This document shows positions 1 to 64,000 of a stretch of DNA of 64,000 nt, piece after piece. The notes below the pieces were generated by a model that was given only the letters and a program-made list of their open reading frames with translations, was not told the origin of the DNA and searched no databases. Positions within the stretch are counted from its first letter, which is position 1, and each line of letters opens with the position of its first letter. Both the position numbers and the translations under genes were made by a program. The DNA comes from an uncultured Planctomycetota bacterium (GTDB lineage: Bacteria > Planctomycetota > Planctomycetia > Gemmatales > Gemmataceae): positions 576,001 through 640,000 of the forward strand of contig CAWKHF010000002.1 of assembly GCA_963849325.1 (NCBI GenBank), read 5' to 3'.

Positions 1-17
1 AGTCGGGGGCCGCCGTC

Positions 18-1811
18 GTGCCCTACCTGATCGACGCCCTGCGCAAGGCCGAGCCGGACGAGCGTGTCCGGCTGCTGGGTGCGCTGCGACAGCTGGGACC
101 GGACACGATTGATCCGCTGATCGCTGCCCTGGACAGCAACGATCCGCCCTTGCAGGTCGATCTGATCCGCCTTTTCATGCGGCGCAATGTACGTCAGGTA
201 GTGCCGTACCTGTGGTTCCTGTCCGGTTCGCCATCGCAGCCCGACGAGGTGCGCCGGCAGGCCACCGCGGCGTTGGCCTATTTCCTGGAAACGCCCGCGA
301 GCAAGCTACCGCCGGCCAAGGCCGAACTGACGCGCCAGGCCGAGCGCTACTATTTACACCAGGTCAAGTTCGCCAATCCGGCCGCGGTCACGGTCTGGCG
401 CTGGGACGGCAATCGTGTCGTCGAGGGCTGGCCCGGTGCGGCGACCATCCCGGCCGACAAGGCTGAGGAATACTATGGCTTGCGCTTCACCGGCCAGGCG
501 CTCTTGATCGATCCGTCGTATGGCCCGGCCCAGGTGGTGCTCCTGAGCGTGGTGCTCGACAAGACGCAGTCGAAGGCCGGCCTGGATCAGACGCTGGAGC
601 GCGCGGCGCCGGCGGTGCATGGTTTGCTCGGCACCGTGCAGCCCGAACTGGTGTACGCGGTGCTGGATCGCGCCCTGCGGGAACAGCGCGTGTCAGTGAT
701 CCTCGGAGCCGTCCGCGACCTGGGCGAGCGCGACGAGGTACGGGCATCGCAGCCGAGGGGCCGAGGCCAGCCGCCGCTGGTACGGGCGCTGTACTACCCC
801 GACCGCCGCGTGCAGATGGCCGCGGCCGAGGCGCTGCTGCGCATCCCCGGCTCGGCCGCCAGTCAGGCGACGACGCGCGTCGTCGAGGTACTGCGCCGGG
901 CCGTCGCCGCCGAGCCGGTCGTGCGCCAGCCGGCCAAGGTACTGATCGGCTACTTCAACGAGGACGTCCGTAACGCCGCCGCCGCGGCCGTCGCCGCCGC
1001 CGGTTATGAACCCATCAAGGTCGGCACCGGCCGCGAGCTGATGCAGCGTCTCGGCCAGGCGTCCGACGTGGCCTTGCTGCTCTTCGAGGAGACGCTACCT
1101 AATCCGGGCCTGGCGAACCTGCTGGGCCAACTCCGCGCTGACACCTATGCGAGCCAGCTGCCGGTCCTCCTGACCGCCGCTCCACGGCGCGAGGACGCCC
1201 TGCGGCGCTACACGCTGCGCTGGCCGAACATCACCGTCATCGCGGCCCCGTTCGCCATCGACGCCAACGCCCTGAAACCGCTCATCCAATCGCGCCTGGC
1301 CGACCCCGCCAGCCCTGCGCTGTCGGCGGCGGAGTTGAAGGCTTATGCCGAGCGTTCGATCAAGGGGTTGGCGCGTGTGGCTCGTGGGGAAGTGACCGGC
1401 TATGACGTGACACCGGCCGGGCCGACGGTCCTGGCGGCGCTGCGAGCGCCGAGCCGGCTGACGCCGGAGGGCCAGATCGCCGCGATGGACGTGGCCAGCC
1501 GGTTGAAGGGTGAGGAGGCGCAGACGGTGCTGGCCAACGTGGCGACCGACGGCAAGCGTCCGCTGGCCGTCCGCGTGGCGGCGGCCAACGCCCTGGTGCG
1601 GCACATCCAACAATTCAGCCCGCTGTTGACGCGCGATCAGGTCCGCGTCCTCGGCTCCCTGTATGCCCAGCCGAACCTCGATCTGCCGCTCAAGAACAGC
1701 CTGGCCCTGGTGATAGGGAGCTTGCAGCCGAATGCGCGGTTGACCGGCGAACGTCTGCTGCAATATCAGCCGCCGGTGCCGGGAGCACCGGCGCCCAGGG
1801 AAGAGAAATAA
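18..1811 (+). CDS. HEAT-repeat protein with a degenerate receiver-like central domain (probably 5'-truncated by the window edge)
   Basis: 597-aa ORF with repeated helical HEAT-like motifs (RVRLLGAL, RRVQMAAAEALLRI, VRVAAANAL) and a KVLIG...LLLFEE...LP segment resembling a receiver domain. Confidence 0.65.
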   Translation: MPYLIDALRKAEPDERVRLLGALRQLGPDTIDPLIAALDSNDPPLQVDLIRLFMRRNVRQVVPYLWFLSGSPSQPDEVRRQATAALAYFLETPASKLPPAKAELTRQAERYYLHQVKFANPAAVTVWRWDGNRVVEGWPGAATIPADKAEEYYGLRFTGQALLIDPSYGPAQVVLLSVVLDKTQSKAGLDQTLERAAPAVHGLLGTVQPELVYAVLDRALREQRVSVILGAVRDLGERDEVRASQPRGRGQPPLVRALYYPDRRVQMAAAEALLRIPGSAASQATTRVVEVLRRAVAAEPVVRQPAKVLIGYFNEDVRNAAAAAVAAAGYEPIKVGTGRELMQRLGQASDVALLLFEETLPNPGLANLLGQLRADTYASQLPVLLTAAPRREDALRRYTLRWPNITVIAAPFAIDANALKPLIQSRLADPASPALSAAELKAYAERSIKGLARVARGEVTGYDVTPAGPTVLAALRAPSRLTPEGQIAAMDVASRLKGEEAQTVLANVATDGKRPLAVRVAAANALVRHIQQFSPLLTRDQVRVLGSLYAQPNLDLPLKNSLALVIGSLQPNARLTGERLLQYQPPVPGAPAPREEK

Positions 1812-1989
1812 CCCGCTCTCTTTAAAGAGGTAAAGAAGACACAATTAATCTTCTAACCTCCGTCTCGCCTTCGTCGCTCGGCATGACGACGAGAGGCAAA
1901 GCTGTGGCGCGGCTTCTCAAGGCGAAACGAGGATGTTCGACACTTCTACACTTCTCATGAAATCATGAAAGCATCAGTTCCGATTTCAT

Positions 1990-2018
1990 TTGACAGTGCA
2001 GGATCGCAGGGTTGAAAT
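1990..2018 (+). promoter_or_regulatory. sigma70-like promoter upstream of the nuclease gene
   Basis: TTGACA-17 bp-TGAAAT in an AT-rich intergenic region. Confidence 0.4.
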
Positions 2019-2111
2019 ATCTGAATTAGATGGCGCGACCTAAACACCTCTTTCGAGTGTGTGCACCCTAATCAGCAGTTCGGAAAAGAAGGTCTTTACT
2101 GGAGGAGCGGC

Positions 2112-3053
2112 GTGCTAATATTGGGCGACCGGAAGTTTATCGAGGCCGCCTTCGAGTCCGAGGAGGAACTCGAACAGGTTGTCATCGCTAATTCCGAGTA
2201 CCTCTTCGGTCCGGCTTCCCTTTACTTTCCGAAAGCCCTTATCCGCACCAAGGATGGATTTGGGACAATCCCCGATGGGTTCGTGATCGATCTGACGGCG
2301 AGGCGTTGGTATATAGTCGAGGCCGAACTGGGCAAGCACAGCGTCTGGAGCCATATCGCCCCCCAAGTGGCCAAACAACTCATCGCCGCGATGAACCCTG
2401 CGTCCCGACAGCTTCTGATCGATTTAATCGTCGAAAAGGTCCGGGAAGACGAAGCCTCGATGGATAAATTCAGAGACGAAGGGATCGAGGTCATCGACAT
2501 CCGGCGCTTCCTTGGAGAGATTTTGGAGGGCAATCCAACCGTCGGTATGCCGATTAACGTCATCTCCAGCGACCTGCGGGAATGGGCGTCTACGCTCAAG
2601 GTCAGCGTCAAACTGTGGATTGTTCGCAAGCATGTCGAGTTCGGCCATCCGGAGCGAGTTCTGTTCGAGATCCCGGAAGAGTTTCGGCCAGCGTTGGATA
2701 CCGGAGTGGAGATGTCAGATACTTCGCGGCAGGCCCGGTACGATGTCAGCTTGTCTGACCTAATCCTGAGCGGGCTGCTGCGGAATGGCCAAAAACTGCA
2801 GTTGAACTGGAAACCACGCAATGGCGATAAGCGGGTTTTTGAGGGGCTAGTCAGGGATAGCGGGGAGATTGAGGTGCTAGGGAAGTCCTTTACCAGTCCC
2901 AGCTACGCGGCCGTGTACGCTCTTCAATCGACTGGCAGCAGTCGCACTACCGAGAACGGATGGGTCAAGTGGAAGACCGAAAGCGGAGTGTTACTTTCGA
3001 CACTCCGCGATCAGTATCTTCAATCAGTCGACGGGCGAGCAGACGGCGCCTGA
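2112..3053 (+). CDS. PD-(D/E)XK-type nuclease fused to a C-terminal RAMA-like domain
   Basis: GTG at 2112 follows GGAGG (track ORF starts at 2061). N-terminus has ESEEELEQ...IPDGFVID...YIVEAE; C-terminus LSDLILSGLL...G.IEV.G..FTSPS.AA...NGW..WK...LSTLR matches the RAMA pattern. More A/T-ending codons than neighbouring genes. Confidence 0.75.
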   Translation: MLILGDRKFIEAAFESEEELEQVVIANSEYLFGPASLYFPKALIRTKDGFGTIPDGFVIDLTARRWYIVEAELGKHSVWSHIAPQVAKQLIAAMNPASRQLLIDLIVEKVREDEASMDKFRDEGIEVIDIRRFLGEILEGNPTVGMPINVISSDLREWASTLKVSVKLWIVRKHVEFGHPERVLFEIPEEFRPALDTGVEMSDTSRQARYDVSLSDLILSGLLRNGQKLQLNWKPRNGDKRVFEGLVRDSGEIEVLGKSFTSPSYAAVYALQSTGSSRTTENGWVKWKTESGVLLSTLRDQYLQSVDGRADGA

Positions 3054-3105
3054 AATACGTTAGATGACGGCATTTCGGCGGAGCATTTTCTGTTTAGGGC
3101 GCCAG

Positions 3106-3202
3106 GCCGAATCATTCGATGCAACAGACAGGGCCGGCATTTTGGCTTTCCATGCTATATCACCCATCCCGCCGGCCTTGCTGCTGAGCTTGTTTGTTCC
3201 TG
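3106..3202 (+). mobile_element. degenerate attC-like integron recombination site
   Basis: GCCGAAT-5nt-GATGCAACAG...AGGGCCGGC-loop-GCCGGCCTT-GCTGCTGAGC-5nt-GTT: R''/L''/L'/R' layout with an extra G in L''. Confidence 0.55.
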
Positions 3203-4473
3203 TCACTTCCGTTCGATCTCCCGCAACGCCTCGGCGGCCCGCCGCCGCACCTCGGGATGCGCGGCCTTCTCCGCCGCGCGCAACGCCGGGACGGCACCTT
3301 TTGCCGCTTGCCCCATCTCGCCCAGGATGCGGACGACTTCGAGGCGGAGTAGCTTGTCCTTGTTCCGGAGAGCCGCCGTCAGCACGGGCAGGACGCTTTT
3401 GGCCTCGTGTTCGATCTGCCACAAACTCTGGGCGGCCTGGACGCGGACGCCCTCGTTCCGATCCGCCAGCAGCGGCGTCAGCTTGGACACCGCTGCGCGG
3501 GCCTCGGGTCCGATCAGCCCCAGCACGTGCGCCGCGTCGCCGCGCACGAACTTGTCCTCGTTCTTCAGCGCCGCGATGAGTACCGGCAAGACGGTGCGGG
3601 CCTGGTGGTCGATGCGCCACAGAGCCTCCGCCGCCTGCACGCGCACGCCTTCGTCGGCATCTTTCAGCGACTCGCGCAGCGCCGGGGCCGCCGCTCGCGC
3701 TTTGGCGCCGAAAGCTCCGAGGGCGCGAGCGGCGTCGGCGCGGACGCCCTCATGCACATCCTTCAAACAGGCACGCAGCGCCGGCACCGCCATTTCCGCC
3801 CCGGCGGCGACCTCACCCAGCGCCGCGGCGGCCTGGCCGCGCACGCCCTCGTCCTCGTCCTTCAGCAGCTGCACGAGCGCTCCCACGGCACCTTTCGCCT
3901 CGGTGCCCCTCTCGCCCAGGCCGGCCGCCGCGTTCAGGCGCACTCCAGCGTCTGCGTCCTGCGAGCGCCTCGATGAGGAGAGGGACCACCGCTCGGCCGC
4001 CGATTTCGCTCAGCGCCGCCGCCGCGTTCAGCCGGACGGTATGATCGCCGTCCTTGAGGAGTCGGCCCAGGGCCGGCACCGCTTTCTGGGCGGCGTCGCC
4101 CAGACCGCCCAGGGCGAAGGCGGCATGAGCGCGGCAGTCCGTGTTCGCGTCCTGCAGCGCCGCCAGCAGCGCCGGCAGCGCGGCGCGCTTCCGGGCCGAT
4201 CTCGCCCAGCGCATCCGCACACAGGCTGCGCACTGCCGCGTCCTTGTCGCGCAGCGCCGCGGTCAGCGCCGGCACGGCCGGCGCCGCGTCGCCATTGAGG
4301 TCGGCGCACCAACGCAGTAACGCCTGCGCCGCGCGAAGCCGCGTTTGATCGTCGCCGTGCCGCAGCGCCTCGACCCATTCCGGCAGCGACTTGTCGTCGG
4401 CGCCGACTTCACCGGCACGACCGACGCCCGACAGACCCAGGCTGATGAACGCGACAATGAGGACCGTTCTCAT
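3203..4473 (-). CDS. secreted HEAT-repeat (PBS-lyase-like) protein, frameshifted
   Basis: ORF pieces 3934..4473, 3813..4220 and 3203..3943 join into a signal peptide plus tandem LKD.D..VR..AA.ALG.IG repeats. Confidence 0.85.
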
Positions 4474-4516
4474 GCGTGACTCTCCGTGAGTTGTCTCCGG
4501 GTGGTTCTCCGCGTCA

Positions 4517-5269
4517 TCACCGACGTCGGTACACAGACGCGAAGTGCCGCATCGCCATGCGGTGGACGAACGCCGTGCGCTGCCGCACGTAGGACTGATA
4601 CTGTTGCAGCCAGCGCCGGCGCTGCTCCACGGCCATGCGGTAAAAGTTTTGTTGCCGCTGTACGGCGGAGCGATACTGCCTCATGGCCTGGGCCTGGGTC
4701 CGGGCTACTTCGCGCTGATAGTTCGCCGCCTGGCGCTGATAGTTCGACACATTCCGGGTGTAGTGATACGTCGTGTGCCGCTGCTGCCGGCCGCGATTGG
4801 AAGGGGCGTGACGGTTGTAGTTGGTGTTGCGGTGCTGCGCGGTGCGGACGTTGCGGTAGGCTCGGCCGTAGATGCTTTGCAGCATACGCTGCTGGGTTTG
4901 CTGCCGCTGTTTGAGGGCGGTGGCGTACTGCTGGCCGTATTTCTCGAACTCCGGCCAACTGATCTGGCCGTCCGTGTCCGTGTCCAGCGACCAGAGAAAG
5001 ACCAGGTCGGGGTACTTCGTCCGCGCCTGGTAGTAGAGCGGCGTCAGGTTGCCCTTGTCGTCGTACATGTCGCCTTCGGGCGGCTTGGCCTTGGGACCGC
5101 GGAAGTGCTTGGCCAACTCCTCCTTGTCGAGAAAACCGTCGTGATCGAGATCCCATTTGTCGAACAGGGCGTGCAGTTGCGCCTCGACTTGCGGATCCTT
5201 GGAAGGGGCCGCCGTCGCCAAAGTACCCAGGCTCAGGGCCAGGGTGAGGGGGAGACCGAAGCGAATCAT
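4517..5269 (-). CDS. secreted EF-hand protein with a Q/R/Y-rich C-terminal tail
   Basis: Signal peptide; EF-hand loops DLDHDGFLDKEE and DTDTDGQISWPE. Confidence 0.75.
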   Translation of the reverse strand: MIRFGLPLTLALSLGTLATAAPSKDPQVEAQLHALFDKWDLDHDGFLDKEELAKHFRGPKAKPPEGDMYDDKGNLTPLYYQARTKYPDLVFLWSLDTDTDGQISWPEFEKYGQQYATALKQRQQTQQRMLQSIYGRAYRNVRTAQHRNTNYNRHAPSNRGRQQRHTTYHYTRNVSNYQRQAANYQREVARTQAQAMRQYRSAVQRQQNFYRMAVEQRRRWLQQYQSYVRQRTAFVHRMAMRHFASVYRRR

Positions 5270-5377
5270 GGGTGGAAAGGGGCGATGGCCGGGCTGAGGC
5301 AGAGCGGGCCTCTATATACCACAGCTAACGCCGCCGTGCCGGGCTGTCAAGACGCCTTTCGGCAGACGTAAGGACGG

Positions 5378-5445
5378 TTTTCCGACGAGCCGGAGCGCCA
5401 GCGACGGGTGAGAACCCGTCGCTGGCGCTCCGGCTCGTCGGAAAA
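5378..5445. repeat. REP-like palindrome (GAGCC..GAGCG..AGCGA family); possible terminator downstream of typA
   Basis: TTTTCCGACGAGCCGGAGCGCCAGCGACGGGT-gaga-ACCCGTCGCTGGCGCTCCGGCTCGTCGGAAAA. Confidence 0.85.
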
Positions 5446-5471
5446 AAGCTCATCCGCGTCAACCGCCGCGG

Positions 5472-7291
<1,820 letters not shown>

Positions 7292-7397
7292 TGTGTCGTG
7301 GTCTCGGAGCTGACGCCGTCGCGGCGATTTTTTTCTTCCCCTTCGGGCCAATTGCGGACAGATTTGTTATTATAGCGGGCACCGGCGCGGCGGGCGA

Positions 7398-7442
7398 GCC
7401 GCTTGCGGCTTGGCGCGAAGGCAACGCGAAGCCGCAAGCGGC
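7398..7442. repeat. REP-like palindrome (GCCGCTTGCGGCTT family)
   Basis: GCCGCTTGCGGCTT...AAGCCGCAAGCGGC between divergent typA and sixA. Confidence 0.7.
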
Positions 7443-7470
7443 CGAACCATCGCGGTTAGGGAACGACAGC

Positions 7471-7959
7471 ATGGACCTTTACCTCATTCGCCACGCGGAC
7501 GCACAACCTCTGGGCGAGGGCGGCATCCAGGACGACGCGGAGCGCCCCCTGACGGCGTTGGGTCAGGCGCAATGCGGTCCTTTAGCCGCCGCGCTGCAGC
7601 GCCAGGGCGTGCGCCTGGCGCGCGTCGTCGCCAGCCCTCTGCTGCGGGCGCGGCAGACGGCGGAGGGATTGCTCAAGAACCTGACGCCGCCGACCCCGGA
7701 GCTGCACACCTGCGACCACCTGGCGCCGGGCGGCAAGCGGCGCAAGTTGACGCGCTTCCTGCGCGGCCTGGGCGTCCGATCGGTCGCCGTCGTCGGCCAC
7801 ATGCCGGACCTGAACCTCTACGCCGGCTGGCTGATCGGCAGCAAGAGCGCCCAGGTCGAGCTGGCCAAGGCCGGTATCGCTTGTATCCGCTTCGAGCAAG
7901 ACCCCGCCAAGGGCGCCGGCATCCTCACCTGGCTCGTCACGCCGCAGTGGTGCCAGTAG
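7471..7959 (+). CDS. sixA: phosphohistidine phosphatase SixA
   Basis: LYLIRHADA, R.LT..G, SPLLRARQTAE, VVGHMPDL. Confidence 0.9.
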   Translation: MDLYLIRHADAQPLGEGGIQDDAERPLTALGQAQCGPLAAALQRQGVRLARVVASPLLRARQTAEGLLKNLTPPTPELHTCDHLAPGGKRRKLTRFLRGLGVRSVAVVGHMPDLNLYAGWLIGSKSAQVELAKAGIACIRFEQDPAKGAGILTWLVTPQWCQ

Positions 7960-7978
7960 AAAAGAACCGCGGTTGCGG

Positions 7979-8809
7979 ATGCGTTTCGGCTACAACACCA
8001 ACGGCTTCGCCCACCATCGTCTCGATGACGCCCTGGCCATCCTCGCCGAGCTGGGCTATCGCAGCGTCGCGCTGACGCTCGATCATCATGCGCTCAACCC
8101 CTACGATCCCGACACGGCACGGCAACTGCCCGTCCTCCGCGAACGTCTGCGCGGACTCGGCCTGAGTGTCGTCATCGAGACGGGCGCGCGCTTCCTGCTC
8201 GATCCGCGGCACAAGCATCAACCGACACTGCTCAGCGTCGATGCTCAACAACGGGCGCGACGGCTCGACTTCCTGCGCCGGGCCGTGGACGTGGCCGCCG
8301 AACTCGGCGCCGAGGCGGTGAGCTTCTGGTCCGGTACGCCGCCGGAGACGGAGACGGAGGCGACGCTGATGGACCGACTCGTCGAGGGCTGCCGGCAGTT
8401 GTGCGAACATGCGGCCGGACGACAGATGCGCCTCGCGTTCGAGCCGGAGCCCGGCATGTTCCTTGATACCATGACACGCTATGCGGAATTGCACCGGCGC
8501 GTGGCCGATCCGCGTTTCGGCCTCACCATCGACATTGGCCATCTGCATTGTCTGGGAGAGATACCGATTGCGGCTCATCTACGGCGCTGGCGCGAATGGC
8601 TGTGGAACGTCCACATCGAGGACATGCGGCGCGGCGTCCACGATCATTTGATGTTCGGCGAGGGCGAGATCGACTTCGCGCAGGTGCTGGGGACGTTGGC
8701 GGAGATCGGCTACACGGGCGGCGTCCACGTTGAACTGAGCCGGCACAGCCACGACGCCGTCGAGACCGCCCGGAAATCGCTGGCGTTTCTGCAAGCCGCT
8801 CTCCGCTGA
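7979..8809 (+). CDS. sugar phosphate isomerase/epimerase (AP-endonuclease-2 / xylose-isomerase-like TIM barrel)
   Basis: FEPEPGM, DIGHL, VHIED, H..FGEG.IDF, VELSRH metal-ligand motifs. Confidence 0.85.
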   Translation: MRFGYNTNGFAHHRLDDALAILAELGYRSVALTLDHHALNPYDPDTARQLPVLRERLRGLGLSVVIETGARFLLDPRHKHQPTLLSVDAQQRARRLDFLRRAVDVAAELGAEAVSFWSGTPPETETEATLMDRLVEGCRQLCEHAAGRQMRLAFEPEPGMFLDTMTRYAELHRRVADPRFGLTIDIGHLHCLGEIPIAAHLRRWREWLWNVHIEDMRRGVHDHLMFGEGEIDFAQVLGTLAEIGYTGGVHVELSRHSHDAVETARKSLAFLQAALR

Positions 8810-8818
8810 AAGGAGCCT

Positions 8819-9520
8819 ATGCCCCTCACCGTTGCATGGCACGACATCGCCTTGCGGCTGGCGCTAACCGTCCTGGCAGGCGTTGTCATCGGACTCAACC
8901 GCAGCGAGCGCGGTCGGCCGGCCGGGCTGCGCACGACCTTGCTGGTGTGCCTGGCCGCCTCCGTCTCCATGATCCAGACAAACCTGCTCCTGACGACCAC
9001 GGGGAAAACTCCCGAATCGTTCGCCGTGATGGACATGATGCGCCTGCCGCTGGGCATCTTGACCGGCATGGGCTTTATCGGAGCTGGGGCGATTCTCCGC
9101 CGAGGAGATCGGGTGCAGGGGGTGACGACTGCCGCTACCATGTGGTTCGTCACGGTCATCGGCCTGTGCTTCGGCGGCGGACAACACGGGCTGGGCCTGG
9201 CGGCGCTGGCGCTGGCCGTCATGGTGCTGTGGTTTCTCAAAAGGGTGGAGTTGACCATGCGGCGCGACTGCCATGCGATGCTGATCCTGCACATCGCAGC
9301 GGACGGCCCAACGGAAGCGGAGGTGCGCTCCACGGTGCGGACAGCGGGATATGAGACGGCCGACTGGAACATCGTCCTCCGAGGCCGAGGAGAGACACGA
9401 CGACTCGCGTTGCGCTGCGAGGTGCGCTGGCGCGACCGGGAAACGGAGGTACAGCCGCCCGCCTTCCTCCATGAACTCGCCCAGCGGCCGGGTGTGGTGA
9501 AGCTCCAATGGCAGATCTAA
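8819..9520 (+). CDS. mgtC: MgtC/SapB family membrane protein
   Basis: AGLRT.LLV, GILTGMGFIGAGAIL, VQGVTTAATMW. Confidence 0.9.
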   Translation: MPLTVAWHDIALRLALTVLAGVVIGLNRSERGRPAGLRTTLLVCLAASVSMIQTNLLLTTTGKTPESFAVMDMMRLPLGILTGMGFIGAGAILRRGDRVQGVTTAATMWFVTVIGLCFGGGQHGLGLAALALAVMVLWFLKRVELTMRRDCHAMLILHIAADGPTEAEVRSTVRTAGYETADWNIVLRGRGETRRLALRCEVRWRDRETEVQPPAFLHELAQRPGVVKLQWQI

Positions 9521-9590
9521 GCGGGAGGAACTGAGGTGTCGCGCACTACCTTCCATCGCGTGGCCTGTCTGCGGCAGCGGATTGTTCCCC
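9521..9590 (-). mobile_element. truncated (left half) attC-like site overlapping the 3' end of the DUF2442 gene
   Basis: Minus strand GGGGAAC-AATCC-GCTGCCGCAGACAGGCCACGCG...CCCGC, same layout as the left arm of the site at 3106; GTTCGGC sits upstream of the gene at 9887-9881. Confidence 0.45.
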
Positions 9591-9838
9591 GTTGACGTCC
9601 GTGACCGGAAGCAAAGCGTGAAGTGCCTCGGGGGCGAAGTCGGCCCCATTCGGCCAGACGACTGTCCCACAGACCGGATCGAGCACGACCCGAGCGAAGA
9701 AATTTGGGTCGCGGAGGGGCTCGAACACCAAACCGCTCAAGAGCGGCTCGACATCCACGACAGCCCCGCGCCGTCGCTGAAGGACAATTCGAGGTGGTGA
9801 GGGCCACGAACCTCCGCCTCCAGGATTCGCAAAATCAT
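9546..9838 (-). CDS. DUF2442 family protein, frameshifted
   Basis: MILRILEAEVRGPHHLELSFSDG then DVEPLLSGLVFEPLRDPNFFARV..D...GTVVWPNGADFAPEAL. Confidence 0.8.
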
Positions 9839-9893
9839 CTCCCGACTCCCCTCAAACCAATGGCGGGACAGAGAGTAGCGGCCGAACGACGAG

Positions 9894-10184
9894 TCAGTAC
9901 GCCAACACCTGCCGCGTCAGGTAATCCGACAGCGTCAGCGTCATAAGAATGAGCAGCCAGAACAACCCCGCCAGCACGGCCAGCCACGATACTTTCGAGC
10001 TGTGCAACAGGTGCATGAAGAACAACACAACCAGCGATGCCTTGACGGCGCCGATGAGCACGCCGATCGTCGTGTGCCAGGCGCCCAGTTCCACGAACGA
10101 GACGCCGACCGTTAACAGCGTCAGCGCGATCAGGGCGGCGAAGACGCCGTAGTAGGTCCGCGTTGGCGTGATGGCTTCCGACAT
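9894..10184 (-). CDS. ctaF: cytochrome c oxidase subunit IV (caa3-type)
   Basis: YYGVFAALIALTLLTV...KASLVVLFFMHL. Confidence 0.85.
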   Translation of the reverse strand: MSEAITPTRTYYGVFAALIALTLLTVGVSFVELGAWHTTIGVLIGAVKASLVVLFFMHLLHSSKVSWLAVLAGLFWLLILMTLTLSDYLTRQVLAY

Positions 10185-10192
10185 GGCGCCTC

Positions 10193-10868
10193 CTAGAAGT
10201 GCAGGTCCGAGCCGTGGTGCGTGCCGGTCAGGTACAACAGCGGCAGCAAAAAGATCCATACAATATCGACAAAGTGCCAGTAGAGACCGACGACCTCGAC
10301 GGCCATGTAGCGCACCGGCGTCAACTCGCCCCGGCCCGCCCGCAGGACGAGCCAGACCAACAGGCCGACACCGACAATCATGTGGACGGCGTGCAGGACC
10401 GTCATGATGTAGTAGAACGCCAGCATCAGCTGGACGTGTCCCGGGTTCGCCAGCGGCGTCTCTTTCGTCCATTCGCCTGGATCGAAACGCAGTCCGGGCA
10501 CCAGCGATTCTCGGTAATCCTCGTAATACTCCACGGCCTTGAAACCGAAGAAGGTCAAGCCGAGCAAGATCGTCAGCAATAGGCACGTCATCAACATCCT
10601 CGGCTGGCCGGTTCGCGTGGCGTGGACCGACAACACCATCGTCAAACTGCTGGTCAGCAGCACGATGGTGTTGATCGAGCCGATGAGGATGTTGAGTTTG
10701 GAACTGGCCGCCTCGAAGTCGTGCGGATAGCGCAGCCGGTACACCGTGTAGCAGGTGAAGATGGCGCCGAAGATGAGGATCTCCGTCGCCAAAAACAGCC
10801 ACATACCGAACGTCTCGGTCTCGCGCTGCTGCTCGAGATCCTCGAAGTGGTGGGCCAGGACCGAGTGA

Positions 10869-10879
<11 letters not shown>
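10193..10879 (-). CDS. ctaE: cytochrome c oxidase subunit III
   Basis: [38 protein letters not shown] start. Confidence 0.92.
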
Positions 10880-12521
<1,642 letters not shown>

Positions 12522-12525
<4 letters not shown>

Positions 12526-13577
12526 GGCTGGCTGCTCTTTCCTTGCGGTCGGGTGGTCGGGACGGACTCGGACGGCCTGGGGTTGCCGCCGGGCGGCACC
12601 TTGGGGGCGTCCAGCGGCGGCTGCGCTTCCTCGTTGCGCACCGGCGTCTGTCCGGGCCGCAGCGACTTGATGAAGGCGAGAAGCTGGATCAGTTCCTCCT
12701 CGTTGACCTGCCCTTTGAAGGTCGGCATGATCGGCTCCCAACCCTGCACGACCTTGGACTCCGGATACAGGATCGACTCGCGCAGATAGCCGTCGTCGGC
12801 CACGACCGTGCGGCCGTCGCGGAGGTTGACCCTCTGGCGGAACAGTCCCTCCAGCACCGGGGCGCGGGCGCCAGCGTCGGCGCTGTGGCAGGTGATGCAC
12901 TGCAATTTGAGGAACAGCTTGCGGCCTTGCAGGGCCAGCGATCCCTCGGCGTGGCTGTTGAGCCAGTCCGTGTACTCCTCGCGTTCCTGGACGACCACTG
13001 TGCCGACCATGTTGGAATGACTGGTGCCGCAGTATTGCGAACAGAACAGGTGGAAACGTCCCGTCTTGGTCGGCTGGAACCACGTCTGCACGTAACGGCC
13101 GGGGATCACGTCGATCTTGGTGCGGAAGGCCGGGACGAAGAAATCGTGGATGACGTCCTCGGAGGTCAGCGTCAGCTTGACCGGCCGACCGATGGGGATG
13201 TGCAGCTCGTTGATCTCGCGCTGGCCGTCGGGATGCTGGACCTTCCACATCCATTGCTTGCCGATGACGAACACCTCCGGGGCATCCGCCGGCGGCAGGG
13301 CCACCGAGGTGTAGACGCTCGCTCCCCACAGGAACATGATCAGAAAGACGAACAGCGGCGCGATGGTCCAGAACCATTCGAGCGGATCGTTGCCGGTGAT
13401 GCGCGGTGTGCGTTCGTCCTCGGCCCGGCGGCGATAGCGCCAGGCGAAGAAGAGGAGCAAGGCCGCGATCAGTACGGCCATGGTGCCGGTGACGGTGCAG
13501 AGGAAGAAGAACAGCGCGTCCACGCGCTCGGCCGTGGTCGAGGCTTGTTCGGGAAAAAGGGGGATCTCGGCGAACAT
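12522..13577 (-). CDS. ctaC: cytochrome c oxidase subunit II with fused cytochrome c domain
   Basis: DVIH, CuA motif CSQYCGTSHSNM, C-terminal CITCH. Confidence 0.95.
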
Positions 13578-14483
13578 TATTCTCGCACCTTATCGTTTGC
13601 GGAGCGGATGCCCTCTTCGCCGCCCCCCCTGGGATGAGGGGAGAGCGGAGTGAGAAAACCCGACGCTGCCAGAAGCTTGCTCTTGAACCGCTCGCGCCGC
13701 CACGCCAGGAACAGGACCGCCCCTAACACGATGACCGTGAGGACGCCGGCCGCGCGGACCAGGTTCAGCGCCGTCATCGTGTACTTGCCGGTTTCCGGGT
13801 CATAGCGCAGGCAGAACAACGTCACGCGATCGATCACCGGCGTGCCGATCTTGTGCTCCGACGCCTCCACCAGCCCGAGGCGAAGGTCGCGCGGAAAGGT
13901 CTTGTCCTGCAAACCCAGGAAATAACGGGCCACTTTGCCTGCCGGCGTCAGGATCATGATGCAGCTAGGATGGGCGAACTGGTCGAACTTCGGATCGTAG
14001 CGGAACTGGAAGCCAACGGCGTTGGCCAGGCGCAGGATGGGCTGCTGCTGGCCGGTCAGGAAGTGCCAGCCTCGCTCCGCGCCGGGTCGGCCGTACTCCT
14101 CGACGTAGAATTTCTTCTTGGCGGCGGCCAGCTCCGGCGTCTCGCGGTCGTCGAAGCTGACGGTCAGCACGTTGAACTCGTCGCCGACGTTCCACGGTAC
14201 GCCGCGCAGGCCGCGGACGAGATCGTTGAGCACCTGCGTACACAGGCGAGGACAGCGGAAGTAGGCCAGCACGAGGATGGTCGTCTTGCCGCTGGTGCAG
14301 TCGGCCAGCGTCACGGCCCGACCGTTCTCGTCGCGGAATTCCAGGTCGAGCGGCACTTGGGCGTTGAGCTTCTGGCGCAGACTCACCTCGCGCAGAATCG
14401 GCGGCGCATCGCCTTCATCGGAACGGGCAGCCCCAAGCGAGGAGGGCCGTGAGCGTGCAGGCCAGTATCACCATTCGCTTCAT
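13577..14483 (-). CDS. SCO/SenC family copper chaperone, frameshifted near the N-terminus
   Basis: YFRCPRLC (CxxxC), FAH, C-terminal TM helix; signal peptide MKRMVILAC. Confidence 0.88.
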
Positions 14484-15300
14484 GGCTTGTCCTCCCCCGA
14501 TCCGCGGCCGGAGTTGGAGCGAACCGGCGGTGCGATACGGCCGGCGGTCTTTTTCTTGTCGGTTGGCCGGAACTCCTTCGATTGGAGGACTTCCGCCATC
14601 GCCGCCGCCACGGGGATGTGGGCCACTTCCTTGCCGCGGTCGGCCCAGCCGTAGCGCTCCATCTCCACTTCGGCCCACTGCCGCGCCGCCGCCACGTTAC
14701 GCGGCTCCAGTTTGACGACGATTCCGCGCTCCGTCTTCGACTCGTGCGGCAAGGGCGTCGACTTCTCGCCCTCCCTCTTCTCGGGAGGGCTGGAGATGGA
14801 CGTCACAACGCCGAAGCCACCCTCCACGCCGCCGGGCATGTGGTAGGTGACGCTCACGGCCTGTCCCTCGCGCAGATCGAAGAGGCGAGCGTGCTCCTTC
14901 CGCCGATGCGGACGCGGGCGCCGGCGGCGACGTAGAACCGCTGCTCCTCATGGGCGTCCGTGCGGAGGACGAGCAGAGGACTCTCGCGCTCGATGCCTTC
15001 CAGGTGCGGCGGCGGCACATCGAGCAGACGTTCGCTCAGCGGTCGGCGGGCATCGTCCAGCGCCAGCGACGACTCGCCCTCCAGCGGGGCGGCGTTGTGG
15101 AACTTCTCGTGTACGAGCAACCACCACACCGCCAAGTGGATGACCACGGCCGTGACGAACAGGCCGACGGCGACCCGCAGGACGAGCCGCAGGCTGAACT
15201 CGCTTCGTTCGTGGGCTACGCCGGGCGTGCGCTCTGCGGCGGCGCTCGGCGGCGGCGGATGCGAACCGAGCGACGGCGCCGCCTGAATGTGCTCACTCAT
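14480..15300 (-). CDS. membrane-anchored hypothetical protein in the ActG position, probably one frameshifted gene
   Basis: ORFs 14854..15300 (HE.SE...TM helix) and 14480..14857 (YGWADR...HIPV..AM) coupled between actF and SCO. Confidence 0.6.
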
Positions 15301-16532
15301 CGCGCAGGGCCTCCGCCAGGTTGGGGTCGTTGAGCGGCAGCAGCGGCCGACTCCGCAACTGACCGAGAAACCACCACACGCACAGGCCGCCCAGGCCGAC
15401 CCAGGCCGACACGTCCAGCAGCCAGTAGAAATGCTCGCCCTTGTGGTCGAACGCCGGCTCGACCCACCAGAACATATCGAGGAAGCGCATGGCCAGCAGG
15501 CCGACCGCCACCGCCAGCAGACGCCGCCGATGCTCCTTGATGTCGCGCAAGAGCAGCATCAGGAACGGCAGGCCGAAGTGACAGATGGCGATGACGATGA
15601 CGACGTACTGCCAGCCCTCGCGGCTGCGGCGCAGATACCACGGGATCTCCTCGGGCAGGTTGCCGACCCAGATGAGCAGGAACTGCGAGAACGACATGTA
15701 CGCCCAGAACATCACGAAGGTCAAAAGCAGGCTGCCGAAGTCGCGCAGGTGCGTCGGCGTCAGCGCGCCGGCGAACGGTGGACGGTCGGCCAACAGCAGC
15801 AGCACCGCCAGGGCGAAGGCCAGGCCGTTGAGCAATTGGCCGACGGCGAACATGACCGGGTAGATCGTCGAGTACCACTCCGGTTCCAGCGACATCACCC
15901 AGTCGATCGAGGCGAAGGTGATGGTCAGGGCGTACACGACGATGCCGGGCGCCGCGAGGTTTTCGCAGCGTTCGAGCAGACGGCCGTTGCCTCCTTCGTC
16001 CTGCTGCCTCGACCAGCGGCGGAACAGCAAGGCCAGGCCGATCCAGCAGGCGAAGTACAGGACGGTCTTGCCGACCACGAAGGGGGCGCTGAGCCAGACC
16101 GCCTTGGTGTGCAGCTTCGCCTCGGTGGGTACGGATGGTCCACTGCCCGTACTCGTAGACGTAGGGCAGGCCGCACAGCAGAGGGATGAACAGCACGGCC
16201 AGCAGCGGCAGTGTCCCGGCCGCCGCTTCGAGGATGCGCCGCAGCAGCAGCCCCCAGGCGCCGCCGGTGACGTATTGCAGCATGAGGAACACCAGGCCGC
16301 CCAGGGCGCTGCCCAGCCAGTAGTTGTAGCCCACCAGGTACGACAGAAAGAACTGCTTCGGCGCACGGATGCCATGAGTCAACCACAGGAGGACGCCGAG
16401 CAGCGCGAACGCGGCCAGTCCGCCGCCGGCGGCGTACAGAGCGGTGCGACGCAGGCGGTCCCACTCCGCGCCGCTCAGCTCGGCGCGGGCGCTGGACTCC
16501 AGGCTGGTTGCCGGGGTGATGGCGCTGCTCAC
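15297..16532 (-). CDS. actF: alternative complex III subunit ActF, frameshifted
   Basis: DWVMSLEPEWYSTIY, HLRDFG.LL, FWAYMSFSQFLLIW.GNLPEE. Confidence 0.9.
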   Translation of the reverse strand: MSSAITPATSLESSARAELSGAEWDRLRRTALYAAGGGLAAFALLGVLLWLTHGIRAPKQFFLSYLVGYNYWLGSALGGLVFLMLQYVTGGAWGLLLRRILEAAAGTLPLLAVLFIPLLCGLPYVYEYGQWTIRTHRGEAAHQGGLAQRPLRGRQDRPVLRLLDRPGLAVPPLVEAAGRRRQRPSARTLRKPRGARHRRVRPDHHLRLDRLGDVAGTGVVLDDLPGHVRRRPIAQRPGLRPGGAAAVGRPSTVRRRADADAPARLRQPAFDLRDVLGVHVVLAVPAHLGRQPARGDPVVSAPQPRGLAVRRHRHRHLSLRPAVPDAALARHQGASAASAGGGGRPAGHALPRYVLVGRAGVRPQGRAFLLAAGRVGLGRPGRPVRVVVSRSVAESAAAAAQRPQPGGGPAR

Positions 16533-16544
16533 GGTCGCTCCTCT

Positions 16545-17256
16545 TCAGCGGCGCTTCGCGCGGACCTTGTTGCGCTCGCCCTCGGACAGATCCTTCAGCG
16601 GCGCCCACTGGCTCAACTGCAAGGCGCGGACGTAGGCGATGATCTTCCAGCGGTCGTCCGGCGGGATCTGGCTGGCGTAGTCGGGCATGCCGCCGAAGCC
16701 GCGCGTGATGACCTCGAAGAAATAGCCGATCGGCACGTCGCGTAGCAGCACCTTGAGGCCGCGCCGCTCGAAACCGCGCGAGTAGTCGGTGTGGTAGTTG
16801 GGCGGCGGCAGGTAGCCGCGCTCGACGATCTTGCCGTTGCCGGTGCCCAGGGCGTCGTGGCAGACGGCGCAGAAGATGTTGAAGCGTTCGCGGCCGCGCT
16901 CGATGGCCTTCTGGTCGATGGCGATGGGGCTGACGTCCACGTACTCGGCGAGGATAGGTCCGGTGGTGAACGGCAGCAGGGCGGCGAAGGCGTTCATGGT
17001 CGGATTGCCGATCAGGGCCACGGCGCGGGCCGTGTCGGCGTGCGTCGGACCCTTGCGGTAGGTCAGGATCGCCGACTCGGCGAGCGGCCGGCCGCGCGGC
17101 ACGGTGCCCTCGACCAGTGGCCGCGACGATCGGCCATCGTCGAAGAAACCGCTCGGCTCCAGCGGCCGGTAGTAGGGCTGGCGCGCCATCTCCTGCTGAC
17201 AGGCCGTTGTCAGTAAACAGAGAGGCAGAATCGCGCGTAAGCCGCAAGCGGCTCAT
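16545..17256 (-). CDS. actE: alternative complex III monoheme cytochrome c lipoprotein ActE, frameshifted near the N-terminus
   Basis: TAC lipobox then MARQP, CAVCH, G.MP.Y, DRWKIIAYVRALQ. Confidence 0.88.
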
Positions 17257-17789
17257 TGGGGCACCTCCGACACTTCGCGCGGGTTGAGTCCGGTCAGGAA
17301 CTGGTTCGTCGCCGCGCGGTCGAAGCGCGGGTCGCCGGCCTCGATGCACAGGAAGAAATGATCGCGCGTGGCCAGGGCGAAGCGCGGCACGTTGAACAGT
17401 GGATGATACGGCATGGGCAGGCCGCACAGCGCCAGCAAACCGAACACCGCCGTCAGCGACGCGATCAGGATCGTCAGCTCGAACGTCACCGGAATCCACG
17501 ACGGCCAGCTGTTCAGAGGCCGGCCGGCCACGTTGATCGGATAACTGACGACGGCACAGTAGTATTGCAAGGCGAAGCCGCCCAGCGCGCCGACGATGCC
17601 GCCGATCAGGATCAGCATCGGCATCTTGGTCCGCCGAAAGCCGAGCGCCTCCGGCAACCCCTCAACGGGAAACGGCGTGTAGGCGTCCATGTACGCGTAG
17701 CCGGCCTCGCGGGTCTGGCGCACGGCCTGGACCAGCGCCGTCGGCGTCTCGAACTCGGCCAGCAGACCGTAAAGCCCCGGATTGGCCAT
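17253..17789 (-). CDS. actD: alternative complex III subunit ActD (DUF3341)
   Basis: DAYTPFPVEGL, GRP..SWP..IPVTFELTIL. Confidence 0.92.
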   Translation of the reverse strand: MANPGLYGLLAEFETPTALVQAVRQTREAGYAYMDAYTPFPVEGLPEALGFRRTKMPMLILIGGIVGALGGFALQYYCAVVSYPINVAGRPLNSWPSWIPVTFELTILIASLTAVFGLLALCGLPMPYHPLFNVPRFALATRDHFFLCIEAGDPRFDRAATNQFLTGLNPREVSEVPQ

Positions 17790-19206
17790 CAATGTTTCTC
17801 CTCTTCAGCGCCATCGTGATGCACGCGCGACTCCGGCAGCAGCGTCTGCATCTCCGCGATCGAGATCATCGGCAAGAAGCGGATGAACAGGAACATCAGG
17901 GCGAAGAAGAAACCAATGGTGCCGAGAAACATGCTCCAGTCCCACACGGTCGGCGAATACATGCCCCACGACGACGGCAGATAATCGCGGTGCAGGCTGG
18001 TGATGACGATGACGTAGCGCTCCAGCCACATGCCGAACAGGACGACCAGGGCGACGAGGAACAGCCACGGCGGATTGTTGCGAACGGCCTTGAACCACAG
18101 CACCTGCGGGATGATGACGTTGCTGGCAATCAACGCCCAGTAGGAGACGGCATACGGCCCAAGCACGACGGTTGGACTGAGCGTACTGCTCGTACAGGTT
18201 GCCGCTGTACCAGGCCATGAACGCCTCAATGCCGTAGCCGTAGCCGACGATCAGGCCGGTCGCCAGCATGACCTTGGCCATGTTTTGCAGATGGGCCATG
18301 GTGATGAAGTCCTCCAGGCCGTAGAACGTGCGCAGCGGAATGGCCAGGACAAGCACCATCGCAAAGCCGGAATAGATGGCCCCGGCGACGAAGTAGGGCG
18401 GAAAGATCGTCGAGTGCCAGCCGGGCAGGATGGCGACGGCGAAGTCGAAGCTGACGACGGTGTGGACCGACACGACCAGCGGCGTCGCCAGGCCGGCGAG
18501 GATGAGGTACGTCACTTCGTAGCGCTTCCAGTGATACGCCGAGCCGCGCCAGCCCATCGCCAGGATGCCGTAGACGACCTGGACGAAGCGGTTTTTGGTG
18601 CGGTCGCGCAGAGTGGCCAGGTCGGGGATGAGGCCGACGTACCAGAACAACAGCGACACGGTGCCGTAGGTCGAGACGGCGAACACGTCCCACACCAGCG
18701 GGCTGCGGAACTGCGGCCAAATCTCCATCGTGTTGGGATAGGGAAAGAGCCAGTAGAAGAACCACGGCCGGCCCATGTGCAACAGCGGAAACAGGCCGGC
18801 GCAGGCGACGGCGAACAGCGTCATGGCCTCGGCAAAGCGGTTGATCGACGTGCGCCATTTCTGGTGCAACAGCAGCAGGATGGCCGAGATGAGCGTGCCG
18901 GCGTGGCCGATGCCGATCCACCACACGAAGTTGACGATGGCGAAGCCCCAGGCCACCGGGATGTTGATGCCCCAGATGCCGACGCCGTCGCAGCAGCAGA
19001 TAGGCGATGGTGTACAGCATCACCATCGTCAACAGGAAGGCGATGGCGAAGCCGACCCACCAGCCGCGCGGCGTCCGCCGCGACAGGGTGATGGAGCTGA
19101 TCTTCTCCGCGACGGAACGGAAGGTGTAGCCCGGCCCGATCACGGGAGGTCCGCCATGCTCGGACTGGCCCGGATGGGCCGGCGGTGGCGCGGTTTCCTG
19201 CGGCAT
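17789..19206 (-). CDS. actC: alternative complex III NrfD-like subunit ActC, frameshifted
   Basis: [51 protein letters not shown]. Confidence 0.95.
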
Positions 19207-19208
19207 GA

Positions 19209-22200
19209 CTAGGTCTTCTTTTCGAGTTCAGGGTTCGGGTTGCGCAGGGCGGCCAGGTACGTCGTTCGCGGCTGCGTGTTCAGCTCCGCCAGCAGGGCGT
19301 AATTGAGCGGTTCTTCCTTCCAGCGCTTGACATCGCTGTCCTGGTTGAGGTCGCCGAAGAGGATGGCTCCGGCGGGACAGACGGCCTGGCAGGCGGTCAT
19401 CACCTCGCCGTCGCGGACTGGCCGGCCGGCCTTCTCGGCCTCGATCTCGGCGACGCGGATGCGCTGCACGCAGTAGGTACACTTCTCCATCACGCCGCGC
19501 GAACGCACCGTCACTTCGGGGTTGCGCATCAGTTTCAGACTGCCGGTCGTGTAGTCGGCGAAGTGCAGGAAGTTGAAGCGCCGTACCTTGTACGGACAGT
19601 TGTTCGAGCAGTAGCGCGTGCCGACGCAGCGGTTGTAGACCATGTCGTTGAGGCCGTCGTGGCTGTGGACGGTGGCGCCGACGGGACAGACCAGCTCGCA
19701 CGGCGCCTTCTCGCACTGCATGCACGGCACCGGCTGGAAATGGGCCGACACCTGGTTGGCGTCGAAGGGATCGTCGCCGGTGAAATAGCGATCGATGCGC
19801 AGCCAGTGCATCTCTCGGCCGCGCGTCACCTCTTCCTTGCCGACGACGGGGATGTTGTTCTCGGACTGGCAGGCGACGACGCAGGCAGTGCAGCCGGTGC
19901 AGGTGGTCAGGTCGATGGCCATCGCCCAGCGTGCGCCGTTGTAGGGAAATTCCTCGCGGGTCTCCGGGTAGAGAGTCAGCGGCACTAGGCGATCGTCGTG
20001 CTCCTCTTGCTTGTGCTCGTGGTCGTGGCCCTTCTCCTTCGGCCCGGGGACCAACTCGAAGACCTTCTTCTCCTTGGTCTCCGCGATCTCCAAATCCTGG
20101 GCGAAGCGAGGGTGTTCGTGGAAATGGCCCAGACGAAGCCGTGCGGATGGGCCGGCGCTCGTCCATGTTGTGGTGCATCTGCGTGCAGGCGATGATGTGC
20201 TCCGCACCCTGTATCTTGCGCACTTCCAGGCCGGAGCCAAACCAGGGAGCGTCTCCGTGGTGCGAAGGGCGTAGGCGTTGAAGCCGACGCCGTTACCGAC
20301 GTGGCCGGCGCGGCTGCGGCCGTGGCCGAGGTGGACCGTGACGGCGTCGTCGGCGTGGCCGGGTTGAATCCACACGGGCACCCGGAGCTTGCCGCCGCGG
20401 TATGTCAACTCGACCATGTCCACGATGGCGTGGCCGTGTTCGCCGCCGGAGGAGCCGAACGCCGACGACGAGCCGCGGACGTAGTCGATGCCGAGCGCCT
20501 TGGCCGTATTCGGACTCATAAGAGCGGCATTATCCCAGGTGAGCTTCGTCACCGGCTTGGGCAACTCTTGCAGCCAACCGTTGTTGGCGAAGCGGCCGTC
20601 GAACAGCGTCGGGTCGGGACGGAAGACAATCTCGAACTTGCCTCCCGCACTAGCGCTTCGGGCTTGCGCGCAGCCTTGGCGGCGCGATCTGCCCAGCCCT
20701 TGCTCGGCTCACGCTTGGCGGGCGTGGGGGCGGTGTCCGCGATGACGCCCTCTTGCAATGACTGCTGCCAGAACGCCTCGAAATCGCCGGATCTCTTTTG
20801 CTCGTTCCACCTGTCGCGCCAGTGTTCGCGGACAATGTCCCGTCCCGAGCGCTCCGGCGCTTCACTGAACGCGGCGAGCAATTCGTGCGCGGAGCGGCCG
20901 CCGAACAGTGGCGCGATCAGCGGCTGAATGATGCCGGCGGTGCCGTCGTAGGCGCGAGCATCGCTCCAACTCTCCAGGTAGTGCGTCTCCGGGACGTGCC
21001 AGTCGCACAGGTCCGCCGTCTCGTCCTGATACAGCCCGAGGTGGATGCGCAGCGGCACCTTCGCCAGGTGGTCGGCGAACTGCAGATCGACCGGCGCGGT
21101 GTAGACCGGATTGCCGCCGAGGATGACGAGCATCTTCACGGCGCGATCGGCCATGCGCTGGACCAACTCGGCGATGTCGCGGCCGTGATCGACCGGCTTC
21201 GCCTCGACCGGCGAGGAGTACAGGACCGTGGCGCCGACATTTTTCAGCTTGTCGTTAAGGACGTGAACCAGCGCATGCAGGCTGGCAGGCTGGCCATCGC
21301 CGGCCAGCACAATGCACTTGCCTTGATGGGACTGCAAGTCCTTGGCGAGCGGTTTCAACCAGCGACGGGCCTCGTCAGGCAACCCACCCTCCGGCTTGGG
21401 CGCGTCGGCGACCTCCAGCTCGGCGGCCAACGCCTGCGCGAACGGCTCGATCTGCGACGGCCGCAGGGCCAGGCGATGGTCGGCGACGGCGCCGGTGTTA
21501 GTCAGCGAGCACTCGACGGTGTAGAGCCGATTCATCGTCAGCTCGTTCGGCGGTGTTTCCTTGTTCCGTCCCTTCGTCCGCACGCGGCGGCGATCGGTGT
21601 AATCGCGCGTGTAGCGCAATGTACCGGGACAGGCCAGCAGGAAGTCGGCGTCCAGCGACAGAACGACGTCGGCCTTCGTGAAATCGTAGTGCGTGTTGAC
21701 GTATTCCTCGAACGCCAGTTTCGCTCCCTCCAGCACGGCCGAACGGCCGGCCGGCTCGTACTGATACCATTTCGCCTTCGGGAAATGGTCGTTGTCGAGA
21801 AGCTCCGTCAGCTGGGCGTGCAGCGTCGGCGAGGTAACGCTGCCGGTCAGGATGCACAACCCCTCGCCGCCCTGCGTTTTCAGCTTGTCCAGCGCGCCGC
21901 GGATGGCGGACAGCGTCTCGTTCCAGGCGCGCGGTCGGCCACGATACGTTACCGCCTGCGAACGGTCGGGATCGTACAGGCCGAGGATAGATGCCTGTGT
22001 CAGCAGGTCGCTGGAGCCACGGCTGGCGGGATGGCTGGGATTGCCCTCGATCTTGGTTGGCCGGCCCTCGTGGCTCTCGACGAGGACGCCGGTGGCGATG
22101 CCGGCCAGCGGCATCGACGTGGCGAAGTACAGCGGCTTGCCCGGCACAATCGCCTCGGGTTGCCGCACGTAGGGCATGATCTTCTCGCGCGGCGCCGGCT

Positions 22201-22396
22201 GTGTCGAACAACCGTTCAGTCCCATCAGGGCCAGCGACGCGCCCATGAGCATGAGGAAGCGCCGCCGCGTCACCGGGTCGGTCCACTCCGAGGCCTGCTC
22301 GGGGAACTCGCGGTGCAGCATCTCCTGGAACTGGGGCGTGTCCAGAAGCTCTTCCAGGCTGCGCCAGTAGCGGCGACCTTCCGAATCGACTGACAT
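19209..22396 (-). CDS. actB: alternative complex III ActB (molybdopterin-oxidoreductase-like + Fe-S domains, Tat signal), frameshifted
   Basis: YWRSLEE, TRRRFL, GRPTKIEGNP.HP, CTGCTACVVAC, CMQCEKAPC, CVGTRYCSNNCPY, MEKCTYC. Confidence 0.95.
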
Positions 22397-22411
22397 GGTC
22401 GTCCTCATTTC

Positions 22412-22475
22412 GTTTAGCCGCGACGCGCAGCGGAGCGCGGAGATAGACACGCTCCGCTGCGCGTCGCGGCTAAAC
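22412..22475. repeat. REP-like palindrome family A, copy 1
   Basis: GTTTAGCCGCGACGCGCAGCGGAGCG...CGCTCCGCTGCGCGTCGCGGCTAAAC. Confidence 0.9.
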
Positions 22476-23166
22476 TCAGCGATGACACGTCGAGCAACTG
22501 GTCAACTCGTGCGGCGAGCGGATGCCGTACTCCTTGATTAACTTCTGACCGAGCGTCGCCTGGGTATAGGGATTGTCACTATCCGGGTCCTTTTCGTCCG
22601 CGGCACGTCCAGGCCATGTTGAAGACCTCGGACTTCGGCCGCACGTGGTTCTCGGGATTGCGATGACATTGCAAGCACCACTCCATCAGCAGCGTGTTCT
22701 CCTGATACGTCAGCGGCATTTCATCCACGCGGCCATGACACGAGGCGCAACCGACGCCCTTGGCGACGTGGATGCTGTGATCGAAGTACACGAAGCCGGG
22801 CAGGTTGTGGACGCGCTCCCAGGGGATCGAGCGATCGGTTCGATAGCTCGTACGCACGGGTTCGAGCATGGAGCTGCCAACCCAAATCTGCTGGTGGCAG
22901 TTCATGCACGTCTTCGTCGGCGGGATGCCGGCGAAGGCGGAGGTCTCCACGGAAGTATGACAGTAGCGGCAGTCGATGCCGAGTTGTCCGGCGTGATGTT
23001 GATGGCTGAACGGCACCGGCTGGACGAGGGCCAGGTGTGACTCGGTGACGTAGGACGAACGATAGAAGATGGCCGCGAACCAGCATAGGCCGGCGGCGAT
23101 GAAGACGGCACCGAAGATCGTCACCCGCGAGATGGTGTTGAAGCTTCGGTGAAAAATCTGCGCCAC
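22476..23166 (-). CDS. actA: alternative complex III pentaheme cytochrome c ActA, frameshifted near the C-terminus
   Basis: QPVPFSH..H; CRYCH, CMNCH, CASCH, CLQCH and terminal CSTCHR*. Confidence 0.93.
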
Positions 23167-23307
23167 GGTGTCACCTCACCCGGAGCCGCGGCGAACCGCC
23201 CCTGACACTCCGTTGTCCCTCGACCCACTTCCGCGGGTGCTGGACCCCGCTAATGATGTATGAACTCCTCGGTCTGCCAGCAACGAACCGCGAAAATGTT
23301 TAGCGAA

Positions 23308-23324
23308 TGCAAACGATGTGCCAA
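23308..23324 (-). promoter_or_regulatory. sigma54 (-24/-12) promoter of the act-cta operon
   Basis: Minus strand TTGGCAC-ATCGT-TTGCA, about 140 bp upstream of actA. Confidence 0.75.
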
Positions 23325-23463
23325 GGGCGCGACGCAGGAAGGCGCTGCGTTGGCGAGCGGCAAATGCGGAGAAGTCGAAAAAAGATGACCCTTGCGGGAG
23401 CAGCGCCATTCCCGGTTGTGAGACAAGCCCTTCCATAGCGGAGAGTCAACCGCGCGCCTATCC

Positions 23464-23532
23464 GAGCCTGAAGCGTAAGCGAAGAGGACGATAACCTTGG
23501 GTTATCGTCCTCTTCGCTTACGCTTCAGGCTC
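23464..23532. repeat. REP-like palindrome (GAGCCTGAAGCGTAAGCGAAG family)
   Basis: Near-perfect 69-bp inverted repeat right after the potD-like stop codon. Confidence 0.9.
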
Positions 23533-23538
23533 CGAAAG

Positions 23539-24591
23539 TCACTGCCGTACTTCCTGCCAGACTTTTTCGATCTTCTTGATAGCCGGCCCTCGGTCGAGCA
23601 GCCATTGGCAGCGCTGGAGCACTTCTCGGGGAGGATAGATCGTCGGGTTGCGCAGGAGCTTGGCATCGATCTTCGCGCGGGCCGCCTGGTTCGGCGTGGG
23701 GTACTGGACGAAATCGGCGTTGCGCGCTGCCATCTCCGGGTCGAGGAGGAAATTGAGGAAGGCGTGGGCGAGGACCGGGTTTGCCGCTCCCCTGGGAATG
23801 GCCATGCTATCGACCCATTTCATCGTACCCGTGTCGGGCAGGACCGCGCGGATGTTCTCGTTTTCAATGCGTGCTTGCGCGATGTCGCCGCTCCAGCCGA
23901 GCACGACCCAGGCTTCGCCCTTGATTAACTTCTCCTTGTAGGCGTCGGACGTGTATGCCTGTACGAGCGGCTTCTGTTTGCGCAGCACCGCCTCGACCTC
24001 GGCGAGATGGGCGTCCTCCGTCGAGTTCATCGGATGGTGCAGGTACAACAGGACGGCGGCGACGGTATTCTCGGCATCGTCGAGCATGGTGATTCGTCCG
24101 CGGTAGCGCTCGTCGAAGAGGACGCCGAAGTCCTTGACCGGCTCCTGGACATGATCGGTGCGGATGCCGACGGCGAGCGTGCCCCAGAAATAAGGGACGG
24201 AATAGCGGTTGTCGCGGTCGTACGGCGCGCCGAGGAATTGACCATCGAGGTATTTCCAGTTGGGGAGCTGGCCCCTGTCCAGCTCGGCGAGGAGACCTTT
24301 CTTGACCAGCGGCGTCATGCTGCGATCCGAGGGAAAGACGACGTCGTACTGTCCGCCGCCGGCCAGCAGTTTCGTCTCCAGTTCGGCGTCGCTGGAATAG
24401 TTGTCGTACTGGACGCGGGCGCCCGTGCGGCGCTCGAACTCCGGGATGAGGCTTGGCTCCAGGTAATCGCTCCAGTTGAAGACGTTGAGGGTCTGGCCGG
24501 CGAACGGCTGCTCACCGGACGGCTTCGCGCAGCCCAGCAGGAGCAGGCCCAGTCCCGCCACCAGTCCGAGTCGATGGCGATACGTCGTCAT
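23539..24591 (-). CDS. spermidine/putrescine-type ABC transporter substrate-binding lipoprotein (PotD/PotF family)
   Basis: LLLLGC lipobox, LNVFNWSDY, YDVVFPS, YSVPYFWGT, WSGD, WVDSMAIP. Confidence 0.9.
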   Translation of the reverse strand: MTTYRHRLGLVAGLGLLLLGCAKPSGEQPFAGQTLNVFNWSDYLEPSLIPEFERRTGARVQYDNYSSDAELETKLLAGGGQYDVVFPSDRSMTPLVKKGLLAELDRGQLPNWKYLDGQFLGAPYDRDNRYSVPYFWGTLAVGIRTDHVQEPVKDFGVLFDERYRGRITMLDDAENTVAAVLLYLHHPMNSTEDAHLAEVEAVLRKQKPLVQAYTSDAYKEKLIKGEAWVVLGWSGDIAQARIENENIRAVLPDTGTMKWVDSMAIPRGAANPVLAHAFLNFLLDPEMAARNADFVQYPTPNQAARAKIDAKLLRNPTIYPPREVLQRCQWLLDRGPAIKKIEKVWQEVRQ

Positions 24592-24723
24592 GGCAGACCT
24601 CCTTCCCAACGGCCCGGTGTTCCTTCGCCGGAATACTCCGCGGCGGGGGTTGACCGACGCCTTGCGGCCGATTCAAATAATCTTGTCCATCGGCGCATCA
24701 TACGGAAGGATCGGAGCCAGGGC

Positions 24724-25269
24724 ATGTCGGAGTTCTCGGACGCAACGTTGCTCGCACGCTTTCGCTCGGGGGACGAGCAGGCGCTGGAGACGCTGTTTGC
24801 CCGTTACGAGACGCCTCTGTTTCACTTTCTCGTCGGCATGCTCCGCAATCACCACCAGGCCGAGGACGTCCTGCAAGAGACGTTCGTGCGTGCCCTGGAA
24901 CGCCTGGATGGGGTGGACCCCGATCATCTGCGCGGCTGGCTGTTCACGGTCGCTTATCATCAGGCGATGTTGGCCCGCCGGCGACAGAAGGTCCAGCCGG
25001 CCGGCCGGCTGGACCACTCGGCGGCCGTGGTCGATGACGAGCCGGGTCCGGCGCGGCAGGCCGAGCGGCAAGATGAGGCGGGCCGACTACGGCGTCTGCT
25101 GGAGCGGCTGCCGCCGGCCCAGCGCGAGGTGATTCGGCGTCGCGTCTACGAGGGCCAGCGCTTCCGCGAGATCGCCGCCGATCTCGATTGTCCGCTCAAC
25201 ACCGCCCTGGCCCGCATGCACGAGGGACTCAAACGCCTTCGCCGGTTGTGGGAGACCGATCATGCCTGA
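24724..25269 (+). CDS. ECF RNA polymerase sigma factor
   Basis: AEDVLQETF, WLFTVA, LPPAQREV, EIA..L..P.NT..ARM. Confidence 0.9.
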   Translation: MSEFSDATLLARFRSGDEQALETLFARYETPLFHFLVGMLRNHHQAEDVLQETFVRALERLDGVDPDHLRGWLFTVAYHQAMLARRRQKVQPAGRLDHSAAVVDDEPGPARQAERQDEAGRLRRLLERLPPAQREVIRRRVYEGQRFREIAADLDCPLNTALARMHEGLKRLRRLWETDHA

Positions 25270-25492
25270 GATCGATGCCGCCGACGCCCAACGGGCCTTC
25301 CGCTACGCCCGCGGCGAAATGGACGCGGCGGAGGCGGCCGTCTTCGAGCGTCGTCTGGGTGAGGAGCAGGCACTGCGCGAGGCGCTGGGCCAGGCGGTCG
25401 AGCGGATGCGAGCCCTCGAAGGTCTCGCCCCGCCGGTCCCGCGTCCGGCCTACCGCCAGCGCGTCCGCCAACGGCTGCGGTCGATCTTGTGA
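25262..25492 (+). CDS. small protein coupled to the ECF sigma; putative anti-sigma N-terminal domain
   Basis: Overlaps the sigma stop codon; AFRYARGEMDAAEAAVFERRL resembles anti-sigma N-termini. Confidence 0.55.
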   Translation: MPEIDAADAQRAFRYARGEMDAAEAAVFERRLGEEQALREALGQAVERMRALEGLAPPVPRPAYRQRVRQRLRSIL

Positions 25493-25502
25493 GGCGCCGC
25501 GC

Positions 25503-25531
25503 TTGATGCCTCTTCCGCGAAGGACTACAAT
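25503..25531 (+). promoter_or_regulatory. sigma70-like promoter
   Basis: TTGATG-17 bp-TACAAT upstream of the BI-1/YccA gene. Confidence 0.55.
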
Positions 25532-25611
25532 AAGGTAGACTTTGGGCGTGGCAATGGCGGCGAATAACTCGCCCCGCCCCAATGTCGTTCAACCCAAGTC
25601 GGGAGCGGAAA

Positions 25612-26320
25612 ATGAGCTACGGATACGATTATTCTCTGGCCGCACAGGCGGCGGGCAGCGAACGCGCCGCCTTCATCCGCCGTACCTACGCCCACCTGGC
25701 CGGCGCCATCCTGGCCTTCATGGGCGTCGAGGCGCTGTTGCTGAATATGCTCAGCCTCGACCAACAGCAGATGATTCTGAATAAGATGGGCGGCTACGGC
25801 TGGCTGGTCGTCATGCTCGCCTTCATGGGCGCCAGCTGGCTGGCGCAGACGCTGGGCGCAGTCGGATTCCTCCCCAGGTATGCAGTACGTGGGACTGGGT
25901 CTGTATGTCGTCGCCGAAGCGATCATCTTCTTGCCGCTGCTCATCATCGCCACGCGATACTATGAGAACGTTATCCCGACGGCCGGCATTCTCACCCTGG
26001 CCGTCTTCGGAGGACTGACACTCTCGGTCTTCGTCACGAAGAAAGATTACTCGAACCTACGACCGATCCTCTGTGTCGGCAGCCTGATCGCGCTGGGCGT
26101 CATCGTCGCCGGCATTTTCTTGGGCTTCAGCCTGGGCCTGTTCTTCTCCTTTGCGATGGTGGCCCTGATGTCGGGCTACATCCTGTATTACACGTCGCAG
26201 GTGATGCTGCACTATCGCACCGATCAGCACGTCGCCGCCGCGCTGGCCCTGTTCGCGGCCGTGGCGACGCTGTTCTGGTACATCCTGCGGATCGTCATGG
26301 CCGTCAGCAGCCGCGATTAA
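25612..26320 (+). CDS. Bax inhibitor-1/YccA family membrane protein, frameshifted
   Basis: [12 protein letters not shown], several TM helices, [14 protein letters not shown]. Confidence 0.85.
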
Positions 26321-26343
26321 ACGCGGACGGCAGACGAATTCGT

Positions 26344-26381
26344 GCGAAGGCCGCCGGTCGGCACGATCGGCGGCCTTTCGC
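26344..26381 (+). terminator. putative terminator hairpin
   Basis: GCGAAGGCCGCCGGTCG-gca-CGATCGGCGGCCTTTCGC downstream of the stop codon. Confidence 0.45.
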
Positions 26382-26470
26382 ATGCGCCCCTGTTTTCTGC
26401 TTGTCTCCCCACCCCGCCGCCCGTTACGATGTCCTTCACCTGCCAGGTTCATTCGCATCGAGGACACGAT

Positions 26471-27836
26471 ATGCCGAGGATTCCCGCCGTTGTCTGCCCC
26501 GGACCTCGCCGCCTCTCCCGCCGCGACATCCTGCAAGTAGGCGGCGCCGGCCTGCTCGGCCTCAGCCTGCCGCGTCTGCTGCGCGCCGAGGAGCAACGGC
26601 CGGGCGCTTCGTCGGCGAAGGCGGATGCCTGTATCCTCATCTTCCTCAACGGTGGGCCGAGCCATCTCGACATGTGGGACATGAAGCCGGATGCGCCGAA
26701 GGAGATACGAGGCGAATTCAAGCCGATTGCCACCTCGGTGTCGGGCGTGCAGTTCAGCGAACACCTGCCGAAGCTGGCCCGCCACATGCACCGCTGCACG
26801 CTGGTCCGCTCGGTGCATCACAGCGTCAACAACTCGCACGCGGCGGCGGTCTACGTCGGCCTGACCGGCCACGATCGCGGCGAGAAGGGCGGCGGCGCCA
26901 AACCGACCGATCATCCGGCCATCGGCTCCGTGCTCGGCCTGTGCCGTCCGCCGAGCCAGCCGGTCGTACCCTACGTGTCGATGCCGTACATCACGCAAGA
27001 AGGGGCCGGCGGGCCGCCGCAGCCGGGCTTCTTCGGCGGTCTGCTCGGCCGGACGCGCGATCCGCTGTTCGTGCTGCGCAACCCCGACGCCCCGAACTTC
27101 GCCATGCCGGAGTTGGGTCTTGGCGCCGAGATGAACGCGACTCGGCTGGACGCTCGGCGGCGTCTATTGGATTGGCTGCGCTGCGGCGCCGACGATCGCT
27201 CCGCTCAGGAGATGGCCGGCTTCCAGGGCAAGGCGTTCGACCTGCTCGTCTCGCCGGCGACGCAGAAAGCTTTTCGGCTCGACCTGGAGCCGCTGGCCGT
27301 GCGCGACGGTTACGGCCGCAACATCTACGGTCAGAGCGTGCTGCTGGCGCGGCGGCTGATCGAGGCCGGCACGCGCGTCGCCTGCATCTCGTGGGCGCCG
27401 GACGCCAACGCCACCTGGGACACGCACGGCAAGAACTTCGTCAGCCTGAAAAACACGCTGCTGCCGCAACTCGACGCGGCGGTGTCGAGTCTGCTGAACG
27501 GACCTGGCCGAGCGCGGCCTGCTGGAACGGACAGTGGTGGCGGTGATGGGAGAGTTCGGCCGTTCGCCGAAGGTCAACGCCGCGGCCGGCCGCGATCATT
27601 GGAACTTCTGTTACAGCCTGATGCTGGCCGGCGGCGGCTTCAAGGGCGGCTTCGTTCACGGCGCCAGCGACAAGATCGGCGCCCGACCCAGTCGCAATCC
27701 CGTGACGCCCGGCGATATCGTCGCCACGCTGTACACCTGCCTGGGCATCGACCCCAACCTGGAGCTGAGCGATCGGTTGGGTCGTCCCTTCGGCCTGGTG
27801 CCGTGGGGCACGCCCATCCGCGAACTGCTGGCGTGA
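26471..27836 (+). CDS. DUF1501 domain protein (Tat signal), frameshifted
   Basis: SRRDIL, GGPSHLDMWDMKP, LLARRLIEAG, WDTH, GEFGRSP, GRDHW. Confidence 0.92.
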
Positions 27837-27989
27837 TCGGCGGGCCGATCCGAGCCTGAAGCGTAAGCGAAGGGCATCATCTCTTCGCTTACGCTTCAGG
27901 CTCGGACCTTCGTGATCGGCGGTCCGATCCGAGCCTGAAGCGTAAGCGAAGGGCATCATCTCTTCGCTTACGCTTCAGGCTCGGACCTT
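27832..27989. repeat. 79-bp tandem duplication, each unit containing a REP-like palindrome
   Basis: 27832-27910 and 27911-27989 differ at one base; each has GAGCCTGAAGCGTAAGCGAAG...CTTCGCTTACGCTTCAGGCTC. Confidence 0.9.
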
Positions 27990-27990
27990 A

Positions 27991-28698
27991 TCACTTCTTT
28001 TTGTTGGTCGGACGGATCGAGATCAACCCGCCATTGGGACCGGGCACGGCCCCCTCGACCAGGACGAGATTGTTGTCCGCATCGATGCGGACCACGCGCA
28101 GATTGCGGATAGTGACGCGCTCGGCGCCGTAGCGGCCGGCCATAGCCTTGCCCTTCTTGGGTCGGCCGCTGCCGCGGTTGCTGGCGAGCGAGCCGATGCT
28201 GCCGGGCGAGCGATGGTGCTTCTTGACACCGTGGCTGGCGGGTAGACCAGCGAAGTTGTGTCGTTTCATCGCGCCGGCCGTGCCGCGTCCCTTCGATGTG
28301 CCGGTGACATCGACGGCCGCCACGTCCTTGAAGACGTCGGCGGCCTTGAGCACGGTGCCGACCTGGTAATCGCCCGCCTGATCGAGGCGATATTCGCGGA
28401 GGTGGCGCTGCGGCTCGCAGTCGGCCTTGGGAGGCAGCTGCACGCCGGCCTTGACGCGGGCCTGCCGGCGCCGCGACTCCAGGGCGGCCGAGACGTGGCC
28501 GCGTTCCGCCCGGCTGGCCTTGCGCCGCGCCTTGTCGAGGAAGCCGACCTGCACCGCGTCGTAGCCGTCGCGCTCCTGGTTGCGCACCTGCAGGATGGGA
28601 CAGGGACCGACTTGCAGCACGGTGACGGGAGCGATTTTGCCCGCCTCGTCGTACACCTGCGTCATGCCGACTTTCAAACCCAACAGACCCAGGGCCAT
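27991..28698 (-). CDS. rplC: 50S ribosomal protein L3, stand-alone
   Basis: GLKVGMTQ, PVTVL, DGYDAVQVG, VDVTGTSKGRG..G.MKRHNF, SHG..HR.PGSIG, GAVPGPNG; intact frame. Confidence 0.97.
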   Translation of the reverse strand: MALGLLGLKVGMTQVYDEAGKIAPVTVLQVGPCPILQVRNQERDGYDAVQVGFLDKARRKASRAERGHVSAALESRRRQARVKAGVQLPPKADCEPQRHLREYRLDQAGDYQVGTVLKAADVFKDVAAVDVTGTSKGRGTAGAMKRHNFAGLPASHGVKKHHRSPGSIGSLASNRGSGRPKKGKAMAGRYGAERVTIRNLRVVRIDADNNLVLVEGAVPGPNGGLISIRPTNKKK

Positions 28699-28797
28699 CG
28701 TTCCACCTCTTCGCTTGAGCAACTGTCTGTCCGGGAGCCGTCCCGGTGAGCATCATTGCCGGGGGAGAGAATCCCCCTGATCGAGTGAGAAAAGATC

Positions 28798-28826
28798 ATT
28801 ATGCAATCGCATGGGAGGATCGACAA
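28798..28826 (-). promoter_or_regulatory. sigma70-like promoter of rplC
   Basis: Minus strand TTGTCG-17 bp-CATAAT about 100 bp upstream of the ATG. Confidence 0.6.
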
Positions 28827-28927
28827 GCCCGCCGGCCGTCTGACAGATGATGGCCTCGTCCCGAGAAATCCGCTAGGTTGTCTGTCGGATCGCCCTCTGC
28901 AAGCCGCCCAACGAACCGGAGCCATCG

Positions 28928-30194
28928 ATGAAAACGCTTCTCGCCGGGCTGGGAATCGGTCTCTTGCTGGTGCTCCCGAGCGACAGTCCGGCCGAGGACT
29001 GGCCCGGATGGCGCGGATCGAGCGGACAAGGCATCAGCACGGAGAAAGACCTGCCGCTCCACTGGGGCGGTAAGGAACGCCGCAACATCCGCTGGCAGGC
29101 GCTCCTGCCCGGCCAGAACGACAAGGCGAAACAGGACCAGAACCAGTCCAGCCCCATCGTCAGCCGTGGCCGCGTCTTCGTCACCGCCAGCTACTGGCCG
29201 GCCGGCGTCGAGCCGAAGCAATTTCCCGAGCATCACGTCGTCTGCTTCCGTGCCCGCGATGGCGAGAAACTCTGGGACACACGCATTGAGCACGGTCCCT
29301 GGTCGCGCGCAGCGACCTGCGCGGCGGGTACACGGCGCCGACGCCGGCCAGCGACGGCGAACAGGTGTACGTCTTTTTCGGCTCGTCCGTCCTGGCCGCG
29401 CTCGACTTCGAGGGCAAACCACGGTGGCGCCGGGAGATCGCGCCGTACAAGTTCGACGTGGCCATCGGCACCAGTCCGGTGCTGTACCGCGACACGGTCC
29501 TCTTGCAGTGCGATCAGGTTGATAAGTCGTCGCGCCTGGTGGCCTTCGATCGCAAGACGGGTGAGCGGAAATGGGAGCAGAAACGGCCCAACGTCAACTT
29601 CAGCCACAGCACGCCGGTGCTGGCCGAGGTGAAGGGTCAGACGCAACTGCTGATCGCCGCCTCCAACGCAGTGCAGGGTGTCGATCCATCCAGCGGCGAC
29701 GTGTTGTGGTGGTGCGCGGCGCGGGCGACACCGTCTCGCCGGTCTACGGCGATGGCCTGGTCTATCTCGACAGCGGCCGCGGCGGCGGCGGTATCGCCGT
29801 CGATCCCAATGGACGCGGCGACGTGACGCGCACCCATCGCCGGTGGAAGGTCGATGCCGTGCCGGAGGGTTTCTCTTCTCCGGTAGTTGTCGGCGACTCT
29901 CTGTATCGCCTGACCAATCCGGAGACGCTGCGCTGCTGGAAGATGGCCAACGGCGAGGAAGTTTTCAAGGAACGGCTACCTGGCGTCTCCACGGCGGCCA
30001 GTCCGTTCACGACGCCGGAGGGACGGATTTATCTCGCCAGCGCCGGCAAGAGCTACGTGGTGAAGGCGGGGCCAAAGTTGGAGGTGCTCGCCATCAACGA
30101 TCTGGGCGATGCCAGCCAGGCGTCGCCGGCCGTGGCCGGCGGCTGCATCTTCCTCAAGGGCCGGCGATATTTGTATTGCATCGGTCGCCAATGA
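28928..30194 (+). CDS. PQQ-like beta-propeller repeat (BamB-like) secreted protein, frameshifted
   Basis: Signal peptide, EDWPGWRG, SSPIV, APTPASDG, SPVL, STPVL, ASPAV. Confidence 0.88.
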
Positions 30195-30251
30195 GGCAGG
30201 AGAAATACCCATGTACGCTGGGATGATCCGCCGTCGCGCGGGGCAGGGACG

Positions 30252-31224
30252 ATGGCCGCGATCCTGTTCGTGTTCCTGTCGGGGATGGTGCCGGCAGCGG
30301 AGTGGCAGCCGATCACGAAGGAGTTGCTTCAGACGACCAAACCCGGCTACGGCGGTCTGTCGGGCGTGGTGGTCGATCATCGGAATGGGGCCATCTACGT
30401 CGATGTCAGCGACCGCGGCATCTACCGCTCGACAGACCAGGGCCGCTCCTGGCGGCGCGTCGGCAAGGAATTCAAGGGACGGACGGAGTGGCCCGGCTGC
30501 CTGATGCTCGATCCGGTGGGCGAGGGCAAGCGGATGCTGGTCGCCACCGTCTACGGCGCGCCGGTCGCCCACGGCACGACCGAGGGCAACTGGAAGTTCG
30601 CCGACAATAAGTCCGCCCACGTGGACTGGTGCGCCGTGGACTGGAGCGATGCGGAGATGCGTTTTCTGCTGGCGCTCAAGCACGAATCGGGCGGCCTGCT
30701 CATCGCCTCGCACGACGGCGGCAAGACGTTCGCGGAGATCGGCAAGGGTTACGGACCCGCCTGGATTTTCGACCGGGATACGGCGGTGGTCGCGCGGATG
30801 AAGATGAAGGACCACCCGAACCCCGGCCTGCTGCGGACCACGGACGGAGGCGAATCGTTCCAGCCCTGCGGCGAATACGTCGTCCACGCTCTGCCGCGCT
30901 GGCACGACGGCAAGCTCTACTGGCTGGTGGAAGGGGCGCTGCTGAGTACCGCAGACAAGGGAGCGAGCTGGATGAAAGTCAGCGAACTCAAGGAGGGCCG
31001 CTTCGGACCGATTTTCGGCAAGGACGCGAAACATCTCTTCGTGCTGACCGGCGGCGACATCCTCGAGAGCCGCGACGGCGGCGCCGACCTGGTTGAAGCC
31101 GATCGCGCTGCCCAAGGAGTTGAAGGGCGTCTCGGCGCTGACGTGGATGGAGTACGATCCGAAAAACGACGTGCTCTACGCCATGAAAATGACTTCCGAA
31201 CTGTACCGGATGTCGCGGAAATGA
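30252..31224 (+). CDS. secreted BNR/Asp-box repeat beta-propeller protein, frameshifted near the C-terminus
   Basis: RSTDQGRSW, SHDGGKTF, RTTDGGESF, TADKGASW, SRDGG. Confidence 0.75.
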
Positions 31225-31263
31225 CGGCGGGCGAAGGAGGGTCTTCCTCCGCCCGCTCCGCGA

Positions 31264-31479
31264 TCAATACTCCTGGAAGCACGGACGGGCCGGATCGGAG
31301 CACAACGGCAGCGACACGCCTTCGCCGTCCGGCCCCTGTCCCTTGGCCGTGAGGATGCACCAGAAATCGCTACGTCCTTCCTGGTACTCCGGATCGCTCA
31401 CAAAACCTTCGCCATAGACGACCATGGCCTTGCAGCACAGGTGCGGACAGCGCGGACGGTATGGGGATTCGTCGGACAT
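31264..31479 (-). CDS. small Cys-rich hypothetical protein
   Basis: 71 aa with CPHLCCK...FWC..T....GPD.......C......CF; GAGG upstream of the ATG. Confidence 0.65.
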   Translation of the reverse strand: MSDESPYRPRCPHLCCKAMVVYGEGFVSDPEYQEGRSDFWCILTAKGQGPDGEGVSLPLCSDPARPCFQEY

Positions 31480-31501
31480 GATGGAACCCTCCTATGTTCT
31501 G

Positions 31502-31558
31502 CCGAGCCGCGAGCGTCAGCGAGTGGGACGATTCCGCTCGCTAACGCTCGCGGCTCGG
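31502..31558. repeat. REP-like palindrome (GAGCCGCGAGCG family)
   Basis: CCGAGCCGCGAGCGTCAGCGAG...CTCGCTAACGCTCGCGGCTCGG. Confidence 0.85.
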
Positions 31559-31571
31559 ACGGATGGGGTTG

Positions 31572-32590
31572 TTACACTTCCCAGTATTTCTTGTGCCCGG
31601 CCGCCGTCAGCAGGGCGCGCTTGACGGCGACGGCCACCAGCTTGACCTTGTAGGCGTTCTGGCTCAGCGGCTTGGCGCCCTCGGCGGCGGCGGCGCCGGC
31701 CGCGGCCGCCGTCGCTTCCGTCACCTTCTTCGCCCTCGATCGCCTTGGCCGCCGCCTCGGCGACGTGCGGCGTCGGTGCGACGTGGCCCAGCACGATGCG
31801 GGCGTCCTTGACCTTGCCGTCCTCAAGCTGGAACGCGACGGCCGCTTGCACCAGCGGCCAGTCGTACGACTGCTTGTGCCGCACCTCGTAGCTGGCGTTC
31901 TTGACGCTACCCGCTGGCTTCGGATCGAATGCCACGGAGATCACCATCTCGTTCGGCTTCAGGACGTGCTCGCGCTCCGCCGCCGAGTCGGGCGCTGGAA
32001 GAACTTGGCCAGTTCAATGGGACGGCTCTGGCCGTGCGGGCCGACCACGACGGCGGTGGCGCCCAGGGCGATCAGCGCCGGCGCCAGCGTCGAAGGATTG
32101 ACGATGACGCACTTGTGGCCCTGGGTGAAGATGGCGTGGTAGCGGTTCTCGCCGTCGATGGCGAAGCACTTGTCGCCGCCCTTGAGCAGGCAGTGCGTAT
32201 GCTCGTCGCGGAAGTACCAGCAGCGGTTGCGCTGGCACAGGTTGCCGCCGAGCGTGCCCATGTTGCGGATCTGCGGCCCGCCGATGTCGCCGGCCGCCGT
32301 GGTCAGGGCCGGGAAGTGCTTGCGCAATTTGGGGTGCTCGGCGATCGCCGCGAGCTTCACACCGGCGCCGATCACGAATGCGGGAGGGTCGGCGATCATC
32401 TCGATGGCGGTGAATTTCCCGCCCAGGTCGCGGAGGCTGACGACCTTGTCCGGCTGGGCGATGTACTCCTTTTGCAAATCGAGCAGGTCGGTGCCGCCGG
32501 CCAGCAATTCGCGTCGTGCCCCATTTGTTATCGAGCAGGGCGACCGCCTGCTCGGGGCTGCTCGGGACGGTAATAGGTGAAGTTTTTCAT
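31572..32590 (-). CDS. xanthine-dehydrogenase-family FAD subunit with 4Fe-4S insert (PaoB/YagS-like), frameshifted
   Basis: AGGTDL, QIRNMGTLGGNLCQRNRCWYFR...C......C, PLSQNAYKV. Confidence 0.9.
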
Positions 32591-34827
32591 TTCACCCCCT
32601 CCTTTCCGCGCCAGGGCGGCCAGCACTCGTTCCGGCGTGAACGGCGTCTGCGGCACGCGGACGCCGATGGCGTTGAAGATGGCGTTGCCGATGGCCGCGT
32701 GCGTCGAGATGGTCGGCGGCTCGCCGATGCCGATGACGCCGCGCTCCGGCATGTCGTGCAGATGGACGACGATCTTCGGCATGTCCTCGATGCCGCCCAG
32801 CTTGTAGAACTCCATGTCGGCGTTGACCTGCCGGCCGGTCACGCGGTCCATGATGCGCTCCTCGAAGAGGGCGTAATTGAGCCCATGATGACGCCGCCGG
32901 CCACCTGCGACTCGCAGGTCAGCTGGTTGACGACCATGCCGCAGTCCTGCACGGCCACGATCTGCGTGCAGCGGACCACGCCGGTTTCGGTGTCCACGGC
33001 GACCTCGGCGATCTGCACGCCGCCGACGCCGGTGCTGGAGACGTCCTTGTTCTCCGCCTTGGTCGAGTCGCCGTAGGTCCAGCTGCCGGTCCCCTTGGCC
33101 TGCTCCATGCCCAGCACGGCGCACGCCTTCTTCCACTCCCACGACTTGCCGCTGGTCGTATCGACCACCTTGCCCGGCTCGATGGCCAGGTTTTCGGCCT
33201 TGGTGTTGAGCTTCGGCGCGATCTTGGCGAACAGGTCGTCGCGCGCCGCCGTGGCCGCCCGCAGGGTGGCGGGCGCCTGCGACGGGGATGGTCGTGCTGC
33301 CGCCCGAGCCGCTGGAGGCACCGTTGGGACTTTCGCCGAATTGCAAGGTGATTTGTCCCGGCTCCAGGCCGAGGATTTCCGCCGTCACGAGGGCCGTCAC
33401 GGTGCGCTGTGCCGGTGCCGAGATCCTGCGTCGAAGTGCGGGCCGTCACCGAGCCGTCGGCGGCGATGGTGATGGTGCACTCGTTGAGCTGCGGGCTGGC
33501 CTGCCCGCCCCAGGTGTGCAGGGCCATGCCGATGCCGTGCTTGATCGACGCCGGGCGTCTGGCCCGGCGGGTGCCATTTCTCCTTCCACTTCGCCAGGCC
33601 TGCGGCGATCTCGATCTCGCTGCGTGTAGATCGTGTTCTTGCAGAGCGTCCAGCGAGTGCGGGGCCGATTTGACCTTCACCGGATCGTTTTGCGGCAGGT
33701 TCTTCAGCCGCAATTGCAGCGGGTCCATGCCGAGCTTGGCCGCCAGGTCGTCGAGGATGAACTCGGTGAGCGTGCAGTTCTGCGGATGGTTGGGCGCCCG
33801 CATGGCCCGCTGCTGGCCGGCGTTGGTGCGGATGCGCGTGTGCTTGCGGTTGATACGCAAACGGATAAACATAGGGCAGGGCATTGAACGTCACCGTGTC
33901 GCTGGCGCCGACGCCGGGCGTGCCGTAGCAATCGACCTCGTAGGCGGTGACCGTGCCGTCCTTGGTGGCGCCGATCTTGACCTTGCCGAAGGCCGACGGA
34001 CGATTGCCGCCGGCGGTGATCTCGCTGGCGCGATCGAGCATGAGCTTGACCGGCGCCTTGGCCTTGCGGGCCAGCTCGGCCGCGACGATGCCCTGGATGT
34101 CCGGGCCGAACTTGCTGCCGAAGCCGCCGCCCATGTAGTGCGTGATGCACTTGACCTTGCTGGCCGGCAGATCGATCTTGTACTTGCCGGCGAAATACTT
34201 GGCCAGCTGGTCGGCCGTGCCCCAGACGGCCTGCGTCGAGGCCCACACGGTCAAGCCGCCGTCCTTGTCCCACTCGGCGACCAGGCCGTGCGATTCCAGG
34301 CACTGATGGCAGATGGTCGGCACGCCGTAGCTGCCCTCGACCGTCACCTCGGCGGAGGCCATGCCCTTGTCGAACCCTTCCGACTTCGCCTCCTTGGGCG
34401 TCAGCACGTTGTTGCGTTTGCCGCCGATGGGCGAGACCGTCTTGCGGTCCTCCTTCAGAGCATCCTCTTCCTTGACGATGTGCGGCAGCACCTCGTACTC
34501 GACCTTGACGGCGCGGACGGCGTCGAGGGCGTGCTCCTCGGTGTCGGCGGCCAGGGCGAGGATTTCGTCGCCGGCGTAGTAGACCTCGGCGCCGGCCTTG
34601 GCGACGAGATGGACGGCCTTGACGCCGGGCATCTTCTCGGCGGCGGCGGTGTCGAGGTTCTTGATTTTCGCATGGGCGTGCGGGACTGCGCAGCATGATG
34701 GCGTGCAGCATGCCGGGGCGGTTGATGTCGTAGCTGTATTTCGCCTTGCCGGTCGCCTTGGCGGGACCGTCGAGGCGTTGGAGCTTGGTGCCGATGAGTC
34801 GGCGATTTTTGGCCAGGATGTCGCCAT
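32587..34827 (-). CDS. xanthine-dehydrogenase-family molybdopterin subunit (PaoC/YagR-like), frameshifted; 3' end approximate
   Basis: KATGKAKY, GGGFGSK, MRAP, QDLGTG, GGSTT, GIGEP, NAIFNAIGVR. Confidence 0.9.
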
Positions 34828-34830
34828 GAG

Positions 34831-35474
34831 TTAGCCTCCCTTCTGCTGGGCCTTGCACAGGGCGGCGATGGCGTCGCGCATCTGCTCGTAGGTGCCGCAG
34901 CGGCAGATGTTGCCGGACAGCGCCTTCCTCGATCTCGGCCGGCGTCGCCTTGGGGTTCTTGTCGAAGCCGGCGCGCATGGCCACGACGAAGCCGGGCGTG
35001 CAGAAGCCGCACTGCTGGGCGTCGTGCTGGACGAACGCCGCCGGCACCGCGTCGAGCTTGCCGCCGTCGACGAGGCTCTCGGCCGTCTTGATCTTCTTGC
35101 CCTGCGCTTCGAGCGCGAGCGTGGTGCAGGAGTAGACGGGCTTGCCGTCGAGCAGGACGGTGCAGGCGCCGCAGGTGCCGCGATCGCAGACGCGCTTGCA
35201 GCCGGTGACGTCGAGGTAGTTGCGCAGGGCGTCGAGCAGGGTGACGCGCGGCTCGACGGTGGTGGTCATCTTGGCGCTCGTTGACGTCGAGCGTGAGCTT
35301 GACCGGACCCGGCCCGATGGCCGTGGCCTCGATCTTGGCCGGCGCCGCCTCGGCGACAGGAGCCAGCGGCGCCTCGGCCAGGGCGGCGGTGGCGGCGGCC
35401 GCCCCCGTGCCGCGCAGGAAGTCGCGCCGGGACAGTCCCGGCCCATTCTTGTTGCGTCCCTGTGTGTCGCTCAT
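34831..35474 (-). CDS. 2Fe-2S subunit with Tat signal (PaoA/YagT-like), frameshifted
   Basis: SRRDFL, GCKRVCDRGTCGACTV...SC, QCGFCTPG, GNICRCG. Confidence 0.9.
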
Positions 35475-35547
35475 CAGTTGCGGCCCTCCCCTGGATGGCT
35501 GGGATGAAGACAGTCCGCGATCGCGCAGCCGCGATGGAGATGCGAGG

Positions 35548-35576
35548 ATTCTAAGGGCGGAGCAAGAGGAGAACAA
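35548..35576 (-). promoter_or_regulatory. sigma70-like promoter of the molybdoenzyme operon
   Basis: Minus strand TTGTTC-17 bp-TAGAAT. Confidence 0.5.
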
Positions 35577-35639
35577 GCAAAATGCCTGACTTTTTCCGCG
35601 CGACCGCCGCTTCCGGCGAATAGAAGGACGTGGCTATGC

Positions 35640-36082
35640 TCAGCCCTCTTCGGGAGGGTCTGGCTGCGGAGGGGGCCACTCGTCCCGGACGGGGCACCAC
35701 CCGAACCGGAGGGAGGCGCGGCGGCAGGTCTGGACGGCAAGGCCGCCACTCGCGTCAAGATGTCTCGCAAGACGGCGCCGGGGACGATTCCGGCAACGCT
35801 TTGGACGTCGGCCGGCGCGATGCGGGCGAGCCAGCTACAGACCGCCGCACACTTCCGGTTCAGCCCGGTGCGCGGATGTCCGCGTGCGTGCCAAGGCAGC
35901 AAGACGTGATCGGCGGGTAGTGGTTGCGGAAGTTGGCTGGTGATCGCCACCACGTCCAGCGGTCCCGATGCGGTGATGGGATCGCTGGGCGAGACGATGA
36001 CGACGGGGCGCGCCTTGCGGACGCCATTCGCGTCCGCCAGCTCGGCCCAGACAATGTGACCGCATTGCAGAGGCGGCGTCAT
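35640..36082 (-). CDS. PemK/MazF family toxin (track ORF reads on to 35474; true end probably near 35640)
   Basis: GHIVWAEL......KARPVVIVS....LDVVAITS...TGL....AVC.W. Confidence 0.75.
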
Positions 36083-36100
36083 GGCCTTCCCCCGCCGCCC

Positions 36101-36388
36101 TTAAAACGGTTTGGGCTCTTCGTTGTCAAACCAACTTTGCGGTGGAGGCGAGGACTTGACCAACTGCTCCCAGTCCATTTGAGTAGCCAATCGTTCGGCC
36201 TCCTCCCGTGCAAGCACGTCCTGCATCCATTCCAGATATTCCAGAGGGACGACAGCGGCCAAATCCGCGCCATCGCGACGAACGATGACAGGGCGCCGAT
36301 CCGCGGCGACGCGGCTCAGCACCTCTGCATATTCCTGAACCGCTTGCGGTTCGTCCACGTGTCCCGGCGTCGGTACAGGCAATGACAT
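36101..36388 (-). CDS. Phd/YefM-like antitoxin
   Basis: EVLSRVAADRRPVIVRRDGADLAAVVPLEYLE; GGAGG RBS; directly upstream of the toxin. Confidence 0.75.
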   Translation of the reverse strand: MSLPVPTPGHVDEPQAVQEYAEVLSRVAADRRPVIVRRDGADLAAVVPLEYLEWMQDVLAREEAERLATQMDWEQLVKSSPPPQSWFDNEEPKPF

Positions 36389-36498
36389 GGGTTGGCACCT
36401 CCACGATTCGATCCAGCTCAGAGTCCCTACGCGCAAGTTATCCCACCTGGCGATCGGCAGCAAGCTCGGACTCGAAAGGATGCGACGCGGTAATCCTT

Positions 36499-37332
36499 TC
36501 AGTCGTGCCAGTCCAGATCGGCAGCGTCGAAAACGGGTCCATCCACGCACACCCGCCGATAGTCCCAACTCTCGGCGGTGCGGACGCGCGTCACGCAGCT
36601 GAAACAGATGCCGACGCCGCAAGCCATCGGCGTCTCCAGCGATAAATGACAAGGCACGCCCCAGCGCCGGGCCAGGTTCGACAATGCTCGCAGCATCGGC
36701 TCGGGACCACAACCGATGAGATGCCGCGGCGGCGCGTGCTGTTGGAGCAACTGCGTCACGAAGCCGCGGAAGCCGAGCGTGCCGTCGTCGCTGGCGAGAT
36801 GGACGGTCGCCCCGGCACTGCGGAAATCCTCGACGCCGGCGGCGAGGTCGGCTGTACGCACGCCGTAATAGAGGGAGACGCGCTCGGCCGCGCGGCGCGG
36901 CGGACGACCGCCGTAACCGCGCGTGCCCAGCAGATCGCGGACGTGAGCGAGGAACGGCGTTTGGCCGATGCCGCCGGCGACGAGGGCGACATGATCGAGG
37001 TCGTGCAGGTCGGGGAAACCGTTGCCCAGCGGTCCCCACACCTCGACCCGATCGCCGGCTCGTAGCGCCGCCAGCAAGCCGGTCAGCTTGCCGACGATGA
37101 GATAGACCACATCAATGGCTACGGATTGACCCGCGCCGTCGAGAACGGTGTCGTACAGGGCGAAGGGCCGGCCCAGCAGCGGATCGCTGGGACCGGGCAG
37201 ACGGATCATGACAAACTGGCCGGGGCGGATGGCGCGGGCCAACTCGGGACTGTGCAGACGAATGCGGTAGGTCTGGCGAGCGAGCGGGACGTTCTCGCGC
37301 ACCTCGACGGCGGCATGGACGAGCGGCGTCAT
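36499..37332 (-). CDS. pyrK: dihydroorotate dehydrogenase electron transfer subunit
   Basis: PGQFVM, GPLGNGF, AGGIG, CGPEPML, LETPMACGVGICFSC, VCVDGPVF. Confidence 0.9.
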   Translation of the reverse strand: MTPLVHAAVEVRENVPLARQTYRIRLHSPELARAIRPGQFVMIRLPGPSDPLLGRPFALYDTVLDGAGQSVAIDVVYLIVGKLTGLLAALRAGDRVEVWGPLGNGFPDLHDLDHVALVAGGIGQTPFLAHVRDLLGTRGYGGRPPRRAAERVSLYYGVRTADLAAGVEDFRSAGATVHLASDDGTLGFRGFVTQLLQQHAPPRHLIGCGPEPMLRALSNLARRWGVPCHLSLETPMACGVGICFSCVTRVRTAESWDYRRVCVDGPVFDAADLDWHD

Positions 37333-38100
37333 GTCGTCGGCCTGGAGGTTTCGGATTTCGGATTTCGTGCTTCGGATTTCCGCGTCGCGGCTCGGCGGAG
37401 ACGTTCGAGTTCCTCACCCTTGAGCCGCCGAGCCTTGCCGCGCGGCAGACGGTCGAGACGGACGGGCCCGATGGCGGTGCGACGCAGGACCATGACCTTG
37501 TGGCCCAGGCGGGCCAACATGCGGCGGACCTCGCGGTTCTTGCCCTCGTTGAGCACGATCTCCAGCCAGGTGCTTTCGCCCTGCGATTTGAGGCGCTTGA
37601 CGCGGCGGGCGCGGACATGGCCGTCGCTGAGCCAAACGCCCTTGAGCAGCTGCTGCAAGTCCTCGGCGTCGGGATGGCCGGCGACTTGCACCAGGTACGT
37701 CTTCTCGACGCCGAAGCGCGGGTGCATCAGGCGGTTGGCCAGGTCGCCGTCGTTGGTCAACAGCAGCAAGCCCTCGCTGTCCTCGTCGAGCCGGCCGACG
37801 GTGTAGACGCGCTGGCGGACGTGCGGCACGCAGATCGACGGCGCGCGGCCGGCCGGCGGGATCGTGATTGGTGCACAGGTAGCCGCGCGGCTTGTTGACC
37901 AGCCAGTAGACGAGCTTTTCGCCGTGCAGCGGCTGGCCGTCCACGCACACGGCCGCATCGGGTTCGACTTTCGTGCCCAGCTCGCGGACGGTTCGCCCGT
38001 CGACGGTGACGCGGCCGCGGAGGATCAGTTCTTCACAGTGGCGGCGCGAGCCGACGCCGGCGTGAGCCAGGAATTTGTTGAGGCGTTCCATGACCGTCAT
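37329..38100 (-). CDS. rRNA pseudouridine synthase (RsuA/RluB family), frameshifted
   Basis: [16 protein letters not shown] (S4 domain), [33 protein letters not shown]. Confidence 0.92.
37348..37380. repeat. heptamer (TTCGGAT) tandem repeat inside the 3' end of the pseudouridine synthase gene
   Basis: GTTTCGGATTTCGGATTTCGTGCTTCGGATTTC. Confidence 0.7.
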
Positions 38101-38287
38101 TGTAGCGAACGAGAAAGGGATGAGGAGTCAGAGGCAGCGTTTCACGTATTCGCTATGTCGGACCTGCCTTGCTGTTCCCGCTCAGCAAAGGGACAGCTTT
38201 TTCTTGGCGGCGATTGAACCGCGCGAGGATTGGCTTCGACTAGCAGAGAAGAAGTCCATCCGGCGGACCTGCACAGAGGTGGAAACC

Positions 38288-38851
38288 ATGACGGAAGCGG
38301 TGCGCCGCGCACGTGAGGAATGGCTCGTCCTCCGCTGTCAACTCGGCGAGCCGGAAGCGTTCGCCGAACTGGTCCGCGAGATGGAGCGGCCACTCCTGTA
38401 CTACGCGACGAAGCTCCTAAAGGACGAAAACAAGGCGTTCGACGTGCTCCAGGAGGTTTGGCTCACCGTCTTCCGGCAGGTGCGCCGATTGCGCGAGCCA
38501 CGGACGTTGCGGACCTGGCTCTATCGCATTGCGCACGGCCGGATCGTGGATCACATTCGCCAGGATTTGTCGCGCGGGAAGATCGAGAAGGCGCGAGCGG
38601 ATGCTCTGATGGAGGCGGAGGAGGGACCATCGTTCCGCGACGAGGACGCCGCCGCGATTCATCAAGCCCTCGATACGATCGATGCCCGGCATCGCGAAGT
38701 GCTCGTCCTGCACTTTCTGGAAGAGTTGTCGGTGGCGGAGGTGGCGTCCATCGTCGGCTGTCCGGAGGGCACGGTGAAATCGCGGATCCACCATGCCAAG
38801 AAAGCCTTGAAAGACGCCCTGGTGCGAGGTGGTTATGGGACCGAATCGTGA
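38288..38851 (+). CDS. ECF RNA polymerase sigma factor
   Basis: DVLQEVW, RTWLYRIA, HREVLVL, GCPEGTVKSRIH. Confidence 0.92.
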   Translation: MTEAVRRAREEWLVLRCQLGEPEAFAELVREMERPLLYYATKLLKDENKAFDVLQEVWLTVFRQVRRLREPRTLRTWLYRIAHGRIVDHIRQDLSRGKIEKARADALMEAEEGPSFRDEDAAAIHQALDTIDARHREVLVLHFLEELSVAEVASIVGCPEGTVKSRIHHAKKALKDALVRGGYGTES

Positions 38852-39242
38852 CAGCTTGCGCGACCGTCTGCTGGCGCAGTCCGTGCCGCAAGCGCAAAAA
38901 CTCGATGCGTATCGAAAGGAGGTTCAGGCCATGTTGGAACGCAATGAGAAACTACTCCGTCGGGAGAAGTGGGGTGTCACCGTGTTTTGGTTCGTGGCCG
39001 TGGTTTGCTTGACCGGCTTCCTCCTGTGGATGGGCTTTACGAACCCTATCGGAATGGACCCGAAGAGCTTGTCTTTCGCATCCATCGCTGCCTCCGTGCT
39101 TGTGATGGTCCTCTACGGGAGCCTTGAGTTGCTGAAACACTTCATCAACCGCAGCCGCGTAGAGATCCTCAAGGAAGTGAAAGGCATCGAGATCCAGCTT
39201 CTGGAGTTGCGCGAAGAGATGCGAACACGAAACAGCTCGTGA
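38835..39242 (+). CDS. two-TM membrane protein coupled to the ECF sigma (putative anti-sigma)
   Basis: Overlaps the sigma gene end; two hydrophobic segments and a C-terminal coiled coil. Confidence 0.65.
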   Translation: MGPNRDSLRDRLLAQSVPQAQKLDAYRKEVQAMLERNEKLLRREKWGVTVFWFVAVVCLTGFLLWMGFTNPIGMDPKSLSFASIAASVLVMVLYGSLELLKHFINRSRVEILKEVKGIEIQLLELREEMRTRNSS

Positions 39243-39256
39243 GTCCGTCGATGACC

Positions 39257-39299
39257 GCTCGCAGCGTCCGCAGGGGGCGCCCTTGCGGACGCTGCGGGC
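39257..39299. terminator. palindrome between convergent genes
   Basis: CGCAGCGTCCGCAGGG...CCTTGCGGACGCTGCG. Confidence 0.65.
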
Positions 39300-39310
39300 T
39301 AGTAAATTCC

Positions 39311-40051
39311 TCACACGCCCAGCGATTGCTTGAGATAACGCAATTCCTGCTGCAACTCGGCGACCGTCTGTTTCAGCGCCGCGATTTCGTCGTGCACCGT
39401 TCGCAGATCGGACTCCAACTCGGCTAACCGTTCGTCCGGACGGGAGGGAGTCACGGGAGGCGCGGCCGAGCGCGGCGACTCGAAGGCCGGTTCGGCGGCA
39501 ATCCTCGTCCGTAGGCGCTCCAGCTCGCGCGAATCGTGAAAACCGTGCGTCAGCATGGCGCCGCGCCGTTCCTCCGCCGTCAGGTAGACGACCAGCTTGC
39601 GCTCGACCAGCGGACGCAGCACGTTGCGCAGGGCGTCGAGGTCGTCGATCGGCTCCATGCGGCTGGCCCGGCCGCGCAGCTCGCCCTCGGTCTGCGGGCC
39701 GCGCAGCAGCAACTCGCCCAGCACGGCCAGATCGACCTTGTCCACGTGCCAGGCTTCGTAGAGGTTGTGCTTCCAGCGGATGACCCGGCCGCCGGTGATC
39801 TTGATGGCCAGACCCTTCTTCTGGCAGCGGACCAGCGTGTCCTCGACGTCGAGGTCGGACAGGTTGAGGAGCGGATCGCGGTTGGATTTCTGATTGCAGC
39901 CTGTAACCAGGGCGTTGATGCTCAGGGGATAGGTGTCGGGCGTGGTCTTGGCCTTCTCGACGAGGACGCCCAGCACGCGCCGCTCTTGCATGTCCAGGAC
40001 CGGCCAGGGGCCGGCCGCGCCGGGCGTAACCGCTTCCGTTTCGGGTGACAT
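39311..40051 (-). CDS. DUF480/YceH family protein
   Basis: RVLGVLVEKAKTTPDTYPLSINALVTGCNQKSNRDP, LLLRGPQT.GELRGRASRM. Confidence 0.92.
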   Translation of the reverse strand: MSPETEAVTPGAAGPWPVLDMQERRVLGVLVEKAKTTPDTYPLSINALVTGCNQKSNRDPLLNLSDLDVEDTLVRCQKKGLAIKITGGRVIRWKHNLYEAWHVDKVDLAVLGELLLRGPQTEGELRGRASRMEPIDDLDALRNVLRPLVERKLVVYLTAEERRGAMLTHGFHDSRELERLRTRIAAEPAFESPRSAAPPVTPSRPDERLAELESDLRTVHDEIAALKQTVAELQQELRYLKQSLGV

Positions 40052-40080
40052 GCGATCTCCTTATCTATCCATTGTTTTCA

Positions 40081-40137
40081 TTTCGCGGCGGCTTGCAGAG
40101 CCGCGCAGGGAGCGCGGCTCTGCAAGCCGCCGCGAAA
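40081..40137. repeat. REP-like palindrome
   Basis: TTTCGCGGCGGCTTGCAGAGCCGCGC...GCGCGGCTCTGCAAGCCGCCGCGAAA; a half copy CTCTGCAAGCCGCC occurs near 28895. Confidence 0.8.
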
Positions 40138-40141
40138 CAAT

Positions 40142-41606
40142 CTACCCCTTGAGAAACTCCCTCCTGTGCCGTTTGTACGCCTCGACGCCCGGCTGGCCAT
40201 ACGGATTGACGCCCATCAGCCGCCCTTCAACGACCGTGGCCAGCATGAGCATCTGCAACAGCTGCCCCATCGTGTGCTCCGACAGCGTCGGCAGTACCAG
40301 GTCCGCCGTCGGCCGAGCCGCCTCGTGGTACGCCTGGTTGGCGCCGCGCAGCGCCGCGCCCAGGATGTCCGGCAGCCCCTTGCGATTGTACTGGTTCAGT
40401 TCGTCCTCGTTGTGGTCGGCCATCTGCACGAGGATGGGCACCGCCTTGGCGTTCTTAACGACGAGGTTATTGATGAGCCGATCGCGCGGCCCGTCCTGGT
40501 GTTGCTGGCCGCGAGCATGCAGGTCGCGGGAGCCAACCATCGTCAACGGCGTCGGGCCACGCCCCTGCTTGCCCAGACTTTGGGCCACCAGCTGATCGTA
40601 CCAATGGCCCACCGCTTCGAGCTTTTTCGACCACACCGACAGAACGCGCAGCGGCTTGTGATATTCCTCGGCCATCAGGTAATTGACGCCGGCGAATTGC
40701 AATACCGGGTTGCGCTCGAACGGCTCTTCGAGGAAGCGCTTGGTCATCGCGGCGGCGCCGAGCAGCAGGGCGCGCACGTCCAGGCCCATGACGGCGGCGG
40801 GCAGCAGACCGGCGGCGGTGAAGACGGAGAAACCCGCGCCGACGTTGTCCGGTGCGGTCAAAACGTCCGCGTCGCCGTGGCCGTGCGGCTCCGAACAGCC
40901 GGCGCAGCGGACTCTCGCCGGCGGTAACGGCCGCGAACAGCTCCGTCAGCCATTCCGAGCGCAGACCGTAATACTCGGCCGCCTCGCGGCGAAAGACGCG
41001 CAGGGCGACGCCCGGCTCCAGTGCGTCGCCGTCCTTGTCCACGGCCACGACCGCCCAGCGCTCCTCGCGCTGGTCGGGATCGACGCAGGTGATTTGCAGC
41101 AGATCGAGCAGGTTTTGCAGGGCGTCGTTGTCGGCGCTGTCGCCCTCGAAGTAGATACGCGGCACGCCCAGCCGCGTCTCGGGCGGCAACTCGTTGTGAT
41201 AGCGGCTGCACAGGGCCTCGAAGAGCGCGCGCGGACCCAGCACGTCGCCGCCGATGCCGAGAAAGACGACGCGATCGACCTGTTCGCGCAGGCGGGCGGC
41301 CAGGCGCAGGACGCGGCCGAGGTCGCTGGCCTCGCCCTTGCGGCGGTGATTGTCGAGGGTGGTCTGCGGCAGGTCGATGAAGCCGGCGTCCAGCGGCTGC
41401 ATCTCCGGCGGCACGTTGCGCATCTCGCGCTCGGCGGCCACCTGGCTGCGGCACTGCATCAACCGCGGAACCAGTTCCTTGAGCCGGCCTGGAGACAGGC
41501 AGTGACGGGCGCGCAGCTCGGCGACCGCGTCCCACTCCTCCCCTGCCGGTGCAAACAGTGATTGGTAGTGATAGGTGACTGCTTCATCGGGCAGTTCCAT
41601 GCTCAT
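40142..41606 (-). CDS. glucose-6-phosphate isomerase homolog with altered active-site motifs, frameshifted
   Basis: GFIDLP, LGIGG, QL...SLGK, DLH..GQ, QPGVEAYK indicate the PGI fold, but GIGGD, DKDG and QLVAQ deviate from the consensus. Confidence 0.85.
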
Positions 41607-41799
41607 GAAAGGCACCTCTCGCGGAGACGGCCGAGCGCGCCCGGCCGGAGCGAATCGAACGCCATCGGCTCTCCCGAGAGGAGGGGGACTCGAATCGGAC
41701 GGCGAGCGCCGCCGCTCGAACCGAGCTGCTGAGGGAGAGGGGCAAAAAACCGCTCGTCGATACTATACTTCCGAAGTTGGGGTCGGTAAACTCCAGGAC

Positions 41800-43006
41800 A
41801 TGAACATGCACGAATTGATGCGCGAGCTGCGCGAAGACAACGCCACGAAAATCGTCCTGGTGGTGGCCGACGGCCTGGGCGGACTGCCCCTGGAGCCGGG
41901 CGGCAAGACCGAGCTGGAGACGGCGCGGACGCCGAACCTCGACGCCTGCGCCCGCGACGGCGTGTGCGGCCTGAGTATGCCGGTGTTGCCGGGCATCACG
42001 CCGGGCAGCGGGCCGGGCCATCTCGGCCTGTTCGGCTACGACCCGCTGGAGTACCGCATCGGTCGCGGCATCCTGGAGGCGCTGGGCATTCACTTCGAGG
42101 TCGGCCCGCGCGACGTGGCCACACGCGGCAACTTCTGCACGCTCGACGCCAAGGGTCTCATCAGCGACCGCCGCGCCGGCCGGCCGACGACGGAGCGCTG
42201 CGTCGAGATGTGCAAACGGCTGCAAACGATTCGCGTACCCGGCGTCGAGATGTTCGTCGAGCCGGTGCGCGAACATCGCTTCGTCGTCGTCTTCCGCGGC
42301 GAGGAACTGGGCGACGCGGTCAACGACACCGATCCGCAGCAGACCGGCCACGCTCCGCTGTCGGCCAAGGGCGCCGACGCCGCCTCGCAGAAAACAGCCG
42401 ACGCCGTCAATCGCTTCGTCGCCGAGGCCAACAAGGTGCTCCACGAGCACGCTCCGACCAACGGCGTGACGCTGCGCGGCTTCGCTCGCTATCCCAAGAT
42501 CGCCACCATGCAGCGACCTCTACGGCCTGCGCGCCGCGGCCATCGCCGTCTATCCGATGTACAAGGGTCTGGCCCGCCTTGTCGGCATGGACGTGCTCGA
42601 CGCCGGCTCGACGCTCAACGATCAGGTAGCGACGCTCCAGCGCGTCTGGGGCCAGTACGATTTCTTCTTCCTGCACTACAAGTACACCGACAGCACCGGC
42701 GAGGACGGCAACTTCGCGGCCAAGGTCGAGATGATCGAGCGCTTCGACGCCGAGATCGCCAAGGTGCGGGCGCTGGAGCCGGACGTGTTCATCGTCACCG
42801 GCGATCACAGTACGCCGAGCAAGCTCAAGAGTCACAGCTGGCATCCGGTGCCGGTGGTGCTGGTGGCGAAGTCGTGCCGGACGGACGCCGTGACGGAGTT
42901 TGGCGAGTCGCAATGTCTGCGTGGCGGACTGGGCCAGTTCCAGGCGATGTATCTGCTGCCGTTGGCGATGGCCCACGCCGGCCGGCTGGGCAAGTACGGG
43001 GCATGA
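41800..43006 (+). CDS. apgM: 2,3-bisphosphoglycerate-independent phosphoglycerate mutase (ApgM type), frameshifted
   Basis: VADGLGG, TELETARTPNLD, PGSGPGHL, RGNF, FLHYKYTDS.GEDG, VTGDHSTP, HSWHPVP. Confidence 0.92.
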
Positions 43007-43893
43007 CGTGGCCGATTTCCTCGAGCGCTGCATTCCGGCCGCGTGCTGCTGATGGACGGCGCGATGGGCACCCAGTTGCAGCGCAGGGGGTTGCCGTCCG
43101 GCGCAGTGCGGCGAAGCGTGGAACACGAGGCGCCCGGCAACGGTACGAGCTGTCCATGACAGCTATGTTGCCGCCGGCGCCGAACGTCCTCCTGACGAAC
43201 ACCTTTCAATCGCATTCCCTTCGCCTCGCCCACTTCGGGCTGGGAGAACGCCTGGAGGAGATCAACGGAGGGGCCGTGCGCCTGGCGCGCCAGGCGGCCG
43301 AACGTTCGCGCTTTGTCCTCGGCGATATCGGCCCCATCATCCATCCGAACGAGAAGGAGGAATTCACGGATGCCAAGCTGCTGGGGCGAGTGCTCGCCTC
43401 TCTGGATGGAGTCGATGGCTTTCTGTTCGAGACGTGCTCCAGTCCGCGCGCTCTCTCGGCGGTGCAATACGCCTTCCATCGCGTCGCCGAGGTCGAGACG
43501 CCGCTGCTGTTGTCGCTGACCTATCTCCGCTCGCCGACGGGCCAACTCGTCACACGCAGCGGCCATGCGCCCGAAACATATGCTCGGCACGCGGAACGTC
43601 ATGGCGTCGCCGCCCTGGGCGTCAACTGCGGCCGCGACATCGACATGGACGACATCCTCGACATCATCCGCCGCTATCGCCGCGTCACGGACTTGCCGCT
43701 GTTCGCCCGGCCCAATGCGGGAACGCCCACCAAACAAGGCGAGCGCTGGATCTATCCGCACACGCCGCAGGCGATGGCGACGCGACTGCCGGAATTGCTG
43801 GACGCCGGTGTGAGCATGGTCGGCGGTTGTTGCGGCACCACGCCCGAACACATTGCGGCGTTCCGCGTCGTTCTTGCGGAGCGTGCTGGTTAG
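43003..43893 (+). CDS. homocysteine S-methyltransferase family protein, frameshifted
   Basis: LMDGAMGTQL, TNTF, GDIGP, ET, GVNC, PNAG, VGGCCGTTPEHI. Confidence 0.88.
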   Translation: MTWPISSSAAFRPRAADGRRDGHPVAAQGVAVRRSAAKRGTRGARQRYELSMTAMLPPAPNVLLTNTFQSHSLRLAHFGLGERLEEINGGAVRLARQAAERSRFVLGDIGPIIHPNEKEEFTDAKLLGRVLASLDGVDGFLFETCSSPRALSAVQYAFHRVAEVETPLLLSLTYLRSPTGQLVTRSGHAPETYARHAERHGVAALGVNCGRDIDMDDILDIIRRYRRVTDLPLFARPNAGTPTKQGERWIYPHTPQAMATRLPELLDAGVSMVGGCCGTTPEHIAAFRVVLAERAG

Positions 43894-43912
43894 GACTTAT
43901 TCACAAATAACT

Positions 43913-43981
43913 TCGTTTAGCCGCGACGCGCAGCGGAGCGCGATGCAGACCCGCGCTCCGCTGCGCGTCGCGGCTAAACGA
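43913..43981. repeat. REP-like palindrome family A, copy 2
   Basis: Same arms as 22412-22475 with a different loop. Confidence 0.9.
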
Positions 43982-44048
43982 GGATTTTGACCGAGCAAGT
44001 TTGTTCCCCAAGCCGCTGGCGACCGCCAGCGGCTTGGAGGACCAATTC

Positions 44049-46571
44049 TTACAGATGCAGGGCCGTCAGCACCGCCGGCAGAACGAAGGGGTTGAACGCG
44101 CTGACGATGTCGATGAGGAACGACTGTCCGCTGCTGCCCGCGAGATAGGCCAGCAGTTGCCCGTTGGAAAACGCCGCCAACGGCAGCGTCACCGCGGTGT
44201 TGATGAACAGCGGGTTGCCGCCGCCCATGATGGCCACCGCGTACACCGCTCCCGTGGTGTCCACCTCGAACAGGTCGATGCCGGTCGGACCGAAGCCGAA
44301 GGCGAAGACGGTCAAGGCGCCTGTCGGTGTCGTCGGCGTGGGTGTCGGCGTCGGTGTCGGCGTCGGCGTGACGACGGTCGCGTTGCCGCTGGCCGTCACC
44401 GTGGTCGGATTGGTGTCCGGGCTTTTCACCGTGGCGGTGACGGTCTGCTGTCCCAGGGCGGAGCCGGTGACGGTGACGGTGAAGGTCGCGTTCTGGCCGG
44501 CCGCCAGGGCGCCGAGGGTCGCCGTCAGCATGGTCGTGGTGGTCCCGCCGGACGTCAGCGACACGCTGACGGTCGAATTGTCGGCGGGCAGGGCGTTGCC
44601 GCTGACGTTGGTGACCGTGATGAGGAAGTTGTCGGTGCCGCCCAGGGGCAGCGTCGGCGTCGCCGGTGTCACCGTGACGTTGAGGGTCACGTTCTCGAAC
44701 TCGAAGGCGCCGATGCTCGGCGTCGTCAGACGCGGGAAGCCACGCTCGTCGGTAGTGACCTTGGCGTTGGCCAATCCCTTGCCGATGGCCGGACTGCCGG
44801 GCAGAAGGGCCTCGGTCTGCAGGGTCAAAGAGTGGCCGGTGGAGCCGATGAGCGGCCCGCCGTTGTTGGTCAGGCCCGTCACCAGCGGATTGAGCGGGTT
44901 GGCGACCGTGCCCAGCAGAGTGCTGGTAGTGAAGACGCCGGCGTCGCCGCTGCCGGCGCCGCTGACGCCGATCAGATTGCCGCCCAGATCGACGCCGGCG
45001 AGCTTGGCGCCGGTGAAATCGACATCGGGTCCGGCGGTACTGGCGATGTTGCGAGCGAGAATGGTGTTCTGGATGGTCAGGCCGGTGGTGCCGGCGAAGA
45101 ACAGGCCGCCGCCGTTGGTGGCGAAGTTGTTGGTGATGGTGTCGCTGATCAGGGCCACGGTGCCGGTTGCGGCGTCGTCGATGCCGCCGCCGTTATTGCC
45201 GCCGGCGTTGTTGAGGGCGGTGTTGCCGGCGATGGTGGAGTTGGTGATGGTGGAGGCCGCGGTGGTCTGCAACTCGATGCCGCCGCCGTTGATGGTGGCG
45301 GTATTGTCGGCGATGGTGCTGTTGGTCAGCGTCAGGGCGCCGCCGTTGATGAACAGGCCGCCGCCGCTGCCCTCGACGGTGTTGGGCTTGCCACCGCCGG
45401 TGGTGCCGATGGGCATGGCGCCGTTGACGCCGGCGGCGTTGCCCTGGATCTGGCTGTTGTTGATGGTCGTGTTCGGGCCGCCCTCCTGGATGCCGCCGCC
45501 GTTAGTGCCGGCGGAGTTGCCGAGGAAGAAACTGTTCGTGACGGTCAGGGCCCCGGTGTTGCCCTGGTCGGCGAAGCCGCCGCCGAAGCCGGTCGTCGAG
45601 TTGCCCTGCAGGGTGCTGTTGCTGATGGTGACGGCGCCGTTGCCGGCGTTGCCGATGCCGCCACCGAGCATGCCCGCCGCGTTGTTGGCGATATAGGCAT
45701 TGGTCACGGTGAGGGTGGCCGACCCGCCGGCGACGCCGTCCAGCCAGACGCCGGCGCCCTGGTTGAGGCAGGTATTGTCGATGATCACGGTGCCGGCGTT
45801 GATGAAGACCTTGCCCGTTCCGTCCGTCTCGACACCGCCGCCGGCGTCGCCGGCGTGGTTGCCGCTGACCGTGGTGTTGTTGAGGGTCAGCGCCCACTTC
45901 GTGCTGGCCACGTTCTCCATCGACACACCGCCGCCGTCGGCGCTGGCCGAGTTGTTGCTGAGGATGTCATTGGTGAGGGTCAGGTCCACCGGCCCCTGGT
46001 CGCGGATGCCGCCGCCGCTGCCCGGCGCCGCGTCGCCCGGCTGCGCCAGGCCGTTGATGATACTCACGCCGCTGATGGTCACGGCGCCCAGGACGACGTT
46101 GTTCGCCGGGATGGCGTCGCCGGCGTTGATGTCGAAGACGCGCGACAGGTTGTTGCCGTCAATGACGGCGCTGCCGCCGCTGGTGTTCTCGATGGTCAGG
46201 CTCAGGCCCGTCGTCGCGGGGTTGACGTTGTTGAAAATCGAGAACTCGCCGGCCTGGTTATCAGTCTCGCCCGGCGTTCCCGCTAGGGCGATCTGGTAGT
46301 TGCCGGCGACGGTCAGATTGATGGTGTTCGTCAGATTGCCGTTGGCGACGTTCTGGTTGACCATCTGGATGGCCTCGCGCAGAGTGATCTGCCCGGGGGC
46401 CAACTGATTGAGCGGCACGTCCGCGAGACTGTTGACGTCAATGACCGCCGGCACGATCCGGTCTTCCAGCGCCTCCAGCTGAGGCCGCGCATGGGACCGA
46501 TTGCGGTTGACGCTGTTGCGCCGCGACTGACGATCCTGGCGAAGGAACCACCGACCCAGAGAGCGCATCAT
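44049..46571 (-). CDS. large extracellular beta-helix (GGGI-repeat, choice-of-anchor-Q-like) protein with planctomycete LExLEDR N-terminal motif
   Basis: RPQLEALEDRIVP, many N.A...GGGI repeats, NGGP..T..LLPGSPAI, DERGFPR...IGAFE, PT linker. Confidence 0.85.
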   Translation of the reverse strand: MMRSLGRWFLRQDRQSRRNSVNRNRSHARPQLEALEDRIVPAVIDVNSLADVPLNQLAPGQITLREAIQMVNQNVANGNLTNTINLTVAGNYQIALAGTPGETDNQAGEFSIFNNVNPATTGLSLTIENTSGGSAVIDGNNLSRVFDINAGDAIPANNVVLGAVTISGVSIINGLAQPGDAAPGSGGGIRDQGPVDLTLTNDILSNNSASADGGGVSMENVASTKWALTLNNTTVSGNHAGDAGGGVETDGTGKVFINAGTVIIDNTCLNQGAGVWLDGVAGGSATLTVTNAYIANNAAGMLGGGIGNAGNGAVTISNSTLQGNSTTGFGGGFADQGNTGALTVTNSFFLGNSAGTNGGGIQEGGPNTTINNSQIQGNAAGVNGAMPIGTTGGGKPNTVEGSGGGLFINGGALTLTNSTIADNTATINGGGIELQTTAASTITNSTIAGNTALNNAGGNNGGGIDDAATGTVALISDTITNNFATNGGGLFFAGTTGLTIQNTILARNIASTAGPDVDFTGAKLAGVDLGGNLIGVSGAGSGDAGVFTTSTLLGTVANPLNPLVTGLTNNGGPLIGSTGHSLTLQTEALLPGSPAIGKGLANAKVTTDERGFPRLTTPSIGAFEFENVTLNVTVTPATPTLPLGGTDNFLITVTNVSGNALPADNSTVSVSLTSGGTTTTMLTATLGALAAGQNATFTVTVTGSALGQQTVTATVKSPDTNPTTVTASGNATVVTPTPTPTPTPTPTTPTGALTVFAFGFGPTGIDLFEVDTTGAVYAVAIMGGGNPLFINTAVTLPLAAFSNGQLLAYLAGSSGQSFLIDIVSAFNPFVLPAVLTALHL

Positions 46572-46829
46572 GGAGAACTCCTGCAAGGGATAGAATGGAC
46601 AACCGCGCGTAGGCCTCTTCTGACGGAGGCACGCGCAGCTGCGGGTACTCGTCGCTCCTCATCCCATTCCATCCGTGCAACCATGACGGTGGAACTTTCC
46701 TTTGGGATGTTTGCGTAAGATAGGCGATATTTGCTGCTTGGGGATTCTAGGAAGTGGTTGAGACAATTGACAGATGGGCTGGCGCTTTTTCCGATCGTTT
46801 CATTCGACTGGGAGAAGAGAAGGCTTCGA

Positions 46830-47054
46830 CTAAGCGCGGCCACTCTCCCGTCCGGTCGGGCGGATCTCCACTCCTCCCGGCGGCGGCTGGGAGACCGCTC
46901 GGACGTTGGGGATGTCCCACAGATACTCGGTCTGTCCCGTTTCCGGGCACTGATACTCGTAGCGCTGCTCGGTGATCAGTTCGCCTTCGGTTAGGAAGAA
47001 GTCGTGGAACTTGCCGCACACTTTGCAAGCCCGGTGCATCAATAAGCAGGCCAT
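46830..47054 (-). CDS. small putative zinc-ribbon protein
   Basis: 74 aa with CKVC..H and YEYQCPETG; GGAG RBS. Confidence 0.55.
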   Translation of the reverse strand: MACLLMHRACKVCGKFHDFFLTEGELITEQRYEYQCPETGQTEYLWDIPNVRAVSQPPPGGVEIRPTGRESGRA

Positions 47055-47100
47055 GTAACTCCCCCTGGGTGCGTGGCGCAGGTTCCCAATACGAGCATTT

Positions 47101-47169
47101 CTTCGTTTAGCCGCGACGCGCAGCGGAGCGCGGCAGACGCGCTCCGCTGCGCGTCGCGGCTAAACGAAG
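47101..47169. repeat. REP-like palindrome family A, copy 3 (contains the stop codon of the adjacent gene)
   Basis: CTTCGTTTAGCCGCGACGCGCAGCGGAGCGCG-gcaga-CGCGCTCCGCTGCGCGTCGCGGCTAAACGAAG. Confidence 0.9.
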
Positions 47170-48389
47170 TCGTCGTTATCTGGTTCCGGATGGTCATCCT
47201 CTTCGGGAAGGATGGCAGCGGCAATGTCCTCGAAGTCCTCGCCGGAGTTCATCGGCAGGGCCAGCAGCAGGGCCGAGAAGCGCTCGGACGTGAAAGGAGA
47301 CCCCATCGCCTCCGGGAGCGATTCGACCTTATGGGGCCGGGCGTCCATGGACTCGGTGGGAGCGCCGCGAAGATCCTGGAAGTGGCCGTCAGAGTCCGGT
47401 GCCTCGACATGGAAGGAGCCATCCTCCCAGGTTGCCCTTTCGAGAAGCCGCAACGGGCGGGCCAGCAGCAACTTGTCGATGGCCGCCTCATTCCCAATGA
47501 GGGACGGATGGGCAGCCGCCGGCGCATCGACTGTGAAGGATGTTTCCTCGGCCGCGGCTTCGCCGTCCGCACGACGCACGGTCTGCACAACGAGCTGCGG
47601 TAGCTCGACCGTTGGACGATCGGCTCGGTCGCCCTGGAGAGCGGCATCCGCATCCGGGTCTGCCTGGTCGTTGTCCTTGGCGGGGGCCATGAGGGCACGG
47701 CGAACCGACGGCATCGCCGACTGTCTGACCGTATCCGCGCCGTCCTCCATCGCTTCCTCATCCATCCCGAGTTCGTACAGCGGTGCCGGTTGTTCGTCCA
47801 AGTCGGGAGTAGCATTCTCCGCCTGTGTGGCACTCTGGCGTCCCCACGGTGCCGGCGCCTGGAAGCCATGGTCGCCAACAGTGGGAAAGGCCGATTGCTG
47901 GTTCGCCAGTCCGAGATTGTAGGCGTTGGGCACCCACGGCTGTCCCGGTTGAGTGCCCGAGCCGAAACCGAGGGCCGTCTGGGTAAACTGCGGCAAATTT
48001 TGGTTGCCCAGCCCGAAGGTGTTCACGGCGGAAGATTCAAACAGCCGGTTGGCCGGATTGCCAAAGCTCAGGGTATTGATGGCCGAGGCACCGAGCAGGA
48101 GACCGAACTGGCCCTCCTGTCCGAAGGGCACAATGCCGGCGGTGCCGAAGGGGTTGACCGCAGCGCTCTGACCCGAGGGCGACACCACCGTCTGCCCGGT
48201 GCTCCCCAGGTTAAAGGTGACGTTCGGATTGTTCACGGGTCCGAGGGGGGTGATCGAGGAGGACACCGAGGGGACCATTCGATCTTCGAGAGATTCCAGA
48301 AACAGTCGCGGCCGCGCCGGTCGGCGGCGAGGCTCCGCGGTTTGGCCGAAAGCGGACCTCAACAGACGGAAGAAGGACGCAGAAGCCAT
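47160..48389 (-). CDS. hypothetical protein with LESLEDR motif, G/N/Q-rich N-terminal half and acidic C-terminal half
   Basis: MASASFF...RPRLFLESLEDRMVPS; GGAG upstream of the ATG. Confidence 0.7.
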   Translation of the reverse strand: MASASFFRLLRSAFGQTAEPRRRPARPRLFLESLEDRMVPSVSSSITPLGPVNNPNVTFNLGSTGQTVVSPSGQSAAVNPFGTAGIVPFGQEGQFGLLLGASAINTLSFGNPANRLFESSAVNTFGLGNQNLPQFTQTALGFGSGTQPGQPWVPNAYNLGLANQQSAFPTVGDHGFQAPAPWGRQSATQAENATPDLDEQPAPLYELGMDEEAMEDGADTVRQSAMPSVRRALMAPAKDNDQADPDADAALQGDRADRPTVELPQLVVQTVRRADGEAAAEETSFTVDAPAAAHPSLIGNEAAIDKLLLARPLRLLERATWEDGSFHVEAPDSDGHFQDLRGAPTESMDARPHKVESLPEAMGSPFTSERFSALLLALPMNSGEDFEDIAAAILPEEDDHPEPDNDDFV

Positions 48390-48470
48390 AATGAGAATCC
48401 TCCCGCAGAGGGCTTTCTTTCCGGGGCCGTTGTCAAGAGTTGGCCACGCGATCGGCCCCAATGAGAGAGA

Positions 48471-48487
48471 TGCAAGGTCCGTGCCAA
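48471..48487 (-). promoter_or_regulatory. sigma54 (-24/-12) promoter
   Basis: Minus strand TTGGCAC-GGACC-TTGCA about 80 bp upstream of the 48389 start. Confidence 0.75.
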
Positions 48488-48595
48488 GGGCAACGCTTAG
48501 TCGGGTACGGGGAAGCCGGTCGTCTCCTCGCTGCGGTGGTTGACGCAGGGCCGACAAGTCCCTCATGACGAATGACTTTTTCTTCCTTTTTCTCC

Positions 48596-48706
48596 TTGAC
48601 AAGTGTGTGAAGTGCGTTAAAACAAATTAAGCTTTCCTTCATAACTCGTGGAAAGCGGATCGTGACTGTTTTCGTTCCTTTTTTCTTTCGCCCGGAGGTC
48701 CGAGTC
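48596..48706 (+). promoter_or_regulatory. conserved promoter/5'-UTR of DUF1559 gene 1
   Basis: TTGACA..GTTAAAACAAA, GCTTTCC..GGAAAGC hairpin, CTTTCGCCCGGAGGT; duplicated at 49995-50105. Confidence 0.7.
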
Positions 48707-49576
48707 ATGGCAAGGTTTATTCTCCGTAAGCGTTGGCGTGGCTTCACGCTGATCGAACTACTGGTGGTCATCGCCATCATCGCCATCCTAATCGGCCTGC
48801 TGCTGCCGGCCGTGCAGAAGGTTCGCATCGCCGCCGCTCGTTCGCAGACCATCAACAACCTCAAGCAGATCGGTCTCGGCTGCCAAAACTTCCACGATAC
48901 CTACACCAAGTTGCCACTCAACGGCGGTCCCACCGGGAATGGATCCTGGCAGACCTGGTGCTGGGCCTTCCAGATCCTGCCCTACATCGAGCAGCAGAAT
49001 ATGTACACCCAGGCGCAGGCGGGGAACTACGTGAACTCCGGAATCAAGACCTACCTCGACCCTGGCCGCAACCACACCCCCACCGCTACCGCTGGAGGCA
49101 ACGGGCCGGGCATAAATGGTCCGCACACCGACTATGCCATCAACATCGTCAGTTTCTCGAACAACACGACGTTTACCGGGGGAGGGCAAACCGCGTCGGT
49201 GTCCATCACCATGTCGTCGATCACCTCGGCCAATGGCACCAGTAACACCGTTCTGGTCGGCGAGAAGGCCATGGACCCGAACAACTACGGCAACACGCAA
49301 AGCGCCAACTGGGACGAGGACATCTACTCGGGTGGCTACGGCGGTACCGGCCGAGGCGCGAACAACACCGGGAATCCCAACCAGCAGGGCAGCTTGATTA
49401 TGAAGGACAACCCCGGCGATAATTTCCCCAACGACTTCGGCTCGCCCTACGACGGCGGCTGCCCGTTTGTCATGTGTGATGGCAGCGTCCGCCTCATCAA
49501 CTACACCAACTCCGGCACCCTCCCCTTCGTGTATGCTCTGAACTACATAAACAACGTGCCGTTCGTCCTGCAGTAA
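48707..49576 (+). CDS. DUF1559 prepilin-type protein
   Basis: [47 protein letters not shown]...GE, DGSVR. Confidence 0.95.
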
Positions 49577-49634
49577 GGATGTCCTTCGTTCCGCGGCGTA
49601 GCCGAACGCCATCGGGACCGTCGGAGAGTTGGAC

Positions 49635-49678
49635 AACGAGCGGAGGACGGTGTTGGCCGTCCTCCGCTCGTTTCTTCT
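49635..49678 (+). terminator. rho-independent terminator
   Basis: AACGAGCGGAGGACGG-tgttgg-CCGTCCTCCGCTCGTT followed by TCTTCT. Confidence 0.65.
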
Positions 49679-49994
49679 CCTCGTGCAAGTTCCAGGGACC
49701 ATCTTTCCGAGCCAGAAGCGTACCAGTCGTTTCAAGCTGCCCCAGTATCCAATCCCTCGGCATCGAGAAGGCTACCGCGGAAGCGGCCGTTGGCGTGGCA
49801 CGTTTTGAAGTGGTCACCCCCGCCGACATCTCCATCCGCCCCTTCGACAGCGCCACGCCAAATCACCTCATGCTGGAGATCAGGGACAGCCGCCTCGGCG
49901 GGATCGACCAGGATCCGGTCGTTCGGCCTTTTTTCGCTGCGAGAGTTGACTCGGGACGGACGAGCCTCGTACAAAAAATCCTCATTTTTTCCCC

Positions 49995-50105
49995 TTGACA
50001 AAGATGAGAAGCATGTTAAAACAAAATGAGTTTTCCTTCAGACTCGGGGAAAGCTAATAGACGACGTTTTTCGTTCCATTTCCCTTTCGCCCGGAGGTGC
50101 GGGTT
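49995..50105 (+). promoter_or_regulatory. conserved promoter/5'-UTR of DUF1559 gene 2
   Basis: Paralogous to 48596-48706. Confidence 0.7.
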
Positions 50106-50963
50106 ATGCGGAGGTACACTCTTCGTAAGCGTTGGCGTGGCTTCACGCTGATCGAACTGCTGGTCGTGATCGCCATTATCGCCATCCTGATCGGCCTGCT
50201 GCTGCCGGCCATCCAGAAGGTTCGCATCGCCGCCGCTCGTTCGCAGACCTTCAACAACCTCAAGCAGATCGCCCTCGGCTGCCAGAACTACCACGACACG
50301 TATGGCACCCTCCCCAACAATGGGGACAACAGCGCGGCTCCCCAGAGTTGGTGCTGGGCGTTCCAGATCCTGCCCTACATCGAGCAGCAGAACCTCTACA
50401 ACCTGATGATGGTCAACCCCAACAACGGGGGCACCCCTCCCCGCGGAATCGGCCTCAAGACCTACCTGGACCCCGGTCGCACCCACACGCCGTTCACCAC
50501 CGGCGGCGGCAACGGCAACGGTACCAATAACCAAAACGGACCCCACACCGACTACGCGATCAACTGGTTTAACTCGGCGAGTAATAGCCGCAACTTCAAG
50601 GTGACGCTGTCGGTAATCACCTCCGCCAACGGCACAAGCAATACCATCCTGGTCGGCGAGAAATCCATGGATCCTCGTAACTATAGCAACACCCAAAGTA
50701 ACAACTGGGATGAGGTCATCTACTCGGGTGGCTATGGCGGCACCGGCCGGGGCAGCTACAGCGCAGGCTCCCAGGGTACCCTAATCCTCAAAGACGCCAT
50801 CGGCGATAATTTCAGTAACGACTGGGGCTCGCCCTACGACGGCGGCTGCCCGTTCGTCATGTACGATGGCAGCGTCCGCCTCATTAACTACGTCAACTCG
50901 GGCAAAGCCGCCTTCGTCGCTGCTCAGAACTACCTGAATAACGCGCCGCTCACCCTCCAGTGA
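50106..50963 (+). CDS. DUF1559 prepilin-type protein (paralog of 48707..49576)
   Basis: Same motifs and a near-identical N-terminus. Confidence 0.95.
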
Positions 50964-50971
50964 GGATCGTA

Positions 50972-51029
50972 ACGAGCCGCGAGCGCCAGCGAGCGGGGTT
51001 GCCTCCGCTCGCTGGCGCTCGCGGCTCGT
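50972..51029. repeat. REP-like palindrome (GAGCCGCGAGCG family)
   Basis: ACGAGCCGCGAGCGCCAGCGAGCGG...CCGCTCGCTGGCGCTCGCGGCTCGT. Confidence 0.85.
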
Positions 51030-51097
51030 ATTCTGCGCAAACTTTCACATTTCATTTGACGTTCCTCCGCGCGATCCAGTAAGGTAAACGTACTGCT

Positions 51098-53648
51098 ATG
51101 CCTCGCCCCCTGCCCTGCCTGCGTCTCAGGCTCCTACCTTTGGTTGTTCCGGAGGCTCCTCCGTGTCTTCTCAACAGGCCTCGCTTCCGCAGGCAGTCGC
51201 TCGCCGTCGTTCTGTTGGCGTCGGTCGCACTGCCCGGCCGTGCCGGCGCCGACTTCCAGGTGGCACCGCCGGCCGTCGCCCTGGACGGCAACTTCGCCCG
51301 CGCTCAACTCGTCGTAACCGAACGCGGGGCCGACGCCGCGGTACACGAACGCTCGTCGGACCTGACGCATCAGGCCCGCTACGTCTCTTCCGATCCGCGC
51401 ATCGTCACCGTCAGTGACGCCGGTGTGCTCCTGGCCCGTGCCGACGGTTCGGCGACCGTGTCCGTCCGCGTCGGGGACGTCGGCCATCCCGTTGCGGTCA
51501 CCGTCAAGGGAGTCGTCGCTCGTCCCGTCCTCGGTTTCCAGGAACACGTCATGCCGGTACTGGCCAAGGCCGGCTGCAACGCCGGAGCGTGTCACGCCAG
51601 CCAGTACGGCAAGGGCGGTTTCAAACTGTCGGTGTTCGGCTTCGCTCCCGAAGACGACTACCGGGCCATCGTCCGCGACAGCATGGGCCGTCGCGCCAGC
51701 ATCCTCGCGCCGGCGTCCAGCCTCCTGCTGCGCAAGCCGACCGGGGCCGTCCCGCACGAGGGAGGCCAGCGGCTGGAAACGGGTTCGGTCGAGTACCGCA
51801 TCGTGGAGCAGTGGCTCGCCCGCGGCGCTCCGCCACCGTCGGCCAAGGCGCCGAAGGTCGCCGCCCTTCGCGTCTGGACCGTCGCGCCGCGTCGGCCCGG
51901 TCGGCTTCACGCAGCAACTGCAAGTCCTGGCGACCTACGACAACGGGTACACGCGCGACGTGACCGCCCTGGCTCGCTTCGACAGCATGGATGAGGGCGT
52001 CCTGAGCGTTTCGCCGTCGGGCCTGGTCCGCACCGTCGGCCGAGGACAGGGCGTCGCGCTGGCCCGCTTCGAGGAGCAGGCGGAAATCGCTACCTTCGTC
52101 GTCCCTTATTCCGAGTCCATTGAGCTGTCCGGCTGGACCGACCGCAACTTCATCGATCGACTCGCCGTCCGCCAAGTTCCGCGAGATCGGCATTTCGCCC
52201 TCGCCGCTGTGCGACGATGCCGCCTTCCTGCGCCGCGCCTACCTCGACGTCACCGGTACGCCTACCGACGCCGGAACAGGCGACGGCCTTCCTCGACAGC
52301 AAGCATCCCGACAAGCGCAACCAGCTCATCGACGCTCTGCTGGGGCTGACGGGCGATCCGGCCCGCGACGTACACAACAACGCTTACGCCGCCTTCTGGG
52401 CCTTGAAATGGGCCGACCTGATTCGCTCCAACAGCGCCTCGATCGGCGAACAGGGCATGTGGGCGCTGCACAACTGGCTGACGGCCTCGTTCCGCGACAA
52501 CAAGCCGTTCGACCGTTTTGTCCGCGAGCTGATCACCGCGCGCGGCTCGACGTTCAGCAACGGCCCGGCCAATTACTACCGCATCGCCAACAACCCGCAG
52601 AACCTCACCGAGGCGACGGCGCAGCTCTTCCTCGGCGTCCGTCTCCAGTGCGCCAAGTGCCACCATCATCCTTACGAAACGCTTGGCCAGGAGGATTACT
52701 ACCGTTTCGCGGCCTTCTTCGCTCGGGTCGGCAACAAGACCAGTCAGGAATTCGGCATCTTCGGACGGGAGACGGTGGTGGTGGTGCGCTCCGGCGGCGA
52801 GGTCGGCCATCCGCGCACCGGCCGGGCGATGCGGCCGGCGCCGCTGCACGGCAAACCCGCCGCCGAGACGCGCGACCGCCGCCAGGCGCTGGCCGACTGG
52901 ATCGACCGCCCCGGACAATCCGTATTTCGCCCGCAACATCGTCAATCGCTACGTCGCCTACCTCCTCGGCCGCGGCCTGGTCGAGCCGATCGACGACATG
53001 CGCGCCACCAATCCGCCCAGCAACGTCGCCCTCATGGACGCCCTCGCCGCCGACTTCATCCAGAGCGGCTACAACGTCAAGCAGCTGATGCGGACGATCC
53101 TGCGCTCGCGCCTGTATCAGCTCGACTCGCAGCCGACGAAGTTCAACGCCTCGGACAGTCGCTTTTTCAGTCATTACAACGTCAAGCGTCTGGCGGCGGA
53201 GCCGCTGCTGGACGCGGTGGACGTGGCGACGGGCGTGCGGACCAAGTTCGACAAGGTGCCGCTGGGCACGCGCGCCATCGAACTGCCCGACGCACGCTAC
53301 AACAATTACTTCCTCAACACGTTCGGCAAGCCGCGCCGCGAAGGCGTCTGCGAATGCGAGCGCGTCTCCGAGCCGAACCTGGCCCAGGCGCTGCACACGC
53401 TCAACGGCGACTTGGTGACGGCCAAGATCACCGACGCCAAGGGCCGCGTCGCGCGGCTGCTGGCCGCGAAAAAGCCGCACGATGACATCGTTAACGAACT
53501 GTACCTCGCCACCCTCAGCCGCCGACCCAGCGCCCACGAACAAGCCGTCTGGCGCGAGCAGCGGGACAAGTCGGCCAACGCCAAGGCGTTCTACGAAGAT
53601 TTGCTGTGGTCGCTGCTCAACTCCAAACACTTCCTCTTCGTCCGCTAG
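51098..53648 (+). CDS. DUF1549/DUF1553 protein with Ig-like domains, frameshifted
   Basis: GCNAGACH, FLRRAYLD..G, LQCAKCHHHP, FARNIVNR, GRGLVEPIDD, RL.AE.LLD, CECER, EDLLWSLLNS..FLF. Confidence 0.9.
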
Positions 53649-53662
53649 GGACAAAGAGAACT

Positions 53663-53805
53663 AACCACAGAGTCACAGAGAACACAGAGAAAAGACAACA
53701 CCGAGGGATAACCATGTTTCCTGAATTAGCGCAACAAGCAGTGCGTCATTCGGCTCTTTTCTCCTGTGTGTCATTTGTCTCTGTGTTCTCTGTGGCTCTG
53801 TGGTT
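53663..53805. repeat. inverted repeat built from tandem CACAGAG units
   Basis: AACCACAGAGTCACAGAGAACACAGAGA ... TCTCTGTGTTCTCTGTGGCTCTGTGGTT (28-bp arms, one mismatch). Confidence 0.85.
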
Positions 53806-55849
53806 CGTTTCTACGCGCCGAGACTTCGTATCCGATGGTGATGTGCCTGCGTCCGGTGGCCGTGCAGGCCGGCCAAACCACGGAATGCGAGGTGATGGCT
53901 CGCTACAACCTGCACGGAGCGTACCAGGTCTTCGTCACCGGCGAAGGGGTGACGGCGACCGTGGCGCCGTCGCAGACGCCGCCCAAAACGGGTACGACGA
54001 AGCGACAAACGAGCACCCTTAAGGTCCGTTTCCAGGCCGCCCGCCGAAGCGCTGCTCGGCGTGCGCGACGTGCGCGTCGCCACGCCGCAAGGCGCCTCCA
54101 CGCTGGGACAGATCGTCGTGGTGCGCGATCCCATCGTTCGGGAGGCGGCCAATAACGATACGCTGCAAACGGCCCAGGCGATCGCCTTGCCGGCGACCGT
54201 TTGCGGCGCCATCGAAAAGCGCGAGGACGTGGACTTCTACAAGTTCAAGGTCGCGGCCGGCACGGCGCTGACGTTTCACGTGCGCTGTCAGCGCCTGGAG
54301 AACCGCATTCACGACTTGCAGGAGCACGCCGATCCCATCCTCAGTCTGCGCAACTCCGTCGGCACCGTGCTGGCGTCGAACGACAATTTCTTTTTCGGCG
54401 ATCCACTCCTGCACTATCGCTTCGCGTCGGCCGGCGAGTATTACCTGGAGGTCCGCGACACGCGCTACGGCGGCAACCCCTACTGGCAATATTGCATCGA
54501 GATCAACGATCGGCCCTTTGTCACCAACGTCCACCCCATGCACGTGACGCCCGGCCGCACGACGCGGCTGCGCCTGATGGGCCACAACCTGCCGGCCGAG
54601 CCGTTCGCCTCGCTGACGCTGCCGGCCGAGACGCCGGAGGGGCCGCAATGGGTCCTGTTGCCGCTGGGCCAAGACAAGAGCAACGCGGTGCCTGTCGTCG
54701 TCAGCCGCGCGCCGGCGGTCGTCGAGAGCGGAGAGCGAACATGCGACGCCGGCGACGGCGCAGCCGATCGCGGTCCCCTGCGGCGTCAGCGGCTGCATCG
54801 CCCGAGAGGACGAGACGGATTGCTACTCCTTCGAGGCCAGGGCCGGCGAGCGCTTCACCATTGCCGTCCTCGCCCGCGCGCATCAGTCGGCGCTCGATTC
54901 CCTCGTGCGCATCGTCAACGCCAAGGGGCAGAGTCTCGTCGAGAACGACGACGCGCGCGACCGCTACGTCCATGCCGATTCGCTGATCGAGAACTGGGCG
55001 GCGCCGACGACGGGGCGTTACACCATCGAGGTCCGCGATCTACACGCGCGCGGCGGTGAGGAGTTCGTCTACTTCCTGAAAGTCGTCCGCAGCGAACCGC
55101 ACTTCCAGCTGGAGATCGACACGGACAAGACGCTGCTGGCCCCCGGCCTGGCGAGTGTGATCTTCGTTCGCGCCGTGCGGAAGAACGGCTTCGCCGGCGA
55201 AATCCAGCTGGGCGTCGAGGGACTGCCGTCGGGAGTCACGGCCCATTGCGGGCGCATCCTCGCCGATGGAAAAGACGGCTGCCTCATCGTCCAGGCCGCC
55301 CCGGATGCCAAGCCGACTGCGGCCAACCTGCGCGTCTTCGGCACCGCGCCGTTGCCGGACGGCAAGGGCAAGCTGGCAGCGACGGCCCGGCCGCTCCAGG
55401 AGATCTACATGCCCGGCGGCGGACGCTTTCACTACCCCGCCGACATGCACACGCTGTCCATCAGTGACTCACTCGATCTGAAATCGGTAAAGATCAGCCC
55501 GGCGTCGATCACGCTTCGGCCGGGCGAGTCGAAACGGATTGACGTCACGATCGAACGCAGTCCCGGCTTCAAGGGCAACGTCACGCTCGACACGGTGTAT
55601 CAGCACCTCAGCAGCGTTTACGGCAGCAGCATGCCGCCGGGCGTGCGCATCGACGACCGGGCCAGTCAGACGCTGTTGACCGGCGGGCAGACGAAGGGCC
55701 ACATCACCCTGAAGGCGGCGGCGGACGCCAGGCCGGTCGAGAAGCAGCAGGTGCCGATCATGGCCCACGTCTCCATCAATTTCGCGATGAAGTGGACGTT
55801 TTGCGGCGAACCGCTGCTCATCACCGTCGCCAATCCCGCCGTCAAGTAA
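53714..55849 (+). CDS. pre-peptidase C-terminal (PPC) domain-containing secreted protein, frameshifted
   Basis: E..NNDT...AQ, DVDFYKF, DP.L.L, ENDD, G.Y.IEVRD; typical partner of DUF1549/DUF1553 genes. Confidence 0.8.
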
Positions 55850-55862
55850 GAGGCACGAACAA

Positions 55863-55974
55863 AATGCATTTTTGACCACGGATAACACGGATAACACGGA
55901 TAAAGAAAAACCAGAACGCTTCTGGTGTTTTAATATATCCGTGTTATCCGTGTTATCCGTGGTCAAAGTGCATT
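55863..55974. repeat. inverted repeat built from tandem 9-mer ACACGGATA units
   Basis: GACCACGGATAACACGGATAACACGGATA ... TATCCGTGTTATCCGTGTTATCCGTGGTC with an AT-rich loop. Confidence 0.9.
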
Positions 55975-56001
55975 CGGTTCGTGACCCGAATGCGCGGACA
56001 A

Positions 56002-56670
56002 TCAAAGTTTCGGCGTGTTGCGCAGGAGTTGAGCGGCGCGTTCGTCCAGGTCCGCCAGGGCGCGGTAGGCGCGAGCGCGGCCCTCATAGGCGTCCGCAGT
56101 CGGGTTGGTTTCGACGGCGCGACTGAACGCCTCGACGGCCTTGGGATATTCCTCGTGTTGCAGGTGCATTTCGCCGATGAGGCAACCGACATCGGCCGCC
56201 GTCCCTTGCGGCAGCGCCGGAACGCCGTTGGACTCGGACGCCTGTTCCGCCGCGCCGTCCTCCTCGTGATAATCGCGGTACTTCTGACGGAGTATCTCGC
56301 CCACGCGGGAGAACGTGACCTTGCGGTGCTTCAGACCGCGCAGGGCCGTCTCGCCTCCGCGCACGAAGGCGAAGAGACGATACAGGTCGGGGTGATTCTC
56401 GTCCAACCACTGCTCCACGTCGCAATGGGCGATGGTGTCGAACAGCTCGGCCAACTCCGGCGGCTGACGCGATTGGAGGGCTTGCAGCGCCGGCTTGTCG
56501 CCGTCGAGGGCCTTGGCCAGCAGGTACAGTCCGTCGCCTTTGTGTTTGAGCCAGCGCAAGGCCTCCGCATCACCTTCCAGGCTGCGCAGAAGGTAATAGA
56601 TTTCCGGGTCGTCCTTTTCCAGCCAGGCGAGGTCCACGACGGGCATCTTGGTTTCGCTCGTGTCCTTCAT
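56002..56670 (-). CDS. hypothetical protein with a C-terminal TPR
   Basis: IGEMHLQHEEYPKAVEAFSRAVE..P..DAYEGRARAY. Confidence 0.7.
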   Translation of the reverse strand: MKDTSETKMPVVDLAWLEKDDPEIYYLLRSLEGDAEALRWLKHKGDGLYLLAKALDGDKPALQALQSRQPPELAELFDTIAHCDVEQWLDENHPDLYRLFAFVRGGETALRGLKHRKVTFSRVGEILRQKYRDYHEEDGAAEQASESNGVPALPQGTAADVGCLIGEMHLQHEEYPKAVEAFSRAVETNPTADAYEGRARAYRALADLDERAAQLLRNTPKL

Positions 56671-56834
56671 CGCTGCACCTCTGTTTGCTATTCATGGCGG
56701 CACGAACCAGTCTGAATAAACAACACCAAATCGCGGGGGCGTCCGTCAAGGTTTCCTGCCCCACCGGCGCCCCGAACCGGACGGCGCGGTAGAATGCCTA
56801 CCGATATGCACCCCGAGTCTCGGAGATGGCCCCC

Positions 56835-57788
56835 ATGAACCGCCGGCAGTTCCTGACCGCTTCGGCCGCCGTCACCGCCCTCGCTGCCAGCCCAGCCGAG
56901 GAGGACGCATCCGTGTTCCCCGTCGTCGATACGCATCAACACCTGTGGGATCTGGGAAAATTTCGCCTGCCGTGGCTCAAAGGCGAATCGAAGCTCGCCA
57001 AAAATCACCTGATGTCGGACTACCTGGCCGCCACCGCCAATCTCGGCCAGGTGGCCGGAGCGCCGGCGCGGATCGTCCAGACAGTTTACATGGAAGTAGA
57101 CGTGGACCCGGCCCAGCAGAGCGCCGAGGCCGAGTATGTGCTCGACCTGTGCCGTCGCGCCGATAATCCGATGGCGGCCGCCGTCGTCTCCGGCCGTCCC
57201 GCCTCCGATGGTTTCGCCAAGTACCTCGATCCGTTCAAAGGCAGTGCGTGCATCAAGGGCATTCGACAGGTGCTGCACGGAGCTGGAACGCCGGCCGGCT
57301 ACTGCCTGGACCCGAAGTTCGTCCGGGGCATTCGGCTGCTGGGCGAACACGATTTGAGCTTTGATCTGTGCATGCGTCCCGGCGAATTGCTGGATGCCGC
57401 CAAGCTGATTGACGCCTGCCCCGATACGCGCTTCATCCTCGACCACTGCGGCAACGGCGACGTGCAGGCCAGGGACCGCTCGCAGTGGGAGAAGGACATC
57501 GCCGCGGTGGCCAAACGCAAAAACGTGGTCTGCAAGGTCTCCGGCATCGTCGTAACGGCGAAACCGGAGCGCTGGACGGCGGATGAATTGGCCCCGATCG
57601 TCAAGCACACGCTGGAAGTGTTTGGCCCCGACCGCGTGATGTTCGGCGGCGACTGGCCGGTATGCACCAAGACGGCGACCTTCGCGCAGTGGTTCCAGGC
57701 GCTGGCGTCGATCGTCCGCGGCCGCGGCGCCGACGAGCAGCGCAAGCTGTTCCACGATAACGCGGTGCGGGTCTACGGCCTGGAGTGA
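56835..57788 (+). CDS. amidohydrolase-2 family (L-fuconolactonase-like) with Tat signal
   Basis: NRRQFL, DTHQHLW, FILDHCG, CKVSG, FGPDRVMFGGDWPV. Confidence 0.88.
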   Translation: MNRRQFLTASAAVTALAASPAEEDASVFPVVDTHQHLWDLGKFRLPWLKGESKLAKNHLMSDYLAATANLGQVAGAPARIVQTVYMEVDVDPAQQSAEAEYVLDLCRRADNPMAAAVVSGRPASDGFAKYLDPFKGSACIKGIRQVLHGAGTPAGYCLDPKFVRGIRLLGEHDLSFDLCMRPGELLDAAKLIDACPDTRFILDHCGNGDVQARDRSQWEKDIAAVAKRKNVVCKVSGIVVTAKPERWTADELAPIVKHTLEVFGPDRVMFGGDWPVCTKTATFAQWFQALASIVRGRGADEQRKLFHDNAVRVYGLE

Positions 57789-57886
57789 TGACGACTGCTG
57801 AGCGGAAAAGCGTTGCTGCTCTTCCGCCGACCGCGTACCATCGATCCGTTGCCATTGAAGCCACACAAACTCCGCGAGGTACACCC

Positions 57887-60381
<2,495 letters not shown>

Positions 60382-60469
60382 CATCCTGTGATGGGCTGAG
60401 TACCCCGCCTGATGGCTCGATCTCGGAGCGTACAATGAGTAGAGGCGAATCATCAGGCGGAGGAGCTTC

Positions 60470-61198
60470 ATGCTCGATTTGCATTGTCACATTCTTCCGG
60501 AGATCGATGACGGGGCGGCCTCGTTGGACGAAGCCCTCTCCATGGCTCGTTTTTGTGTGAGAGACGGCATTACCCACATCACGGCGACGCCGCACTGTCA
60601 CCGTCACTTGCGGATGCTGCGGGCCGACATCCTGCCGCACGTCGCCCGCTTCAACGACGAGCTTCGCCGGGCGGAGATCGCGCTGACCGTCCTCCCCGGC
60701 GCGGAGATCCAGGTTTTCGATAGTGCCGTCTATCGGCGCGACTTCGAGGCCGGACTGTACTGCCATCTCGGCGATGGTCGTGCTTTCACGTTGCTGGAAT
60801 TCAGCTGGGACGGGCGGCGTTATCCTTCCGACGCGGCTGAGTTGGTGCAGTGGTTGCGGGAACAGGGAATGAGGCCGATCATCGCTCATCCCGAACGACA
60901 CGATTTCTTCCGCGCGGAGCCGGTTCGTCTCCGGGCCTTGACAGACGCAGGCGCGTGGTTGCAGGTCACGGTCGATTCGCTCTTGGGCAATCACGGAGGT
61001 GCGCCGCAGACAGCCGGAGAGCAAATGTTGTGCGATTACCCCGAGGCGGTGCTGGCGACCGACGCCCACAACCTCAAGCGATGCTCGGGGCTGTCGGCGG
61101 GGTATGACTGGGTGCGGAGACGACTGGGCCGCGAGAGGGAAGAGGATTTGCGGGCCAGGTCCCGGTTGGTCTTATCCGAATTACTGAGCGAAACCTGA
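60470..61198 (+). CDS. PHP-family tyrosine-protein phosphatase (CpsB/CapC-like)
   Basis: MLDLHCHILP.IDDG, ATPH, PIIAHPER, ATDAH. Confidence 0.9.
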   Translation: MLDLHCHILPEIDDGAASLDEALSMARFCVRDGITHITATPHCHRHLRMLRADILPHVARFNDELRRAEIALTVLPGAEIQVFDSAVYRRDFEAGLYCHLGDGRAFTLLEFSWDGRRYPSDAAELVQWLREQGMRPIIAHPERHDFFRAEPVRLRALTDAGAWLQVTVDSLLGNHGGAPQTAGEQMLCDYPEAVLATDAHNLKRCSGLSAGYDWVRRRLGREREEDLRARSRLVLSELLSET

Positions 61199-61211
61199 TG
61201 GGGGTTGGCGA

Positions 61212-62735
61212 ATGATCGAGATGCATGTTCTGCGAGGATCCGGGGTCCGCCTTGTGCTCGTTCTCACTCTGCTTTCTCTCTGCTCCAGTAGCGTCGTCGC
61301 CGAGTCGAACCAGAAACAAGCCATCGATGCACTCGTGGACCGGGCGCGGGGATTCTGGCACGTTCCCGGCGTCGCCGTCGCCATCGTCCGCGACGGCGAG
61401 TGGATTTACCTCCAGGGCCACGGCGTGCGCTCTGTCAAGGACAAGAAACCCGTCACGGCGGACACGCTTTTCCCCATCGCCTCCTGCACCAAGTCGTTCA
61501 CGACGACGGCCATGGCCATCCTCGTCGATGAGGGCAAGATGAGCTGGGACGATTCGCCGCGGAAATACGTCCCCTACTTCCACCTGTCCGACCCACTCGC
61601 CGATCGCGACGTCACCTTGCGCAACCTCGTCACCCATCGCACCGGCCTGCGCGGGCACGATCTGCTGTGGTATCGCTCGCCGTGGACGCAGGAGGAGATC
61701 ATCCGCCGCGTCGGCCGGCTGCCGTTGGATCAACCGTTCCGCACGACATTCCAGTATCAGAGCACGATGTTCACGGTCGCGGGTTTTGCCGTCGCCAACG
61801 CGGCCGGCACGTCCTGGGAAGAGTTCGTGCGGAAACGCTTGTTCGATCCGCTCGACATGAAGGCGGCCCGCTTCACCACGACCGCGGCGGCCAGGGTGGA
61901 AGACCGAGCCAGCCCCCATCGACTCAACGAACATTCGGAGCCGAAGCTCACTGAACTCTATCCGATGGAGGTGCCGGAGCCGGCGGGGTCCATCCAGGCC
62001 AACGCCCGCGACCTGAGCCAATGGCTGCGCTTCCATCTCGGCGACGGCACGGCCAACGGCAAGCGTCTCCTCTCGGCCCGCCATCTGCAAGCGACCCATA
62101 CGCCGCAGATCATGCTCGACATGGACCCTCTCGACCGCCGAATGTTCCCCGACACCAACCAGATGAGTTACGGCATGGGCTGGGTTGTTCAGGACCATAG
62201 CGGCCATCGCCTCCTTCAGCACGCTGGGGCCATCGATGGTTTCCGCTGTCATTTCGCGCTGGTCCCCGAGGCACGACTGGGTATCGCGCTGCTGTGCAAT
62301 CTGGACCAGACGCGCATGAACATCGCACTGAGCAACGGCCTGCTGGAACTACTGCTCGGTTTGCCGCACCGCGACTGGAACCAGGTCGTCTTTGAGGCGG
62401 AGCGGAAGGCTCACGCCGAGGTCGAGGAGAAGGAACGTCAGAGGCTATCCCGTCGTCATCTCCACACGCACCCTTCTCGGGAGCTGGCCGGCTACATCGG
62501 TCGTTACGAGCATCCGGCATACGGGACGGTGCGGATCGCTTTGCAAGATGGATCGCTCGTCTGGAAGTGGAACCATTTCAAGGCGGCGCTGACGCATTAT
62601 CAATACGACACGTTCACGCTGCCCATCGAGATCATGGGCGAGCCGCGCGTCGTTTTCACGCTGGATGACCGAGGGGCCGTGGCGCGCATGAAAGTGCAGG
62701 GCAGCATGGACGTGGAGTTCCGCCGCAGCCATTGA
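61212..62735 (+). CDS. serine hydrolase (beta-lactamase class C-like) with C-terminal DUF3471-like domain
   Basis: ASCTKS (SxxK), LVTHRTGL, FQYQS, HAGAIDGF, YIGRYEHPAYG. Confidence 0.9.
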   Translation: MIEMHVLRGSGVRLVLVLTLLSLCSSSVVAESNQKQAIDALVDRARGFWHVPGVAVAIVRDGEWIYLQGHGVRSVKDKKPVTADTLFPIASCTKSFTTTAMAILVDEGKMSWDDSPRKYVPYFHLSDPLADRDVTLRNLVTHRTGLRGHDLLWYRSPWTQEEIIRRVGRLPLDQPFRTTFQYQSTMFTVAGFAVANAAGTSWEEFVRKRLFDPLDMKAARFTTTAAARVEDRASPHRLNEHSEPKLTELYPMEVPEPAGSIQANARDLSQWLRFHLGDGTANGKRLLSARHLQATHTPQIMLDMDPLDRRMFPDTNQMSYGMGWVVQDHSGHRLLQHAGAIDGFRCHFALVPEARLGIALLCNLDQTRMNIALSNGLLELLLGLPHRDWNQVVFEAERKAHAEVEEKERQRLSRRHLHTHPSRELAGYIGRYEHPAYGTVRIALQDGSLVWKWNHFKAALTHYQYDTFTLPIEIMGEPRVVFTLDDRGAVARMKVQGSMDVEFRRSH

Positions 62736-62747
62736 TTCACTCGCGGC

Positions 62748-63938
62748 TCAGCCGTGTTCCTTCGGCCTTGTCTGCGCCCGCATGGCGGCGAGGACACGCG
62801 CGGCATACTCCGGGTTGCGGAAACGCAGGGCCAGGGTGCCGCGCATCGGGGAATAGCGCCCCAACTCGGCGGGTAGCTGCTTCGACAACAGCGTGCCGAG
62901 GATGAAGCCGCCGATGCCGCCGACGGCCAGGGCGGCGAGACCGATCACCAGCAGCAGCGAAGCCTCGTTCCGTCCTTCGTTCAGGGCCAGAAGCATCGCC
63001 ACTCCACCGCACAAACAGGCGCCCATCAGCATGCCGCGCATCCCGCCGCGCTGCTGTCGGTCTCGGATGGACTGCCGACAGGTTTCACAGATCGGGATCG
63101 CTACTTCCAGCGGTTGGCTCGCCGGCACAAGGATGCTCATCAGCGCCTCCCCGCGCACGGCGACGGGGAAAAGCATCGTCCGGTTGGTCCATTCGCCGCA
63201 ATCGCAGCAGTGCGGGGGAAAAGTCAATCGGGTCAGATGCACCGTGATCCAGCCGGCGGAATCGGGGACCGGGGAAACATCGTCGAGGCCGCGCGCATCG
63301 TACGCCTCGGATGGCGGCACGCCTCTCGGCAGTTGCCGCCCCAGGTGCCGGCCGAGGTGTAAAAGCAGTTCCCCCAGTTCGCCCGCCCTGACTTCGTAAC
63401 GTGCCGGCAACACCACGGTATCGGAGGAGATGAACAACCACTGCCGCGTCTTGACCTGCGCCCCGTGAGCGATCGGTGTCTCGTCGCGGCGCAGCTCAAT
63501 GAAGGGCACGGACTCCGCCGCCACCGGCAGCGTCAGCCCGACGCGCGGACTGTCGGCGTCCGGCACGAACGCATGTCCATCGACGTTGAAGACCGCCCAG
63601 GGACACCATACCGTTGTATCTCGGTACTTCAGCTCGACCCCTTCGGGGCGCAGCACGAGCGAATGGCCGCGCATCGTCAGCGACCAGCCCAGCCAGACGC
63701 TTGCTCCGAGGAGTAGACCGACCCCCAGCGCCAGCCGTTCGCCGTCGCCCTGGCCGGTGATGACGCACGACAGCAGGAAGGCGGCGCCGCCGAAGCCGAA
63801 CAGAAAGGCCAGGCCGTACATCTGTCGCGCTCCGATCGTCACCGGGCCTTGCGCCAGGTAAGCACGCGGATCGTGCAGCAACTCTTCCAGGTCGGGCAGG
63901 AAGCGCGTCAGGGATTGTCCCGCGGGCAGCACACTCAT
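62748..63938 (-). CDS. hypothetical membrane protein with CxxC...CxxC motifs
   Basis: 396-aa ORF, two TM pairs, FPPHCCDCG and PICETC. Confidence 0.7.
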   Translation of the reverse strand: MSVLPAGQSLTRFLPDLEELLHDPRAYLAQGPVTIGARQMYGLAFLFGFGGAAFLLSCVITGQGDGERLALGVGLLLGASVWLGWSLTMRGHSLVLRPEGVELKYRDTTVWCPWAVFNVDGHAFVPDADSPRVGLTLPVAAESVPFIELRRDETPIAHGAQVKTRQWLFISSDTVVLPARYEVRAGELGELLLHLGRHLGRQLPRGVPPSEAYDARGLDDVSPVPDSAGWITVHLTRLTFPPHCCDCGEWTNRTMLFPVAVRGEALMSILVPASQPLEVAIPICETCRQSIRDRQQRGGMRGMLMGACLCGGVAMLLALNEGRNEASLLLVIGLAALAVGGIGGFILGTLLSKQLPAELGRYSPMRGTLALRFRNPEYAARVLAAMRAQTRPKEHG

Positions 63939-64000
63939 GCGCGAAAACCTTTACAATGCTGGAGATTGTCCGGCGAACTCCTTCAATGTGACCGATCGGG

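Follow-up and report, generated by a model that had tools for sequence, protein, structure and literature searches.

The window analysed here, a stretch of 64,000 nucleotides from an uncultured Planctomycetota bacterium, contains on its minus strand a homolog of glucose-6-phosphate isomerase (PGI) that has lost most of the residues expected at its active site, flanked by two further genes. The source organism is a soil planctomycete, and both it and its relatives are known from metagenome assemblies alone. The features of the locus are as follows.

39311..40051, minus strand: DUF480 gene, downstream of the PGI homolog on the same strand (PF04337, 166.8 bits), intact in one frame
40142..41606, minus strand: type C PGI-like gene (putative pseudo-PGI), about 485 codons by translation
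40144-40142, minus strand: stop codon TAG of the type C gene
40172..40174, minus strand: AAA, active-site Lys, still present, as in 8 of 8 genus copies
40517..40519, minus strand: CAT, catalytic His, still present in this genome
40580..40582, minus strand: CAA, catalytic Glu replaced by Gln (ESLGK to QSLGK), aligned under the Glu of GESEGK in 1b0z
40832..40834, minus strand: GGT, Arg of GGRFS replaced by Gly
40886..40888, minus strand: one extra base splitting the frame, a probable assembly indel
41022..41039, minus strand: D-K-D-G-D-A where S-K-S-G-x-T is expected, with both Ser replaced by Asp, Thr by Ala, and Lys unchanged
41244..41246, minus strand: GAC, phosphate-binding Ser of GIGGS replaced by Asp (translation and ortholog alignment)
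41600, minus strand: likely start ATG of the type C gene (MELPDE, as in orthologs), or else 41606
41800..43006, plus strand: apgM, cofactor-independent phosphoglycerate mutase of the archaeal type (PF10143 and PF01676, on two pieces)

The minus strand translates to GIGGD, VAVDKDGDALEP, VGAGFSVFT, QLVAQSLGK, RDLHARGQ and GVEAYK, and every motif listed in an earlier, sequence-only reading of this DNA was recovered in place, including the Gln codon CAA at 40582-40580. In that reading the protein was a PGI homolog whose catalytic base and phosphate-binding hydroxyls are gone, which the translation, the alignments and PF00342 bear out; the His and Lys motifs that it took to be retained are both present in this genome (CAT 40519-40517 and AAA 40174-40172), and the gene does stand divergently from apgM. 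PF00342 matches the C-terminal part with 50.2 bits against a gathering cutoff of 22, and a genome-wide scan with this family also scores the locus; the N-terminal part alone has no Pfam match. The best NCBIfam model, NF010697, gives the two gene pieces 56.8 and 164.1 bits against an equivalog cutoff of 443, and even the intact ortholog of a congener (G009) reaches only 226.6 bits. Canonical members of the same subfamily also stay below this value, at 306 and 313 bits, so the cutoff alone is not diagnostic. Compared with a functional PGI, the window protein lacks the Glu, the phosphate hydroxyls and the Arg and scores below the NF010697 cutoff, while the His and the C-terminal Lys are in place; it thus shows what characterizes a pseudoenzyme, namely clear homology to an active family from which essential catalytic residues are gone, together with purifying selection and no decay.

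By both sequence and structure the closest known proteins are the small Bacillus-type PGIs (1b0z/2pgi, 3ifs, 3ff1; NF010697 / PRK14097), from which the window protein differs in the replacement of its catalytic Glu, phosphate-binding Ser/Thr and Arg. In a phmmer search against the PDB, the intact ortholog aligned one to one with Bacillus stearothermophilus PGI 1b0z (E 7.6e-53), where the same columns read GIGGSYLG, ISKSGTTTEP, GGRYS, GESEGK, DLHS and GVEAYK; the motif equivalences are secure because this alignment places all six motifs in register. The type C query differs from 1b0z in having an N-terminal extension, with query residue 90 aligned to 1b0z residue 54. The compact PGI of Bdellovibrio bacteriovorus (BbPGI; 7nss/7ntg) matches as well, both by sequence (E 4.5e-21) and by fold, and its E256 corresponds to Glu357 of the rabbit enzyme. 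According to the account of its ligand-bound structure (PMC8354745, section 2.2), phosphate is held by S72, S118, K119, S120 and T123, and isomerization involves R180, E256, H285 and K398. At these nine sites the window protein is altered at six (D, D, D, A, G and Q), with the two Lys and the His intact.

An AlphaFold2 model, computed for the intact congener protein and not for the frame-broken protein of the window, is a confident PGI fold (pLDDT 89.2, pTM 0.91), and all top PDB matches in Foldseek are PGIs, with TM scores of 0.84/0.90 to PGI 3ifs. The genus protein is accordingly modeled with the whole PGI fold in place. Model confidence is lower near the former catalytic loop, where 10-residue blocks across residues 341-370 average 71, 55 and 65.

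The N-terminal part (41606-40897) and the C-terminal part (40888-40145) of the gene lie in different reading frames, a break that the sequence-only reading does not mention. Alignment with three orthologs places the extra base at about 40886-40888, as a one-column gap, and tblastn likewise returns two frames; across 1459 aligned bases the gene and its G009 counterpart are separated by one 1-base gap. Relative to G009, the same count of single-base indels is found in apgM, which is split near 42512 (tblastn frames 1 and 2), and the second PGI gene of this genome carries 7 gaps with at least 2 net frame changes. Because the adjacent apgM and the other PGI also have single-base indels, the break is most likely assembly or sequencing noise and not decay. 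Among public data, no sequencing run containing the source organism was found (best word share 0.09), nor any RNA run containing the locus; four soil runs yielded short contigs of relatives only, at about 90% identity, with the bin 40856-40909 uncovered.

The gene is a member of a PGI subfamily, here called type C, that occurs across the Planctomycetota and stands divergently from apgM; 35 of 41 related genomes carry an ortholog. The adjacency to apgM is kept in 13 of 17 related loci and in 43 of 80 loci by crude motif-based detection. Identity within type C is 57-76% for the C-terminal part within the order, and 44-51% between the full-length congener G009 protein and Pirellulales-like loci. 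The canonical orthologs of the Gemmatales sister family and of the Pirellulales match the genus copies in length, share the divergent apgM and, in contrast to them, keep all nine of the sites defined by the BbPGI structure without exception: all 13 genomes of the sister family do so, as does one genome from a further family of this class, and the 38 Pirellulales-like loci (L094-L131) are all fully canonical. In 14 genomes type C was the sole PGI detected, and each of these copies is canonical; a search for cupin PGI gave no match in this set (one of the 41 genomes matched, outside it), and bact-PGI_C was not found in any of the 41. Since type C is canonical in relatives and wherever it is the only PGI, its ancestor would have been active. 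The DUF480 gene was considered as a clue to the altered state and was rejected, as it follows canonical type C genes too (at L059, L060 and L063) and is therefore uninformative on this point.

A canonical PGI elsewhere in the genome, for which the sequence-only reading had advised looking, is indeed present: this second enzyme, type B, lies on contig C8 and was also found in all 10 congeners searched. Altered type C copies are confined to genomes with a second PGI and occur in 13 of 20 such genomes; partly degenerate copies exist in other genera. The genomes compared are kin, so these counts represent few independent events, approximately one full loss and four partial ones. Type C was not found, with another PGI present, in G011 (96% complete), in G025 and G028 (94%) and in a congener, G003 (82%), so that a non-catalytic role, if there is one, is not universal. 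In the type C tree the genus copies form one clade (support 96/93) nested inside the subfamily, and the subclade bearing Ser in place of Glu is monophyletic (100/96). A burst of change along the stem of the genus was also considered and rejected, because the stem is short (0.082, with terminal branches of 0.02-0.11) and gives no sign of one.

Within the genus, the catalytic Glu is absent from all eight full-length copies, with Gln in three and Ser in five, and a partial copy (G007) also lacks it. In the eight copies the Ser of GIGGS appears as D, P, S, S, S, M, C and C, the first Ser of SKSG as D, A, S, S, D, D, G and G, and the Arg of GGR as G, D, R, R, P, P, R and R (kept in four); the catalytic His is missing from four (P, S, Y, Y), and the C-terminal Lys is kept in all. 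Because the positions in question differ among the genus copies, the D/D/D/Q combination is private to this genome and not a conserved rewiring, and the coherently rewired pocket proposed earlier is not supported. The accompanying expectation, that homologs would share D/D/D/Q and evolve with dN/dS below 1, held for the second part, with values far below 1 over the whole gene, and failed for the first. The option of a pseudo-enzyme, which the same reading had raised, fits these data, since dN/dS of the whole gene is far below 1 with the Glu and the hydroxyls gone.

At the nine sites defined by the BbPGI structure, the genus sequences average 3.0 distinct residues, compared with 1.57 at all other columns, and 0 of 20000 random sets of nine columns reach the higher value; across the genus, 59% of alignment columns are invariant. 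In the sister family all nine sites are invariant, against 2.88 distinct residues elsewhere. On these counts, constraint within the genus is inverted at precisely the positions published as ligand-binding or catalytic. The variability of the former active-site residues favors relaxed constraint on the pocket over a new conserved ligand site.

A new ligand site is what would be expected had the protein been neofunctionalized, with acidic residues forming a pocket for a non-phosphorylated or cationic ligand and the protein acting as a binder, a sensor or an enzyme with other chemistry; this was the second option of the sequence-only reading, and we regard it as unlikely. The three Asp in the former phosphate site of this genome's protein and the strong purifying selection are in its favor, as are the database relatives. 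Among the 120 closest database clusters, 56 lack the Glu and 28 are fully canonical; of 63 Glu-less sequences, 56 have an acidic residue after SKSG, the one trace of coherence left, compared with 11 of 64 Glu-kept clusters, the first Ser of SKSG is Asp in 28 of the 63, and the Lys of SKSG (56/63), the C-terminal Lys (54/63) and the loop Gly (60/63) are still conserved. However, the acidic residue is also found in canonical relatives (the 11 Glu-kept clusters, and G022, G015 and G018) and may therefore predate the loss of Glu, and the Glu position of the Glu-less sequences holds Q, S, T, P or A and the His position H, P, Y, S or A. Congeners disagree as well, with 5, 4, 3, 3, 4, 2 and 4 different residues in eight sequences at seven of the nine sites. 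Contrasts for newly fixed clade-specific residues (type-II sites) returned none at a 90% threshold and nine, scattered, at 80%, and neither threshold revealed a new residue fixed in the pocket or a fixed surface particular to the clade; the 90% contrast was partly circular, its canonical group being defined in part by the counted residues, and was therefore repeated with taxonomy-defined groups and literature-fixed sites. It is very improbable that the protein still works, by means of other residues, as a PGI or as something close to one, for example a weak or specialized hexose-phosphate isomerase. The predicted fold is intact, the Lys is present in eight and the His in four of the eight genus copies, and public records carry the name; against this, the Glu that transfers the proton is missing from all eight without a conserved substitute, the four phosphate-binding hydroxyls and the Arg, whose roles come from the ligand-bound structure in PMC8354745, are variably lost, genomes with type C as their only PGI show no variation at these sites, and the drop in model confidence falls at the former catalytic loop.

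The degenerate catalytic residues, the broken frame in this assembly and the failure to find type C in the four genomes named above could also describe a relic in slow neutral decay since the second PGI took over, with the frameshift as its first real disruption. This was already disfavored and is quite unlikely in view of the selection on the gene, as the type C protein in the genus is under strong purifying selection despite its lost active site. NG86 dN/dS lies between 0.075 and 0.199 in 28 of 28 pairs, even though dS extends to about 1.0-1.3, and its median of 0.114 compares with 0.082 for canonical type B in the same 15 pairs of the same genus. By maximum likelihood, omega is 0.097 for type C in the genus, near the 0.062 of the working type B enzyme there; it exceeds the values of canonical type C sets (0.029 and 0.050) by a factor of two to three, as a relic might show, in a comparison that is rough because those sets are saturated. 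The reading frame is intact in all seven short-read congener assemblies, the 56 Glu-less database clusters contain proteins of 439-557 residues, and more than half of the columns are invariant across the genus; furthermore, apgM and the canonical PGI of this same assembly are broken by single-base indels too. That the odd residues themselves are artefacts of a noisy long-read assembly is hardly credible. The assembly has many single-base indels and a completeness of 84.7%, but the changes are substitutions and not indels, and changes of the same class occur in seven independent congener assemblies and in the 56 database clusters; the frame break alone looks artefactual. The sequence-only reading had thought several of the substitutions unlikely to stem from indel-type errors; they are not read errors, since independent congener assemblies share the loss of Glu (CAG in two, TCR in five).

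Taken together, these results make it probable that the gene is a pseudoenzyme, that is, a genus-specific, catalytically dead and selectively retained descendant of an active ancestral Planctomycetota type C PGI that was always encoded beside apgM. The Glu was lost once at the base of the genus, from GAR to CAR and then to TCR in one subclade; drift to residues that differ from species to species followed at the phosphate-binding Ser/Thr and the Arg, and in many cases at the His. The dead copy would neither bind nor isomerize hexose 6-phosphate, PGI flux would run through type B, and the copy would be kept for a non-catalytic role of its conserved scaffold. With the catalytic residues gone throughout the genus and the protein strongly conserved, a non-enzymatic job is most likely. 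By analogy with known dead paralogs that became subunits of active enzymes, the copy would most likely act in sugar-phosphate metabolism, as a partner with a structural or regulatory function. A broader proposition is that the Gemmataceae clade represented by 56 of the 120 nearest clusters is a PGI-derived pseudoenzyme, held under selection since a single loss of Glu and now non-catalytic (for example a regulatory or scaffolding subunit), with acidic residues in the former phosphate site; to this we give even chances.

Two such paralogs offer a comparison. HisZ, a HisRS-like regulator of ATP phosphoribosyltransferase, is a dead paralog that serves as a subunit, and PyrC' is an inactive dihydroorotase in the aspartate transcarbamoylase of Pseudomonas. 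Both are paralogs of a core enzyme in which the fold is kept and the catalytic residues are gone, with selection acting alongside a working enzyme of that pathway; they differ from the type C copy in having a known partner and function. Additionally, vertebrate PGI moonlights as autocrine motility factor/neuroleukin, according to PDB titles and the reference list of PMC8354745, so that the PGI fold can serve a function independent of isomerization; that case concerns the same active enzyme acting extracellularly in animals and not a dead bacterial paralog.

If the broader proposition is true, this would be, as far as our searches show, the first described dead PGI paralog in bacteria; full-text searches of open-access papers and preprints turned up no description of a PGI pseudoenzyme. 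Database records label the Glu-less proteins glucose-6-phosphate isomerase, so metabolic reconstructions of soil planctomycetes would count the dead copy as a PGI, and no NCBIfam equivalog covers type C, even in its canonical form. The locus is a clean natural experiment on the fate of a core enzyme of glycolysis in the presence of a second isozyme, and the partly degenerate copies would provide a natural series of intermediates that shows how such an enzyme is converted after the second isozyme arrives. Importantly, the catalytic sites, once the most conserved positions of the protein, have become its most variable ones with the scaffold still constrained, which points to an unrecognized non-catalytic role of the bacterial PGI fold.

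The translation of the minus strand at 40142-41606 of the window contained every motif quoted by the sequence-only reading, which had described a phosphoglucose isomerase (PGI) homolog with a rewired active site, and the Gln codon CAA at the catalytic Glu position lies at 40582-40580, where that reading had placed it. The gene is read in two frames:

40142-41606, minus strand: PGI homolog, two frames in translation
41606 to ~40897, minus strand: N part, carrying FLGIGGDVLG and VAVDKDGDALEP
~40888 to 40145, minus strand: C part, carrying DNVGAGFSVFT, QLVAQSLGK, RDLHARGQ and GVEAYKR

A Pfam search matched PF00342 on the C part alone (50.2 bits), and the top NCBIfam model was NF010697 (Bacillus-type PGI; 56.8 + 164.1 bits, cutoff 443). 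B. stearothermophilus PGI (1b0z) aligned with the intact protein of a congener (E 7.6e-53), and the six motifs all fell in register, so Asp does stand in the place of Ser, Gly in that of Arg and Gln in that of Glu. In ligand-bound Bdellovibrio PGI, phosphate is held by S72, S118, S120 and T123 together with backbone contacts from K119 and S120, and isomerisation is mediated by R180, E256, H285 and K398 (PMC8354745).

Three PGI types were found across the order in related genomes, namely type A (the classic long PGI), type B (a form of roughly 530 residues) and type C (the window's family). The window's own genome (G000) holds a second PF00342 match at C8:81178-82430, a type B copy which, translated across its frame breaks, reads GIGGS, SKSGGTPE, GGRTS, ESLGK, DQH and GVEAGKK; the canonical pgi sought elsewhere in the genome is thus present. 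Among 41 related genomes, cupin PGI was matched in only one and bact-PGI_C in none, and type C was the sole PGI detected in 14 of the genomes searched. Against the best-matching NCBIfam PGI equivalog (cutoff 443), canonical type C proteins (L024, L039) reached no more than 306-313 bits; type C is a Planctomycetota subfamily without any covering equivalog model. The one-contig genome G013 has an intact type A PGI and, ~170 kb away at G013:C1:3562822-3563408, second type A fragments with internal TGA and TAG stops, which look like a pseudogene remnant. Transaldolase-PGI fusions probably account for the open frames of ~980-1076 residues that have the PGI domain in their later part (G025:C55, G028:C102, G009:C187), as NF007080 is one of the models weakly matching type C.

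The frame break corresponds to one extra base at ~40886-40888 relative to three orthologs, and this base is the sole gap across 1459 aligned bases between type C of G000 and that of the congener G009. In the same comparison the neighbouring apgM, which reads in two frames, has one single-base indel, and the other PGI of G000 has seven single-base gaps and is read by tblastn in three frames; the DUF480 gene is intact. The G000 assembly comprises 14 contigs and is 84.7% complete. A genuine disruption of all three central glycolytic genes seems implausible, and we take the break as probable assembly noise. No public sequencing run was found to contain the organism, and reads gave no coverage of the interval around the break. 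Single-base indels are frequent in coding sequence at 37414-43893 of the window and at C8:80990-82560: apgM is split near 42512, an S4-domain ORF (37414-38100) has a Pfam match restricted to its first 49 residues, and a single open frame (41575-43893) joins the 5' part of apgM to a homocysteine S-methyltransferase domain (43072-43890). Gene prediction in G000 therefore has to allow for frameshifts.

Type C was fully canonical in 13/13 sister-family sequences (GIGGS[YFS], [IV]SKSGxT[LI]ET, [VI]GGRFS, ESLGK, RDLHS, YK), in one genome of another family of the same class, and in 38/38 loci from Pirellulaceae, Thermoguttaceae, Mariniblastus and similar (L094-L131). In the window's genus the catalytic Glu was missing from all eight full-length sequences, with Q in G000, G009 and G006 and S in G010, G001, G005, G008 and G004; a partial copy in G007 reads ASSLGK. 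The remaining positions varied by species, apart from the Lys:

Residues at other active-site positions in the eight genus sequences
Ser of GIGGS: D, P, S, S, S, M, C, C
First Ser of SKSG: D, A, S, S, D, D, G, G
Arg of GGR: G, D, R, R, P, P, R, R
His: H, H, H, H, P, S, Y, Y
Lys: K in 8/8

The D/D/D/Q set, whose conservation among homologs had been proposed as a check, proved private to G000 within these eight. Other genera contain copies that are partly altered but still have the Glu. In G016 (L020) the changes affect two lysines (that of SKSG and the C-terminal one), the Ser of GIGGS, the Thr and the His; in G019 (L037) they affect Ser/Thr positions and Lys; G022 (L015) and G023 (L038) carry Lys to Arg. 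These independent partial losses are in Gemmataceae genera also holding a second PGI. Two further loci, possibly through sequence error, read Glu to Ala with the rest canonical (L085, one MAG) and Glu to Gly (L093, a fragment). Among the 120 closest database clusters (>=72% identity to the G009 protein), 56 lacked the Glu and 28 had the canonical residue at every site checked. Of the 63 sequences in the Glu-less set, 56 have D or E after SKSG, 28 have D in place of the first Ser and 41 have A in place of the Thr; the SKSG Lys is retained in 56, the loop Gly in 60 and the C-terminal Lys in 54. The former phosphate site may now be plugged by this acidic residue, an idea we hold loosely because some canonical relatives share it.

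In the window's genus the active site shows the reverse of the usual pattern of constraint. At nine phosphate-binding and catalytic sites, fixed beforehand from the literature and compared between groups set by taxonomy, the genus had a mean of 3.0 distinct residues vs 1.57 at other columns, a value reached by 0/20000 random nine-column sets; in the sister family the nine sites were invariant and other columns averaged 2.88. As the sequences are kin, this contrast is a description, not a probability. A further contrast, whose canonical group is partly defined by these very residues, singled out only six positions as invariant in canonical but variable among Glu-less sequences (G117, S119, S188, S190, G255 and H361, G009 numbering), each within an active-site motif. 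The gene as a whole is constrained: 59% of alignment columns do not vary within the genus, 7/7 short-read congeners have an unbroken ORF, and NG86 dN/dS was below 1, as had been suggested for checking (0.075-0.199 across 28 genus pairs, dS up to ~1.3). Over the same 15 pairs the median was 0.114 for dead type C vs 0.082 for type B. Maximum-likelihood omega (GY+F3X4) was 0.097 for dead type C (8 sequences, 475 codons), 0.062 for type B (7 sequences, 524 codons) and 0.029 and 0.050 for canonical type C sets, whose trees are saturated (length 12-13). By these values constraint on the dead clade is weaker than on active type C by a factor of perhaps two to three, yet its evolution is far from neutral.

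Maximum-likelihood phylogeny of 33 type C sequences placed the genus in one clade (support 96/93) on a short stem (0.082), sister to the partly altered G023, with the Ser-bearing sequences as a subclade (100/96). Codons at the Glu position (GAR in outgroups, CAR in three, TCR in five) fit a single Glu-to-Gln change at the genus base followed by further drift; Pro, found there in two database clusters, could be an intermediate state. Across 34 genomes with type C read, altered copies were confined to genomes with a second PGI (13/20) and absent where type C was the only PGI detected (0/14), the 13 representing about five independent events.

Strong orthologs of the C part were found in 35/41 related genomes; the searches found no type C in G011, G025 and G028 (94-96% complete), G003 (82%) or G014 (75%), and no match in G020 (75%). 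The closest database relatives are Gemmataceae, Gemmatales or Planctomycetota MAGs. The divergent arrangement with apgM pointed out earlier recurs in 13/17 loci of relatives and in at least 43/80 species-representative loci, Pirellulales included, the latter a lower bound because apgM detection was motif-based; the gene pair is old. Nearby, 38288-39239 encodes an ECF-type sigma factor (Sigma70_r2 + r4_2); the ORF that follows overlaps it, has 137 residues and no Pfam match, and possibly encodes the corresponding anti-sigma factor. In one Gemmatales MAG (L059:2479-4818) a canonical type C stop-to-stop frame of 943 residues extends into a DUF480 pattern, which may reflect either a fusion or an open frame that arose by chance in GC-rich DNA.

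An AlphaFold2 model of the G009 protein (74-row alignment) had a mean pLDDT of 89.2 and pTM of 0.91, and its top PDB matches were all PGIs (3ifs, TM 0.84/0.90). Its weakest stretches were residues 171-180 and 341-370, the second surrounding the former catalytic loop and His. HisZ and PyrC' are comparison cases for dead enzyme paralogs; in the literature as far as our search reached into it, no description of a dead PGI paralog was found. The altered motifs were correctly observed, and of their interpretation the pseudo-enzyme stands, with the Glu lost genus-wide from a constrained ORF, but a coherent rewired pocket does not, as the sites vary by species. Most likely, judging from these sequence comparisons, catalysis was lost after type B functionally replaced type C, and the scaffold would have been retained for a putative non-catalytic role.
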